The notes beneath the pieces are model-generated. The model had not been told where the DNA came from, searched no databases, and worked only from the letters and a program-made list of their open reading frames with translations. Shown piece after piece: positions 1 through 64,000 of a DNA stretch of 64,000 bases. Position 1 is the stretch's first letter. The number at the start of each line of letters is the position of its first letter. Source of the stretch: an uncultured bacterium (lineage in GTDB: Bacteria > Fidelibacterota > UBA2242); the NCBI GenBank assembly GCA_964576275.1, contig CAZNUN010000003.1, positions 69,848 through 133,847 on the forward strand. The letters run 5' to 3'. The position numbers and the translations under genes were made by a program.

Positions 1-507
1 GTGCCGCCGGGCAAAATGTCGTCGTATCTCTTCGGCCTCAAGCCCGGCGACCGGGTGACGATTTCCGGCCCATACGGTGAATTCTTCGCTAAGGAAACCG
101 GTAAGGAAATGGTTTTCATCGGCGGAGGAGCCGGAATGGCCCCGCTGCGCTCCCACATTTTCGACCAACTCAAACGCCTGCACACCACACGCAAAATCTC
201 CTTCTGGTACGGCGCCCGCAGCCTGAAGGAAATTTTCTACCAGGACGATTTCGACCGTTTGCAAAAGGAATTCCCGAATTTTCACTGGCACGTAGCCCTG
301 TCTGCGCCGTTGCCGGAGGATGACTGGAAAGGGCACTGCGGTTTCATTCACAATGTAGTCTTGAATAATTATCTGCGCGATCACCCGGCCCCGGAAGAAT
401 GTGAATATTATATCTGCGGACCGCCGCTCATGAACAGCGCCGTCGTTAAAATGCTGGACGAACTCGGCGTCGAACCAGAAAACATCATGTATGATAATTT
501 TGGATGA
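1..507 (+). CDS. nqrF: Na+-translocating NADH:quinone oxidoreductase subunit F, C-terminal FAD/NAD-binding part (5' end lies outside the window)
   Basis: The C-terminal 168 aa carry ferredoxin-NADP-reductase-type motifs ([26 protein letters not shown]) and end ...YDNFG, as NqrF does. The ORF runs to the window edge. Confidence 0.85.
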
Positions 508-522
508 TAAAGGAGGATTGCC

Positions 523-978
523 GTGCGACAAGCCATTGACCTTTTACTCGAAAAAGACCGCCCGATGATCAGCGTGACACCGGATACCACGATCTTTGAT
601 GCCCTGCAAATCATGGTGGAAAATAATATCGGGGCGATCGTCGTTTCCGAAAACGACCGGGTGATCGGAATCTGGACCGAGCGCGACCTGATGCACGCGT
701 CCGCCAGGCCCGATTTCGACCGGCACACCGCCCTGATCAAAGACTATATGCAGTCCGAATTGAAAACCGTCAACTTCGACGAACCGATCTACCGGATGCA
801 GGATCGTATTTTGGGCATGTACATCCGACACCTCTTCGTAGTCAAAGACGAAAAGATTATCGGCCTGCTCTCGGCCGGCGACATCACTCGGGCTTGCCTG
901 CTGGAACGCACCAAAGAACTCGAAAGCGTCAGTATGGAATACTACGAGAACTGGCGCTGGGAACGCAAGAAACGTTAG
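523..978 (+). CDS. CBS-pair domain protein
   Basis: GTG start sits 7 nt after an AGGAGG RBS. Two CBS-like segments are present (IGAIVVSENDRVIGIWTERDL; HLFVVKDEKIIGLLSAGDI). Confidence 0.75.
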   Translation: MRQAIDLLLEKDRPMISVTPDTTIFDALQIMVENNIGAIVVSENDRVIGIWTERDLMHASARPDFDRHTALIKDYMQSELKTVNFDEPIYRMQDRILGMYIRHLFVVKDEKIIGLLSAGDITRACLLERTKELESVSMEYYENWRWERKKR

Positions 979-981
979 ACT

Positions 982-1146
982 ATGCTGCTCAACTTTACGG
1001 TGATAATGGGAATCGTAATGCTGGCCTTTGTCCTGCTGATGCTGGCGCTGAAGTTCAGCCGCTACCAGGGTGAACGGCATGACGACCGGTGCGGAAGCGG
1101 TTGTCACTGCGTTGGCGGGTCGTGCGGTAAAAGCAAAACAGAATAA
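982..1146 (+). CDS. Candidate small membrane peptide (54 aa) with a Cys-rich tail, not in the ORF track
   Basis: ATG lies 4 nt after the CBS gene stop. An N-terminal hydrophobic helix (MLLNFTVIMGIVMLAFVLLMLAL) is followed by a Cys-rich tail (CGSGCHCVGGSCGK). Codon usage resembles its neighbours. No homolog recognised. Confidence 0.3.
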   Translation: MLLNFTVIMGIVMLAFVLLMLALKFSRYQGERHDDRCGSGCHCVGGSCGKSKTE

Positions 1147-1319
1147 TCTCTCGCCAAGTCCGCGAAGGATATTTTTGACGAGATTGACAGGCACATTTTT
1201 AGACAGGATTAACTCCGCAGGTCACGTAGGTCACAAAGAAGTCCTCTGGAGAGTCTCCGGTAAGACAGGATAAAATTTTAGCAGGATTGACTCCACAGGA
1301 GTAATCTCTGTCTAAAAAA

Positions 1320-1349
1320 ATCCGCTTAAATCCGCGTCCATCCGCGGCA
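1320..1349. repeat. Three tandem ATCCGC motifs at exact 10-bp phasing, upstream of eda
   Basis: ATCCGCTTAA / ATCCGCGTCC / ATCCGCGGCA start at 1320, 1330 and 1340, on one helical face about 120 nt upstream of the eda start. Confidence 0.4.
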
Positions 1350-1467
1350 GAAGCAACTATGCCAGTGTCTCGCGCAGACGTTAAAACCGGAAAATGCCTT
1401 GCGAAATTTATGCGACTCGATTAATATTCGGGCAGATTAAAACATACGTTTTTGACAGGAATATAAA

Positions 1468-2118
1468 ATGGACAGACAAACAGTTACAGGCAAGTTGATC
1501 GATTCGGGATTGGTGGCCGTCATCCGGCTGAACAGCGGAGAGAAACTGCCGGGCATTATCGAGGCTTTGCGCCAGGGCGGCGTCAATGCCCTCGAAATCA
1601 CCATGACCACGCCAGGTGCGCTCGCGATCATTAAAGACATTGCCGATAAAACCGGTGACGATTTCCTGATCGGGGCGGGCAGTGTGCTGGATGCTGAAAC
1701 CGCCCGTCTGGCGATTCTCAACGGCGCGCAGTTCGTGGTTGGACCGGTCTTCAACCCGGAAGTGCTACGCCTGTGCCACCGCTATGACAAGGTCGCCATT
1801 CCCGGCGCCTTTACTCCGACGGAGATATTAGCCGCCTGGGAGCAGGGAGCCGACATCGTGAAAGTTTTTCCGGCGACGGCGCTTGGGCCGGGCTATATGA
1901 AGGACGTCCTGGGCCCGCTGCCGCAGGTCAAACTGCTGCCGACCGGCGGAGTTACCCTGGCAAACGCGGCCGAATTTATCCGGGCGGGCGCTTGTTGTCT
2001 GGGAGTCGGTACGGCCTTGTTGGATAAAAAGATAATCGCCGCCGATGACTGGCCGGCGCTGGCTCAACATGCCGCGGCTTTCCGCGCCGCCGTTTTGGAC
2101 GGTCGGGCGGGCAAATGA
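1468..2118 (+). CDS. eda: 2-dehydro-3-deoxyphosphogluconate (KDPG) / KHG aldolase
   Basis: Length of 216 aa and motifs typical of Eda-family aldolases (GVNALEITMTTPGA; GAGSVLD; KVFPA). Confidence 0.85.
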   Translation: MDRQTVTGKLIDSGLVAVIRLNSGEKLPGIIEALRQGGVNALEITMTTPGALAIIKDIADKTGDDFLIGAGSVLDAETARLAILNGAQFVVGPVFNPEVLRLCHRYDKVAIPGAFTPTEILAAWEQGADIVKVFPATALGPGYMKDVLGPLPQVKLLPTGGVTLANAAEFIRAGACCLGVGTALLDKKIIAADDWPALAQHAAAFRAAVLDGRAGK

Positions 2119-2145
2119 AATTAATGCTAATTAAAGAGGAATAAG

Positions 2146-2976
2146 ATGGAAGTCCGTTATTTAGCCGACCCGGTGCGGTTTCAGCGTATGACGACCGCAG
2201 AATTACGGCAGAATATGCTGATCGAGAATCTTTTCAAACCGGGCGAATTGACGCTGGTTTACAGTGATTCAGAGCGGGCCATCGTGGGTTCGGCGGTTCC
2301 GACCGGTGCGCCGCTAAGCCTGCGTGGCTCGAAGGAACTGGCCGCTGAATATTTTACCGAACGACGCGAAATCGGAATCATCAACATCGGCGCGCCCGGA
2401 ATTGTTACGGTGGGCGAAGAATCTTTTCATTTAGCGCATAAAGAGGCGCTTTATATCGGCAAGGGGCAGCACAATGTCGAATTCCGCAGCGAGGCGGTAC
2501 AGACGCCGGCCGAATTTTACCTGCTGAGTTACCCGGCGCACCAGGCCTATCCGACCCGCAAGGTCACCCAAGCCCAGGCCAACCGGCTGGATCTCGGCAG
2601 CGCTGCCGAATGCAACCAGCGTACGATTTTCCAGTATCTGCGGCCGGGAGTGCTGGAGACCTGCCAGCTGGTCATGGGACTGACCGAGCTGGCCGAGGGC
2701 AGCGTCTGGAACACGATGCCGCCGCATACCCATGCCCGTCGCACGGAGGTTTATTTTTATTTCGATATGCCAGAAAATGGGCTGGTGTTCCATTTCTGCG
2801 GCGAGCCGCAAGCCACCCGCCATATCGTCATGCGCAACAAACAGGCCGTGCTTTCGCCCAGCTGGTCGATTCATGCCGGAGCTGGCACTGCGCGCTACAC
2901 CTTTATCTGGGGAATGGGCGGCGAAAACCAGGAATTCGGCGATATGGATAATGTTGCGCCGGTGAATTTGATGTAA
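2146..2976 (+). CDS. kduI: 5-dehydro-4-deoxy-D-glucuronate isomerase
   Basis: Aligns by eye along its whole 276 aa to E. coli KduI. Shared blocks include LETCQLVMGLTELAEGSVWNTMPPHTH, EVYFYF, TRHIVMRNKQAVLSPSWSIH and TFIWGMGGENQEF. Confidence 0.88.
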   Translation: MEVRYLADPVRFQRMTTAELRQNMLIENLFKPGELTLVYSDSERAIVGSAVPTGAPLSLRGSKELAAEYFTERREIGIINIGAPGIVTVGEESFHLAHKEALYIGKGQHNVEFRSEAVQTPAEFYLLSYPAHQAYPTRKVTQAQANRLDLGSAAECNQRTIFQYLRPGVLETCQLVMGLTELAEGSVWNTMPPHTHARRTEVYFYFDMPENGLVFHFCGEPQATRHIVMRNKQAVLSPSWSIHAGAGTARYTFIWGMGGENQEFGDMDNVAPVNLM

Positions 2977-3081
2977 TTTTTACGACCTGAAAAGGCCGCC
3001 CGGAAAAAAAATTTACCGGATAATAATTACATAATTGATTCTACAACCATATTTGGATAAATTTGAGCGTTTATTTAAAAT

Positions 3082-3711
3082 GTGGTTGTTTTGAAAAATA
3101 TTGCGGTTTTTGCTTCCGGGCGCGGTTCCAACTTCTCCGCTATCCTGGATTTGATTAAGAAGGGCAAAATTGACGCTCAGGTCGTTTGCGTCATCAGCGA
3201 CAACGATCATCCGGCCGTTTTTGACCGTGCGGCAGCGGAGGGAATCCCGACTTTTTGCATCAATCGTAAACAATTTTCGGCCCCGGAAGACTATGTAGCC
3301 GCGTTACTGGAAATGATGGAGAGACAAAAAGTCGATTTGATTGTCCTGGCTGGTTTTCTGAAATTGATCCCGGGCGCGGTCGTGCGCCGTTTTCCGCATG
3401 CTATTGTTAATATTCACCCGGCCTTGCTGCCGAATTTCGGCGGGCAGGGATTTTACGGGATGAAGGTACATGAAGCCGTGATAGCCTCCGGCGTGAAGGT
3501 AACCGGAGTAACGATCCATTTCGTGGATGAGAAATATGATAACGGGGCGATCATTTGCCAGGAACAGGTGCCCGTTCGGCAGAACGATACGCCGGAAAGC
3601 CTGGCGCAGCGGGTTCTGGAAGTCGAGCACCGGCTCTATCCGGAAGTCGTGCAAGCCCTGTGTGCAGATAAAATTAAAGTGATTGACAGAAAGGTTGTCT
3701 GGAACAAATGA
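3082..3711 (+). CDS. purN: Phosphoribosylglycinamide formyltransferase
   Basis: GTG start. PurN motifs are present (ASGRGSNF; HPALLP; folate-binding VTGVTIHFVDEKYDNGAII). The stop overlaps the purH start (ATGA). Confidence 0.9.
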   Translation: MVVLKNIAVFASGRGSNFSAILDLIKKGKIDAQVVCVISDNDHPAVFDRAAAEGIPTFCINRKQFSAPEDYVAALLEMMERQKVDLIVLAGFLKLIPGAVVRRFPHAIVNIHPALLPNFGGQGFYGMKVHEAVIASGVKVTGVTIHFVDEKYDNGAIICQEQVPVRQNDTPESLAQRVLEVEHRLYPEVVQALCADKIKVIDRKVVWNK

Positions 3712-5258
3712 GTGCATTTCAAATCAAACGGGCTGTCATCAGTGTCTGGGACAAAACCAATATTGGGCTGCTGGCCCAAACATTGGCCGATCACGGAACG
3801 GAGATATTTTCAACGGGCGGCACTTTCCAGGCCTTGAAAAACGCCGGTTTGGCAGTGCAAAAAATTGAAGATTTGACCGGCTTCCCGGAAATTCTGGGCG
3901 GGCGGGTCAAGACCCTGCATCCGGTGGTTTTCGCCGGCTTGCTGGCGGATACTACCGAAGAAAGCCACCGCGCTGACCTTGCGCGCGTCAAAGTTGAGTC
4001 GTTTCAGCTGGTAGTGGTCAATCTGTATCCGTTCCGCGAGACATATCATGCCGGCAATAAAAGCTTCGAGGAAATTGTCGAGATGATCGACATCGGCGGA
4101 CCGAGCATGCTGCGGGCGGCTTCAAAAAACTTTAAAAATGTCGTGATTCTGTCCGATCCAGCGCAATATGAAGAATTCCTGCAAAGATTGCAGAAAGACG
4201 AAATTGATCTGGAGTATCGCCGGAAATTAGCCAGAGCGGTTTTCCTTAAAACCACGGCCTACGACGCCGAGATCGCTTCCTTCCTTTCTGGTGCCGGCGA
4301 AGATAAAATGCCGCCGGTTATAGTGCAGCCTTACAGTAAATACCAGAATATGCGTTACGGCGAAAATCCCGATCAGAGAGCCGTGCTATATGCTCCGCTG
4401 AACGAGCCGAACTGGCAGCCGTTTCAACAATTGCAAGGTAAAGAAATATCCTATAACAATTACGTTGACTGCCTGGCGGCTTATCGGTGCTATTCAACTT
4501 TCCGGACCGACGACGCTGCGGTGGTAATCATGAAACACACCAACCCGTGCGGTTTTGCAGTCGGGGCGACGCCGCTGGCGGCCTACCAGCGGGCGGTGCA
4601 GACCGATCCGGTCAGTTACTTCGGCGGGATCGTGGGCGTGAACCGCGAGGTCGATCAGGAATTGGCCGAAGAGTTTACCAAGAGCTTCCTGGAATGTATC
4701 ATCGCACCGGCTTATTCGGCGACAGCGCTGGAAATTTTAAGAAAACGCAAGAATCTGCGGCTGTTGATTCCGGATGAGAATGCCCTGCGATTCGATCTGG
4801 ATATGCGCGCCTATGGCAAAGGCTTGTTGGTTCAGGAGCAGCAAGCGTCCGAAGATGCGGAAAGCGACTGGCAAACGGTGACCGAGCAACAGGCCGATCC
4901 GGCCTTACTGCCGGCTATCAGAATTGCCTGGCATGTGGTCAAGCATGTCAAATCCAATGCAGTGGTCTTTTGCAATGCGACCGGTACGGTCGGGGTCGGG
5001 GCTGGGCAGATGTCAAGGGTTGACTCGGCCAAGATCGCCGTACGCAAAGCCGGCGAAGCGGGCTTGTCGTTAAAAGGAACGGTGATGGCTTCGGATGCCT
5101 ATTTTCCGTTTCGGGATTCGGTCGATCAGGCCGCCGCAGTTGGTGCTGTAGGAATAGTTCAGCCGGGCGGCAGTATCCGGGATGAGGAGAGCGTCAAGGC
5201 TTGCAATGAGTATAAAATGTTTATGGTATTTACGGGTAAGCGGGTTTTTAAACATTAA
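3708..5258 (+). CDS. purH: Bifunctional AICAR transformylase / IMP cyclohydrolase
   Basis: 516 aa. The N-terminal MGS-like domain ([29 protein letters not shown]) and the AICARFT domain are both recognisable. Confidence 0.95.
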
Positions 5259-5268
5259 GGGGTGGAGC

Positions 5269-6288
5269 ATGAAATTAGGAGCGAATTTGTTTAATATTTT
5301 TACCGGCGATATTGCCATCGATCTGGGTACCGCCAACACAGTCATATATATGAAGGGCAAGGGCATCATCCTGGATGAGCCGTCGATTGTCGCCCGTTCG
5401 GCGCACGATGGTGAAGTCGTCGCGGTCGGCATTGACGCCAAGGATATGCTCGGCAAGACTCACCGCGACATTATTACCATCCGACCGCTAAAAGATGGCG
5501 TGATAGCCGATTTTGAGATGACCGATGCCATGATCCGCGGCTTTATTCGCAAGATCAATCTCAGCCGGATTGCCCGCCCGCGCATGGTCATCTGCATTCC
5601 GTCCGGAATCACCGAGGTCGAAAAACGGGCGGTGCGTGATTCGGCCGACCGCGCCAACGCTCGCGAAGTATTTCTGGTTGACGAGCCGGTGGCGGCTGCC
5701 ATTGGAATCGGGATCGATATTTCCAAACCGGTCGGTAACATTATCGTCGATATTGGCGGCGGCACAACCGAGATCGCCGTGATAGCTTTGAATGGAATCG
5801 TCACCAAACAGGCCATCCGGGTGGCCGGTGATGAAATGGACGAAGCCATTGTCCAGTATTTTAAAACCGAACATAATCTGCTGATCGGTGAACGCACCGC
5901 CGAAACGATCAAGTGCTCGGTCGGTTCCGCCATGCCGATCAACGACACGACTATTCAGGTCAAAGGCCGCAGTCTGGTAGCCGGTATTCCGAAGACCATC
6001 GAAGTGTCTTCGGTAGAAATCCGCGAATGTCTGAAAGACACCCTTGATCTGATTATACAGGCCGTTAAACAGGCTCTCGAAATGACTCCGCCGGAATTAT
6101 CTTCGGATATTCTCGATCGCGGAATTATTTTAACCGGCGGCGGCGCGCTGCTGAAAGGCCTCGATCAGCGCATACGCGTCGAAACCGACCTGCCGGTCAA
6201 CGTTGCCGAAACTCCATTATTGTCAGTAGTCAAAGGGGCCGGGATGATCATCGACGATATTGAAAAGTATCGGGATGTTCTGGTCTAA
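5269..6288 (+). CDS. mreB: Rod shape-determining actin homolog MreB
   Basis: ATG at 5269 follows a GGTGGAG RBS; the track ORF extends upstream into purH. Canonical MreB N-terminus (DIAIDLGTANTVIY) and actin-fold motifs are present. Confidence 0.95.
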   Translation: MKLGANLFNIFTGDIAIDLGTANTVIYMKGKGIILDEPSIVARSAHDGEVVAVGIDAKDMLGKTHRDIITIRPLKDGVIADFEMTDAMIRGFIRKINLSRIARPRMVICIPSGITEVEKRAVRDSADRANAREVFLVDEPVAAAIGIGIDISKPVGNIIVDIGGGTTEIAVIALNGIVTKQAIRVAGDEMDEAIVQYFKTEHNLLIGERTAETIKCSVGSAMPINDTTIQVKGRSLVAGIPKTIEVSSVEIRECLKDTLDLIIQAVKQALEMTPPELSSDILDRGIILTGGGALLKGLDQRIRVETDLPVNVAETPLLSVVKGAGMIIDDIEKYRDVLV

Positions 6289-6293
6289 AAACG

Positions 6294-7085
6294 ATGTGGC
6301 TGAAAGTAATCCGTTTTCTGATTGACCTGTATGAATACTTACTGCTGATTTTTTTAATAGTTATATCACTCACGATCCTGACGCATAATGAATCGCCCCA
6401 GGCGCGCCTGTTGCAGGGCGATATCGCCGATTTGTTCGCTTTTATTCATTATCCGCGCCTCTGGATTGACGATCTCTCAGGTCTCATCGATGAAAATCAG
6501 AATCTCAAGGAGGAAAACCTGCGCCTTGGTCTGCTGAATGCACAATTAAAAGAGGCCTATCTGGAAAATCAACGTCTGCGCGAAATGCTTAGTTTTATTG
6601 ATACGACCAGATTGACAATCGTCCCGGCGGAAGTAATCAACCAGGGTACGACGCCGCTGTTTAATTCAGTTTTGATTAATGTCGGCAGCGCCCGGGGAAT
6701 TGCCCCGAATATGGCCGTCATTACCAATAAGGGAATTGTCGGAAAAACAGTTTCGGTCGGGGACAACAATTCGATTGTGCAGATCTTTACGGATGTCAAT
6801 TTTCGGCTGGGGGTCAAGTTTCAGATTTCACGGGAGTACGGCATCATGAGTTGGCGGCCGAACGGTTTGGCCGAAGTGCGCGAGATTCCCAAGACGGCAG
6901 TAATCTATCCCGGTGAGAAAGTGTTGACTTCCGGGTACAGCGATATTTATCCGGCGAATATTCCGGTCGGCGAGGTTATTGACGTGCGTCAGTCGACGAA
7001 TAATCTTTTCCAGATTGCGACTGTCCGCCCAGGGGTCAATATTAACTCAACCGAAGAGGTTTTTGTGGTGGTGGCGGAAAAATGA
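6294..7085 (+). CDS. mreC: Rod shape-determining protein MreC
   Basis: Lies between mreB and mreD. N-terminal TM segment plus coiled coil (ENQNLKEENLRLGLLNAQLKEAYLENQRLREML), then a beta-rich C-terminal domain. Confidence 0.85.
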   Translation: MWLKVIRFLIDLYEYLLLIFLIVISLTILTHNESPQARLLQGDIADLFAFIHYPRLWIDDLSGLIDENQNLKEENLRLGLLNAQLKEAYLENQRLREMLSFIDTTRLTIVPAEVINQGTTPLFNSVLINVGSARGIAPNMAVITNKGIVGKTVSVGDNNSIVQIFTDVNFRLGVKFQISREYGIMSWRPNGLAEVREIPKTAVIYPGEKVLTSGYSDIYPANIPVGEVIDVRQSTNNLFQIATVRPGVNINSTEEVFVVVAEK

Positions 7086-7561
7086 TGCGCAAGACCCTGA
7101 TAATTACAGCCTTCAGTTTGCTGGCATTTCTGGTGCAGCTCCTCTTTGGTTCATGGATGACAATCCGGGAAATCAGACCGGATTTTCTCCTGATCGTGGT
7201 GATGTTTATCGGGCGCAATGAAGGTAAAGTCGGCGGGCAGATTTACGGATTTTTAATCGGCCTGATAGCAGATATGATCGGCCTGAGCTCTTTTCTCGGG
7301 TTGTCGGCCTTGTCGAAAACAGTAGCTGGCTTCGGGGCCGGTCTGTTGCGCAAGCGCCGCAACCGCCTGAATCCGGTCATTTTTCATGGGGTTGAGGTCT
7401 TGATTCTTGTGATTCACTTTTCGATTATCTATATGATCAATTTCAATACTATCGATGTTTCGGCCCAGATGATCTTTTTTCAATATATTCTGCCGTCCGT
7501 CCTGTATACCGGACTCTTTTATTTTCTCTTTCAGTATTTTCTTCCGCAAGCTTCGGAATAG
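7082..7561 (+). CDS. mreD: Rod shape-determining protein MreD
   Basis: Polytopic 159-aa membrane protein. Overlaps mreC by 4 nt and precedes mrdA. Confidence 0.75.
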   Translation: MMRKTLIITAFSLLAFLVQLLFGSWMTIREIRPDFLLIVVMFIGRNEGKVGGQIYGFLIGLIADMIGLSSFLGLSALSKTVAGFGAGLLRKRRNRLNPVIFHGVEVLILVIHFSIIYMINFNTIDVSAQMIFFQYILPSVLYTGLFYFLFQYFLPQASE

Positions 7562-7564
7562 ACC

Positions 7565-9370
7565 ATGTATATTTCGCACAACACGGTTACAAATCTGAGA
7601 AAGAACGTCCTGGTCGGTTTATTCATTGTGATTTTCATGATTTTAATCGGCCGCCTGTATTATTTACAAATAGTTGAAGGCCCGAGCTATAAGGGGATTG
7701 CGGAAGCCAATCGGATCCGGGTCGTTCCGATCGAGGCTCCGCGCGGGATAATCTATGACCGCAAGGGTCAGATCATCGCGGATAATGCCTCTCAATATAA
7801 TATCAATGTTATTCCATATGAATTCAGACAGAATTCTCAGGCGGATTCGACCCTGGCGGCAATCCTGGGATTGAGCACCAAACAGCTCAATACCCGCATT
7901 CGAAACAACTGGCGGGGACAATTCGTTCCGATCAGGGTGGCTGAAGACGTCGATTTTCAGGTGTTGACGACTATTGAAGAGCATCGTTTGGACTTGCCGG
8001 GAGTTATTTATTCGCTGGAACCTGTCCGCTCCTTTCCGACCGGAATTCGCATGTCGCAATCTCTGGGCTATGTGCGCGAAATCGGTCCCAATGATCTGCG
8101 TCTTGTAAAAAATCAGGAATACAAACAGGGCGATGTGATTGGCTGGAGAGGAGTCGAAAGACAGTATGAAACTCTTTTAAGGGGCAATCGCGGCTTTAAC
8201 TTCATACAAGTGGATGCTCTCGGGCGGGAGGTTGGCAATCTGAAAGATCGCAGCAATATTCCGCCCAGTCCCGGTAACGATATGTTTCTGACAGTCGATC
8301 TGGATCTGCAGGTTTATGCCGAATCCCTGCTGGAAGGATATAAGGCCGCGATGGTCGCTATGGACGCCCACAGTGGCGAGATTCTGAGCATTGTCAGTAA
8401 ACCGGATTATCCGCCAGCGGTCTTTTCCGGTGTGGTTTCCGGGAGTATGTGGAATCAACTGCGCAGTGATCCGAATTTGCCGATGTATAACCGCGCTACT
8501 CAGGGCACCTATCCACCGGGCTCGACTTTTAAAATTATTGCGATTTTAACCGCCCTGGAAACTCAGGCCGTAGATACAAATTGGTCGGTGGTCTGCCATG
8601 GACAGTATCGTCTTGGCCGGCGGATTTTCAAGTGCTGGGAACAAAGCGGGCACGGTCGGATGAACATGCACGACGCCGTGGTTCATTCCTGCAATGTATA
8701 TTTCTATAATTTAATCCGCCGTCTCGATCTGAATGAGTGGGCAAATATGGGCAAGGCATTCATGTTCGGAACCTCCACCGGCTCCGATCTGTTCGATGAA
8801 TCGGAAGGAGTCATGCCGGACGTCGGTTTCCTGAATCGGAAATACGGTGAACATGGCTGGACGGATGGCAATAAGCTCAATCTGGTGATCGGACAGGGCG
8901 ATGTTCTCGTCACGCCGATTCAGATGGTCCGCTTCAGCGCGGCTCTGGCGACCCGCGGTAAGTTGGTGCAACCACATGTCGGACTGAAATATATTGACCG
9001 CATTACCAATCAGACCCACTACTTTACCAGTAAATCCGATTCGATCCGCCGTATTTCCACCCGCAACTGGGAGTTTGTCGAACGGGCAATGAATGATGTC
9101 GTGAACGGCGGCACCGGCCGGGCTGCCCGGGTGCGGGGCGTTCAGGTGTTTGGCAAGACTGGCACCGCCCAGAACCCGCATGGCGAGGCGCATGCCTGGT
9201 TTATCGGCTACATGAAAGAACGTGATCAGACTATCGCCCTGGCGGTTTTGGTCGAACATGGAAAATCCGGCGGCGGCATTTCCGCCCAGATCGCCGGTAA
9301 GATTTTCAATTTTATCCGACAGCAGACTGTCAATCAAATGGTGGCTAACAATGCGCCGGTCAATCATTAA
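7565..9370 (+). CDS. mrdA: Penicillin-binding protein 2 (elongasome transpeptidase)
   Basis: N-terminal TM anchor, PBP dimerisation domain, and transpeptidase motifs STFK (GSTFKII), SxN and KTGT. Confidence 0.9.
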   Translation: MYISHNTVTNLRKNVLVGLFIVIFMILIGRLYYLQIVEGPSYKGIAEANRIRVVPIEAPRGIIYDRKGQIIADNASQYNINVIPYEFRQNSQADSTLAAILGLSTKQLNTRIRNNWRGQFVPIRVAEDVDFQVLTTIEEHRLDLPGVIYSLEPVRSFPTGIRMSQSLGYVREIGPNDLRLVKNQEYKQGDVIGWRGVERQYETLLRGNRGFNFIQVDALGREVGNLKDRSNIPPSPGNDMFLTVDLDLQVYAESLLEGYKAAMVAMDAHSGEILSIVSKPDYPPAVFSGVVSGSMWNQLRSDPNLPMYNRATQGTYPPGSTFKIIAILTALETQAVDTNWSVVCHGQYRLGRRIFKCWEQSGHGRMNMHDAVVHSCNVYFYNLIRRLDLNEWANMGKAFMFGTSTGSDLFDESEGVMPDVGFLNRKYGEHGWTDGNKLNLVIGQGDVLVTPIQMVRFSAALATRGKLVQPHVGLKYIDRITNQTHYFTSKSDSIRRISTRNWEFVERAMNDVVNGGTGRAARVRGVQVFGKTGTAQNPHGEAHAWFIGYMKERDQTIALAVLVEHGKSGGGISAQIAGKIFNFIRQQTVNQMVANNAPVNH

Positions 9371-10601
9371 CAGTTTTAATCGCTTTATCGGTTCGCTCTC
9401 AAACCTGAACCGTCTGGTTCTGGTGTTTGTTGCCCTGCTGTGTATCATTGGCATATTGTCAGTATACAGTGCTTCGCTGAACATGGAGGGCTCCTTCTTT
9501 CAAAAAGGATTCGGCCGACAGATTATCTGGCTGATAGCCGGAAGCCTGGTGGCCGCGGCGATTTTTTTTATACAGAAGAAACTGATTTTCGACTCGGTCT
9601 ATATCTTGTACGGAATCGGCTTTGCACTCTTATTAGTACCTTATTTCCTTCGTTCTTCGGTAGCCGGTACGGCCCGCTGGATACCCGTCGGCTCGATGGG
9701 GCTCCAGCCTTCCGAGTTTATGAAAATATTAGTCATGCTGGCGATTGCGCGCTTCGTGGCAAGCACCTCATATTCCAATCTGGATTTTAAGTTCGTCCTG
9801 ATACCAGCGCTCTTTTCGATATTGCCGATGATTGTGGTGCTAAAGCAACCGGATTTGGGGACTTCGATGATCTACTTCGGATTGTTGTTTCCTATGTTAT
9901 ACTGGGCGGGCGCGCGGCTCTTTCATCTCTTTATTATTATCGCGCCGGTCGTCAGCGTGATAAGCGCTTTCAATTTCTATACTTTTTTCGTGTGGGTTGT
10001 CGTAATCCTGATTGTACTTTATTTTACCAAGGAGAAACTCTGGATCTCTCTGACGGTGATGCTTTCCAATCTGGCGCTTGGTTTTGCCACTCCGGTACTC
10101 TGGGGCAGTCTGAAGCCTTATCAACAGCAGCGGATTATGACTTTGTTCAACATTGAAGCCGATCCTCAGGGGGCCGGTTATCAGGTAATTCAGTCCAAAA
10201 TCGCCATCGGATCCGGCGGGCTTTTCGGCAAGGGCATTGCGCACGGAACCCAGACGCATCTTAAATTTTTACCGGAGCAACATACCGATTTTATCTTTTC
10301 CGTGATCGGTGAAGAATATGGCTTTATCGGAGCGGTGGTGGTGCTGGTGTTGTTTTTAGCCTTTATATTGCTCTGTCTGTATATCGCTTATCGTCAAAAA
10401 GATCGCTTCTGTTCGTTATGTATGGTCGGAGTCGCCGGTATTATCGGAATTCATGTGACGATTAACGTCGCAATGACGGTAGGTTTAATGCCCGTAACCG
10501 GTTTGCCTTTACCGTTTATCAGTTATGGAGGCTCGTTTTTGCTGACCTGCTTTATTTTGTTAGGACTAGCTTTGAATATCGGTTCGGATAAACAATATTG
10601 A
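9351..10601 (+). CDS. rodA: SEDS-family peptidoglycan glycosyltransferase RodA
   Basis: ATG at 9351 overlaps the mrdA end. A 10-TM FtsW/RodA-type protein, placed after PBP2 in the mre operon. Confidence 0.9.
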   Translation: MRRSIINSFNRFIGSLSNLNRLVLVFVALLCIIGILSVYSASLNMEGSFFQKGFGRQIIWLIAGSLVAAAIFFIQKKLIFDSVYILYGIGFALLLVPYFLRSSVAGTARWIPVGSMGLQPSEFMKILVMLAIARFVASTSYSNLDFKFVLIPALFSILPMIVVLKQPDLGTSMIYFGLLFPMLYWAGARLFHLFIIIAPVVSVISAFNFYTFFVWVVVILIVLYFTKEKLWISLTVMLSNLALGFATPVLWGSLKPYQQQRIMTLFNIEADPQGAGYQVIQSKIAIGSGGLFGKGIAHGTQTHLKFLPEQHTDFIFSVIGEEYGFIGAVVVLVLFLAFILLCLYIAYRQKDRFCSLCMVGVAGIIGIHVTINVAMTVGLMPVTGLPLPFISYGGSFLLTCFILLGLALNIGSDKQY

Positions 10602-10683
10602 TTTCTGGGTGGCGTCTGAAAATAAAGTTTCTTTTTTACGGTATAATTTTGTAGCTTTAGTCGCATTTTATGCTCTTGATAAT

Positions 10684-11571
10684 ATGAAACAAACAATAGA
10701 ATTTACATCCAAGCTGAGGCCGTTTTTCAGCATTACCTGTGCGCTTATTCTCCTTCTCGCGGTCGGATTCGCCAACCCGCCCGAAAAGAAACTCAGCAAT
10801 GCGGAAATATCCACAAGCCTGGACGATCTTGGAAAGGATATCACTGATCTGAAAACCAAGCTGAATACGCTGACCCGGGTCGTGAACGAGCATACCACCA
10901 AGTTAAAATCGCCGGAGGGCAATCAGCAGATGACCGGGATCAGTCAGGCGATCGAACCTTTGCGGCAGTCGGTTGCCGGTCTGGAGAACCGGATCAACAC
11001 TCTGGCCGCCGAACAGGCTCAGATGCAGAAACGTCTGTTAGCCGCCGAACAGCGCGCCCATTATTCCGACAGTATCAATTTCGAAATCCTTTCACAGCTC
11101 GTAATTCTGGAAAACCGTCTGGTTTCGCTGGGCAATAGTATTAATGAGTATAATGCCGTTACTCAGACTGGACCGCCCGGTCCAGATCGTTCCGTTCCCG
11201 GCGTGGGAAGCGCCTACAAAGACCGCTATCTCATCGCCCTCAGCCTGCACCAGAACGGGAAATTTGAAGAGGCGATCGAATTATTCCGCAAGCTGATCGT
11301 CGACGACCGCACCAACAGCCTGGCTGACAATGCCCAATACTGGATCGGAGAAAGTTATTATTCCATGAAACAATATCAACGCGCGGTCATTGAATTCGAG
11401 AAAGTAAGTGCTTTTTCTAATTCTGATAAAGGTGACGACGCGCAGTATAAAATCGGGCTGTGTTACAAACAGGTGGGCAATCAGGAAAAGTCCCGGGCAG
11501 AATTCCAGAAATTGATTGAACTCTACCCGCAAAGTGAATTCGCTGAAAACGCCAAACAACTAATTAGATAA
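10684..11571 (+). CDS. Secreted coiled-coil plus TPR protein, CpoB/YbgF-like
   Basis: ATG at 10684 gives a signal peptide (MKQTIEFTSKLRPFFSITCALILLLAVGFA). A long coiled coil is followed by a C-terminal YbgF-type TPR domain (DNAQYWIGESYY...DDAQYKIGLCYKQVGN). Confidence 0.6.
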   Translation: MKQTIEFTSKLRPFFSITCALILLLAVGFANPPEKKLSNAEISTSLDDLGKDITDLKTKLNTLTRVVNEHTTKLKSPEGNQQMTGISQAIEPLRQSVAGLENRINTLAAEQAQMQKRLLAAEQRAHYSDSINFEILSQLVILENRLVSLGNSINEYNAVTQTGPPGPDRSVPGVGSAYKDRYLIALSLHQNGKFEEAIELFRKLIVDDRTNSLADNAQYWIGESYYSMKQYQRAVIEFEKVSAFSNSDKGDDAQYKIGLCYKQVGNQEKSRAEFQKLIELYPQSEFAENAKQLIR

Positions 11572-11578
11572 ACAACCT

Positions 11579-12415
11579 ATGATTAAAAGAATTTATTTTT
11601 TAACTGCCGAGATCATTCCTTTTGCCGAAACCTACGATCTGGCTGGCTTCAGCAAGGAAATTCCGGTGGTTTTCAACGAGCGCAAGTACGATTTTCGCCT
11701 GATGATGCCCAAATACAGTTTCATCAGTGAAAGACGCTATATACTGCGTGAAGTCATCCGCCTGCGCGAGATGGATTTAAAATACCGCGGCGAACAGATC
11801 AAGGCTTCGGTTAAATCGGCCTTTATCCCGAATACGAAAGTCCAGGTCTATTTCCTGGAACACCCGTATTTCTACAATAATGCCGATAATGACCTCTATC
11901 CGCTGCACTGTGAATCGGAAGATTGCCTGAATTCGGTGCGGTTCGGTTACTTTGCCTCGGCGGCTTTGGTGACGCTCAATTATTTGCGCTGGAAGCCGGA
12001 AGTCATTATTTGTAATGACTGGCAGATGAGTCTCATTCCGCTTTTGATCAAATCGAACTTGCTGGATAAGGAATATTTTGACGGCGTGAAGATTTTACAG
12101 ATCGTCCACTCCAAATCTACCTACTCTGATTTTGAATTGAACGAGTACCAGAAAATCGGTTTGAATGCCACGGAATTAAAGAACAGTGTCAACGGACATC
12201 TGGATGTTCTGGCCGCCGCGATCCCGATTTGTGATCACGTTCTGGTGATCAACAAAGGTGAAAATTTACTCGAGAAATATCAGAAAGATCCGTTGTTCGG
12301 CGAAATCTTAAAACACGACCGGAAGAAATTTTCTTCCTTCGAATTAAAAGGTGAATCCCCTGAAGATTGGCAAAATTTGGCAGATGAAATCGTTAATATT
12401 ATGGAACGTTTATAA
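11579..12415 (+). CDS. Degenerate stand-alone glycogen-synthase N-domain (GT5) homolog
   Basis: Aligns to the bona fide GlgA at 62904 (IYFLTAEIIPFAE vs IVFVAAEAFPFAK; ICNDWQMSLIP vs HCHDNQTALIP). The catalytic K-x-GGL motif is replaced by ETYDL. The protein ends at 278 aa with no C-terminal GT-B half. Confidence 0.6.
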   Translation: MIKRIYFLTAEIIPFAETYDLAGFSKEIPVVFNERKYDFRLMMPKYSFISERRYILREVIRLREMDLKYRGEQIKASVKSAFIPNTKVQVYFLEHPYFYNNADNDLYPLHCESEDCLNSVRFGYFASAALVTLNYLRWKPEVIICNDWQMSLIPLLIKSNLLDKEYFDGVKILQIVHSKSTYSDFELNEYQKIGLNATELKNSVNGHLDVLAAAIPICDHVLVINKGENLLEKYQKDPLFGEILKHDRKKFSSFELKGESPEDWQNLADEIVNIMERL

Positions 12416-13634
12416 ATCAAATGCGGACCATGCGTGGTCATTTCCTTTACCAGGTAAGTTTTTACATTTACTCTGGGTAATTGCCTTACCCTTTCTGCTC
12501 CTGCCGGGGTGTTCTGAAAAAATCCCCACCTTGCCGCTGGAAAAAAATCTGGTCAGCTTCGATTCCGTCTCAGTCGCGGCGGATTTAATCGCGGATACGA
12601 CCATTTTAGGAGAACCATATGTCGGCTCGAATTCCTATCTGGTGGTGGGCGAGGATGCCAATATCAGCGCCTATGCCTTATTGCTGTTTGAAGAATTAAG
12701 CTCGCCGCTGGATACCATCGCAATCGATAATATACTCAGTTGCGAGCTCGTCCTGCGTACCTCCAGTTATCTGCCCGCCGATACGGCCGCTACTCCCAAT
12801 CTGAGCATGACGATCAGTTCACTGGAAGCTGATGGAGCTGAGGCCTGGACCGAAGACAGTACCAACAGTGCAAATTTCAGTCTCGACGCCTTTACTCAGA
12901 CTGAATGGCACACTTTTACTTATTCAGATACGGATACGCTGATTCTCGACCTGACGGCCTCATTTATCGCCAACTGGCGCGACACCGAAAAGTCTCATTA
13001 CGGCATCGCGATCAGACCCGCACCAGCTTCGGAGGCTGGACTGGGCATCATTTATTCCGGCGAAACCAGTTATTATCCCTATCTGAAGATCAGTTACATC
13101 GATTCGGATGGCGATACATTGACCGCAGCCTATACCACCGAAGAAGATGTGACTATCCTGACGTTTAAAAAGGACCTGAGCCCGGTTCCTCAGCCGCTCC
13201 TGATCAGTTCCGGAATGGCCTCTTTTACATTTCTGAAGTTCAGAGTCGAAGAATTGATCACGGATAAAAACCTTTTAATTGCCGGGGCTAATCTTTACTT
13301 AACCGTCAATCCGGATTTAACCGAAGATTACGGAAAATACTATACGGTCTATATCAGTCTGCTGGATTCGACCGACTGGGACGACCTGGCTTATACGCCC
13401 TCGACCTCGGATTATACCGCCACAATGAGCCGTTACCCGGGAGGTAGTCTTTTTGTGCTGAAGATCCCCAGCACCGTGCAGCTGTTTACCAGCGGATATA
13501 ACGGCAATTTCGGGATTGCCATGTGGATTTCATCCAGTAGTATGTATCCCGGGGTATTAAGTTTCTACCCGACTGAAAGTGCCGATCCGTCGTTGCGTCC
13601 GCATATGGAAATATTAACGATGCAGGAAGAATGA
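12384..13634 (+). CDS. Hypothetical lipoprotein, Ser/Thr/Asp-rich
   Basis: In-frame ATG at 12384. The hydrophobic segment LLWVIALPFLLLPGC ends in a Cys (possible lipobox). No recognisable domain. Start uncertain, since the track begins at 12351. Confidence 0.5.
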   Translation: MKSLILWNVYKSNADHAWSFPLPGKFLHLLWVIALPFLLLPGCSEKIPTLPLEKNLVSFDSVSVAADLIADTTILGEPYVGSNSYLVVGEDANISAYALLLFEELSSPLDTIAIDNILSCELVLRTSSYLPADTAATPNLSMTISSLEADGAEAWTEDSTNSANFSLDAFTQTEWHTFTYSDTDTLILDLTASFIANWRDTEKSHYGIAIRPAPASEAGLGIIYSGETSYYPYLKISYIDSDGDTLTAAYTTEEDVTILTFKKDLSPVPQPLLISSGMASFTFLKFRVEELITDKNLLIAGANLYLTVNPDLTEDYGKYYTVYISLLDSTDWDDLAYTPSTSDYTATMSRYPGGSLFVLKIPSTVQLFTSGYNGNFGIAMWISSSSMYPGVLSFYPTESADPSLRPHMEILTMQEE

Positions 13635-14857
13635 AAATAGGAATTAACATAATTGTACTGGTTGCAATCAGCACCCTGACTGGTTTGGCTCAGACCTCGT
13701 CTTATTCTTCGTATGGATTCGGCACGCAGGCCCCAGCTAACTCCGTCCGTTTGCAGGGAATGGGAAACTCCGGAATTGCCGTGCGAGACTCAATGAGTCT
13801 AAACCAATCCAATCCGGCGCTCTGGCAGGGATTCGGCAGCACGTCTTTGCAGGGACAATTATATTTCTCCAGCCTCGCGATTACCAAGCAGAACTACGTC
13901 GGCGGTATCTCGAACTTCTCGGGTTTTTCTTTTAAAATGCCGGTCGGCAAACGGGCCGGCCTGGCGATCGGTCTGGCGCCATTAACCAGAATGAAATCAT
14001 CTGTGGACTTTGCCGATTCGCTGGCGTTTCAGGGCGAACAGATCAATTACACTTCCACGGTCGAACTGAATGGCGGCCTCTCGGAATTGTTCGTCGGCGC
14101 CGGCTACCGGCTTTCCAATTGGCTTTCGGTCGGATTGAAAGCCAAGGTAATATTCGGTAATTATGTCGTGCGCAATCATACCGCACTGGTGTCGGATGAC
14201 AATGAAATTGACAGTTATTACAAGCGCTCCATTTCCATAAACGGTAATCAGATCAGCGGAGGTCTTCTCATTATCGATCCGGACGGGCGTTACAGCCTTG
14301 CGGCGGTCGTTGACATGGGTACCCGACTGAAAAGCTGGACGACAACTGAAAACAGTTACGGACCGGATACGACCACCCGCTCCGGCGCCATTGAATTTCC
14401 CACTTTCATCACAATTGGATCCAATCTGCAGGTTGCCAGAAATGTTGCCCTGAATGCCGACTTTAGATATGGTATATACGGGTCGAGCGTTTTTGAGAAT
14501 TTTTCCGTTTTTCCGCAGTTCAGCACTCAGAGCCGGAACTCGTTGGCGCTCGGGGTCGGCCTGGAGAAATCGGCGCGCCGCGCTCTGAGCGGCAACCTTT
14601 TCCAGAAAATAAGCTACCGCGTCGGCGGCTATTATCAGCGTGAGGCGATTTACCAGGATTCCGGGATCAGCGAATACGGAATGACCGCCGGACTTAGCCT
14701 GCCATATTTTAATAATTTGAATCGAATCGATTTAGCATTAACTTACGGAATTAGAAACGGCTTTTTATCAGATGATATTGGTAACGAAAATATATTTAGT
14801 GTTCATGTTGGAATCACGACGGGTGAGCCTTGGTTTCGCAGGTATAAGAGGCGTTGA
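13631..14857 (+). CDS. Outer-membrane beta-barrel, FadL/PorV-PorQ-like
   Basis: Signal peptide (VAISTLTGLAQT), alternating beta-strand pattern, and the N-proximal motif RLQGMGNSGIAV..NPALW. The same motif appears in the PorV-like protein at 18756. Confidence 0.5.
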   Translation: MKIGINIIVLVAISTLTGLAQTSSYSSYGFGTQAPANSVRLQGMGNSGIAVRDSMSLNQSNPALWQGFGSTSLQGQLYFSSLAITKQNYVGGISNFSGFSFKMPVGKRAGLAIGLAPLTRMKSSVDFADSLAFQGEQINYTSTVELNGGLSELFVGAGYRLSNWLSVGLKAKVIFGNYVVRNHTALVSDDNEIDSYYKRSISINGNQISGGLLIIDPDGRYSLAAVVDMGTRLKSWTTTENSYGPDTTTRSGAIEFPTFITIGSNLQVARNVALNADFRYGIYGSSVFENFSVFPQFSTQSRNSLALGVGLEKSARRALSGNLFQKISYRVGGYYQREAIYQDSGISEYGMTAGLSLPYFNNLNRIDLALTYGIRNGFLSDDIGNENIFSVHVGITTGEPWFRRYKRR

Positions 14858-14877
14858 AGATAATAAGAGGTGAGAAA

Positions 14878-16161
14878 ATGAAAGGATATTTTAAGGTACT
14901 ACTAATAATATGTGCAAGTCTGATGATCGCATTGGTCAGCTGTGTGCCCCCGGCATCGGATTCAGCCGAGCCGGTCGCTACTGCGCCAGCTCCTAAACCG
15001 ACCATAGACCGGGATAAATGCGATCTCTATCTGAGTTTTGCTTACAGTTACTATCAGAATCAGAACTGGAGAAGCGCCATAGATAATTATAAAAAAATGA
15101 GCAGCTACGGCTGCGACGAGGAATACGCTCAGGACGTATTCTCTTACTGGGGACGCGCCTATCAACAGCTGGCCGCCGAAAATAATGTCTATCTCGACAG
15201 CGCCCTTTACATTTATATGACTGGCGCCCAATACCTGCCGAATGATATTTTTCTGAAGAAAAACATCGCCTATATCTACCATCTTCAGGGTAAAACAGAC
15301 CTTGAAATCCGCGAATATGAAAAAATGATTGAACTTACTCCGGAAGATATTGAGCTTTACCGGACACTCGTCAAACTGTGCATCAATGCCCAGCGCTGGG
15401 ATGACGTCGTTTATGCCACGAATGAAATATTAAAACTGGCCCCCAACGATGAACAGGCTCTCAACGACCGCATTCTGGCTTATCAGAAAACCGGCAAAGA
15501 TATCACTACGATCCAACGGGAACAATGGGAACAAAATCCGACCAACGTGCGCTATGGCCTGGAATACGCCGCCGCCTTGAAGCAGCAACAGAATTATGAT
15601 GCTGCCCTGGGCGTGTATCAAAAAGTGGCTCAGCTGGAATTAAAAAATCTGGAAGTCTGGAATAGCATCGCCGATATTTATTTCACTCATAAAAACAATT
15701 ATACCGAAGCCCTGAAAGCCTATGAGCAAATCCTGAAAAATATTTCGCCGAAAGATATCAATGTCCTCGAAAGGGCGGCCAAATGTTGTCAGATGCTCAA
15801 TGATTTTCCAGCCGCCCTGAAATATGCCGAGACGGCCATTGCCGCCGCCCCCTCTTCTCCGCAGGCTTATAAAATCAGGGGCGATGTCTACTATGCCGCC
15901 GCAGATCATTTTACGGCCGGTCGCCAGATGAATTTTGAAGATAAGTTAGTTTTTAAACTGGCTTATGACGCTTACCGAAAAGTCGTCGAACTGGGCGACT
16001 CCGGCGTCAGCTCCCGGATCGATCACCTGAAAGAGTATCTGATTCCTACCCGCGAAGAGTGGTTCTTCAACCGCTATGATGCCGCCGGCAAAGCCCGGAC
16101 GAGTTACCGTCCGCTTAATCCGGATTACAACTGGATAACCAGCGAACCGACCAAGGATTAA
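14878..16161 (+). CDS. TPR-repeat lipoprotein
   Basis: ATG at 14878 follows a GAGGTGAG RBS. Lipoprotein signal with lipobox LVSC. Multiple TPR-like repeats. Confidence 0.7.
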   Translation: MKGYFKVLLIICASLMIALVSCVPPASDSAEPVATAPAPKPTIDRDKCDLYLSFAYSYYQNQNWRSAIDNYKKMSSYGCDEEYAQDVFSYWGRAYQQLAAENNVYLDSALYIYMTGAQYLPNDIFLKKNIAYIYHLQGKTDLEIREYEKMIELTPEDIELYRTLVKLCINAQRWDDVVYATNEILKLAPNDEQALNDRILAYQKTGKDITTIQREQWEQNPTNVRYGLEYAAALKQQQNYDAALGVYQKVAQLELKNLEVWNSIADIYFTHKNNYTEALKAYEQILKNISPKDINVLERAAKCCQMLNDFPAALKYAETAIAAAPSSPQAYKIRGDVYYAAADHFTAGRQMNFEDKLVFKLAYDAYRKVVELGDSGVSSRIDHLKEYLIPTREEWFFNRYDAAGKARTSYRPLNPDYNWITSEPTKD

Positions 16162-16163
16162 GT

Positions 16164-16604
16164 GTGCGTATTGCTTTTGGGGCTGACCACGGCGGTTATC
16201 GGATCAAAAATGATCTGATCGAATTTACCGAGCGAGCCGGGCATCAGGCCATCGATTTGGGAACCGAGAGCGGGAATAGCGTTGACTATCCCGATTACGC
16301 CCGAAAGGTTTGCGACGCCATCAGGTCCGGAGAGGCCACAGTTGGGGTGCTGATCTGCCGGACAGGTGTTGGTATGTCCATTTCGGCCAATAAAATTCAT
16401 GGTATCCGGGCGGTCATGGGTTGTAGTGTGGAAATCGCCCGCCTGAGCCGCCAGCACAATCACACCAACGTGATTTGTTTTGGCGCTGATTTCACTACCG
16501 GTGAAAAAGCCTGGGAAATTTTAAAGGCCTGGCTGGAAACATCCTGGTCGGAAGACCGGCGTCATGTCCGACGGGTGGAAAAAATAACGGAACTGGAGAG
16601 CTGA
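16164..16604 (+). CDS. rpiB: Ribose-5-phosphate isomerase B
   Basis: GTG start. RpiB/LacAB motifs are present ([10 protein letters not shown]; [13 protein letters not shown]). Confidence 0.9.
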
Positions 16605-16608
16605 AAAT

Positions 16609-17913
16609 ATGGAATATTCCGATCTCGCCAAACAGGATGCAGCCCTCTTAGCGGCCATTCAAGCCGAATTTGAGCGTGAGCGCCATACCCTGGAACTGAT
16701 CGCTTCCGAAAATTTCGTTAGTCCGGCCGTGCTGGAAGCCGCTGGCTCGGCTATGACCAATAAATATGCGGAAGGCTACCCTGGAAAACGCTATTACGGC
16801 GGCTGTGCGGCCGTGGATCAGGCTGAAAATTTAGCCCGCGACCGGGTCAAGCAGCTCTTCAGAGCAGAATATGCCAATGTTCAGCCGCATTCTGGCTCAC
16901 AGGCTAACATGGCGGTTTATTTTTCACTGCTGAATCCCGGAGATACGGTGATGGGCATGGACTTGGCGCACGGCGGTCATTTAACGCATGGCAGTCCAGT
17001 TAATTTTTCCGGGAAACTGTTTAGAATAATTTCCTATGGTGTAAAACCGGATACCGGCAGGATTGATTTCGAACGCATGGCGGAATTGGCCAAAGAACAC
17101 CGCCCCAAAATGATCATCGCCGGCGGCAGCGCTTATCCGCGCTTCCTGGATTTCGCCCGGTTTCGGGAAATCGCCGACAGTGTCGGAGCTTTTCTGGTGG
17201 CCGATATTGCGCATCCGGCCGGATTGATCGCCGCCGGACTGCATCCCGATCCCCTGCCCTTTTGCCATATCGTGACCTCAACCACCCACAAAACCTTGCG
17301 CGGTCCGCGCGGCGGCCTGATCCTGATGGGAAAGGACTGGGAAAACCCGTTTGGGATTGTAGCCCCTAAAAGCGGCCGCCTGAAAATGATGTCTGAGATC
17401 GTCGATTCCAATGTCATGCCCGGAATCCAGGGCGGCCCGCTGATGCATATTATCGCCGCTAAAGCCGTCGCGTTCGGCGAAGCCCTCCGGCCTGAGTTCA
17501 AGATCTACGCCGCCCAAATCATCGCCAACGCCCAAACGCTGGCGGAGGAACTGTTAAGTCGCGGCTACAATCTTATATCCGGCGGAACCGATAACCACCT
17601 GATGCTGATAGATCTTAGCAATAAGAACATCACCGGGAAACAGGCCGAAAATATTCTGGAAGAATCCGGTATCACCACTAATAAAAACATGGTGCCATTC
17701 GATCAAAAAAGTCCATTTATCACCAGCGGCATCCGCATCGGTACGGCGGCTATGACCACACGGGGTATGCGCGAATCCGAAATGAAAATCATAGCCAGTT
17801 TGATTAACCGCGTGCTGAGCCACCCGGAAGCGGAAGACATCCGCCGGGAAGTCCGGTCGGCGGTCGGTGAACTTTGTGATCAGTTTCCTTTATATCGGGA
17901 AATAAAAATATAG
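16609..17913 (+). CDS. glyA: Serine hydroxymethyltransferase
   Basis: 434 aa with the PLP-lysine region ([17 protein letters not shown]) and other canonical SHMT blocks. Confidence 0.95.
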
Positions 17914-17920
17914 GTGATAT

Positions 17921-18370
17921 ATGCGTTGTCCATTTTGTAATTCGCCGGAAAGTAAGGTCATTGACTCACGCGCAGCCCAGAAGAACAATGCCATTCGTCG
18001 TCGGCGCGAGTGTATCGATTGTGGCCATCGCTTCACGACCTATGAATATGTCGTCGAATATCCGCTTCAGATCATAAAAAATGATGGGCGTCGGGAGGAA
18101 TACGATCGTAGTAAATTATCGGACAGTATCAAGATTGCCTGTAATAAACGTCCGGTCTCAGCAGAAAAACTGGAAACGTTGGTGATCGACATCGAAAAAG
18201 AAATCGAAGAGGCTTCCGGTGGCGAAGTGCGTTCCAGCCAGATCGGTGAGTTGGTAATGAAAAAACTGAAAGAGCTAGACGAGGTCGCCTATATCAGATT
18301 TGCCTCGGTCTATAAAAAATTTAAGGATCTCGACGAATTTAAAGATCATATCGAAAAATTCGGCGGCTGA
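17921..18370 (+). CDS. nrdR: Transcriptional repressor NrdR
   Basis: N-terminal zinc ribbon (MRCPFCNSPESKVIDSR...CIDCGHRFTTYE) followed by an ATP-cone domain. Confidence 0.95.
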   Translation: MRCPFCNSPESKVIDSRAAQKNNAIRRRRECIDCGHRFTTYEYVVEYPLQIIKNDGRREEYDRSKLSDSIKIACNKRPVSAEKLETLVIDIEKEIEEASGGEVRSSQIGELVMKKLKELDEVAYIRFASVYKKFKDLDEFKDHIEKFGG

Positions 18371-18446
18371 TTCAAAAAAGCGCCCCCGGAACAAATAATC
18401 TGACGGAGAGTAAGATAAACATTCATAATAAAAAGAGAGATGAGAA

Positions 18447-18611
18447 ATGATATCCCAGGAATTACTCGATATATTAGCCTGTCCGCAATGCAAGGGCATT
18501 TTGGAATATGACGTTGAAAATCAGAAATTGATCTGTCAGGCCTGCCGTCTGAAGTATCCCATCAGGGACGATATACCGATCATGTTGGTCGAAGAAGCCG
18601 AACACTTTTAA
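18447..18611 (+). CDS. Trm112/YcaR (UPF0434) zinc-ribbon protein, 54 aa, missed by the ORF track
   Basis: [17 protein letters not shown]...[24 protein letters not shown] aligns closely with E. coli YcaR (LLEIVACPVCNG...LICK...PLRDGIPVLL). Confidence 0.75.
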
Positions 18612-18755
18612 CTAAATCCAGGAGTTAATCCCCGCCGCCGGTTGTTAAATCACGCACATTATTTCCGATAATTAATCTTCGTAAAAATTACCTGTTTGTG
18701 TATATTACCCGAACCGAAAGGATTGTGTTCGGTTTTCTGTTCTTAGGAGGTTTCG

Positions 18756-20018
18756 ATGAAAAAAATATTCGCCATGCTCGGGATCGGATTGCTCATGACC
18801 GGCAGCGTACTCGCCCAGAGCGAAGCCGGGGCGGTGTGGTTATTGATCAATCCCGGAGCGCGCTATTCCGGTATGGGCGAGGTCGGTGTAGCTATGACCG
18901 ACGACGCCTACGCCAGCTACTGGAATCCGGCAGCGCTGGGATTCCTGCGCGGCCGGGAAGCGGCGCTGACGCACACCAACTGGCTCCCGAACCTGGTCAA
19001 TGACATATACTATGAGTTTTTAGGCTATCGTCAATTTGTAAAAGATGTCGGCACTCTCGGCGGCAATGTTATTCTGATGAATCTCGGCGAACAGACCCGC
19101 ACGGATGAGTACGGCAATGAATTGGGAACCTTTAATTCCTATATGCTGGCCATAACGGGTTCATACGGCACGGCTTTATCGCGTCGATCTTCGCTCGGTA
19201 TCAGTATCAAGATGGTGCATCAGCACCTGACCGACCAGGGCGCCGGCAAGGAAAAAGGAAAAGGCTACTCAACCAATTTTTGCTTTGATGTCGCTTACCT
19301 GAAGCATCAGTTTCTGACCAAAAACCTGACCCTGGGTGTCAATTTTGCCAACATCGGGCCGAAGATCGCCTTCATCGATGTCAATCAGGCCGATCCGATG
19401 CCGACCAATATGAAAGCCGGATTGGCCTATACACTTGACGGCGAATATAATAAGCTGACCATCTCTTACGATGTCAATAAAGTTCTTGTTTCGGCCTATC
19501 CCAACCGCGATATTGACGGCGACGAACGTGTCGGCGGCTACGATGAAAACGGTCATAAGGTCTCCGGCGGTGAATATAATAAGGACGGTCAGCGGGAATA
19601 TGCCCATTCTGACGAATGGTATACCGGTATTTTTACCTCCTGGATCGATGACTGGCTATTAATTTACGATTCCGAGAATGATGGCATCGGCAAAGATGTC
19701 GGCGGTGGTTTGAATCAATATGGTGAAAAGGCCGATACGGATGGTAACACCAATGACGGATCATTGGGCGCCGAATTTAAAAAATTAACTCATAATTTTG
19801 GCATAGAATACTGGTATTCGGATCTGTTCGCGATCCGGGTCGGAGGGATTTATGACAAGACCGGGAACATTACCATGAAAAATGGTAAATGGCCGGTTCC
19901 GACCTTCGGCGCCGGACTGCGCTGGGCCGGAATGGGATTTGACTTCGGTTATACCGCCGGCGAACCCGGACACCCGCGCCAGAATACGATGCTGTTCTCG
20001 ATGAATATCAAATTTTAG
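18756..20018 (+). CDS. T9SS PorV-like (FadL-like) outer-membrane beta-barrel
   Basis: GGAGG RBS and signal peptide. The N-terminal motif GARYSGMGEVGVAMTDDAYASYWNPAAL is characteristic of PorV/LptO-type barrels. The next gene encodes a T9SS CTD cargo protein. Confidence 0.55.
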   Translation: MKKIFAMLGIGLLMTGSVLAQSEAGAVWLLINPGARYSGMGEVGVAMTDDAYASYWNPAALGFLRGREAALTHTNWLPNLVNDIYYEFLGYRQFVKDVGTLGGNVILMNLGEQTRTDEYGNELGTFNSYMLAITGSYGTALSRRSSLGISIKMVHQHLTDQGAGKEKGKGYSTNFCFDVAYLKHQFLTKNLTLGVNFANIGPKIAFIDVNQADPMPTNMKAGLAYTLDGEYNKLTISYDVNKVLVSAYPNRDIDGDERVGGYDENGHKVSGGEYNKDGQREYAHSDEWYTGIFTSWIDDWLLIYDSENDGIGKDVGGGLNQYGEKADTDGNTNDGSLGAEFKKLTHNFGIEYWYSDLFAIRVGGIYDKTGNITMKNGKWPVPTFGAGLRWAGMGFDFGYTAGEPGHPRQNTMLFSMNIKF

Positions 20019-20076
20019 TCCGGGAGAATCAGGATCATCCGCGGTTTAGATTGTTCTATCTTATAAATCAGATTAA

Positions 20077-23000
20077 ATGCAGATAAATAAATATTTTATT
20101 AACATAATAGTCCTGTTGGCTTTTATAAGCGGATCAGCTGCGGCAATGATGGAGCCGGCTTACCGTATCGCTTCTCCATCTCAGCCGTCGATGGCGATTT
20201 CCAATCCGATCCGGATTTGCGCCCTGCGGATCAGCTTCCTGCCTGATGATGATGAGACCACCACGGGAACCGGACAGTTTCTTACAACGGTAGTTGATCA
20301 TCCCTGCGACGAGTTTGTCGTCGATCCGGCTCCGCATAACCGCGCCTATTTCCAGGATCATATCCGCTCTCTGGCGAATTATTACCAAACCGTATCGGAC
20401 GGGAAGGTAAACATTGATACCCTTAATTCAACGGTCTTTCCTTTAACGGATGACAGCAGTTTCCAGGTCGGTCATGCGATGGCTTATTATCATCCGTTCT
20501 TGGTTGAAGATTCGGTTGATTTACGCCTGAGCGAACTGTTGGTGGATGCCGTGCAGGCCGCCGATCCGGTCGTGGATTTTTCACAATTCGATCTGGTGGT
20601 GGTATTCCATGCCGGGGTCGGTCAGGATTTTGCGATTACGCTCGATCCGACGCCTTATGATATTCCGTCGGCCTATATGAACAAGAATGATTTGAAGGCC
20701 CTGTTGTCTCCCGGCGATCCGGATTTTGAAGGTCTGCCGGTTGAGAACGGGACGGCTTTTGTTACCTGTGGACTGATCCTGCCGGAGAGCCAGAATCATT
20801 TGCTTTACGATAATTACGAAGAAGTTTTCGGCAGTGGTGAATCGGTCTGCGAATATCAGTTCGGGCTGAATGGCACTTTTGCCTTCACCTTCGGTTTTTT
20901 TCTCGGGCTGCCGAGTCTCTATAATACCGAAACCGGCTATACCGGTATCGGCCGTTTCGGTTTAATGGATCAGGGTTCGGCTAACCTGAACGGTTTGGTT
21001 CCGTCTGTTCCCAACGCCTGGGAGCGTGTTTTTCTGGGTTGGGAAACGCCGGCCGTGGTCGGAAAATTTGCGGATGTCAGTCTTGAAAAAGCCGGTTCCG
21101 GCGCCGGCACGACCGTCTGGAAAATTCCTATCAACTCCCATGAATATTTTTTAATTGAAAATCGCTGCGCCTGGTTTCGCCCAGGAGTCAGTCTCGACAG
21201 CCTCCAGTATCAGATTTACATGGCGGGTGGCGAAAAGAACTGGCCGTCGGCCTTTCCGCTGATTCGGGACACCCTGAAAGCCGTGTTTTCTACGGAAACC
21301 GGAGTGATGTTATCCGTTCCGCACTATGATTACGGGATTCCCGGCTCGGGGCTCCTGATCTGGCATATTGACGAGACAATTATCAACGCCAATCTGTCCA
21401 CCAACCGGGTCAATGTCGATCGCGATCGGCGCGGCGTTGATCTGGAAGAAGGCGATGGCGCTCAGGACCTCGGCTATGACGCCGACATTCTGAATGAAGA
21501 CGTCGAAGACGGCTGGTTTTTCGATCCGTGGTTTGCCGGCAACGACGGCTTCATCGATCTTAATCCGGAATATGAGTTGGATGCGGAAAAACGGGTGGGC
21601 TTTACCCCGTACACCAATCCGTCATCCTGCAGTAACAGTTTTGCGTTTACCGGGATTTATGTTGACAGCATCGGACCAGCCGGCGAAACGATGACTTTTC
21701 GGATCACCTTGAAAAATGCGCTGGATAATTTTCCACTGATTTTTGCGAGCCAGCCGGAAGAAATCTTACCCATTGATCTGAATCCAGCCGATCAAACGGA
21801 AGAAATTCTGGTAATTGGCGACAGTCTGTGGATTTTCAGCCCTGACGGTGAACGCGTGGCGGTGTCTCCGGCCGATTCCATCAATGTGATTAGTGACAGC
21901 CTGATATTGTACGGTCTCGGGGGCGAATCCCTGTCAGCCCGCCAACTGGCCGCTGACGGACAAATTATGCTGATTGACACTCTCTACATGCCAGGATGGC
22001 AATTTTACGGCCGACCGTTACCGGTCAAGACCGGCTTGCTGTCCGCCGCGCAAAACAGCGCCCGGCAGAATTTTCTAATCTACTATCAACCGGAACTGCA
22101 TACCGTTTCGGCTTTTTCGATCGATGAGTCCATCGAAAAAATAATCGGCGGCGATGACAATCTGTTTGCGGCTACCAGTGACGAGCGGGTCAGGCGCATC
22201 CGGCTGGATCCATTTTCGGCGGAGGTCGTGAGCAACCTGCCAAAGGCGGGCGACGGCACGCTGGCGACGGCCTTTATTAACGCGGATACCTTTCCCGATC
22301 TGATCCATTGTAGTGATTCGCTCCTGACGCTGATTCTGGATATTGGAAGCGACAATGAGACCACCCTGAGCAAGATGGTGAAATTAAACGGTAATTTAGC
22401 CCTGGCTGACCTTGACGGTGACGGTAAAATCGAGATCATCGTCGCCGGCTCCAATCAGATTTATGCGTACAATGAAGAACTCACGCTTGAAAGTAATTTT
22501 CCGGTCAGCCTGCCGTTCATTCTGGGCGGCGATCAATTCGGCGTAGAATTGCTATCCGCCGATCTGGATGGCGACGACAACGGTGATATTATCATCAATA
22601 CCTCGGCGGCGCTGCTGGCATTTAATTACAAAGGCGAGCTGCTGGAAAATTTTCCTAAAGTGGTCGACTCCTCTCCAAAGCCATTGACCGGGATGCTGTT
22701 CAATACGCCTCACGGACTGGCTTATCTGGCTGCTATGCAGGCAGACGGTGCCATCGATTATTACAATCGGTTGATGGCCACTATCATCACATCTCACGCT
22801 CACGAAACGGGTGACTGGATCTGTTATGGAGGCGGCGGCAACCGCCAATTTTATTGTGCTACTGCTTCGCAGAGCGGCGCTGTTGAAGATGAGACGCTTT
22901 TAGATCAAGCCCGAACATTTAACTGGCCGAATCCGGTAAAAGACGACCACACCTTTATCCGCTATTTCCCAAATCACAATTGCGATATCACGATCACTGT

Positions 23001-23181
23001 TTATGATTTGGCGGGAAGTCTGATCGCCAGCTTCAAGGATTCGGCGCCGCTGATCGGCGAACCTAACGAGAAAGAGTGGAACACCGCCGGGGTGGCCAGC
23101 GGAGTTTATTTCGCTGTGGTGAAGGCGAAATCCGGTGCTAAAAGCGAGTCCAAGATCGTTAAAATTCTGGTGGTGAATTAA
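20077..23181 (+). CDS. T9SS-secreted protein (1034 aa): M6 immune-inhibitor-A-like domain with degenerate active site, FG-GAP/VCBS-like repeats, and a T9SS C-terminal sorting domain
   Basis: Signal peptide is present. The M6 motif HEYGHNLGLPDEY is replaced by FTFGFFLGLPSLY (nt 20881-20922). Repeats are of the form DLDGDGKIEIIVAG / DLDGDDNGDIIIN. The C-terminal 85 aa match the Por_Secre_tail (WPNPV...ITITVYDLAG...GVYFAVVKA...KIVKILVV). Confidence 0.7.
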   Translation: MQINKYFINIIVLLAFISGSAAAMMEPAYRIASPSQPSMAISNPIRICALRISFLPDDDETTTGTGQFLTTVVDHPCDEFVVDPAPHNRAYFQDHIRSLANYYQTVSDGKVNIDTLNSTVFPLTDDSSFQVGHAMAYYHPFLVEDSVDLRLSELLVDAVQAADPVVDFSQFDLVVVFHAGVGQDFAITLDPTPYDIPSAYMNKNDLKALLSPGDPDFEGLPVENGTAFVTCGLILPESQNHLLYDNYEEVFGSGESVCEYQFGLNGTFAFTFGFFLGLPSLYNTETGYTGIGRFGLMDQGSANLNGLVPSVPNAWERVFLGWETPAVVGKFADVSLEKAGSGAGTTVWKIPINSHEYFLIENRCAWFRPGVSLDSLQYQIYMAGGEKNWPSAFPLIRDTLKAVFSTETGVMLSVPHYDYGIPGSGLLIWHIDETIINANLSTNRVNVDRDRRGVDLEEGDGAQDLGYDADILNEDVEDGWFFDPWFAGNDGFIDLNPEYELDAEKRVGFTPYTNPSSCSNSFAFTGIYVDSIGPAGETMTFRITLKNALDNFPLIFASQPEEILPIDLNPADQTEEILVIGDSLWIFSPDGERVAVSPADSINVISDSLILYGLGGESLSARQLAADGQIMLIDTLYMPGWQFYGRPLPVKTGLLSAAQNSARQNFLIYYQPELHTVSAFSIDESIEKIIGGDDNLFAATSDERVRRIRLDPFSAEVVSNLPKAGDGTLATAFINADTFPDLIHCSDSLLTLILDIGSDNETTLSKMVKLNGNLALADLDGDGKIEIIVAGSNQIYAYNEELTLESNFPVSLPFILGGDQFGVELLSADLDGDDNGDIIINTSAALLAFNYKGELLENFPKVVDSSPKPLTGMLFNTPHGLAYLAAMQADGAIDYYNRLMATIITSHAHETGDWICYGGGGNRQFYCATASQSGAVEDETLLDQARTFNWPNPVKDDHTFIRYFPNHNCDITITVYDLAGSLIASFKDSAPLIGEPNEKEWNTAGVASGVYFAVVKAKSGAKSESKIVKILVVN

Positions 23182-26100
23182 TGATCGGCCGTATGCGGTG
23201 GGCGGCTGGGTTCGCGCTACTGAATCTGCTCTTTTTTTTTGACCAGGCGAGCGCGCAGTTCGGCACTTTCAATCACCCGGAGCTGCGTTGGTTGACTTTT
23301 GAAACCGCTCATTTCAAAGTGCATTACCACACGGGGGCGGAATGGACGGCGCGGCGCACCGCCGAAGTCGCCGAAACCGTTTACGGGCCGGTGACCGAAT
23401 TTTACCATTTCGAACCCGACGAAAAAACCGCTCTGATTATCAAAGATACCGACGATATTTCCAACGGCGCGGCTTATTATTATGACAACAAGATCGAAAT
23501 CTGGGCAACGCCTTTAGATTTCCCGATGCGGGGCAATCATGATTGGATTCGCGACGTGCTTACCCACGAATTCACCCATATCATTTCCCTACAGAAGGCG
23601 ATGAAGTACGGCCGTTCGCTGCCGGCATTTTATTTTCAGGTCATTGATAATGAACCTGAGAAGCGCGAAGATGTGATTTACGGCTACCCGCGCGTGATCG
23701 CTTCCTATCCGATTGCCGGGATGGTAATTCCAATGTGGCTGGCAGAGGGCATGGCGCAATATATGTTCCCCGGCACTTCCAATGATTTCTGGGATACCCA
23801 TCGCGACATGCTCTTGCGCGACCGCGTTCTGCATAAAGATTTACTAACCCTGCGGGAAATGGGTTCGTTCGGCAAACCCGGGCTGGGCAACGAAACGGTT
23901 TATAATCAGGGCTATGCTTTCGTGCGTTATCTAGCAGAACGTTTTGGCACACCGACAATTCCGAATTTATCGCAGGAACTATCCAAACCGCAGCGGATGT
24001 CGATCGAAACCGCGCTGAAAAATGTCACGGGTGTGGAGGCTGACCAAATCTATAACGACTGGAAAACGGAACTCGAGAAGAAGTATTTCCGGCAAACTGA
24101 AATTCTCCGCGCCAACGAAAAGCCCGGAGAGGCGATTCTGGCGGAAGGCACCATGCAAATGGCGCCGGAGTGGAGCGGCGATTCGCTGATCTATTATTTG
24201 TCCAATAAAGGCCGGGACTACTATTCGCAGACCGGTTTATATGTTTACGATGTCAAAACCCATAAGAGTCGCCTGCTGATCCCGCGGATTTATTCACGGG
24301 TTGCGGTGGCGCCGGATGGAAAGTGCATTTATTATTCGCGCGCCAGCGATCCGGACAAACACGGCTCGGTCTTTTTCGATATTTATTCCTGGGATACCCG
24401 GAAGCGCAAGGAAAAACGCATTACCAAAGGTTTACGCGCCTACAATCCGGCGCTTTCACCGGACGGCCAAATGATGGCCTATGTCACCGGCCGCGATGGC
24501 ACCAGTAATCTTTGCGTGATGGATATGAATACCAAATCCACCCGTCAGGTCACCCATTTTAGCGACGGTGTCGAAGTTTTCACCATTCACTGGTCGCCGG
24601 ACGGCCAAACGATCGCCTTCGACTATCTGACCGGCCACGGACGCGACCTTGCCCTGATTGAAGTGGCAACCGACTCTCTGCGCATCTTCAACAATGCAGC
24701 CTTCGATACGCGAAATCCATATTTCAGTCCGGACGGCGCCTGGCTCTATTACGCCTCGGACGAGACTGGCGTTTACAATATTTACCGGCAGGCGCTGACC
24801 GACGGCGAAAAACAGATTCTGACCAACGTCACCGGCGGCGCTTTTATGCCGACTGTCAATGCGCGGGGCGAGCTGCTATATGCGATTCTGGATAATTCCG
24901 CCTTTAAAATTGCCAGGATGAATAATCCGGAGCCCTATGACCCGGCTCTGGCAGCCTATTACGATTACGCTAAACCAGCAATGCCGGTTTCGGAACTGAA
25001 GCCGATTTCCTTTCCTCAGCCGCAAAAGTATAAAGATCAATTTGCTAAAATGTTTTTCCTGCCGCGTATTCTGATCGAATACGGCACGATCAAACCCGGT
25101 TTTTACTGCTACTCGAATGAAATCTTAAATCGTTTTAATATTTTCGGCGGCGCTTCCGTCAACCGCATCATGGACCGCGACCTGGTGCTGATGCTCGAAT
25201 ATCACCAGTGGGAACCGACTTTTTTCCTGGAATTCTACAATATCAGCCGCCATATTTTTAACCAACATACTACTTATGCTGCACGTCCTGTTACTATGGA
25301 CTATACATTTTTTTTAACAGAAGCCTATGCCGGAATTTCCAGGCCGCTTGATGGCTTCAATAATTTGCGTTTAGATTTAAAATGGGCGCGTTATCGGACA
25401 GCGGCAGAAGAAACGATTGCATCGGAAAATTATCGCGGAAGCCTGTCTTATGATTATTATCATGGTGTCGATTTCCAATTGCGCTGGCAGCTGCGCAAGA
25501 TCCTGCCGACCGTGAACGAGGATACCAATCCCGACAACGGTTTTGTGCTGGATACTTACATTTCCCGCAACTACGATAAATTTATTCAAGGCTTTGAAGT
25601 TAATGCGGATTACAGTACGCTTCAGGTCGATTTCCGCAACAATTATTACTGGCGGATCGAGCACGAAGGGAACTGGTTCCACAAATATCCGGTTTTGCGG
25701 AATCTGGTCGGTACGCTGAAATGGCGGGCGGGCTGGATTTCGAAGCCGGACGTTGATTCGTTTTTCAATTTCTTTGCGGGCGGAATGCCCGGTCTGCGCG
25801 GCTATCCTTATTACAGTCTGGAAGGGCGCAACCTGTTCAGTCTGCATTATACTTGGCGGGTGCCGATTTTCCGTCAGAAAAATTTTCAGTTAATGACATT
25901 CAATTTGCATAATGCCTTTTTAGCGACTTATATTGAAGCCGGAAACGCCTGGAATAAGGTATCCGGTTTTGCAGGTCTCGATTGGGAACAATTTAAAGCT
26001 CAGCCCGTTTCTGTCTTACGCAGTATCGCGGGTGATTTTAAAAGAGATGTAGGTTTGCAATTACGTATGAGCGGACATTCATTTTACGCCTATCCCACTT

Positions 26101-26216
26101 CGATCAGTCTGGATTGGGTTTACGGTTTGGACGCCTTCGATATCGTCAGCGGTTCGAAAACCTATTCGTATGGTCACGAATGGCGAACTTACGTCACAAT
26201 TTTATTCGGTTTATAA
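23181..26216 (+). CDS. Secreted 1011-aa fusion of an HExxH metallopeptidase-like domain, TolB-like PD40 beta-propeller repeats, and a C-terminal Omp85/BamA-like beta-barrel
   Basis: Signal peptide is present. HEFTH lies at nt 23565-23579. PD40 repeats include YSRASDPD, NPALSPDGQMMAY, HWSPDGQTIAF and NPYFSPDGAWLYY. The C-terminal roughly 400 aa show beta-strand periodicity and an Omp85 loop-6-like GGMPGLRGY motif. The start overlaps the upstream stop (TAATG). Confidence 0.65.
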   Translation: MIGRMRWAAGFALLNLLFFFDQASAQFGTFNHPELRWLTFETAHFKVHYHTGAEWTARRTAEVAETVYGPVTEFYHFEPDEKTALIIKDTDDISNGAAYYYDNKIEIWATPLDFPMRGNHDWIRDVLTHEFTHIISLQKAMKYGRSLPAFYFQVIDNEPEKREDVIYGYPRVIASYPIAGMVIPMWLAEGMAQYMFPGTSNDFWDTHRDMLLRDRVLHKDLLTLREMGSFGKPGLGNETVYNQGYAFVRYLAERFGTPTIPNLSQELSKPQRMSIETALKNVTGVEADQIYNDWKTELEKKYFRQTEILRANEKPGEAILAEGTMQMAPEWSGDSLIYYLSNKGRDYYSQTGLYVYDVKTHKSRLLIPRIYSRVAVAPDGKCIYYSRASDPDKHGSVFFDIYSWDTRKRKEKRITKGLRAYNPALSPDGQMMAYVTGRDGTSNLCVMDMNTKSTRQVTHFSDGVEVFTIHWSPDGQTIAFDYLTGHGRDLALIEVATDSLRIFNNAAFDTRNPYFSPDGAWLYYASDETGVYNIYRQALTDGEKQILTNVTGGAFMPTVNARGELLYAILDNSAFKIARMNNPEPYDPALAAYYDYAKPAMPVSELKPISFPQPQKYKDQFAKMFFLPRILIEYGTIKPGFYCYSNEILNRFNIFGGASVNRIMDRDLVLMLEYHQWEPTFFLEFYNISRHIFNQHTTYAARPVTMDYTFFLTEAYAGISRPLDGFNNLRLDLKWARYRTAAEETIASENYRGSLSYDYYHGVDFQLRWQLRKILPTVNEDTNPDNGFVLDTYISRNYDKFIQGFEVNADYSTLQVDFRNNYYWRIEHEGNWFHKYPVLRNLVGTLKWRAGWISKPDVDSFFNFFAGGMPGLRGYPYYSLEGRNLFSLHYTWRVPIFRQKNFQLMTFNLHNAFLATYIEAGNAWNKVSGFAGLDWEQFKAQPVSVLRSIAGDFKRDVGLQLRMSGHSFYAYPTSISLDWVYGLDAFDIVSGSKTYSYGHEWRTYVTILFGL

Positions 26217-26226
26217 AGGAGGTCAC

Positions 26227-27126
26227 ATGAAGCCCAGATATTTGCAAATGGCGCTGCTGTTGAGTCTGATGTTGCCGCTCTGGCTTTTCGGGCAGCCGCT
26301 GGCCGGCGACAATCCGAACATTACGGAGCGCGAGCGGGCTGTCTATAATTTAAAATATGCCCAGACCGAGCCGGATACTTTTGAATTCAGCTATCAAAAA
26401 TCACCTGGTCTGGCTTTTCTGCTATCGGCGGCCGTGCCGGGCGCCGGTGAATTTTATTCGGGAGCCAAATACCGGGCCGCGGCTTTCTTCGGCGTGGAGG
26501 TAATTTCCTGGATCGTTTATTTCAATCGTAAGAGTGTCGGCGAGCAACTCGAAAAAGATTACAAAAAGTGGGCCGACACTTACTGGAATGCCTGGAATTG
26601 GTATGCCAACGGTCTGACTCATCGGCCTTATCTGGGTATCCCCGATTCCACGGAAGAAGCCTCGCATCTGATTTACTTTGAATATAATGGGGAAGAGTAT
26701 CCATCCAACACCGATTATCTTGATGAAAACCTCAATGGCTGGGAATCGCTGCTGGAATCCGGCGAATTGGCTCCGATCAAGACCCGCGATTATTATGAAA
26801 ATATCGGCAAATACGATCAGTTCGCTTCCGGATGGGCGGATTTTAATACGATCGAAGCCGATATGGATACGAGCATTATTCCAAACAGCGCCAGGCGCTC
26901 GAATTACCTCAATCAGCGCTACGATTCCAACCAGGCTTTAAAGATGGCGACTAACTTTGCCACGGTGGTCATGTTCAATCACCTGATCAGCGCCTTTCAT
27001 GCCCAGATTGCGGCTAAACAATATCGCGGACCTGATAAAAAAGAAATTACCTGGAATGTGGGTCTGGTGACAGACTATACGTATAAAAATCCCATTCGCG
27101 GGTTGACGCTCTCCTTTGCATTTTAA
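26227..27126 (+). CDS. Hypothetical secreted / outer-membrane protein
   Basis: ATG at 26227 follows an AAGGAGG RBS. Signal peptide is present. The C-terminus ends in aromatic residues (LTLSFAF), as outer-membrane proteins often do. No known domain recognised. Confidence 0.5.
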   Translation: MKPRYLQMALLLSLMLPLWLFGQPLAGDNPNITERERAVYNLKYAQTEPDTFEFSYQKSPGLAFLLSAAVPGAGEFYSGAKYRAAAFFGVEVISWIVYFNRKSVGEQLEKDYKKWADTYWNAWNWYANGLTHRPYLGIPDSTEEASHLIYFEYNGEEYPSNTDYLDENLNGWESLLESGELAPIKTRDYYENIGKYDQFASGWADFNTIEADMDTSIIPNSARRSNYLNQRYDSNQALKMATNFATVVMFNHLISAFHAQIAAKQYRGPDKKEITWNVGLVTDYTYKNPIRGLTLSFAF

Positions 27127-27216
27127 ATCAGCGGGTGCGCAGTAATATTACCGGATTTGTATTTTAAGCAGGATAATTTCCCGATGGGAACCGACAGGAG
27201 AAAAAACAGAATACTA

Positions 27217-28017
27217 ATGAGAAAAATCTTAAACACCGCCGGGCTGACAATAGGCGGTATCCTGATAATGATGTTAAGCGGCTGTGCCTCTCAAAAACTG
27301 AAGCCGATGCCGGATTTCGACCAGCAATTCAAGGATGGTATGGCCGAGTTCAACAAGAAAAAATGGGATAAAGCCATCGAACATTTTACCTTGGTCGTCA
27401 TCAATACGCCGGGTGGCGAGCTAGCCGACGATGCTCAGTTTTATCTCGGCGAGTGTTACTTCGGCCGTAAAGAGTATCTTCTGGCAATTTCAGAATACGA
27501 GCAGGTGATCAATAGATACGCTTATAGCGAATATGTCGAAGAAGCCGCCTATAAAATTGCCCTGGCGGAACTGAAATCCTCGCCGCGCTACCAGCTCGAA
27601 CAAGAATATTCACTGAAGGCCTTGCAGAGTTTTCAGGATTTTTTAGACACTTATCCGAACAGCAGATTCAAAGCGGATGCCGAGCAGAAAATCACCGAAA
27701 TCCGCTCGAAATTAGCCCGCAAGGTTTTCGAAAGCGGACGACTGTACCGCAAACTCCAGGAGTACAGTGCGGCGATCATTTACCTGGATAAGGTTCTGGA
27801 GCAGTATTACGATACCGAATGGGCCGAGAAAGCCCGGCTGGAGAAAGCCTATTGCCTGATCCGTTTGCGCGAATTCGATCAGTATGAACTTTTACTGAAA
27901 GAAATCAGCGCTCGCGCCACGCCCCAGACCGACCCGAACGCCATTGAATATCTGCACGTTTCACACCGCAAAGAACTTCGCAGAATCGAGAAGGAACAAC
28001 GTCGGAAAGAAGAATAA
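27217..28017 (+). CDS. bamD: Outer-membrane protein assembly factor BamD (YfiO), a TPR lipoprotein
   Basis: Lipoprotein signal with lipobox LSGC. The TPR/YfiO pattern is present (DDAQFYLGECYFGRKEY...NSRFKADAEQKI). An alternative start lies at 27184. Confidence 0.75.
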   Translation: MRKILNTAGLTIGGILIMMLSGCASQKLKPMPDFDQQFKDGMAEFNKKKWDKAIEHFTLVVINTPGGELADDAQFYLGECYFGRKEYLLAISEYEQVINRYAYSEYVEEAAYKIALAELKSSPRYQLEQEYSLKALQSFQDFLDTYPNSRFKADAEQKITEIRSKLARKVFESGRLYRKLQEYSAAIIYLDKVLEQYYDTEWAEKARLEKAYCLIRLREFDQYELLLKEISARATPQTDPNAIEYLHVSHRKELRRIEKEQRRKEE

Positions 28018-28607
28018 AAGTCTGTCTGTTCGGCGGGACATTCGACCCGCCGCACAACGGCCACCTGGCTATTGCGCGGGCTGTACGCCAGGCTTTTGAA
28101 ATCGGACGCCTGCTTTTCGTTCCGGCCAATATTTCACCCAATAAAACTGCACGCACTCACTCTGAGCCGCGCCATCGTCTGGCCATGCTGGAGCTCGCTC
28201 TGCGCGGCGAACCGGTTTGTGAAATTTCCGGGATCGAGTTGGAGCGTGGCGGCGTTTCGTATACAATTGATACAATCCGGGCTATAAAAACCCGCCTGCA
28301 GATTGACCGCAACGATCTCTATCTGCTGATCGGGGCGGATAGTCTGGTGGAATTTCATACCTGGCGCCAACCGGAGGACATTCTGGCCGAAGCGCAGGTT
28401 GTGGTCGCCCGCCGGCCGGGATTCGATCCGTCGAAAGTCCGGCCGCAATATCTCACAAATGTATCGTTTTTCGACTCGCCTCTGGTTCCGATTTCATCGT
28501 CCGGCATTCGGGAAATCGTCCGCAACGGCGGCCGAATTGAGAATCTCGTATCACCGGCGGTTGCCGAATATATCCGGACCAACGGATTGTATAAGTCGCC
28601 GGTTTAA
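28014..28607 (+). CDS. nadD: Nicotinate-nucleotide adenylyltransferase with no canonical start codon
   Basis: (I)KVCLFGGTFDPPHNGH plus later NadD motifs run from 28014. The only in-frame ATG is at 28185, downstream of the nucleotide-binding motif. The ATA at 28014 overlaps the bamD stop TAA. Confidence 0.65.
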   Translation: MKVCLFGGTFDPPHNGHLAIARAVRQAFEIGRLLFVPANISPNKTARTHSEPRHRLAMLELALRGEPVCEISGIELERGGVSYTIDTIRAIKTRLQIDRNDLYLLIGADSLVEFHTWRQPEDILAEAQVVVARRPGFDPSKVRPQYLTNVSFFDSPLVPISSSGIREIVRNGGRIENLVSPAVAEYIRTNGLYKSPV

Positions 28608-28631
28608 TATTTCGCAAGTCCGATAGACTCC

Positions 28632-29972
28632 ATGAGCGAACCGACCCTAAAACGCGAACTCAACATCTGGCATATCGTTGCCCTGATTCTCGGAACGGTC
28701 ATCGGGTCGGGAGTTTTTATAAATCTGCCGATCGTAGCCCGTGAAAGCGGCAGTCCGCTGATGGCATTGCTGGCCTGGCTGATCGGCGGAGTAATCTGGT
28801 TACCACAATTATTAATTCTGGCGGAGATGGCGACGGCTTATCCGGAGGAAGGTTTCGGCTATTTATATCTCAAGAAGGCTGGTAGCCCGGCGCTGGGATT
28901 TCTGTATGTGTGGACGGTTTTCTGGACGAGTGATACGCCTTCTATCACCATAATTGGTTTGAGCGCCGTTTCGGCTCTGTCCGTTTTCTGGCCGGCGTTA
29001 GATGGCACGATATACACCAAAATATTCGCGGCTTTAATTATCATTAGTCTGACAGCCGTGCATTACCGCAGCGTTCGCAAGGGCGGCGGCCTGCAGATTG
29101 TCCTGACAATCGCCAAACTCGCGCCGTTAGTTCTGCTGGCAATTCTCGGTGTAATTTATTTTAAAACCGATAATCTGTTACCTATCGCGAGACCTTCTGC
29201 GGCGTCGGGCGGTTTTGTAAAATTACTGACTGCCGGAGTAGCGGCCACCATCTGGTCGTACGCCGGATTTACCAATGTGCTGTATATGTCCGGTGAAATG
29301 AAAAATCCCGCCAAAGTCATTCCGCGCAGCCTGATTCTGTCGATTGCCTTTGTAACCTTGATTTATATGCTGATCGCCCTGGCGACCAATGTATTAATGC
29401 CGTTTGAAGAATTGATTGCGGCCAGTGGGAAATTCGCCAATCCATTTCTTTACCTGCCGGCGTTGGCACGCATCGCGGCCGGATTTCTGGCGATCGCCGC
29501 CTTTGTCAGCATGGTCGGGTGTATCAATGCTCTGATCATGGTACAGCCGCGCATCGAATATGCCGTTGCCAAAGATGGACTGTTTTTCAAGCCTTTTGCG
29601 CATGTTCACCCGCGTTTTAACACGCCGGATTACTCGATTCTATTTCAATCCGGACTGGCGATTGTTTTACTTTTTATAGGTGGAATCGAGACCTTGCTGG
29701 GTTATTTTACGCTGTCGTACCTATTACAAAACGGTTTAGTCTATGCCGCGATTTTCTGGTTGCGGAAACGGAACGATTACCGGCCAACATTCCGCTCGCC
29801 GCTCTGGCTGGCGATGACCATCCTGGCAATCGCCACTCAGGTTTACCTGGTTTACGGAACCTTTGTGGCCTATCCGGTCGGCGGCGCGATTTCGGCGGCG
29901 TTATTAATTGCAACCGGCTTGCCGGCCTATTATTATTTCAGACGGCAACAAAATCCGTCTATGATAGCCTAA
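28632..29972 (+). CDS. APC-superfamily amino acid permease
   Basis: A 12-TM protein with an APC-type N-terminus (NIWHIVALILGTVIGSGVF). Confidence 0.85.
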   Translation: MSEPTLKRELNIWHIVALILGTVIGSGVFINLPIVARESGSPLMALLAWLIGGVIWLPQLLILAEMATAYPEEGFGYLYLKKAGSPALGFLYVWTVFWTSDTPSITIIGLSAVSALSVFWPALDGTIYTKIFAALIIISLTAVHYRSVRKGGGLQIVLTIAKLAPLVLLAILGVIYFKTDNLLPIARPSAASGGFVKLLTAGVAATIWSYAGFTNVLYMSGEMKNPAKVIPRSLILSIAFVTLIYMLIALATNVLMPFEELIAASGKFANPFLYLPALARIAAGFLAIAAFVSMVGCINALIMVQPRIEYAVAKDGLFFKPFAHVHPRFNTPDYSILFQSGLAIVLLFIGGIETLLGYFTLSYLLQNGLVYAAIFWLRKRNDYRPTFRSPLWLAMTILAIATQVYLVYGTFVAYPVGGAISAALLIATGLPAYYYFRRQQNPSMIA

Positions 29973-30045
29973 AATTAAAAAATTCGCGGAGAGTTCCTTC
30001 CCCGTATTCATCAGTGTAAATCTGTGTGTATCTGTGGTTGAATAT

Positions 30046-31440
30046 CTACCGGCGCGGATTGCTAGATTTCATCGACAATATTCTAAGAATATCCACCGCC
30101 GAGAACATGGTCAGACGTTCGCGCGCTTCCTGTATGCCGAAATGTTTAACCTCCCGCACTTCTTTGATGAGAGGTAACATCACCGCTGCAACCAGCAGAC
30201 GGACCGCGGCGCTGACCAATAATACCAACGCCAATGCCGAGAAACGGTGATAATGAAACGGCAGTTCGGCAATTTGTCCACCGATCAGTCCGCCCAGAAA
30301 CATTCCGACGCCGTTGAAGATATTGTAATAGGCTACACAAATGGCCATCCTCTGCCGGGTCACCGCGTCATAGATGAAATTGACCGTCGTCAGGTTAAAC
30401 CCCGCCCAGGCGAATCCACTTAAGGTTTCAACCAGCATCAGATACAGGATCACCAGCCATGGCCGGCTTGTGAAAAATACAGCCAGAACCCAGAGCGCCG
30501 GGATAACGGGAATACAGAAACTGCAAATGCGCACCACCTTCAGATTCCCGTAGCGGTCGGCAAAGCGCCCCCAGGCGGGCATCAGGAGCATATTGACGAA
30601 AGGCATGGTCATGGTGATAACTGTAAATTCAAGGTAGTTGAAATGCAAATCTTTCAGCATGAAAACCGCGAAGAACGGCGCTGAAATGTAAACGGCAAAC
30701 TGCATCAGGGCTACGAAGGCCACGAATTTCCCAAAATTGCTCTGTGGTATCTTCTGAATAAATTGCCGGATCGTGAAATAATATTCTTTCTGGGGGTGGA
30801 AAGCCGGCTCGTACTGGCGTTTCAACAAGGCCGATGAAATTGCTCGTCCCAGGAATGCGATCAGAAAAATGATTACAAAACCCGCGAATGGTCGCCCGAT
30901 GCCATTGAAATATTGGAGAGTCAATCCGGCGCCCAGCATGGCGCAGATCGTCGTAAACCCGACTACCCGGTTGCGCATGCCGAAATAGGTTCCGATCTGG
31001 CGCGGGACGATGTCGCCCATCCAGGAACTCCAGGCCGGACCGACGATCCCGCCGAAAATCACCATCAAACTGTAAAAAAACATAAGACCCAGCGGAATTA
31101 ATCCGCCAGACCCATTCCCCCGGAAATACAACCAGCCCAGGAAAATGATCGGAAACCACATCGCAGTTTGCAGAAAAGTGCCGATCCACGAAATCGTCTT
31201 GCGATGAATGCCTTTGTCTAAGAGTTTCAGGGTCAGCAACTGAACGGAGGTGCCGAGCATTTGGGGCAGGGCGATCAGAATGCCGATCATCGCATTGCTC
31301 ATGCCCAGCAAAAGGGCATAGGGCGTAATGTAGCGCAGGCCGAATCCGTCGAAGAACCCAAACGCGCCGCCCTCGCGGATGCTGATCCGACTGGCCTTCT
31401 TCTTCAGATATTCGATTTTTCGCTGAGGGTCGCTGATCAT
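30046..31440 (-). CDS. MFS transporter
   Basis: 464 aa, polytopic, 12-TM MFS architecture. The antisense ORF 30629..31792 is a shadow. Confidence 0.8.
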   Translation of the reverse strand: MISDPQRKIEYLKKKASRISIREGGAFGFFDGFGLRYITPYALLLGMSNAMIGILIALPQMLGTSVQLLTLKLLDKGIHRKTISWIGTFLQTAMWFPIIFLGWLYFRGNGSGGLIPLGLMFFYSLMVIFGGIVGPAWSSWMGDIVPRQIGTYFGMRNRVVGFTTICAMLGAGLTLQYFNGIGRPFAGFVIIFLIAFLGRAISSALLKRQYEPAFHPQKEYYFTIRQFIQKIPQSNFGKFVAFVALMQFAVYISAPFFAVFMLKDLHFNYLEFTVITMTMPFVNMLLMPAWGRFADRYGNLKVVRICSFCIPVIPALWVLAVFFTSRPWLVILYLMLVETLSGFAWAGFNLTTVNFIYDAVTRQRMAICVAYYNIFNGVGMFLGGLIGGQIAELPFHYHRFSALALVLLVSAAVRLLVAAVMLPLIKEVREVKHFGIQEARERLTMFSAVDILRILSMKSSNPRR

Positions 31441-31565
31441 TAGCGGAAAATTTATTCAGCGGCTGAATTTCATCCAAGCTGATTGCAGCACGCAGGACAT
31501 TAAGTTTGTGAACGATACCTCTATAGCTTAAATTGAGGTCAATTTGAATACAAATGGAGGTAAAA

Positions 31566-32435
31566 ATGGGTTGGGTTACAATTTTAATTATCGTCGTTGT
31601 GTTTCTTTTTCTGGTCGGTATCCGCATTGTCCGGCCGACGCACCGCGGCCTGATTGAAAAGCTCGGCAAATACAATCGCTTCGCGGAACCCGGTTTCCAC
31701 TGGATCATTCCGGTCATCGAAAAAATGTACCGCATCAACATCACCGAGCAGATGGTGGACGCCGAACCGCAGGAAATCATCACCAACGACAATCTGAACG
31801 CCCGCGTGGACGCCCAGGTCTATTTCAAAGTAAAACCGGACGAGGAGAGCATTAAAAATTCCCAGTATAATGTCAATGACTATCAATGGCAGATCGTCAA
31901 TCTGGCGCGCACAACTTTGCGTAATATCATCGGTACTTTGACTCTGAAATCGGCCAACAGCGAACGCGGCAAAATCAATTCCGAGTTGCATAAGACTCTC
32001 AGGGAAGAAACCGCCAGCTGGGGTATCGAAATCGTCCGCACTGAATTGAAAGAAATCGATCCGCCCAAGGACGTTCAGGAAACCATGAATAAGGTCGTCA
32101 AGGCCGAGAACGAAAAGATCGCCGCAATTGACTTTGCGACCGCCCGCGAGACCGAAGCCGACGGCGAAAAACGCGCCAAAATCAAGGAAGCCGAAGGTAT
32201 CAAACAATCCCGCATTCTGCAGGCCGAAGGTGAAGCCGAAGCCATTCGCTTGGTCAATGAAGCCGCCGATAAGTATTTCATCGGCAACGCCCAACTCCTG
32301 CGCAAGCTGGAAACCGTGGAAAATTCGTTGCAGCATAATGCCAAAATCGTCATTCCGACCGGCTCGGAACTGGTCAATGTGGTCGGCGAGATGGCCGGCG
32401 TTCTGCCGCTGGTTAAAAAAGCCAAAGAATCCTGA
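31566..32435 (+). CDS. SPFH/band-7 (stomatin/prohibitin-like) membrane protein
   Basis: A GGAGGT RBS precedes the ATG at 31566. N-terminal TM segment, SPFH domain, and a C-terminal coiled coil rich in E, A and K. Confidence 0.85.
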   Translation: MGWVTILIIVVVFLFLVGIRIVRPTHRGLIEKLGKYNRFAEPGFHWIIPVIEKMYRINITEQMVDAEPQEIITNDNLNARVDAQVYFKVKPDEESIKNSQYNVNDYQWQIVNLARTTLRNIIGTLTLKSANSERGKINSELHKTLREETASWGIEIVRTELKEIDPPKDVQETMNKVVKAENEKIAAIDFATARETEADGEKRAKIKEAEGIKQSRILQAEGEAEAIRLVNEAADKYFIGNAQLLRKLETVENSLQHNAKIVIPTGSELVNVVGEMAGVLPLVKKAKES

Positions 32436-32489
32436 ACTTAGTCAGCCCTATTCTTAGCAGTAACCGGAGAAAAAATATCGCTTGCGCAT

Positions 32490-32510
32490 AAAAATAACAG
32501 TGTTATTTTT
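32490..32510. promoter_or_regulatory. Perfect 21-bp palindrome AAAAATAACAGTGTTATTTTT, 5 nt upstream of the sensor kinase start
   Basis: Ten-bp arms around a central G, seen directly in the sequence. Candidate operator. Confidence 0.35.
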
Positions 32511-32515
32511 AAAGG

Positions 32516-34195
32516 ATGAATTTCTCAGGTAAAGAATTTAAACTGCAACCGCGCACTGCGATTTCGGTTTTTGTTATCCTGCTTTTCCTGTTGCTGGCCT
32601 CAGCCTATCTCGAATTTCAGAATCGTAAAAAAGCCACCCTGGAATTAATGGCGCTGATGTCCGAGAATTTATCCCAGACCATTCGGCAGGCGGCCGTCAA
32701 TTCTATTCTGAGTAATGATGCCATGGAAGACAAATTGGCCAACCGTACGTTCGACGCTCTGCGCCGAATCGCCGCCAATCCTAAAACAGTACAAAAGTAT
32801 GGCAATTCAGGCGAACATCTTGCAAACGAATATGGATTGGTCGGACTAAAGGTTATCGGAAGTTCCGGTAACCTGGTGTGGGTAACACAATCGACTATTT
32901 ATGATTTTCCAGGTACCGACGAACTGGCAGAATGGTTGGCAGCTGCTGAACCGCAAACGGTTTTTGGGTTAGAGTCGGGTGTGCTGGCGGTAGGTTGGCG
33001 TCTTGCGGACGGTGGTGCTCTGATTGGCTATGCAGACGCCATGGATTTACTCGCATATCGCCGTAAAAGCGGTCTCGGAAGTTTGATAAATGGTATTTCG
33101 CAAAACAGTGCGGTGACTTATATCGCTATCCAGGATTCGCTTGGAATTTTAGCCGCCACTGCCAACGTCGAAACCCTGCCGTCCATCGCCAGCGATAGAT
33201 TTTTACAATCAGTCATGGATTCGTCCAATTTTCAATGGCGCATAAGCAGTTTTCAGGAGCGCCGGATTTTTGAGGGTATTCTGCCTTTCGATATTTTGGA
33301 TGCCTCGTACGGCTTAATCCGGATTGCTCTGGATTACAAACCGATTCAGGCTATTCAAACCGCGGCGGTTCGGCAGGGAGCGTTTCGTCTGGGAATTCTG
33401 TTGGTCATTGGATTTTTACTGGCGGCGTTTTCGATTACCACCCAAAATGTGCGTTTACTGCAGGCCGAAAAAGAGCACATCACCAGCGAAGTCTATCGCC
33501 TGCAGGACGACCTGCGACGACGTGAAAAATTAAGTGCGATGGGCGAACTGGCCGCCGGCGTCGCCCACGAAATCCGCAATCCGCTGAATGCCATTTCGAT
33601 GACTGTTCAACGCCTGGCGCGGGAATTTCCGGCGGCGGAAGGCGCCGATGAACAGTCTGAACTGATCAAAATTGTTCGGCGTGAAATCGACCGGATTAGC
33701 GCCATTATCCGCCAATTTTTAGAGTTCGCTCGCCCGGCGCCTCTCGTTAAAAAACCGGCCCTGGTTGAGGAGCTGATTGCCCAAGTCGTGGCGCTCTATA
33801 CGGCTAGGGCGGCCAGCCGGCAGGTGAAAATCGAGTGGGAAAATCACCGGTCTGTAAAAGCCTACCTCGATGCCGATAAAATCACCCAGTGTTTAGTTAA
33901 TTTACTGGAAAATGCGCTGGATGCCGTCGAAATTGGCGGAATCGTGCAAATCCGCCTTGAGACGCCCCGCCGCAAATATTTTTCCATTATTGTGGAGGAT
34001 AACGGAACCGGTATTCCGGCGGAAAACCAGAGCCGGATTTTCAACCTTTATTTCACCACCAAACCCAACGGAACCGGACTGGGACTGGCGCAGGTTTTAC
34101 AAATCGTGGGCGAACATGACGGCACGGTTGAAGTTTTCAGCGAACCCGGCCGGGGCACTCGTTTCATATTAACAATTCCATTCGGGAAGGAATAA
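32516..34195 (+). CDS. Sensor histidine kinase with a periplasmic sensor domain between two TM helices
   Basis: TM1 (residues 20-40), a periplasmic domain of roughly 250 aa, then TM2. HisKA H-box (AAGVAHEIRNPLNAI) and HATPase_c N, G1 and G2 boxes are present. Confidence 0.85.
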   Translation: MNFSGKEFKLQPRTAISVFVILLFLLLASAYLEFQNRKKATLELMALMSENLSQTIRQAAVNSILSNDAMEDKLANRTFDALRRIAANPKTVQKYGNSGEHLANEYGLVGLKVIGSSGNLVWVTQSTIYDFPGTDELAEWLAAAEPQTVFGLESGVLAVGWRLADGGALIGYADAMDLLAYRRKSGLGSLINGISQNSAVTYIAIQDSLGILAATANVETLPSIASDRFLQSVMDSSNFQWRISSFQERRIFEGILPFDILDASYGLIRIALDYKPIQAIQTAAVRQGAFRLGILLVIGFLLAAFSITTQNVRLLQAEKEHITSEVYRLQDDLRRREKLSAMGELAAGVAHEIRNPLNAISMTVQRLAREFPAAEGADEQSELIKIVRREIDRISAIIRQFLEFARPAPLVKKPALVEELIAQVVALYTARAASRQVKIEWENHRSVKAYLDADKITQCLVNLLENALDAVEIGGIVQIRLETPRRKYFSIIVEDNGTGIPAENQSRIFNLYFTTKPNGTGLGLAQVLQIVGEHDGTVEVFSEPGRGTRFILTIPFGKE

Positions 34196-34196
34196 T

Positions 34197-35543
34197 ATGT
34201 TTAATCTGAACGTGGCGGTAATCGACGATGATGCCACCCAGCGGGAACTCCTAAGCGGGTTCTTCCGCAAATTGGGTTGCACGGTGTTTGCCTGTGCTTC
34301 GGGCGAAAACTGTTTGTCGGTCATCGAAAAACAATATCTCGATGTGGTGCTGACCGATTTCCGGATGCCGGGCATGAGCGGCCACGAAATTTTAAACAAA
34401 GTCAAAGCCATCAATCCGGAAATTCAGGTAATTATCATGACGGCGTTCGGAACTATCGAGGATGCCGTGACTGCCATGCGTCAGGGAGCCTGGGATTATC
34501 TGGCCAAGCCGGTTGATCTGGATGAACTCGAACTGAAACTGCGTAAAATCGCTGAACACAATGCCCTCGTACGTGAGAACCAATTGTTAAAATCGCGAAT
34601 TGCCGAAGCCGAGCTGCCCACCGAAATTATTTTTAAAAGTAAGGCAATGGCGGAAGTACTGAATATCGTCGCCCGTGTCAGTGACAGTCAGGCCGCGGTT
34701 TTGATTCGGGGCGAGAGCGGCACCGGCAAAGAGCTGATTGCCCGGGCAATTCATCAGGCTTCGGCGCGCCGCACCAAACCTTTTGTGGCGATCAACTGCG
34801 CCGCCATTCCGGAAACCCTTTTCGAGAGTGAAATATTCGGACATGAAAAAGGAGCTTTTACCGGAGCAACCGAGCGCAATCGCGGACGGCTGGAGGCCGC
34901 GGAGGGCGGAACGCTCTTCCTGGATGAAGTCGCCGACATTCCACTCAATTTTCAGGTCAAATTACTACGGGTTTTACAGGAAAAAGAATACCAGCGCCTC
35001 GGTTCTACCCAAACTCTGCAGGCGGACGTCCGGATTGTGTCGGCGACCAATAAAAATATTCAGCAGCTGATTGAAGAGGGTAAATTCCGGGCGGATTTGT
35101 TCTTCCGGCTGAATGTCATTCCACTCGAAATTCCGCCTCTGCGTGAACGCCGCGAGGACATCGTTCCGCTGGTGCAGCATTTCATTGCGAAACATGCCCG
35201 GCTGAACAACCGTCCGATACAAAACATCTCAGCCGAAGGTCTGAATTCGCTGCTGCGCTACGATTATCCGGGCAACGTGCGCGAACTGGAAAACATTATC
35301 GAACGCGCTGTTATTCTGGCTCGCGAAACGACGCTTACGACGGCCGATTTGCCGTTGCAACCGATTGCTCAATCTGCCGTTTCACTCTCCAGGCCGCTCA
35401 ATGAACAGGTCGAAGACCTCGAACGCGAATTGATTCGCCAAGCCTTGCAACAGACCGGCAATGTGCAGATCCGCGCGGCGCAATTGCTGGGGCTTTCCGA
35501 GCGGGTTTTGCGGTATAAAATCGAAAAATATAAACTCAATTAA
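34197..35543 (+). CDS. Sigma-54-dependent response regulator (NtrC family)
   Basis: REC domain (D in [13 protein letters not shown]), AAA+ sigma-54 activation domain ([15 protein letters not shown]; GAFTGA), and a C-terminal Fis-type HTH. Confidence 0.9.
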
Positions 35544-35671
35544 GATCGACATTATTGTCGAATTACCGACAAAATTGGCGAAATATTGCTTCAGCGCCTT
35601 GACCATTAAAAACACCTTTGTTATTTATTTTATCGTCGGGAAATGATAAATTGGAATATGATTATTCTCCT

Positions 35672-35688
35672 TTGGCATGGCTATTGAA
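35672..35688 (+). promoter_or_regulatory. Candidate sigma-54 (-24/-12) promoter, TGGCAT-N5-TTGAA
   Basis: TGGCATGGCTATTGAA at 35673-35687 matches TGGCAC-N5-TTGCW at 10 of 12 positions with correct spacing. It lies about 55 nt upstream of the 35742 gene and directly downstream of the NtrC-family regulator. Confidence 0.45.
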
Positions 35689-35741
35689 TTAATCGTAGCC
35701 AGAAATTTGAAATTGAGAACACAAAGACAAAGGAGAAAAAA

Positions 35742-36206
35742 ATGAAGAAACTCAATTTGATCGCATTTTTAACACTCAGCCTCTTGGTTGTTTTGGTAAC
35801 TATGCCGGTTGGTCTGAGGGCTCAGACTTCGACTAAGCAGCACGGCTCCCACTTCGTGGATACCGATGGCGACGGGTACAATGACAACGCTCCGGACGCA
35901 GACGGTGACGGGATTCCGAACGGACAGGATCAGGATTATGTACGCTCCGGTAGTGGTCGCGGAAAAGGTTTTGTGGATGCCGATGGCGACGGTTTCAACG
36001 ATAACGCTCTGGATGCTGACGGCGATGGAATTCCGAACGGACAGGACTCAGACTATCAACGCCCCGCCGACGGAACCGGTCAGAAACATATGTACGGCAA
36101 TCGCCACCAAACCCAGGCTTCTGAAAGTCAGGCGCCTGCCAATTCAAACTGCAATGACAATTCCACCCGCTCCCGAAAAGGTAATCGCGGTGCCGGCAAT
36201 AAATAA
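35742..36206 (+). CDS. Small secreted protein with tandem DxDGDG (thrombospondin type 3 / EF-hand-like) calcium-binding repeats
   Basis: Signal peptide is present. Two near-identical units of about 37 aa (FVDxDGDG[YF]NDNAxDADGDGIPNGQDxDY) are also repeated at the nucleotide level. Confidence 0.65.
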   Translation: MKKLNLIAFLTLSLLVVLVTMPVGLRAQTSTKQHGSHFVDTDGDGYNDNAPDADGDGIPNGQDQDYVRSGSGRGKGFVDADGDGFNDNALDADGDGIPNGQDSDYQRPADGTGQKHMYGNRHQTQASESQAPANSNCNDNSTRSRKGNRGAGNK

Positions 36207-36277
36207 ACAGGCTTGCCAGATGAAAACGGTCGACGGAATCTCCGTCGGCCGTTCCGGCTTTTAATGAGGAGAATGCC

Positions 36278-36886
36278 ATGAAATTAATTCCGCACTTATT
36301 GATGGTTTTTACAATTGTTGCGACGTTAGGTTTCAGCCAATCCACGCCGAATGAAGCCCGGTCGGTGCGTGGATTCATTGATGAAAATCATGATGGAATC
36401 AATGATTGGTTCCGGGATGCCAATGGTGACGGAATCAACGATATTGATCAAAAATCCTACCGGCACACATTCCGTTTTCAGGATCAAGACCGCGACGGTC
36501 GCAACGATCTTTTTATGGATGAAGACGGTGATGGGGTCAATGATCTGAATGCGAAATTTGGCGATGCTAATAAAGATGGCTGGAGTGAAAATATCATTGA
36601 CAACGACCACAATTGGATCAACGATATCACCGGTGAAATTTATACTCGTCGTAATCTGGGCGGCTCCCGCTACGGTTTTGTGCTGGAAGAATATCGGGAA
36701 AAGTTGAGCGATTTTACCGATCAGGATGGCGACGGCCAGGATGACCGGCTAGCCAAGCGTGAGGGTTTGCAGGAACAACGCATGGATCGTTTTATCGATG
36801 CGGATGGCGACGGCGTCTGTGATCAGCGCGGATTTTACCGGCATCGCAAAGGCAGCAGTAGTCGTGGCTCCGGGAGAAAACCATGA
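36278..36886 (+). CDS. Second secreted Asp-rich DxDGDG calcium-binding repeat protein
   Basis: Signal peptide is present. At least five DxDGDGxND-type loops (DANGDGINDID; DEDGDGVNDLN; DQDGDGQDD; DADGDGVCD). Confidence 0.65.
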   Translation: MKLIPHLLMVFTIVATLGFSQSTPNEARSVRGFIDENHDGINDWFRDANGDGINDIDQKSYRHTFRFQDQDRDGRNDLFMDEDGDGVNDLNAKFGDANKDGWSENIIDNDHNWINDITGEIYTRRNLGGSRYGFVLEEYREKLSDFTDQDGDGQDDRLAKREGLQEQRMDRFIDADGDGVCDQRGFYRHRKGSSSRGSGRKP

Positions 36887-38025
36887 GCCTGAACCGACGC
36901 ATTTTCTTTTGGGCCGGCCTGCTGGCAGTCTTTTTTAATTCCCAAGCTGGAGCCCAATGGCAACTTTCGCTCGATACATATACCGGCCGGGACAACAATC
37001 TATTACGTTATTACAATCCGGTCGCGGATGCCATTTTTTCACCTCAAATCGAAATAGCCTATCTGGGCGCCCAAACCCGGTTTTATTACAATTACGACCA
37101 GACCCGGATTATCGAAAATGACCAGTATAATTTTTCCGTGCAGCAGGCCGGCGTCGACTTTACAGCCGGAAACGCGATGAAGATTGGTCACTATCTGGGC
37201 GCCAATTTGAACCGGCGGTCGAATCAGCCGGATTACGATTATTTCGATTACTGGAAAGCCGAAGGCGTTTACAATTTCAAATATTTCCCGGTTGACTGGG
37301 TTTTATTTAAAGGCGAAATAGTGGCGTTTTATAAGAAATTCGACGAAGAACCGGCCTGGAATCACCTGGAAACGAACCTGAATTTTTCCGGCAGTATTTT
37401 TTTGCCGACCCGTACAACCATTCGCCTAAGCCTTTTCGGACTATTGCGGGATTTTAGTTCGTATACGACCCGGGATTCTGTTTCCACAACTGCGGAACTG
37501 TCTACGCTAAGGCAATTAGTGGGGGTGGTGCGACTGGCCCAATCGTTTGGAGCGAGAGTCGGCGGTTACAGTGATTTTCTCTATCGTTATAATCCTTCGG
37601 AAGGCAATCCGTACCAGGTCGAAATTACCGCATTTAGTCCGATTGACGATTATTTCGGTTATAAAGGATACCGGTGGACGAATGCCCTGAAATGGAAAAT
37701 TAATTCACAAGTCTGGATGAAAATCGCCGGCGCGGTCTATACGAACACTTACCTGAACCGGCCGGTTTATGAATTCGATTTTGAGAGTGGCACCTGGGTT
37801 ACGGATGCGGATGACAATTACATCATGCTGTCTGAAAACCGCCGCGACCAGGGTTACACCGCTGGAATTTCAGCCGGCCTGACATTTCGTAATGTTTTTA
37901 ACCGGGCCGCCAATCTCGAAATCATCGGATCTTTCGATTACTCTCATGTTGAATCCAACGACAATTATTTTGATTATAATGACCGCTCTTTCGGTGTACA
38001 AATCCGGTATGATTTACAATGGTGA
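36883..38025 (+). CDS. Outer-membrane beta-barrel protein, hypothetical
   Basis: Signal peptide (LLAVFFNSQAGAQW), amphipathic beta-strand periodicity, and a C-terminal aromatic residue (IRYDLQW). Overlaps the upstream gene by 4 nt. Confidence 0.6.
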   Translation: MSLNRRIFFWAGLLAVFFNSQAGAQWQLSLDTYTGRDNNLLRYYNPVADAIFSPQIEIAYLGAQTRFYYNYDQTRIIENDQYNFSVQQAGVDFTAGNAMKIGHYLGANLNRRSNQPDYDYFDYWKAEGVYNFKYFPVDWVLFKGEIVAFYKKFDEEPAWNHLETNLNFSGSIFLPTRTTIRLSLFGLLRDFSSYTTRDSVSTTAELSTLRQLVGVVRLAQSFGARVGGYSDFLYRYNPSEGNPYQVEITAFSPIDDYFGYKGYRWTNALKWKINSQVWMKIAGAVYTNTYLNRPVYEFDFESGTWVTDADDNYIMLSENRRDQGYTAGISAGLTFRNVFNRAANLEIIGSFDYSHVESNDNYFDYNDRSFGVQIRYDLQW

Positions 38026-38073
38026 AAAAAATATTTGCAATTATTCGAAATTATCCGTAAATAACCGCCCGTA

Positions 38074-38163
38074 ATGAACAATATCAGCAATACAAAAACC
38101 GCTCTGCAAAACACCCAAAACTGGTGGTGGTGGCAAATTGATATGAGGGCGGTGACGTGCTGA
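38074..38163 (+). CDS. trp leader peptide (29 aa) with four consecutive Trp codons
   Basis: ATG...TGG TGG TGG TGG (38122-38133)...TGA encodes MNNISNTKTALQNTQNWWWWQIDMRAVTC. It lies in the 238-nt leader of trpB2, upstream of an intrinsic terminator. Confidence 0.6.
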   Translation: MNNISNTKTALQNTQNWWWWQIDMRAVTC

Positions 38164-38195
38164 GATAAGCAATTAAGCAATTCTGTATTTGCATA

Positions 38196-38227
38196 GACCC
38201 GCCCGAAAAAGCGGGTTTTTTGTTTTT
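38196..38227 (+). terminator. Attenuator terminator: GACCCGCCC-GAAAAA-GCGGGT followed by TTTTTTGTTTTT
   Basis: A 6-7 bp GC-rich stem plus a U-tract ends 37 nt before the trpB2 ATG. The upstream GGGCGG (38147-38152) can pair alternatively with the CCGCCC arm as an antiterminator. Confidence 0.65.
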
Positions 38228-38263
38228 AATGAAAATTTGAACACATAATGAAAGGAAAAGAAA

Positions 38264-39625
38264 ATGGAACAACACAAATTCATCTTGTCTGAGTCCGAAA
38301 TGCCGAAAACCTGGTACAACATCGCGGCCGATCTGCCGTTTGAAATGCCGCCAGTCTTACATCCAGGCACTCAACAACCCATTACGCCCGACGATTTGGC
38401 GCCGCTCTTTCCGATGGCGATCATAGAGCAGGAAGTCAGCACGGAACGCTTTATTCCGATTCCGGAACCGGTGCGGGAAATATATCAAATTTGGAGACCG
38501 TCGCCACTGGTGCGGGCTTATCGTCTGGAGAAAGCCATCGGAACACGCTCAAAAATTTACTATAAAAATGAGAGTGTCAGCCCGGCTGGCAGTCACAAGC
38601 CCAATACTGCGGTTGCCCAGGCTTATTACAACGCCAAAGAGGGAGTCAAAAAACTGACCACTGAAACCGGCGCCGGACAATGGGGCAGCGCCCTGGCATT
38701 AGCCTGTAATTTCTTCGGGCTGGAATGCCTGGTGTTCATGGTGCGGGTCAGCTATGACGGCAAACCCTATCGCAAATCAATGATCCAGAGCTGGGGCGCG
38801 CGTATTTTTGCCAGCCCGAGTAAGGAAACCGTCTGTGGTCGCGAAATACTGGCGCGCGATCCGGAATGTTCCGGCAGTCTGGGCATTGCGATCTCGGAAG
38901 CGGTCGAAGTCGCTGTAGCCGATGAAAAAACAAAGTATTCACTCGGCTCGGTACTGAATCACGTCATGCTACACCAGACCATTATCGGCGAAGAAGCCCA
39001 GCAACAAATGAAGCTGGCGGGTGATTATCCTGACATAGTCATCGGCTGTGTCGGCGGCGGCAGTAACTTTGCCGGCATCTCTTTCCCGTTTATCAAGGAT
39101 AAGTTTGCCGGGAAAAACCTGCGCGCCATTGCGGTTGAGCCGACGGCTTGCCCATCGCTGACCAAGGGTCTGTATGCTTACGATTACGGTGACACCGGCA
39201 AACTGACGCCGCTGGTTGCCATGTATACACTCGGTCATAATTTCATTCCGTCGAAAATTCACGCCGGCGGGTTGCGCTATCACGGCGCTTCGCCGTTAGT
39301 CAGCCGGCTGGTCAAGGAAGGATATATCGAAGCCCGCTCCTACCAGCAGACCGAAGTCTTCCAGGCAGCGGTGACCTTTGCCCGCAGTGAGGGCATTATT
39401 CCGGCGCCAGAGACGGCGCATGCCATCAAGGCTAGCATTGACGAAGCCAAGAAAGCCGACGAAGAGGGTGTCAGCAAGACGATCCTTTTCAATTTCAGCG
39501 GTCATGGCCACTTCGATATGAGCGCCTATGACGCCTATTTTAGCAAGCGGATGGAAGATAATCATTTTTCCGACGCCGCTCTGCAAAAGAACTTAGCGGA
39601 GATCGCCGATTTGCCGAAAATCTGA
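38264..39625 (+). CDS. trpB: TrpB2-type tryptophan synthase beta chain (PLP-dependent)
   Basis: 453 aa, the long TrpB2 form. Motifs include [16 protein letters not shown], the PLP-lysine region [14 protein letters not shown], and the glycine loop [11 protein letters not shown]. Confidence 0.85.
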
Positions 39626-39647
39626 CGTTATAACCCTACATAGTCGC

Positions 39648-39683
39648 GAAAAACGGGGCGTGGATTTATGCGCCCCGTTTGGA
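39648..39683 (+). terminator. Hairpin after trpB2: AAACGGGGCG-N10-CGCCCCGTTT
   Basis: A perfect 10-bp GC-rich inverted repeat lies 25 nt after the trpB2 stop. The A/T flanks would let it function in either direction. Confidence 0.45.
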
Positions 39684-39727
39684 TTATCTGGCTTCGTAAG
39701 GTGTTATTGTTTACATTCCGCCCCGCA

Positions 39728-40492
39728 ATGCCGATTGGATTTGACAGAATGCAAGCAAAAATTGTCCCGGTGGCCGGAATCGGACCAGTTGTTCTACGCC
39801 GCAATCGCCGCGCCCGGCGGCTGACGTTACGCATTAGTCCCGGCAAACCGGTCACGCTCACGCTTCCGTATGTCATCAGCGCAAAAGCCGCTCTGGCCTT
39901 TCTGGAGGCGCACCGGGATTGGGCCCGGCAGATGATGGAAAAAAATAAAACCCATCGCCCGCCGGCGGTTATTGTTGATGGAACGAAACCGGTACAAACC
40001 CGCGCTCATCGTCTGGAATTACATCCTGCCGAAGGCGAAAACATCAGGATTTCAGTACGCTCTGGGCTGATTCGCATTCAATATCCGGCCGACGAGCCGG
40101 TTACCAGTCCGCGGGTTCAGGAAGGCATCGCGCAGGGCTTGATTGCGGCTTACCGGAACGAAGCCAATCAATATCTGCCGAAGCGGGTAAAAGAACTCGC
40201 CGGGCGATATGGTTTTTATTACCATCGCGTCGCAATCAAAAATCTCAGATCGCGCTGGGGCAGTTGTTCAGCGGCTAATAATATTAACCTGAATCTGCAT
40301 CTGATGCGTCTGTCGGACGATCTTATTGACTACGTGATTCTGCATGAATTAACTCATACGCGTGTGAAAAATCACAGTCCGGCTTTCTGGAGAGAACTGC
40401 AAAAATTTCTGCCGGACGCCAAAGAGAAGCGTAAGCAACTCCGCTTCCGCACCCGCAGCGGTTTGCTGGATTCCGTGCTGATTGGACTATAG
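39728..40492 (+). CDS. DUF45/YgjP-family zinc metallohydrolase (M48-like)
   Basis: C-terminal signature RWGSCS...INLNLHLMRLSDDLIDYVILHELTHTRVKNH with the HExxH motif. The track start at 39668 lies inside the upstream hairpin, so the start is placed at ATG 39728; 39749 is also possible. Confidence 0.65.
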   Translation: MPIGFDRMQAKIVPVAGIGPVVLRRNRRARRLTLRISPGKPVTLTLPYVISAKAALAFLEAHRDWARQMMEKNKTHRPPAVIVDGTKPVQTRAHRLELHPAEGENIRISVRSGLIRIQYPADEPVTSPRVQEGIAQGLIAAYRNEANQYLPKRVKELAGRYGFYYHRVAIKNLRSRWGSCSAANNINLNLHLMRLSDDLIDYVILHELTHTRVKNHSPAFWRELQKFLPDAKEKRKQLRFRTRSGLLDSVLIGL

Positions 40493-40590
40493 ACTTTCGC
40501 TTGGCTTTATCGACATTCGGCCGGCGGGAGTCACTTTAATTATTTAAGATTTATCTTTATGTTTAAGAAAATAGTTAATAACTTACCACT

Positions 40591-42501
40591 ATGAAAAAGA
40601 TCATAGGTTCAGAGTTGCTAAAAGCGCCAGCCAATCCTTTTCCGCAAATAATCAGCCCGGAAAACTGGCAAAAATTAGTGGCGCTGGAAAACCGGCATGT
40701 GATTTCCATTGTGACTGAGTATACCGGTTTATGCCGACCGCATAAAGTCACAGTGATAACCGACACGCCGGAAGAAATCGCCGCAATGCGTCAAATGGCG
40801 CTCCGTACCGGTGAAGAACGGCTCCTCCGCCTGCCGGGACATACGATTCACTACGACAGTTATTTCGATCAGGGGCGCGATAAGGAGCATACGCGGATAT
40901 TAGTCAGCGATCAAAGTCAGATGAACGCGCGCCTCAATACTTTAGACCGTCAAACCGGTTTGAAGGAAATTCGCGCGTTGTTAGATGGGATCATGCGCGG
41001 CAAGGAATTGTTCGTGCATTTTTACTGCCTGGGGCCGCTTGATTCGGCCTTTGCCATTCCGGCATTGCAGCTGACCGATTCGGCTTATGTGGCTCACTGT
41101 GAAGATTTGCTTTACCGGCAGGGATATGCCGAATTTCAACGTTTAAAAGGTTCGGACCGCTTTTTTCATTTTGTCCACAGCGCCGGGGAACTCGACGAAC
41201 TCGGTTGTACGAAAAATATCGCCCAGCGCCGCATCTATGTTGATCTTGAAGCCAATCGGGTATTGAGCATTAATAATCAATATGCCGGCAACAGCGTCGG
41301 TTTAAAAAAACTAGCCCTGCGCCTGGCGATCAACAAAGCCAATCATGAAGACTGGCTGGCCGAACACATGTTCGTTATGGGCGTTCACTCTCCACGCTGC
41401 GAGCGCACGACATATTTCACGGGCGCCTTTCCAAGCGCCTGCGGCAAGACCAGCACCGCCATGCTGCCCGGCCAGACCATTGTCGGAGATGACATCGCCT
41501 ATCTGAGAATTGACAATGAAGGAATCTGCCGGGCGGTCAATATCGAGTCCGGTATTTTCGGGATCATAGCCGATGTCAATCCGGTCGACGACGCCCTGAT
41601 TTACAGTTGCCTGACCACCCCGCGTGAGCTGATTTTTTCAAATGTGCTGGTCAAAGACGGACAACCGTACTGGCTGGGAATGGGTTGTGAGACACCGGAC
41701 GTCGGTTTCAATCATTCCGGCGAATGGTATAAAGGTAAAAAAGACGCCAGCGGCAAGGAGGTTCCGCTGGCGCATAAGAACGCCCGCTATACGATGCGTC
41801 TCAGCGAGCTGGAAAACCTCGATCCGCGCGCCGACGATCCAACGGGCGTGCCGGTGAGTGCCGTTGTTTATGGCGGACGCGATTCCGACACCAATCCGCC
41901 CATCCTTCAGGCGCTTGACTGGAATCATGGCGTGTTGCTCGGTGCCACTCTGGAATCGGAAACAACTGCCGCTATTCTCGGACAGGAAGGGCGCCGCACC
42001 TTTTCTCCGATGGCAAACCTGGATTTTATCGTCGTACCGCTGGGAGTGTACATCGAAAATCACCTGAAATTCGGCACGCGCCTGAAAAAACCGCCGCTGG
42101 TTTTCGCCACAAACTATTTTCTCAAGAATTCCGCCGGAAATTATCTGAATGCCAAAACGGATAAAAAAGTATGGATTCTGTGGGCGGAAGGCCGTGTACA
42201 TGGCGAATATGACGCCCTGCCGACACCGGTTGGATTTTTACCCCGGTATGTGGATTTACGAAAACTGTTTCAGACGGTTTTTGCCAAAGACTATTGTCTG
42301 TCTGAGTACGAGGAACAGTTTACTCTGCGCGTCCCAAAGTTATTGGAGAAATTAGAACGCCTCTTGCCGATTTATCAATCCGAAGCGGCGCCGCCGGAAT
42401 TTTTCCGGCAGATCGAGCGCCAGAAAATAGGTTTGGAGCAATTACAAAAGCAATACGGGAAAATGGAAATAAGCCCGCTCCAGATTGCCGCTTACCGATA
42501 A
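40591..42501 (+). CDS. pckG: Phosphoenolpyruvate carboxykinase (GTP)
   Basis: Aligns by eye with GTP-PEPCK. Shared blocks include the PEPCK-specific P-loop FPSACGKT, WLAEHM, VGDDIAYL and VYGGR. Confidence 0.9.
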   Translation: MKKIIGSELLKAPANPFPQIISPENWQKLVALENRHVISIVTEYTGLCRPHKVTVITDTPEEIAAMRQMALRTGEERLLRLPGHTIHYDSYFDQGRDKEHTRILVSDQSQMNARLNTLDRQTGLKEIRALLDGIMRGKELFVHFYCLGPLDSAFAIPALQLTDSAYVAHCEDLLYRQGYAEFQRLKGSDRFFHFVHSAGELDELGCTKNIAQRRIYVDLEANRVLSINNQYAGNSVGLKKLALRLAINKANHEDWLAEHMFVMGVHSPRCERTTYFTGAFPSACGKTSTAMLPGQTIVGDDIAYLRIDNEGICRAVNIESGIFGIIADVNPVDDALIYSCLTTPRELIFSNVLVKDGQPYWLGMGCETPDVGFNHSGEWYKGKKDASGKEVPLAHKNARYTMRLSELENLDPRADDPTGVPVSAVVYGGRDSDTNPPILQALDWNHGVLLGATLESETTAAILGQEGRRTFSPMANLDFIVVPLGVYIENHLKFGTRLKKPPLVFATNYFLKNSAGNYLNAKTDKKVWILWAEGRVHGEYDALPTPVGFLPRYVDLRKLFQTVFAKDYCLSEYEEQFTLRVPKLLEKLERLLPIYQSEAAPPEFFRQIERQKIGLEQLQKQYGKMEISPLQIAAYR

Positions 42502-42508
42502 CCGGAGA

Positions 42509-44173
42509 TTAATAGCTGTCTTTATGAACCGAGCGGACGGCGCGTCCGGAGGGATCGGCCATATTGCGGAAGGCTTCATCCCATTTTAAAGCCGTCGGAG
42601 TGCTGCAGGCAATTGAAGGTTCAAACGGTACTGTATCAAGAGCGGCCTTGGTAGGGAAATGCGTTTCGAAGATTTGGCGATACAGATATTCTTCTTTAGT
42701 CTGAGGAGTCTTCTCAGGAAATTTGTATTTGGCGGAAGCGAGTTTCTGATCGCTGATTTCACGTTCGGCGTAGGCTTTCAGGCCGTCAATCCAGGAATAG
42801 CCGACGCCATCCGAGAACTGCTCTTTCTGGCGCCATAGTATTTTTCTCGGTAAATAATTTTTAAAAGCCGTTCGCAGAATATACTTCTCGATGCGCCCAT
42901 TGCGGCACATCTTATCCTCCGGATTGATGTTCATCGCCACATCCAGAAAATCCTTGTCTAAGAAAGGCACTCTGGCTTCGACGCCCCAGGCAGCCATCGA
43001 TTTATTAGCTCTGAGGCAGTCGTAGAGATGTAGTTTTCTCAGTTTGCGAACGGTTTCTTCGTGCAATTCCCGGGCGGACGGAGCCTTGTGAAAGTAGAGA
43101 TAACCTCCGAATATTTCATCCGAACCTTCTCCCGAAAGCACCATCTTAATGCCCATGGCTTTAATCTGACGTGCCATCAGGTACATCGGGGTGGAAGCCC
43201 GCACGGTTGTCGTGTCGAAAGTCTCCAGGTGGTAAATTACGTCCGACAAAGCGTCCAGTCCATCTTGGACGGTGAAATGTAATTCATGATGGACGGTGCC
43301 GATATATTCGGCAACTTCCCGGGCGGCCAGTAAATCCGGGGCGCCTTCCAATCCAATGGCAAAGGAGTGCAGGCGCGGCCACCAGGCCTCGGAACGGTCG
43401 TGATCTTCGACGCGCTTGGCGGCGAACTTTTTCACGATCGCCGCGATGATCGAAGAATCCAATCCGCCGGACAAAAGAACAGCGTAAGGTACGTCCGACA
43501 TCAGATGAGTCTTGACCGAATGCTCCAAAGCGGCTTTTAAAACGTTGACATCGGTTTTATTGGCGGCCACGTTGGCAAAATCCATCCAGGAGCGCTGATA
43601 ATAACTTTGCGGGGCCGACATGCCGCTGGTTAGATAATGACCGGGCGGGAAATAGTCAACCGATTGACAAACGGCCTGAATCGCTTTCATTTCGGAGGCG
43701 ACGTAGAAATTGCCGTGCTCGTCGTGGCCGGTGTATAGCGGAATGATGCCGAGATGATCGCGGGCAATCAGGTAGGCGTCCTGCTCATTGTCGTATAGAA
43801 TAAAGGCGAACATGCCGCGCAAATCGTCTAAAAAATCAACCCCTTTTTGTTGATATAAAGCCAGGATAATTTCGCAATCGGATTTGGTTTGGAACTGATA
43901 ACCGCAGGTGATTGTTTCTTCCAGATCGGCGTGGTTATATATTTCGCCATTGACCGCCAAAGCATGTGTCCGGGCGGCGTTGAGCAGCGGCTGCGCGCCG
44001 GAATCAACTCCGACGATCGCGAGACGTTCATGCGCCAGAATTGCATTCTTGCCAACGTAAACCCCTGACCAGTCCGGACCGCGGTGGCGCTGCAGTTTTG
44101 ACTGACCCAGAGCCTGTTTACGCAGTTTGACTTTATCCGTTTTAATATCGAGAATACCGAGAATTCCACACAT
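42509..44173 (-). CDS. asnB: Asparagine synthase (glutamine-hydrolysing)
   Basis: N-terminal Ntn Cys (MCGILGI) glutaminase domain plus a synthetase domain (LLSGGLDSS). Confidence 0.9.
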   Translation of the reverse strand: MCGILGILDIKTDKVKLRKQALGQSKLQRHRGPDWSGVYVGKNAILAHERLAIVGVDSGAQPLLNAARTHALAVNGEIYNHADLEETITCGYQFQTKSDCEIILALYQQKGVDFLDDLRGMFAFILYDNEQDAYLIARDHLGIIPLYTGHDEHGNFYVASEMKAIQAVCQSVDYFPPGHYLTSGMSAPQSYYQRSWMDFANVAANKTDVNVLKAALEHSVKTHLMSDVPYAVLLSGGLDSSIIAAIVKKFAAKRVEDHDRSEAWWPRLHSFAIGLEGAPDLLAAREVAEYIGTVHHELHFTVQDGLDALSDVIYHLETFDTTTVRASTPMYLMARQIKAMGIKMVLSGEGSDEIFGGYLYFHKAPSARELHEETVRKLRKLHLYDCLRANKSMAAWGVEARVPFLDKDFLDVAMNINPEDKMCRNGRIEKYILRTAFKNYLPRKILWRQKEQFSDGVGYSWIDGLKAYAEREISDQKLASAKYKFPEKTPQTKEEYLYRQIFETHFPTKAALDTVPFEPSIACSTPTALKWDEAFRNMADPSGRAVRSVHKDSY

Positions 44174-44463
44174 ATATAATCCTTATCAATTGGTAGCCTG
44201 GCGAGAACTTTCCGCAAGTCATTTTAACTTGACGCTGAGTTGTCTCGCCTAAGTTATTAAAGAAATATTATAGATTTTATTTATAATTAAAATCGCATGT
44301 AATTTTCAAAAATCTTAAACTTTAGCGAAGATAAAATAGACAAGTGAATTTTCAAAGAAAATAGATAACTACCACTATTAAAAAGGGCTTGCAATTAAAA
44401 AGACCGCGGATGTAAATTTACCTGCTTTTTTGCGTTAGCGAATGAAATCAAAGGAATTAAAAA

Positions 44464-44676
44464 ATGAAACCAAATATTCATCCCGAATATAAAGAATGCA
44501 CAGTCACCTGCGCCTGCGGCAATACTTTCGTAACGCGTTCGACCGTCGGTGACATCAAGGTGGAAATTTGCTCCGCCTGTCATCCGTTCTTTACCGGTAA
44601 ACAAAAATTGATCGACAGCGCCGGCCGCATTGAAAAATTCAATCGCAAATACAAACGCGATACCAATAAGGGTTAA
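44464..44676 (+). CDS. rpmE: 50S ribosomal protein L31
   Basis: 70 aa, MKPNIHPEY... with a zinc ribbon (C-x-C...C-x2-H). Confidence 0.95.
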
Positions 44677-44736
44677 CTACATTCTACACTTGTAACGACT
44701 TCTTCACGATGGTGAGGAGGTCGTTTTTTATTATCT

Positions 44737-45690
44737 ATGGTAAAAAAAATATTAGTTGGTGGGCAGGCAGTAATCGAAGGCGTCATGATGCGCGTTCCGG
44801 GCGCTTATGCGACTGCCGTGCGCAAGCCGGACGGCGGGATCGAAGTCAGGCGTGAGAATTTTCGGTCTCTGGCCGAACGTATTCCAATTTTCAAAAAGCC
44901 ATTTATTCGCGGGATGATCAGCATGTTCGAATCGCTGAAAATCGGGCTGAGCACTATTCAGCTTTCTGCTGACATCGCTATGCCGGAAGACAATTCTGAC
45001 AGGACGCCGAACGGGACAAAGGATAAAATTCTTTCAGCCGGTTCAATGATTTTAGCTTTTGGACTGGCCTTTTTACTGTTTGGCTTTTTACCGCTCTGGC
45101 TGACGACAAAACTGCTGAATATCGAAAAACAGGCCCTGGCTTTCAATCTCATTGTCGGCGCGTGGCGGGTTCTGTTTTTCCTGGCTTATCTGTGGATCAT
45201 TTCCCGGATGAAGGATGTCCGGCGACTTTTTCAGTATCACGGCGCAGAGCATAAAGTGGTCTTCACCTTCGAAAACGGGCGCGAACTGAGTGTTGAAAAC
45301 ACCCGGCCGTTTACCACATATCATCCGCGTTGCGGAACGAGTTTTATATTCATTGTGATGATCGTCGGCATCCTGATATTTGCGTTAATCGATTCGCTGG
45401 TGATCTGGGGCTTCGGTTCGATCTCACTGGGAACCCGCTTAATTTTTCACCTGATTTTATTGCCGTTGGTGGCTGGTACCGGCTATGAGTTTCTTAAACT
45501 GTCCGCGCGTTTCCAGGATCGGACATTGATGCGCTGGCTGATTGCGCCGGGGCTCTGGCTCCAGCGCATTACCACCCAACCGCCCAGCGATGATCAGATC
45601 GAAGTTGCGATTGCGGCGTTGAAAGGGGCTTTTGGCGATCAATATGCAAAATATGCCGGGCAGGAATATATTGCGGATGCCGTTGACTGA
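44737..45690 (+). CDS. DUF1385 (YqhQ-like) membrane-associated protein
   Basis: Opens GGQAVIEGVMMR and carries YHGAEHK. It occupies the conserved position upstream of prfA-prmC. Confidence 0.8.
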   Translation: MVKKILVGGQAVIEGVMMRVPGAYATAVRKPDGGIEVRRENFRSLAERIPIFKKPFIRGMISMFESLKIGLSTIQLSADIAMPEDNSDRTPNGTKDKILSAGSMILAFGLAFLLFGFLPLWLTTKLLNIEKQALAFNLIVGAWRVLFFLAYLWIISRMKDVRRLFQYHGAEHKVVFTFENGRELSVENTRPFTTYHPRCGTSFIFIVMIVGILIFALIDSLVIWGFGSISLGTRLIFHLILLPLVAGTGYEFLKLSARFQDRTLMRWLIAPGLWLQRITTQPPSDDQIEVAIAALKGAFGDQYAKYAGQEYIADAVD

Positions 45691-45698
45691 GGCTTTTT

Positions 45699-46757
45699 AT
45701 GCGTGAACGAATCCAGGAAATAATCGAGCGATACAATGTAATTACAGATGAAATGATGCGGCCGGAAGTAATCGCCGATCAGAACCGCTACCGTGACTTG
45801 GGCCGGGAACACAAAGAACTTTCCAAAATTGTCAGCAAGGGTACCGAATATCTGAAAGTACTGAAGAATCTCGAAGAGGATCGGGAAGTATTGGATGGGC
45901 ACGACGAGGATTTGAAGGAATTGGTGCGCGAGGAACTCGATACGTTGGAACAGGCAGAGGCGGTTTTACGGGAAGAAATGAAACTGTTGCTGATTCCCAA
46001 AGACCCGAATGATAACAAGAATGCCATTGTCGAAATCCGGGCCGGAACCGGCGGCGATGAAGCCGCCATTTTCGCGGCTGATCTGCATCGCATGTATCTG
46101 AAATTTGCCGAACGGAATGGTTGGAAGGTGGAAGAATTGTCCAGCAGCGAAATCGGTCTGGGCGGTTTCAAAGAAGTGATTGTCCTGATGTCCGGCGAAA
46201 ATGCTTACGGAACGATGAAATTCGAATCGGGTGTGCATCGTGTGCAACGCGTTCCGGTCACCGAAACCCAGGGCCGCATTCATACCTCCGCCGCCACCGT
46301 CGCCGTGCTGCCGGAAGCCGAGGAAGTCGATCTGGCTATCAATAACAATGATCTGCGCATCGATACGTATCGTTCGAGCGGCGCCGGCGGGCAAAACGTC
46401 AATAAAGTCGAGACCGCCATCCGGATTACGCATTTGCCGAGCGGCTTAGTGGTCACCTGCCAGGATGAAAAATCGCAATTCAAGAATAAAGAAAAAGCGC
46501 TTAAAATTCTGCGCAGCCGCCTGCTGGCTCTCAAGGAGGCCGAACAGGAAGCCGAAATTGCCGCCAAACGGCGCAGCATGGTCAGCACCGGCGACCGCAG
46601 CGCCAAAATCCGCACCTATAACTTTCCGCAAGGACGCGTTACTGATCATCGCATCAACCTAACACTGTACCGTCTGGCGGATGTTATGGAAGGCGAGATC
46701 GACGAGCTGATTTCCGCCCTGCAATTGGCGCACAACACCGAACTCTTAAAAGGTTAA
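45699..46757 (+). CDS. prfA: Peptide chain release factor 1
   Basis: PVT tripeptide (RVPVTETQGRIHTS) and GGQ motif (SGAGGQNVNK). Confidence 0.95.
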   Translation: MRERIQEIIERYNVITDEMMRPEVIADQNRYRDLGREHKELSKIVSKGTEYLKVLKNLEEDREVLDGHDEDLKELVREELDTLEQAEAVLREEMKLLLIPKDPNDNKNAIVEIRAGTGGDEAAIFAADLHRMYLKFAERNGWKVEELSSSEIGLGGFKEVIVLMSGENAYGTMKFESGVHRVQRVPVTETQGRIHTSAATVAVLPEAEEVDLAINNNDLRIDTYRSSGAGGQNVNKVETAIRITHLPSGLVVTCQDEKSQFKNKEKALKILRSRLLALKEAEQEAEIAAKRRSMVSTGDRSAKIRTYNFPQGRVTDHRINLTLYRLADVMEGEIDELISALQLAHNTELLKG

Positions 46758-46862
46758 TTAAACCTGATTAACGGCGCTTCCGACAGCGCTGAAAAATGTT
46801 TATTAGGGATAAGAATTTCCAATTGTTCAGCTCCAAAACAATCTTAAATTCCAAATTGCGAT

Positions 46863-47750
46863 ATGGCAGAATCTAACCGGCAAATCTGGCGGATTATCGA
46901 TGTGCTGAAATGGTCGAAGGACTATCTGCGCGATAAACAAGTCGAATCGCCCCAGATCGAAACCGAATGGATTTTGCGGGAAGTGCTGGGGCTCAGCCGC
47001 CTGGAAATTTACCTGCGACATGAACGTCCGCTTTCAACCACCGAACTCGCTCGAATTAAAGCCCTTTTACTTAAACGGGCGGCCAGTCAGCCAATCCAAT
47101 ATGTACTCGGCAATGCCGAATTCATGGGCTTGAAATTCAAGGTGACGCCGGATGTTTTAATACCGCGCCCGGAGACTGAACTGCTGGTTGAAAAAGTCAC
47201 GGATTTGTGTAAAGTCAAATCCTGGAGTGAACCACATATTCTTGATATCGGAACCGGTTCCGGCTGTATCGCCGTTGCTTTGGCAAAGCGCTTACCGGGC
47301 TGTCAAATAACGGCGGTGGACATTAGTCCGGCTGCCCTGGCGATTGCCCGCGAAAATGCCGGAGAACTGCTTGCCGATAAACAAATTGATTTCAGGCAAC
47401 TGGATATATTGAAGTCGACGGATACTTTACCAAATGGCTTTGACGTGATTGTCTCCAATCCGCCCTATGTAGCCGGCGATTGGTTCCTCAATCTGCCGAA
47501 ATTGGTGAAAGACCATGAGCCGGAAATTGCCCTGAATCCCGGTCCGGACGGTTTGTTGTTTTATCGCCGGATCAGCGAAATCGCTCCGCGACTTTGTAAA
47601 ACCGGCGGTTTCGTCGCGCTGGAAATCGGCGGCGATCATCAGGCTGCGGGAGTTACCGCCTTATTTTCGGGGAATACATTCACGGCGGTTGAGGTTATTA
47701 AAGATTATGCCGGATTGAGCCGGATGGTCGTGGCGGAGCTGACATGCTGA
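46863..47750 (+). CDS. prmC: Release-factor glutamine N5-methyltransferase
   Basis: SAM-binding DIGTGSGCIA and the NPPY motif (VSNPPYV). Confidence 0.9.
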   Translation: MAESNRQIWRIIDVLKWSKDYLRDKQVESPQIETEWILREVLGLSRLEIYLRHERPLSTTELARIKALLLKRAASQPIQYVLGNAEFMGLKFKVTPDVLIPRPETELLVEKVTDLCKVKSWSEPHILDIGTGSGCIAVALAKRLPGCQITAVDISPAALAIARENAGELLADKQIDFRQLDILKSTDTLPNGFDVIVSNPPYVAGDWFLNLPKLVKDHEPEIALNPGPDGLLFYRRISEIAPRLCKTGGFVALEIGGDHQAAGVTALFSGNTFTAVEVIKDYAGLSRMVVAELTC

Positions 47751-48586
47751 AAAAAATTAACGTCTTTCTGAAAATTATGCGGCCGCTAAATTTACTGCAG
47801 GGCGGTATCGCTATTTTGGTTTGTCTGGCTCTGGCCGATCCGCTGCCGCGCTGGTGGCAGGTGCTGCTGGCGATTTTGGTTGTCTGGGCGTACACTGGAG
47901 CCGGCAACACCCTGAATGATTATTACGATCGGGAAATCGATCAAATCAATCGTCCCCACCGCCCGATTCCGGCGGGATTGATCCGCCCGCGTCAGGCTCT
48001 TATTTTCGCGTGGATTCTGTTCGGATCGGGAACCCTAGCCGTGCTCCCGGTTTTCAATCGCCAGATAGCAGTAATTATCCCTATCGCTTTGTTTTTCTTA
48101 ATCGCTTATACTCCGGTCTTCAAATCACGACCGCTGTGGGGCAATCTGATCGTCTCGGGAATTCTGGGAATGACGTTTTTATTCGGTTCGGCTATTTTCG
48201 GCGACATGCGCCCGGGCATTGTGCCCTGCTGTCTGGCGTTTGGTTTTAATTTGATCCGCGAGGTTGTCAAGGACATGCAGGATGTCAAAGGCGATCAAGC
48301 CCTGGGAGCCCGGACGTTTCCGCTGGTATTCGGACTGGAGGCCGCCCGACGTCTGGTGGTCATATTAACATTAATCCTGATACTGGGAGCGCTGGTGCCA
48401 TTTTTCCTGAAAATCTATGGAATATTTTATCTCATTGTTCTGGTTTTAACGGTTGAAATCCCGCTCGTTTTTGTTATATTTTCAGTCAGGCGTGACTGTA
48501 CGCCGGCCAATTGCGGCCGACTGGCGGCGCTTTTAAAAGGTGATGTGTTTTTCGGCCTGCTGGCCATTTTCGCGGGAAGGTTTTAA
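47744..48586 (+). CDS. UbiA-family aromatic prenyltransferase
   Basis: A 9-TM protein with the Asp-rich motifs NTLNDYYDREID and DxxxD. Confidence 0.8.
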   Translation: MLKKINVFLKIMRPLNLLQGGIAILVCLALADPLPRWWQVLLAILVVWAYTGAGNTLNDYYDREIDQINRPHRPIPAGLIRPRQALIFAWILFGSGTLAVLPVFNRQIAVIIPIALFFLIAYTPVFKSRPLWGNLIVSGILGMTFLFGSAIFGDMRPGIVPCCLAFGFNLIREVVKDMQDVKGDQALGARTFPLVFGLEAARRLVVILTLILILGALVPFFLKIYGIFYLIVLVLTVEIPLVFVIFSVRRDCTPANCGRLAALLKGDVFFGLLAIFAGRF

Positions 48587-51500
48587 TGACGCAATTCGTT
48601 CATCTGCATAATCATTCGGACTACAGTTTGCTGGACGGCGCTCAGACGGTCGAATCGATCGTCAAACGGGCAGTCAACCTTGAAATGCCGGCCATCGGCC
48701 TGACCGAGCACGGCAATATGTTCAGCGCCGTACATTTTCTGAAAACTGCCCAGAAACAGGGAATCAAACCGGTGCTGGGCTGTGAAATGTATGTGGCGGA
48801 CACCGATCGTTTCGATAAAAAAAAGCGCGAGCATGGCGGCGGAAATTATCATCATTTTCTGCTTCTGATTCAGAACCGGGAGGGCTATGAGAACCTGATT
48901 AAATTAGTTACGCTCGGTTATACGGAAGGCTTTTATCACCGGCCGCGCATTGACTGGGAACTCTTACAAAAGTATAACAGTGGATTGATCGCCACGACCG
49001 CCTGTATCAAGGGTCTGATACAAAGTACGGCTCTGAAGGGAGATTACGAAAAAGCCAAACAATTGGCCCTCGAATATGGCCGGATTTTCGAAGGACGTTT
49101 CTACCTGGAGGTGCAAAACCACGGCATGGCGGAAGAGTTGCGCTGGTATGAAATTGCCAAAAAGCTGGCCAGCGAGACCGGCCTGCCGCGTGTCCTGACC
49201 AATGATGCCCACTACACTCTGCCGGAACATTGGGAAGCCCACGACGCCCATCTTTGCATCGGAACCGGCAAGGAAATGAGCGATACCGAGCGTCTGTCTT
49301 ACAGCGCTCATGAATACTGGATAAAAACTGCCGATGAAATGGCGGCGCTTTACCCCGGCGATCCGGAGATACTAGAAAACACGCTCAAAATTGCCGGGGA
49401 GTGTGATTTTAAACTCGAGTTCGAACAGTATTACCTGCCGAAATTTCCGATTCCGGAAGAAGCCGGAGTTCAGACGGCTGAAGAATATCTGAATCAATTG
49501 GTCGAAGAGCGCCTGGCCGGGCGCTATTCCGTTGTGACATCTGAAATTCGCGAACGGGTGGATTACGAAATGAGCGTGATCCGCCAGATGGGCTTTGCCG
49601 GTTATTTTCTGATCGTTCAGGATTTCGTGCATTACGCCCGGAAAAATGATATTCCGGTCGGCCCGGGGCGTGGTTCGGCAGCCGGCAGCATCGTGGCATT
49701 TATTCTGGGAATTACAGACATTGATCCGCTCAAATACAAGCTGATTTTCGAGCGTTTTTTAAATCCGGAGCGGATCTCGATGCCGGATATTGACATTGAT
49801 TTTTGCGATACGAAGCGGGCTCTGGTTATTGATTATATCCGTAAAAAATACGGTGAGAACTGCGTAGCCCAGATTATTACTTTCGGGAAAATGAAGGCCA
49901 GAGCCGTGATCCGGGATGTCGGCCGGGTGCTCGGCATGCCGCTGGCGGAAGTCAATCGTATCGCTAAGTTAGTGCCGGAGACGCTTAACATTACGCTCGA
50001 AAATGCCCTGGCCAATACTCCGGAACTGCAGGAGGCCGCCAGCATCGACGAACTGCATCAGAAACTGTTTGCTATTTCCAAAGTTCTGGAAGGCCTGAAC
50101 CGGCACTCGTCCACTCACGCCGCCGGAGTGGTAATCGCGCCGGGCAACCTGACCGATTACATCCCGTTGCATCAGGCGCCCAACAGCAACGATGTCACTA
50201 CTCAGCTCGATATGAAATGTATCGAGCAGATCGGCCTGCTCAAGGTAGATCTGCTCGGCATTCGCAACCTGAGTGTGATCGCCAATACGCTTGAGATGGT
50301 GCGCGAACAGGGAACGGACATTGACCTGAATAAAATCCCCGAGCAGGACGAAAAAACGTTAGCCCTCTTCGGCGAAGGTCAAACGATCGGTATCTTCCAG
50401 TTTGAATCCTCCGGAATGCGCGAATACCTGAAGAAACTGAAACCTTCCGGGATCGAAGATTTGATCGCCATGAACGCCCTTTATCGTCCGGGGCCGATGG
50501 ATATGATTGACGATTTTATTGACCGCAAACAGGGACGCAAGCCGATCACTTATCTGCACCCGCTGATGGAACCGATCCTGGTTGATACTTACGGCATTAT
50601 CGTTTATCAGGAACAGGTGATGCAGATCGCCCACCGCGTCGCCGGCTTTTCGCTGGCCAAGGCCGACTTGATGCGCAAAGCCATGGGCAAGAAACAGAAA
50701 GACACCATGGAATCGCTCCAAAAGGAATTTGTCGAAGGTGCGGTCAAGAATGGTATTTCCAAGCCGATCGCCATCCAGATTTACGAGCTGATCCAGCGAT
50801 TTGCCCAATACGGTTTTAATCGCAGTCACTCGGCGGCTTACGCGATCCTGGCCTATCAATGCGGCTACCTGAAAGCCCATCATCCGGCGGAATTTATGGC
50901 GGCCAACCTGTCGAGTGAAATTAACAATACCGACCGTATTACGATCTTATCGAATGAAGTGCGCAGTATGGGTTACGAAATCCGGCCGCCGGACGTCAAC
51001 TTCAGCGCCGTGCAATTCGTGCCGGAAGGACAGGCGATTCGCTATGGTTTGAACGCTATCAAGAATGTCGGCGAGAAGGCCGCCGAGAATATCGTTGCAG
51101 CCCGTCTCCGCGAGAAAAAGTTCAAAACCTTCTTCCAGTTCGTCGCCGCCCTTGACCTCAAATGCGTCAATCGCAAAGTCCTGGAAAGCCTGATCGCCTC
51201 CGGTTCGACCGATTCGCTGGAAGGCACCCGTGGACAGAAATTTGCCGCTATCGATACTGCTATCCAGTATGCGATGCGCACCCAGGAAGAAAAAACCAAC
51301 AACCAGGTCAGCCTGTTCGGCCTCGGCTCCGGCGCCAACCAGGCGACCCTGATCGAGCCGCATCTGCCAGACGTTCCACCCTGGAACGATTCGGAAAAAT
51401 GGAATAAGGAAAAAGAGCTGCTTGGCATGTATCTGAGCGGCCATCCTCTTTTGGAATATTCGACCGAGATCGAATCTTTCTCGAATTACGATTTTACCGA

Positions 51501-52020
51501 GCCGCTCTGCAATCGGGACAAAGCTAATGTCAAACTCGGTGGTCTGGTCTCAGGTATCAAGACAATGACCGATAAAAAGGGGCGACTGATGGCTTTCATT
51601 AACCTGGAAAGCCTGAACGGCAAAGTTGAACTGATCGCATTTGCCGACGCTTATGAAAAATACCGTGAATATATCAAAAACGATCACCCCATTTTTGTAA
51701 TCGGCACTGTCAATTGCCGGGGCGAAGAAGATGCCAAAATACTCGTTGAGGAAATCAGCCCGTTGCACGGTCTGCTGAATCGCAAATCCAAGAAATTACA
51801 TGTCCGCATCAATGTCAGCCAGCATAACGCGGACGATTTGCGCAATTTAAAAAAATTAGTCAGTCAGCACGCCGGCGACTGCCAGTTTTTCCTGCATTTG
51901 AACGATGGTAACGGTAGCGCCAAGCTCATCCGCAGCGGTTCCCTGCGCGTCAGTGCCGACCGTGAACTGCTGGATATTCTGAAAAAAACCTTCGGTGATG
52001 AAAACGCCTGGGTGGAATAA
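48586..52020 (+). CDS. dnaE: DNA polymerase III alpha subunit
   Basis: 1144 aa with a PHP domain ([16 protein letters not shown]), polymerase core, and OB fold. Its start overlaps the upstream stop (TAATG). Confidence 0.97.
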
Positions 52021-52466
52021 TGATCGCCGTGATTCAAAGATCGAAAAATGCCAGTGTGACTGTTGACGGTGCCGTCGTTGGCCATATTGATCACGGACTG
52101 GTGATTCTGTTGGGAATTTTTATGGATGATGATAAAACGGCGGCGGCTTTTTTGGCGGAAAAGATCGCTGGGTTGCGGATTTTCGGCGACGCTCAACAGA
52201 AAATGAATCTTTCGATTAAAGACACCGGCGGTCAGGCGCTTGTCGTTTCACAGTTTACCCTATGCGGTGACTGGCGCAAGGGACGCCGCCCCAGTTTCAC
52301 TGCCGCCGCCGATCCCGGCCTCGGGCGACAGCTTTACGAAGAATTTATTGCCCTTTTAGAGCAAAACGGCGTACCCACCAGCCAGGGCATTTTCGGAGCC
52401 ATGATGGATGTTGCTCTGGTTAATGACGGACCGGTCACTTTCGTACTCGATAGCAAATTACGCTGA
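52020..52466 (+). CDS. dtd: D-aminoacyl-tRNA deacylase
   Basis: 148 aa with the SQFTL motif and the C-terminal NDGPVTF. Its start overlaps the dnaE stop (TAATG). Confidence 0.9.
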
Positions 52467-52479
52467 CGGAGATAGTCGG

Positions 52480-53193
52480 ATGCGGGCCAAAGAGCCAGCT
52501 GTTTACAAATTACCGATTACTGCATGGCCTGAAAACGACCGGCCCCGCGAAAAATTAATGCAGTCCGGCCCGCTAAAACTGACTGAAACCGAACTATTGG
52601 CGATTCTGCTCAGATCCGGCGCCGGAGGCAATTCTGCACTCGATGTCGCCCGCGAACTAATCCGACGGAGCGGCGGTCTCAAGGCTCTGGCGCAAATGGA
52701 TTATCACGATATTCTCAATTTAAAAATCAAGGGCCTCGGACCGACCAAAGCCGTGACTATCGCCGCCGGTTTGCAATTAGCCCGGCGCTTGCAGGCAGTC
52801 AGCGACGCCCCCCCGGAGTTGATCATTCACGACAGTGAAGAGGTGGCCAGAATCTACAGCCCGAAGCTGCGCGATCTGAAAAAGGAAATTTTCATGGTTG
52901 TGCTCCTGGCCAGCAACAATAAGATCATTCGTGACGCGATTATTTCGGAAGGGGTTCTGAATGCTTCTGTCGTCACTCCGCGTGAAGTTTTTCGTGAGGC
53001 GGTGCTGGGTATGGCAGCCGCCGTGATTCTGATTCACAATCACCCGAGCGGCAATCCCGAACCGAGCAGTGAGGATTTGCGCCTCACGCGCCAGATGAAA
53101 GAAGTCGGTCAGACCATGAACATACCGGTTCTCGATCACCTAATTATTGCCGGCGACCGCTATACCAGCTTCGCAGATAAAAAGTTGCTCTGA
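52480..53193 (+). CDS. radC: RadC-like JAB/MPN domain protein
   Basis: ATG at 52480 with GGAG 10 nt upstream. An HhH region and the JAMM motif HNHPSGNPEPSSED are present. Confidence 0.85.
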   Translation: MRAKEPAVYKLPITAWPENDRPREKLMQSGPLKLTETELLAILLRSGAGGNSALDVARELIRRSGGLKALAQMDYHDILNLKIKGLGPTKAVTIAAGLQLARRLQAVSDAPPELIIHDSEEVARIYSPKLRDLKKEIFMVVLLASNNKIIRDAIISEGVLNASVVTPREVFREAVLGMAAAVILIHNHPSGNPEPSSEDLRLTRQMKEVGQTMNIPVLDHLIIAGDRYTSFADKKLL

Positions 53194-53232
53194 CAGAATG
53201 TTTATGTTAATTTAGACGCCGGAAACAGATTT

Positions 53233-53541
53233 ATGGATAACGATACAGTAAAGTTAGAGATAACCTCATCTGCCCGCGCGGAGATGCTGCACATTTTAGA
53301 AACCGTAACAGAACCAAACCGGATTTTTCATCTTTATGTGAAAGGATTCAGCTGAAGCGGACCCCAGTTGGGGATTGCTCTGGAAGAGCCGCACGCCGCC
53401 GATGAGATCATGGAAGTGGACAATATAAAAGTCGCTTATAATCGTTCCCTGCAGAGGTATTTAGATGGAAAGATCGTGGATTACAGGCCGGACTTTTTTG
53501 GTCACCGGAAATTTATTGTTTATGGTAACTCCGCCTGCTGA
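53233..53541 (+). CDS. Candidate selenoprotein: IscA/HesB-like protein with in-frame TGA (Sec) at codon 41
   Basis: MDNDTVKLEITSSARAEMLHILE...IFHLYVKGFS-TGA-SGPQLGIALEE...YLDGKIVDY...GNSAC aligns by eye with IscA. The TGA at 53353-53355 sits exactly on the first conserved Cys of the SGCSG motif. A hairpin (GCGGACCCC-AGUU-GGGGAUUGC) lies directly downstream. The ORF is absent from the track because the TGA splits it. Confidence 0.55.
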
Positions 53542-53576
53542 TAGCGGATTTGTGATAATAAAGAAAGAGGGATTCA

Positions 53577-54974
53577 ATGGAGACACTTGATCAAGCAACT
53601 CTGCAACAATATGTTGACAACAATCCTGACAGCCATCTGTTACCACGACTGGCCGCGTTTTTCCTGGCGGAAAATGACATCCGGGCGGCAACTGATCTGT
53701 GCCGGCAGGATCTGACAATTCATCCTCAATCTGCGCTTGCTCATTTTATTTGGGCTCTGGGGGCCGAAGCTCAGGACGATATCGACCTGGCAGTGGAACA
53801 TTTCCAGGCCGTCGTGCGCTGCGATGCTTATTTCCTGTCGGCTTATTATAAATTGGTTAAATACAGCCAGGGTTATTTGACTCCCCAACAGCTGAAAAAT
53901 TGTTATGAACAAATCTGCCGTCTGAATCCTTTCGATGCCGATATCGCTGCCAAACTGGCCGCGCTGCCTGAGGATCTCGATATGCTGGCGGTTCAGATGA
54001 AAATCAAGCCTCAGCGCCAACCCAAAACAACTCCTCCTCCGGCTGCCGAACCCACCGCCACCCAAGCAGCGGTTGAACCGGTTCCAGCGGAAGAACCACC
54101 GACTCCGGATTTTTCGAGGCCGGACACAACCCCGGAAGTCGATATAGCCGGCGGTGCCGGACGCCTGGAAAAGTTTTTTAATTCCATGAAAGAAGCTGCC
54201 GATCTGCATAAGCAGCCGGTTGTCGCTTCTAAACCGGAAATTCCTGAGGAGGAAGCTCACTTCGGTCCGCTGGATCTGTCTGAGCCGGATGAAACACCGG
54301 CTGAACCCGAACCTGGGATGGTTTTCGATGAACCCGCATCGGTTCCGTCTCCGGACGCTGCCGAAAAAGCGGAAGGTTCTTCGATCAGCGATTTTTTCAG
54401 CCGGTTGCGCAATAAACCACTCGAGGAAGTTCAGAAGGAAAACTGGATGGCCGAACATGCCATGGCAAGCGTTCAGGCAGAATCACCCGCGCCTAAAGTA
54501 GAATCTCCCAAACCAACCAGTCTGAAAATTGAGGAGCCTCCGATCGAGTCGAATCCGGACATAATTGCCGGAAAACTGGAGAAATTGCTGGCGCCTGAGC
54601 CGGCCCCTCATATCTCCGAACAAATATCCGAAGAGTCCGTGACGCCTGAGATTTCAGCTGAGTCGGAAAACCCGGAGAGTCAACCGGTGGTAACCGCCGA
54701 AAAGCCCGCGGAGACCGCCAAACCATCCGCTCCTAAAAAGCGCCCCCCGCGTCAGACCAAAAAAACCAGCCCGGCTGCCAACAATATTACGTTTCCGATA
54801 CCGACCTGGACTTTGGTGGATGTGCTCACAAAGCAGAAACTTTTCGAGCAAGCCTTGAGTATTCTGGATATAATCGAAGCCAAGTCGAAGAACGAAAAAG
54901 ATCTGGAAAAAGTCCAGACCAGCCGTGCCGAAATCATCAGAAAAATGGCTGAGGAACAATCCGGGGAAGCCTGA
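53577..54974 (+). CDS. Hypothetical protein with an N-terminal TPR-like region and a long Pro/Glu/Ala-rich low-complexity segment
   Basis: An AAGAGGG RBS is present. The 465-aa ORF has acidic PE-rich repeats (PEPAP, EPEPG, ESPAPKVESPKP). No catalytic motifs. Confidence 0.5.
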   Translation: METLDQATLQQYVDNNPDSHLLPRLAAFFLAENDIRAATDLCRQDLTIHPQSALAHFIWALGAEAQDDIDLAVEHFQAVVRCDAYFLSAYYKLVKYSQGYLTPQQLKNCYEQICRLNPFDADIAAKLAALPEDLDMLAVQMKIKPQRQPKTTPPPAAEPTATQAAVEPVPAEEPPTPDFSRPDTTPEVDIAGGAGRLEKFFNSMKEAADLHKQPVVASKPEIPEEEAHFGPLDLSEPDETPAEPEPGMVFDEPASVPSPDAAEKAEGSSISDFFSRLRNKPLEEVQKENWMAEHAMASVQAESPAPKVESPKPTSLKIEEPPIESNPDIIAGKLEKLLAPEPAPHISEQISEESVTPEISAESENPESQPVVTAEKPAETAKPSAPKKRPPRQTKKTSPAANNITFPIPTWTLVDVLTKQKLFEQALSILDIIEAKSKNEKDLEKVQTSRAEIIRKMAEEQSGEA

Positions 54975-55394
54975 TCAGGCGACCGGATTGATCAGGATTT
55001 CGTAACTGATCTCCGTTGATTTGGACAGCATTGCCGAAACCGAGCAGTATTTATTCTGTGACAGGTTTACGGCCTTGGCAATGCTGTCGGCGTTCAGATT
55101 CGGACCGTGGAAGATATATTTCAGGTGAATTTTGGTATAAATGCGCGGATGTTCCTCGCGGCGTTCGGCACTGACCTCGACCAGAAATTTTTCGGCGGGT
55201 GTGCGCATTTTGTGTAAAAGCGATTCGACGTCCATTCCGGTGCAGGCGCCCAGGGCAATCAGAACCATCTCCATGGGCGTGTTGGCGGCGTCCTGTCCGC
55301 CGTGCTCAGCTTTTGTATCAATGACAGTCCAATGATTGGAATCGCCGCGGCCGACGAAGGTGTTATTTTCTAAACGCTGGAGATAGACTTTCAT
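54975..55394 (-). CDS. OsmC/Ohr-family peroxiredoxin-like protein
   Basis: 139 aa with the OsmC signature (LIALGACTGMDV) and conserved Cys residues. Confidence 0.85.
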   Translation of the reverse strand: MKVYLQRLENNTFVGRGDSNHWTVIDTKAEHGGQDAANTPMEMVLIALGACTGMDVESLLHKMRTPAEKFLVEVSAERREEHPRIYTKIHLKYIFHGPNLNADSIAKAVNLSQNKYCSVSAMLSKSTEISYEILINPVA

Positions 55395-55462
55395 GGTACG
55401 TTCCTTAAATTATTTTTGACCGGTGAGGGTGCGTATGGAAATGGTGATAGGATTGTTGAAGA

Positions 55463-55714
55463 TTATTCGTCGCAGGTCTTGGACGGATCATTGAGCTTAA
55501 GACAGGTCAGCAGGTCGCGGGTGACTTTTTCCGGGACCTGATCGCACTGGTCAGCCTGGCGGTATATTTCGATAGTCTGTTTGATTTTATTCACATAGAC
55601 TTCGCAATTGGGATAAGCTTCCATATGATCCCGAATTTGTTTGCAGGGTGAGGAATCGAGATCGCTTCCCAGATATTCGCAAATTTCATGAAAAAGGGTT
55701 TTATTGATAGTCAT
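55463..55714 (-). CDS. Putative Cys-rich (zinc-finger-type) anti-sigma factor
   Basis: 83 aa with 6 Cys plus His. Its start overlaps the ECF sigma stop by 4 nt (ATGA), suggesting translational coupling. Confidence 0.45.
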   Translation of the reverse strand: MTINKTLFHEICEYLGSDLDSSPCKQIRDHMEAYPNCEVYVNKIKQTIEIYRQADQCDQVPEKVTRDLLTCLKLNDPSKTCDE

Positions 55715-56304
55715 GGCAATACATCGGCTTTGACCGAATCCTCTAAATGTTCTTTAAGAAAATTACGGGCGCGCATCAGCCGGATTTTGGTGTTGGAAGG
55801 GGTAATTTGTAAAATGCGGCTGGTGTCTTCGGTTGACAATTCATGTAAATCCCTCAGAATAAAGACCGTGCGGTACATTTCCGGTAATTGTTCTATGAGA
55901 CGGTCTAATTTCTGGCGAAAACGGCGGTCGTTAACGATGCTGAAGTCGAATTTAGGCCATTCGCGGGCATTTTCCGCACTGACCCGCTCGAAGTCGGGAT
56001 CGTCAACCGAGATATGATCGTACTTATGCGGTTTGGATTTGAGTTTGCGCAGGCCGACATTCACGGCGATCCGGTAAAGCCAGGTGTAGAATGAGGATTT
56101 ACCCTGAAATTGACCGATCTTTTTAACCATGATTAAAAATGTTTCCTGTAAAATATCTTCGGCATCCTGCGGGCTTCCCGATAAGCGCAATCCCAGATGA
56201 TAAATCCGGCTGCTGTAACCGGTGACTAATTGCGATAAGGCCACGCGATCGCCTTTTTTGGCGCGCGCAACTAATTGCTCTTCCTGCTGACGGTCGTTTT
56301 CCAA
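55711..56304 (-). CDS. ECF-family RNA polymerase sigma factor
   Basis: Sigma-70 region 2 (YSSRIYHLGLRLSGSPQDAEDILQETF) and region 4 (LPEMYRTVFILRDLHELSTEDTSRILQI). Confidence 0.85.
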   Translation of the reverse strand: MENDRQQEEQLVARAKKGDRVALSQLVTGYSSRIYHLGLRLSGSPQDAEDILQETFLIMVKKIGQFQGKSSFYTWLYRIAVNVGLRKLKSKPHKYDHISVDDPDFERVSAENAREWPKFDFSIVNDRRFRQKLDRLIEQLPEMYRTVFILRDLHELSTEDTSRILQITPSNTKIRLMRARNFLKEHLEDSVKADVLP

Positions 56305-56343
56305 CGCCGATTAATTTAGTGAATGAGCGCCAAAATTCCATTG

Positions 56344-57009
56344 CTATTTTACCGAAGGTGAGTAATCCGACCGGCTGGCTAAGATTTGTTCCAGATATTT
56401 GGACTCGGAAACGGCGCCGTCCACCCTCAGCGTTTCGTTGATAACGGAGCGCGGCACGCCGCGGACCTGGTACTTTTGGGCCAGGTGGGGAAATTCGATG
56501 GCTTCGATCATATCGGCGCGAATGTTTTCATTCAGGAGCGCAAAACGATGAGCGGTTCGCACGGCCGCCGGGCAATACGGACAGGTCGGCGTAATGAAAA
56601 CCTGAATATGCACCGGCCAGGTGACTTTTTTCAGGTCGTTGACGACCTCGGCGGGCAGGTCGGTTTTGCCGTTGGACAAATCTACGATATCTTCCATCAG
56701 GGTCGTGAATTCATAGCCCGACGGGATGCCGTAGAATTTAATCCGGGTGTGCGGCTTGGTGGCGGACATCAGAAGCGTCGCCGGGATTTTGTCCACACCA
56801 TACTGTTCCGCCAGGGCTTTGTCTATCTGGAAATTGTAAACCTCGAGGCTAAGTTTATCGGAAAGCTTCACGACTTCTTCCATTATTTCGCGCGTCTCGC
56901 GGCAGTACTGACATTCGAGTGTCTGGGTAAAATTTACGATCCGCACCGGATCGGTCAGACGGCTGAAAACCTCGCGAACATATTTCTGATCGCTTTCTTT
57001 TAATAGCAT
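56344..57009 (-). CDS. Glutaredoxin-like protein disulfide oxidoreductase with two thioredoxin folds
   Basis: Two CxxC active sites (CQYC and CPYC) in tandem thioredoxin-like halves, the Pyrococcus PDO-type architecture. Confidence 0.7.
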   Translation of the reverse strand: MLLKESDQKYVREVFSRLTDPVRIVNFTQTLECQYCRETREIMEEVVKLSDKLSLEVYNFQIDKALAEQYGVDKIPATLLMSATKPHTRIKFYGIPSGYEFTTLMEDIVDLSNGKTDLPAEVVNDLKKVTWPVHIQVFITPTCPYCPAAVRTAHRFALLNENIRADMIEAIEFPHLAQKYQVRGVPRSVINETLRVDGAVSESKYLEQILASRSDYSPSVK

Positions 57010-57118
57010 CTCAATCTCCTTTCATTTAACGGATTTTTCCACGCTAAATTAGATAAGAGCGGCGGGGCATGGTTACATTTCAGGATGAGTTTTGGTCGGC
57101 GCGGGGCGCTGGCTTTTA

Positions 57119-59458
57119 TCAGCTGATGGACTTTTGGAGACGGCTGGCTAACTGACGGGCAATGCTGGCCGGTTCAAATTCCCGATCGGCATTGCTCCAG
57201 ATTTTGAGGGCGGTCTGGACATGCATGGCAGCCGCAGCGGGATCGCCCAGCGCCTGGTAAATTTCCGCCATTTCAAGATGAGCGGCCGGATGGAATGGCA
57301 AGACTTTTAGGGTGGTCGTCAGCAGACTACGAGCTTTCGCAGGATCACCAGCTAGGCGGTAACAGCGCGCTATGTCGATCATGACCGTTACCGCGGTGGG
57401 TTTGATATTCAATTCCTGCTGGTATTCCAAAATAGCGCCGAGATAATCCGATTTCAATTCGCAGATCTGGCCGCGGAGGTGATGAAGGCGGTCGGATTGA
57501 TGATAGCTGCTGAATATTCGGATAGCGTCGGCGAATTTATCCGCTGCTGTTTCGGCGGGAGCCGTTTTGCCGGCGGCGATGTAAAATTCGGCAAATCCGA
57601 CGGAGACCAGTTTGTTCCAGGGAGCTGCCAATTGATTTTCGATTTGGTTCAGATATCGTCCGGCGCCGCCAGCGTCGCCGATTGAAAAGTAACAATTGAG
57701 CGAGCCATCGAAGATCCGGTTGATTGCTACCGTGGCCGGATTGAGAAATTCGGCCTGAGCCTGGAACTTGTCATCCCGGGCGCGAAAGGCTGCCCGGATC
57801 TGGCCAGTCCGTTCGTAATAGTGCTGCAAGGCCTCATAGACCTGACTTCTCTCGTTGGCGGTGCGGGCCTGACGCAAGGCCTTGTGAAGGTCATCTAGCG
57901 CGCTTTCCGATTCACCAGTCTCGAGAGCGATATTGCACAGCTGGATCGCGGCGGTGATGGCCGCCGGTTCAAGGGCCAGAGCGTCGGTATAATATTGTTG
58001 GGCGGTGGTATAGTTACCCATTGTGAAATAGAGGTTTCCAAGGGCAGTGAAAGCCTGATAATCGCCGGGAAAATCCTGTTGGTATTGGGTAAAGTATTTC
58101 AGAGCATTTTTAAAATCGCCGCTCGTCAGATAAATATCGCCAATATACTGTAAATAATAGCGACGACTCGGGTCAAGCTGCATGATAGTATTATATTCAG
58201 CGATGACCTTGTCCGGTTCGTTGCGTTTCAGGTATTCGGCCGCCAGGCTAAAGTGCCCGCGCACATCGCGTGGGTAAAGTTTGACCCACATTTCCAGCAC
58301 GGCAAAACGTTTATCCGGATTTTCAGTGACCTGATAATATTCCTGTTTGATGACCAGGCGGGTCAATTCCGGGACTTTGTAGAGATGCTGCATAGCAGTT
58401 TGCAACGCCGTCAGAGCTTGGGCGGATTGATGGAAGTTGACATAGCAAGCATACAGCATCCAATAGGCCAGAGTGAAGGTCGGATCGAGGTGTACGGCTC
58501 TTTCAAAATAGGGCGTGGCGTCTTGGTAATTATTTTTCAGGTTGACCAGATCGCAACCGAGGAAATAAGCCCGGGCTGCAATCGGATCGTTGGTCAGGAG
58601 AGCCTTAACCGGTAAATCTTCGGTCTGTTCGATGTGCCAGACCGGCAGGCCTAGATCGGTTTTCAATTCTCGCGTGATTCGATCAATTACCACGCAAAAA
58701 TCCTTGTCCCGATAACTATGTTCGGCAATGAGCTTACCATTACCGGTTTCATAGAGATAGGTGCTGACGATGAACGTGTCACCGGCGGTAGTGAAGGAGC
58801 CGCCCAGAAAATATTCGCGCTGGATTTCAGTGGCGATTTTACGTTCGAGCGTCATCGGCAGCCCCGCGCTGTTGGTGAGTCCGGTTTTCAGGATTTTCTG
58901 GTAAATCACATTGTCGGACGCCGAATAAAGCGAGAAAACCGGGTCCTGAGAGAGGTCCAGATGGCATCCGGCCATGAAAGCCGACTGCAACCAGTCAAAT
59001 TGCGTCTGTCCGGCTTGATTACGGAAGAAAAAGATCGCGACTCGGCGGTTGAATTCGCCGGCTGGAACCCGGCGTTTGATCATTTGTCCCAAATCGTTAC
59101 GGACGGTGACTTGGGTGGTGGCGGAACCGAGTTCCTGGCCGGAAAAAATGATGAAGATCATGATGCCGGTGAATAGGATATTGAGTGGAATTCCGATTTT
59201 TTCGGTGCGGGTCCATTCATCGCGGCCGGGCTTACCATGGAAGTAAGCCAGCATACTGACCGTCGGGAGCATTGATAGTAGAACGATCAACCCTAAATCT
59301 GTCAGGTGGGGAGAAATCTGATAATGTTCCACCAGCCAGCTCAGGAATTCCAGGATCGTCCAGCAGACGCCGAAATAAATAAAAATGATTTGTGGCAGGC
59401 GTCTTTCCAGAAGACGTTTCAGAAGAGTCTGTTTTTGAGCGGCTTTCTTTCTGGGCAT
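57119..59458 (-). CDS. Membrane-anchored multi-TPR protein (779 aa)
   Basis: N-terminal basic region plus 3-4 TM helices, then about 600 aa of TPR-like repeats. Confidence 0.6.
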   Translation of the reverse strand: MPRKKAAQKQTLLKRLLERRLPQIIFIYFGVCWTILEFLSWLVEHYQISPHLTDLGLIVLLSMLPTVSMLAYFHGKPGRDEWTRTEKIGIPLNILFTGIMIFIIFSGQELGSATTQVTVRNDLGQMIKRRVPAGEFNRRVAIFFFRNQAGQTQFDWLQSAFMAGCHLDLSQDPVFSLYSASDNVIYQKILKTGLTNSAGLPMTLERKIATEIQREYFLGGSFTTAGDTFIVSTYLYETGNGKLIAEHSYRDKDFCVVIDRITRELKTDLGLPVWHIEQTEDLPVKALLTNDPIAARAYFLGCDLVNLKNNYQDATPYFERAVHLDPTFTLAYWMLYACYVNFHQSAQALTALQTAMQHLYKVPELTRLVIKQEYYQVTENPDKRFAVLEMWVKLYPRDVRGHFSLAAEYLKRNEPDKVIAEYNTIMQLDPSRRYYLQYIGDIYLTSGDFKNALKYFTQYQQDFPGDYQAFTALGNLYFTMGNYTTAQQYYTDALALEPAAITAAIQLCNIALETGESESALDDLHKALRQARTANERSQVYEALQHYYERTGQIRAAFRARDDKFQAQAEFLNPATVAINRIFDGSLNCYFSIGDAGGAGRYLNQIENQLAAPWNKLVSVGFAEFYIAAGKTAPAETAADKFADAIRIFSSYHQSDRLHHLRGQICELKSDYLGAILEYQQELNIKPTAVTVMIDIARCYRLAGDPAKARSLLTTTLKVLPFHPAAHLEMAEIYQALGDPAAAAMHVQTALKIWSNADREFEPASIARQLASRLQKSIS

Positions 59459-59508
59459 TTATCTTTTCACACCGCGTTCTTAGACTCGCTTCCGCCGGAA
59501 TGGTTGCC

Positions 59509-60390
59509 TCAGCCGGAGTATTGTCTTATCGCCGTCCGAATGGCGCGGATATAATCGGGAGTGGTGCCGCAGCAACCGCCGATAATTTCTACGCCGGCGC
59601 TCTTAATGACCATGAGATTGCGGGTATAGATAGCCACATCTTCCGGGTAATGCAGAAGGCCGTTTCGCAGAACCGGAATCCCGGCGTTGGGCTGGATAAT
59701 GACCGGAACCGATACCGCCGCCCGGATCATTTCGGCTAAACGCACCATTTTATCACTGCCGATAGAGCAGTTGGCACCTACAGCGGCGGCACCCGCGCCT
59801 ACCAAAGCCTGCATGGCGTTGCTAACCTGGTTGCCCATCAGGGTCGCAAATCCGGTTGGATTTTGTTCAAAAGTCAAGGTGACGAAGACCGGTTTCCGGG
59901 TGACCTGAAGCGCTCCTTTGAGGGCAGCTAAGGCTTCATTCAAATCAAACATCGTCTCGATAATATACAGATCGACGCCGGCGGTTTCGAGACAGGCTAC
60001 CTGCTCGGCAAAGACAGCCACGGCTTCTTCAAAACCGATCAGGCCGTAAGGCGCCATCATTTCGCCCATCGGCCCAATATCGCCGGCGATAAAATTACCC
60101 GGCTGAGCGGCGGCTTTGGCCGCCTCAACCATGCAGCGATTGATCTCTTCGACGCGTTTCTCCAATCCGTTTTTCTTAAGTTTTTGAGCAGAAGCGCCGA
60201 AGGTATTGGTCGTAATCACATCGGCGCCGGCAGCGACATAATCAGCATGGATTCCGGTAACAACTTCCGGATGTTCCAGACACCATAGCTCGGGCGTCAC
60301 CCCGGAAGGCAGACCGCGCTGCATCAAGAGCGAACCAAAAGCGCCGTCGAACAATAAACCTTTTTCTTTAATCCGGGACAAAATATCCAT
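59509..60390 (-). CDS. Homocysteine S-methyltransferase (MetH N-terminal Hcy-binding-domain-like, stand-alone)
   Basis: Pfam S-methyl_trans-like. Opens LLFDGAFGSLL and ends GGCCGTTPDYIR with the zinc-binding Cys pair. Confidence 0.8.
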   Translation of the reverse strand: MDILSRIKEKGLLFDGAFGSLLMQRGLPSGVTPELWCLEHPEVVTGIHADYVAAGADVITTNTFGASAQKLKKNGLEKRVEEINRCMVEAAKAAAQPGNFIAGDIGPMGEMMAPYGLIGFEEAVAVFAEQVACLETAGVDLYIIETMFDLNEALAALKGALQVTRKPVFVTLTFEQNPTGFATLMGNQVSNAMQALVGAGAAAVGANCSIGSDKMVRLAEMIRAAVSVPVIIQPNAGIPVLRNGLLHYPEDVAIYTRNLMVIKSAGVEIIGGCCGTTPDYIRAIRTAIRQYSG

Positions 60391-60519
60391 AGCATTTCTC
60401 CATTAGTGATGGTAAATGTAAAAACCTTCTAAATAGAAAACAACTTTGTTTATAAAATCGTGCGCCAGCACATTATTATTGCAGTCAATCTCGCTTCGGC
60501 GCCAAAACCTGATTTGGTA

Positions 60520-60558
60520 TTTACTGCAATTTGAAAAATCGTGGCAATGTCGTATTTT
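60520..60558. repeat. Left copy of a roughly 38-nt direct repeat (TTTGAAA..GTGGCAATGTCGTATTTT) flanking the RhuM remnant
   Basis: The 18-nt core GTGGCAATGTCGTATTTT at 60541-60558 is identical to 61102-61119. The flanking TTAC-N-TTTGAAA is also shared. Confidence 0.5.
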
Positions 60559-60584
60559 CCTGTCACCAAGGTAAACTAAAAACG

Positions 60585-61010
60585 ATGCCCCAAAACGAGA
60601 AAATTTTTATTTTTCAACCGCCGGAAGGTTTTCCAGCGCTGGAAGTGCGTCTGGAAGAAGATATGGTTTGGCTTACTCAAAAGCAGATATCTCAACTCTT
60701 TAATGCCGAAAGAAGCGTAATCATAAAGCCTATCAATAACATTTATAAAACCGATGTCCTTCCGAGAAATTCAGTCTGTGCAAAATTTGCACATACTACC
60801 GTCGATGGTAAAACCTATCAGACATAATATTATAATCTCGATATGATTAGTTCCGTCGGTCATCGGATCAATTCTAAGCTGGGCACCCAATTCCGCATCT
60901 GGGCGACGAATGTTCTTAGGCAACATTTCGTCCAGGGCTATACGATCAATGAAAAAAGGCTTACCGAGATCCGCGACAACTTTCGCAGGTTGAAGTCATC
61001 GGTAATCTGA
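60585..61010 (+). pseudogene. RhuM-family (virulence/Fic-DOC-like) gene remnant with an in-frame TAA and a C-terminal truncation
   Basis: ALEVRLEEDMVWLTQKQISQLFNAERSVI...SVCAKFAHTTVDGKTYQT-TAA-YYNLDMISSVGHRINSKLGTQFRIWATNVLRQHFVQGY matches the conserved RhuM N-domain. The stop at 60825 is in frame. The protein ends at about 140 aa, where RhuM normally runs about 330. Confidence 0.55.
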
Positions 61011-61079
61011 TTAATCGCGATAATTAAACCTGAAGATTAAAAAACCAATTTTAGCGTTGCCAAATTGGTTTTGGAAACA

Positions 61080-61119
61080 TTTTACCGTAGTTTGAAATCT
61101 TGTGGCAATGTCGTATTTT
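61080..61119. repeat. Right copy of the direct repeat, about 40 nt upstream of the GH57 gene
   Basis: See the left copy. TTTGAAAT..GTGGCAATGTCGTATTTT fits a Bacteroidota-style -33 TTTG / -7 TAnnTTTG promoter. Confidence 0.5.
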
Positions 61120-61158
61120 TAACGGTCGTTACTTGAAATAATTAAATAAGGATAGATT

Positions 61159-62889
61159 ATGAAAGGCTACTTTTCCTTAGTTCTGCACAGTCATTTACCC
61201 TATGTCATCAATCACGGCGAATGGCCGCACGGCATGGACTGGCTCTATGAAGCCGCTGCCGAAACCTATATTCCGCTCCTATGGGAATTCAATAGTTTAG
61301 TTAGCGACGGTATCAGTCCGAATGTTACGATCGGGATCACGCCCATCTTGGCCGAGCAGCTGGCCGCCGAACGTTTTAAAAATGGCTTTGCCGGTTATCT
61401 GGATGTAAAAATTAAAGCCGCGCTGGAAAACCGGGAGGAGTTTGCCGCAATCGGCAACGAGCACCTGGAAAAGTTAGCCGAAATGTGGGCTGATTATTAC
61501 CAGGGTGTGTCCGATTATCTGAATTCCCTGCCGGACCGAAATATTTTATCCGCCTTCAAGAAACTCCAGGATGAGAATCATCTCGAAATAATCACCTGCG
61601 CCGCCACGCATGGCTATTTTCCATTGCTCGGCAGCGATGAAGCCATCGACGCCCAGGTGCGGGTTGGCAAGGAAACCTACCGGCGTCATTTCGGGCGCGA
61701 TCCGCGCGGCATGTGGCTGCCGGAATGCGCTTACCGCCCGAGTTACAACTGGTCTTCGCCAATCAAGGAATATCCCAAAACTTTTATGCGGCGCGGCGTG
61801 GAGGAATTTCTGTTCAAATATGATATTCAGTATTTCATCGTTGATAAACACCTGATCCTGGGCGGCAAGAACCGGGGCGTTTACATTGATCGCTATGAAT
61901 CCCTCAAACAACTCTGGCAGCAGTTCGAGAAAAACTGGACGCCGCCGGCCGAGGAGAAAGACCGCTCGATCTACCAGCCTTACCTGGTTTCTTCAACCGG
62001 CACCGGGCGGGTGGCAGTGGCTTACGGCCGGCACGAGGAATCCGCCCTGCAGGTCTGGAGCGGCGAATGGGGCTATCCGGGCGACGGGCGCTACCTGGAA
62101 TTTCACAAGAAGCATTTCCCGGGCGGACATCGCTACTGGCGGGTGACCAGCGCCAAAGCCGATTTGGCTGACAAACAGGAATATTCGCCAGCGGAAATCG
62201 AAGAAGCTCTCGAAAACCAGGCCAGTCACTTTGTCGAAGTCCTCCAGAATTATATCGTGAAGAATTATGAGGAAAGCGGCAAAATCGGTGTCCTGACCGC
62301 GCCCTTCGATACGGAACTCTTCGGACACTGGTGGTTCGAAGGCCCGCGCTGGCTCGGGAAAGTTTTGCGGAAAATCAACGCAAATCCTGATATTAAAGCC
62401 ATTTCACTCGGCAATCATTTGTCCGATAACCGTCCGGCGCAGGTCATTAGTATGCCGGAAGGCAGTTGGGGACAAGGTGGTTTCCATTATATTTGGCTGA
62501 ATCAATGGACGGAATGGACCTGGAAACACATTTATGCGGCGGAAGACCAGATGGTGGAACTGGCCGAAAAACACCATGACACCGACGACGCCACTCTGCG
62601 CCGCATCCTGAACGATCTGGCGCGCGAACTCCTGCTGCTGGAAAGTTCCGACTGGCAATTCCTGATCAGCACCTGGAGCGCACGGGATTACGCCGAAGAG
62701 CGGGTCAGCGTGCATCGCGATCAATTCCGCAACCTCGTAAAAATTTTATCCAATTACGAAAACGGCAAAAACCTCTCTGAAACGGATGAAAAGTATCTCG
62801 CGCGCATCGAGCGGGTTGATGATGTTTTTCCAAACCTGGATTATACTTACTGGCGCAAATTGCCGGCGGAGGGAAAATTCAATCAGTAA
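61159..62889 (+). CDS. GH57-family alpha-glucan branching enzyme
   Basis: Hallmark GH57 N-terminus FSLVLHSHLPYV plus catalytic-region blocks. It lies immediately upstream of glgA. Confidence 0.85.
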   Translation: MKGYFSLVLHSHLPYVINHGEWPHGMDWLYEAAAETYIPLLWEFNSLVSDGISPNVTIGITPILAEQLAAERFKNGFAGYLDVKIKAALENREEFAAIGNEHLEKLAEMWADYYQGVSDYLNSLPDRNILSAFKKLQDENHLEIITCAATHGYFPLLGSDEAIDAQVRVGKETYRRHFGRDPRGMWLPECAYRPSYNWSSPIKEYPKTFMRRGVEEFLFKYDIQYFIVDKHLILGGKNRGVYIDRYESLKQLWQQFEKNWTPPAEEKDRSIYQPYLVSSTGTGRVAVAYGRHEESALQVWSGEWGYPGDGRYLEFHKKHFPGGHRYWRVTSAKADLADKQEYSPAEIEEALENQASHFVEVLQNYIVKNYEESGKIGVLTAPFDTELFGHWWFEGPRWLGKVLRKINANPDIKAISLGNHLSDNRPAQVISMPEGSWGQGGFHYIWLNQWTEWTWKHIYAAEDQMVELAEKHHDTDDATLRRILNDLARELLLLESSDWQFLISTWSARDYAEERVSVHRDQFRNLVKILSNYENGKNLSETDEKYLARIERVDDVFPNLDYTYWRKLPAEGKFNQ

Positions 62890-62903
62890 GAGGTAGGGTT
62901 CGA

Positions 62904-64000
62904 ATGAAAATAGTCTTTGTCGCCGCGGAAGCCTTTCCCTTTGCTAAAGTCGGCGGGTTGGGTGACGTGATCGGAGCCTTGCCGCCCGTGCTGGCGGCCA
63001 AGGGTCATGACGTCAAAGTCATTTTACCCGGTCATTTGTCCACCTGGCGTTTCAAAACCGAAAAAATGCCGGGAATCCCTTCTGTTAAAGTCACTCTGGG
63101 AATAGATATAATCGAGTGCCCGGTGCGTGTCTGGCATAATCCTGACTGTCCGACGCACAGTGTTTATTTGATAGATCATGAGGAATTTTTTGGGCGCCGC
63201 AATGTTTATACCGATGAACATGGCGCGGTGTATCCTGACAATCCCGAGCGATTTATCCTTTTTCAGAAAGCCGCCCTGAATTTGGTTGCCGCTTCCGGCT
63301 GGCCGGTTGACATCCTGCATTGCCATGACAATCAAACGGCGCTGATTCCTGTTTATTTGAAAACGACGCTGGCAGAAGAGCCGCAATTCCGGTCAGTCAG
63401 GAGCATTCTGACCCTGCATAACATTGCCTATCAGGGCATTTGTGCGCTGAAATATCAGGAGTTGTGCGGCCTGCCGGAAGAATTGTTCAGACCGACTGGC
63501 GCCCTCGAGTGGTTCGGCCAGTTCAATCCGCTCAAGGGCGGAATCCTGTTCGCCGACGCCGTTACGACCGTCAGTCCGACGCATGCCCGTGAAATTATGG
63601 AGGACCGGGAAATCGGCGCCGGCATGGGTGATATTCTGGCTACCCGGAAAATGGCGGTGCGCGGAATTTTAAATGGGATCGATTATAATGTCTGGGACCC
63701 GGCCGGCGACCGTCATCTGTATGCAAATTTTTCCGAGTTGGATCTCTCCGGTAAACAGATCAATAAGGTCGAGCTGATCCGCGAATTGAAAATCGATCCC
63801 ATGCTGACCATCCGGCCGTTGATTGGAGTCGTATCGCGTTTGGTTGAACAAAAGGGGATTGATTTGCTGATTGCCGGTCTGGAACAGATTTTACAGAAAG
63901 AGACCGGGTTTATCCTTTTAGGAAGCGGCGAGGAGCGCTTTCAGAGCGCATTAACGGATTTAGCCGCCAGGTTTCCGGAGCGCATGATTTACGATTGCGG
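62904..64000 (+). CDS. glgA: Glycogen synthase (5' part; 3' end lies outside the window)
   Basis: MKIVFVAAEAFPFAKVGGLGDV with an intact KxGGL motif. HCHDNQTALIP is present. The ORF runs off the window end. Confidence 0.9.
   Translation, partial: MKIVFVAAEAFPFAKVGGLGDVIGALPPVLAAKGHDVKVILPGHLSTWRFKTEKMPGIPSVKVTLGIDIIECPVRVWHNPDCPTHSVYLIDHEEFFGRRNVYTDEHGAVYPDNPERFILFQKAALNLVAASGWPVDILHCHDNQTALIPVYLKTTLAEEPQFRSVRSILTLHNIAYQGICALKYQELCGLPEELFRPTGALEWFGQFNPLKGGILFADAVTTVSPTHAREIMEDREIGAGMGDILATRKMAVRGILNGIDYNVWDPAGDRHLYANFSELDLSGKQINKVELIRELKIDPMLTIRPLIGVVSRLVEQKGIDLLIAGLEQILQKETGFILLGSGEERFQSALTDLAARFPERMIYDC

Follow-up and report, generated by a model that had tools for sequence, protein, structure and literature searches.

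The question raised by this locus is how a fragment of a RhuM-family gene came to lie between two near-identical direct repeats. The locus is part of a 64,000-nt stretch of DNA, hereafter the window, from an uncultured member of the Marinimicrobia, the group also known as Neomarinimicrobiota or Fidelibacterota; this placement is given by the relatives of its GH57 gene. An earlier note had read the repeats either as a duplicated promoter segment or as the scar of an integrated element. The repeats themselves were confirmed. A gapless 39-nt direct repeat occupies 60520-60558 (TTTACTGCAATTTGAAAAATCGTGGCAATGTCGTATTTT, copy 1) and 61081-61119 (TTTACCGTAGTTTGAAATCTTGTGGCAATGTCGTATTTT, copy 2) of the forward strand; the two copies start 561 nt apart and are identical at 33 of 39 positions (85%). 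The 3' part of the repeat is an 18-nt core, GTGGCAATGTCGTATTTT, which is the same in both copies and lies exactly where the note had placed it, at 60541-60558 and 61102-61119. All six differences between the copies fall within the left 21 nt, a distribution with a probability of 0.017 (C(21,6)/C(39,6)), and the first mismatches around the core are at 60540/61101 and 60559/61120. When as many as three mismatches were allowed, the core had 2 matches in the 64 kb against 0.10 expected, and none of 100 shuffled sequences reached 2. No significant extension of the repeat beyond 39 nt was detected on either side. Likewise, no significant longer duplication was detected when the sequence following copy 1 and that following the truncation of the gene were compared with the leader of the downstream GH57 gene, or when the left flanks of the two copies were compared with each other.

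The fragment between the repeats is a RhuM-family pseudogene (60585-61010, forward strand). Its frame begins with an ATG at 60585, is interrupted by an in-frame TAA at 60825-60827 (codon 81), and closes with a TGA at 61008-61010, giving 141 codons; the N-terminus is intact and the homology ends near codon 141. These values agree with the earlier note, which had reported the TAA at 60825 and an end at about 140 residues where RhuM normally has about 330. The assignment to RhuM survived the profile HMM search: Pfam PF13310 (RhuM) matched the remnant with E=1.7e-20 and a score of 73.8 bits, the cut-off being 33.7, spanning only profile positions 1-76 of 252, and the PADLOC profiles PDC-S05 and PDC-S23 matched with E ~1e-48 over positions 1-135 of 327-331 residues. 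The remnant thus passes the family threshold, and it has neither the full domain nor an intact frame of ~330 residues. Whereas the RhuM half of the RhuM/Fic-DOC label given by the note is upheld by PF13310 and PADLOC, the Fic-DOC half applies to full-length relatives, and no Fic/DOC part is left in the remnant. NCBIfam and solved structures gave no matches for the remnant. In alignments with RhuM homologues, a Gln stands at the position of the stop codon, consistent with a single CAA-to-TAA change, and the homologues run well past residue 141, where the similarity of the window sequence stops.

RhuM genes are known to be embedded in type I restriction-modification (R-M) and other defence loci (PMC3710099, PMC9881135); the function of RhuM is only predicted, a toxin having been proposed (PMC3710099). 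The closest rhuM homologues found here (74-76% identical) are situated between hsdS and hsdM or adjoin AbiEi/AbiEii. The remnant shares with the family a strong match over its 141 N-terminal residues and homologues within R-M and AbiE loci, and it differs in being less than half the usual length, in having the premature stop, and in lacking neighbouring R-M or Abi genes, none of which were found beside it in the window. At the DNA level, the remnant is 79.8% identical to the rhuM genes in six loci (L087-L092) over 60631-60961. The similarity is restricted to that interval, and upstream of those genes copy 1 is not kept. The 26 nt from copy 1 to the rhuM start codon (60559-60584, forward strand), which form the left end of the inserted DNA, resemble neither the GH57 leader nor the sequence 5' of the rhuM homologues. 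The GC content is 0.37-0.42 across the rhuM region and 0.50-0.57 in the flanks.

Copy 2 is the promoter region of the GH57-glgA operon. The gene for the GH57 1,4-alpha-glucan branching enzyme (61159-62889, forward strand; PF03065 and PF09210) is the right core-genome flank of the locus, and it is followed by a glgA-type glycogen synthase gene (PF08323 and PF00534). The GH57 orthologues are 86-92% identical, 15 of the 110 members of the GH57 cluster being among the matches listed. The 5' leader of the gene (61120-61158, forward strand) is of a type common to the window and the related loci L121, L123, and L133. A module consisting of TTTGAAATCTT, five variable nt, and AATGTCGTATTTTTA was found ~40 nt 5' of the GH57 start in every close relative examined. 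Its 29 nt are identical in L029, L105, L111, L124, and L126, with one mismatch in L121 and four in L123, and more distant Marinimicrobia keep the TGTTGTATTTT element at the same place 5' of GH57. Promoters of the Bacteroidota/FCB sigma-A type, as described for Bacteroides, carry TTTG at -33 and TAnnTTTG at -7. The repeat copies fit the Bacteroidota-type pattern of TTTG, 19 nt, and TAnnTTT, which the pattern test found in copy 2 (TTTG-19-TATTTTT); copy 1 reads TTTG-19-TATTTTC and also TTGAAA-16-TATTTT. Copy 2 thus resembles the FCB-type promoters in this arrangement and in the TGTTGTATTTT-like element kept upstream of GH57, but lacks the final G of the -7 consensus, and copy 1 has TATTTTC in its place. 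On the basis of this conservation we regard copy 2 as the putative promoter module of the GH57-glgA operon, its promoter activity being predicted from sequence, and the duplicated promoter proposed in the earlier note is in this respect borne out.

An empty site for the insertion was found in a sister assembly, GCA_030154485.1 (L133), whose GH57 is 92% identical to that of the window and which groups with L121 in a neighbour-joining tree. In the window, the left core flank is a homocysteine S-methyltransferase-family gene (SMT; 59509-60390, reverse strand), a 293-aa ORF identified as PF02574 on identical contigs, preceded by a conserved leader/promoter block (60391-60452, reverse strand) at which the homology of relatives ends and which forms the left edge of the variable DNA. 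The gene order on both sides is the same in L133, where the SMT-GH57 gap is 215 nt and holds a single module, CAATTTGAAAAATCATGGCAATGTCGTATTTT. This module has the copy 1 base at all six diagnostic positions (35 of 39 matches to copy 1 overall), and to its 3' side are a T and then the leader found downstream of copy 2. As expected of an insertion joined in the core, the single copy that the note had suggested seeking in related genomes is a hybrid. With 60559-61119 taken out, the window has 207 nt of intergenic sequence colinear with that of L133. The 67 nt that separate the SMT block from copy 1 (60453-60519) are the positional counterpart of the empty-site spacer; they are colinear only, their similarity to the L133 spacer not being significant. 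The comparison indicates that the window equals an L133-type site plus 561 bp, with the junction within or at the end of the core of copy 1 (60541-60558).

The two repeat copies correspond to two alleles of the module. Copy 1 has a type-1 left arm joined to the core and is the orthologue of the one module in the empty site, so that the type-1 arm is represented by copy 1 and L133; copy 2, the predicted GH57-glgA promoter, has a type-2 left arm, which is shared by L121, L123, L029, and L124, and L128 is mixed. The confinement of the differences to one arm is as expected of two alleles joined at the core. The GH57 leader is the same behind either arm in clade A (the window, L121, L123, and L133); in clade B, the type-2 arm of L029 and L124 is followed by another leader. 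Such mixing implies that sequence has been exchanged at the core, between arm and leader. The core is identical in L029 and has one mismatch each in L121 and L133. Because L133 is nested among genomes with the type-2 arm, either the repeat pair is ancestral and L133 has undergone a deletion or type-2 DNA was inserted repeatedly; the two-copy state may be ancestral to the clade, making L133 a deletion between repeats. At the population level, 3.4 kb of the window locus is identical on contigs from several metagenomes, which comprise all public copies, and these copies provide no evidence of excision. The window, as an occupied scar, and L133, as an empty site, document island turnover cleanly, before and after, in a phylum that lacks a cultured model.

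The interval between SMT and GH57 is a variable slot in this group of genomes. On its left side, homology with relatives ends at window position 60452 for L123, 60447 for L128, and 60448 for L133. On the right it is regained with the first bases of copy 2 (61078-61080), which is where every alignment with L029, L105, L111, L121, L123, L124, and L126 begins. L133 and L134 have the same order of SMT, TPR, thioredoxin, and ECF-sigma genes; in L132 and L135 it is more partially kept, some of the genes being absent. Five different contents abut the module in relatives, in addition to one empty state. In L123 (GH57 90% identical), 7.8 kb encoding HsdR, HsdS, AbiEi, AbiEii, and HsdM lies between SMT and the module, and in L128 and L135 the SMT-GH57 slot is filled by a peptidase operon. 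The module of L121 (GH57 92% identical) has a DISARM DrmD helicase gene and another ORF directly beside it, and type III-B Cmr genes with a Cas6-RT-Cas1 fusion gene lie 5' of the GH57 promoter in L124, L125, and L127; these DISARM and CRISPR-Cas genes abut the GH57 promoter in genomes where adjacency to SMT was not seen. Finally, L029 has a tRNA-Phe gene with reiterated fragments 5' of the module. L105 and L029 are 98% identical rightwards of the position aligned to window 61080 and unrelated leftwards of it, and the abruptness of this break indicates that the module edge is a real recombination junction rather than the point at which similarity fades. A rhuM trace was also detected in the complete island of L123, in which ~60 nt directly 5' of the module (7808-7871) align to window 60735-60797, within rhuM, with a score that none of 1000 shuffled sequences reached. 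This fossil implies that rhuM beside the promoter predates the split of the lineages or that it was inserted repeatedly. No second module was found at the left end of that island.

With conserved flanks, variable content, and known defence systems among the contents (type I R-M, AbiE, DrmD, Cmr/Cas1/Cas2, and a RhuM candidate), the SMT-GH57 gap has the properties of a core-genome hotspot, one at which horizontally acquired DNA, mostly defence genes, appears to be gained and lost. Comparable hotspots are cDHS1/2 of Pseudomonas aeruginosa (PMC10250203) and the integration hotspots of E. coli (PMC10121019). The likeness lies in a fixed slot, here between SMT and GH57, of varying content and with an empty state. 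Unlike in those cases, a promoter rather than a tRNA or gene end bounds the slot on the right, and the slot is known from a handful of metagenome-assembled genomes of an uncultured Marinimicrobia clade, without mobile-element backbone genes being seen. The gap is a useful place in which to seek defence genes in Marinimicrobia genomes.

Several minor features of these related loci were recorded. The DrmD-like sequence in L121 1-2771 corresponds to the C-terminal 411 aa of the helicase (PADLOC E=5.7e-71); it is accompanied by a 503-aa ORF without a confident family, and the genes of this segment end 17 nt before the module. The Cas6-reverse transcriptase-Cas1 fusion in L124 1-6746, as also in L125 and L127, has 924-939 aa, and Cas2 was called in L127. 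The Cmr locus belongs to an L029-like species, and L126, which has the same GH57 protein, carries housekeeping genes there instead. In L029 3770-4297, ~110-nt tandem units each start with the first ~12 nt of tRNA-Phe(GAA) (4224-4297); the array is partly N-masked, lies ~650 nt from the GH57 module, and looks like reiterated attachment-site fragments. In clade B, a 29-mer with 8-9 mismatches to the module occurs at L128 3270-3298 (equivalent to 9890 in L135/L137 and 9905 in L134), ~54 nt beyond the conserved SMT block and in a position analogous to that of copy 1. By our estimate it is the only such background match in ~1.7 million positions, pattern-fetched loci excluded, and L128 3579-3668 aligns with window 60491-60580 with a score reached by 2 of 3000 shuffled sequences. 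These module-like stretches of clade B may be what is left of an ancient second copy or may reflect chance; they are suggestive but too weak to use.

Taken together, the locus is very probably a relic of defence-island DNA inserted at this hotspot, with the repeats being two alleles of the GH57 promoter. The two interpretations in the earlier note are each supported in part and turn out to describe one event: the inserted DNA is demonstrated by the L133 empty site, whereas neither an integrase nor a free element, as an integrated element would imply, was found. For the route of insertion, we attach about an even probability to a single reciprocal exchange in the core, between the resident promoter and a promoter that lay 5' of rhuM on the incoming DNA, with decay thereafter. 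In the resident GH57 promoter, as in L133, the 18-nt core would have stood between a type-1 left arm and the GH57 leader, and the incoming DNA, probably circular, would have carried a type-2 arm and the same core just upstream of a rhuM gene. A single Campbell-type reciprocal exchange inside the core, whether site-specific or driven by homology, would insert this DNA and swap the left arms. Copy 1 would then consist of the resident arm and core, now facing rhuM, and copy 2 of the incoming arm and core with the resident leader, so that the glycogen operon would stay expressed. Later, most of the inserted DNA would have been deleted and the CAA-to-TAA stop acquired in rhuM, leaving 522 bp and one extra repeat, a direction and timing that we infer. 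Exchange in the core is supported by the confinement of the differences to one arm (p = 0.017), by the low GC content of the insert, and by the variable DNA abutting the junction in relatives. Further evidence in its favor is the conservation of copy 2 at GH57, the hybrid module of L133, the mixed arms and leaders, the defence genes of the slot, the rhuM fossil of L123, and the R-M and AbiE setting of the nearest rhuM homologues. Against it, a run of 18 identical bases is short for RecA-dependent exchange, no recombinase, free form, or sign of excision turned up in the loci and scans covered, and the L123 island is without a second module on its left. In addition, the type-2 arm resembles the ordinary clade B GH57 promoter and need not have been borne by an element.

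The same sequence data are fitted by an illegitimate join at the end of the core, and this is the less probable but still substantial competitor to exchange within it. Here, a linear piece of DNA from a related strain, carrying rhuM, the type-2 promoter, and GH57 in that order, would have entered once by homology-facilitated illegitimate recombination, joining on its right by homology in GH57 or its leader and on its left, by chance, just after the resident TATTTT. The repeat would then be the orthologous resident and donor promoters lying side by side, with the core identical through conservation. The two alleles, the L133 empty site, and the lack of a recombinase would be explained equally well. 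L123 provides an actual case, within the clade, of a rhuM remnant lying immediately 5' of a type-2 module, and the core is conserved between species in any case, as its identity in L029 and single mismatches in L121 and L133 attest. However, the left junction would have to coincide with the conserved core end, the intact rhuM start codon would have to land 26 nt behind a complete promoter, and the mixing of arm and leader alleles suggests that exchange took place here more than once. Far less probable is a local tandem duplication of the resident GH57 promoter, with one copy decaying at random and rhuM arriving separately. Such a duplication would account for the species-variable spacer GTGGC that both copies share, but copy 1 equals L133 at all six differing positions, so that random decay would have had to reproduce six states, and the differences are confined to one arm, with no extension of the repeat into either flank.

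Still more improbable, to the point that we give it very little credence, is that the repeat is a generic promoter or regulon motif of which the two occurrences are independent. Both copies do fit TTTG-19-TAnnTT and TTGAAA-16-TATTTT. The core, however, has only the two matches in the 64-kb window at up to three mismatches, the 11-nt -7 part alone is not enriched in the window, and the spacer bases differ between species and yet are identical within the window genome. In 391 kb of DNA from related loci, moreover, the module occurs once per locus and always at GH57, copy 1 of the window being the sole duplicate, and the core is found there only at the GH57 promoter, not upstream of many genes, which the earlier note had named as a refutation. 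An exact-core scan of metagenomes returned 28 loci, 2 of them the GH57 promoter and 26 unrelated, mostly in coding contexts, the latter being roughly the yield that we estimate for an 18-mer by chance; no metagenome locus had both copies, so the window contig evidently lies outside the coverage of the scan. A separate possibility concerns the fate of the gene rather than its arrival, namely that the 80-codon ORF (60585-60827) is alive, kept as a small stand-alone protein and expressed from copy 1. PADLOC PDC-S05 includes profiles of 82-87 residues, gene callers predict an 80-aa ORF in the remnant, and the conservation of copy 1 with respect to L133 equals that of copy 2 with respect to L121. 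We consider this quite unlikely, since in-frame homology continues for 60 codons after the stop, as is typical of a recent nonsense mutation, and the family's catalytic or C-terminal portion has been lost. On the favored reading of a decayed gene, public assemblies divide one pseudogene here into ORFs of 80 and 55 aa.

The inserted DNA invites comparison with integrative elements, whose attL/attR repeats rebuild the target, classically the 3' end of a tRNA gene. Direct repeats are present at both ends of the insert, and an unoccupied relative carries a hybrid copy. As with attL/attR, the insert lies between imperfect direct repeats that share an identical core, the empty copy joins the outer arm of the left repeat to the outer flank of the right repeat, and the inserted DNA brings a substitute for the part of the target that it displaces, such that the operon promoter is complete. 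In contrast to such elements, no integrase, free attP, or evidence of excision was found here, the target is a promoter, and the presumed element is now only 522 bp. No tRNA genes that could have served as a target were found in the window. No recombinase gene (integrase or transposase) was detected in the 522-bp insert, in the annotated ~5 kb to its left, in the annotated 6-kb flanks of the locus, or in the module neighborhood of relatives; a set of DUF772 transposase fragments (L124-L128) is the only related trace. When metagenome and viral contigs were scanned with the exact core, no free attP-like form came up, the sites being either linked to GH57 or due to chance. A phage or viral origin was considered and rejected, as the exact core had no matches in viral contigs and a degenerate pattern had three, all unrelated and AT-rich.

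The component parts of the locus are all of known kinds and reveal no new kind of system; what is unusual is that the target is a promoter rebuilt by the insertion, that no mobility genes were found, and that the phylum is uncultured. The insertion splits a promoter yet leaves a predicted working copy before the host operon. It is conceivable, though unlikely, that the GH57 core is a dedicated attachment site, reused by recombinase-poor or trans-mobilized defence cassettes of Marinimicrobia that bring replacement -33 arms. If so, this would be a promoter-swapping insertion system in which the host glycogen operon and the first gene of the cassette both keep a complete promoter.

The sequences flanking the two copies contain several potential secondary structures. 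A small inverted repeat at 60459-60472 resembles a terminator hairpin on the reverse strand followed by a T-rich tail, and the arms of another inverted repeat lie at 60478-60489 and 60519-60530, the second arm reaching into the start of copy 1. Immediately 5' of copy 2 lies an AT-rich hairpin followed by TTTT (61041-61072, forward strand) that is weakly terminator-like. Its minimum free energy of -11.8 kcal/mol is not significant (z = -0.97), and the hairpin was rejected as a strong terminator because this folding energy is unexceptional; it could nonetheless limit read-through into copy 2. Hairpins in a similar position 5' of the module were seen by eye in L029 and L123. For structured RNA, 59400-61400 gave no Rfam match at E<=1. 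The core scan also brought up a minisatellite at ~1500-2550 of L113, which has ~40-nt units containing TGTGGCAATGTCGTACTAT and is unrelated to the locus. Within rhuM, the short PDC-S05 profiles match residues 1-79 of the remnant, which suggests that N-terminal RhuM fragments of ~80 aa are common elsewhere as separate ORFs, and the TAA in the window gene (ORF 60585-60827) falls at the boundary of those fragments. Finally, a near-perfect palindrome with 12/12-nt arms (AGTCTGTGCAAA / TTTGCACATACT) is located inside rhuM at 60773-60797, where it encodes the conserved SVCAKFAHT motif and is the best-kept part of the L123 rhuM fossil.
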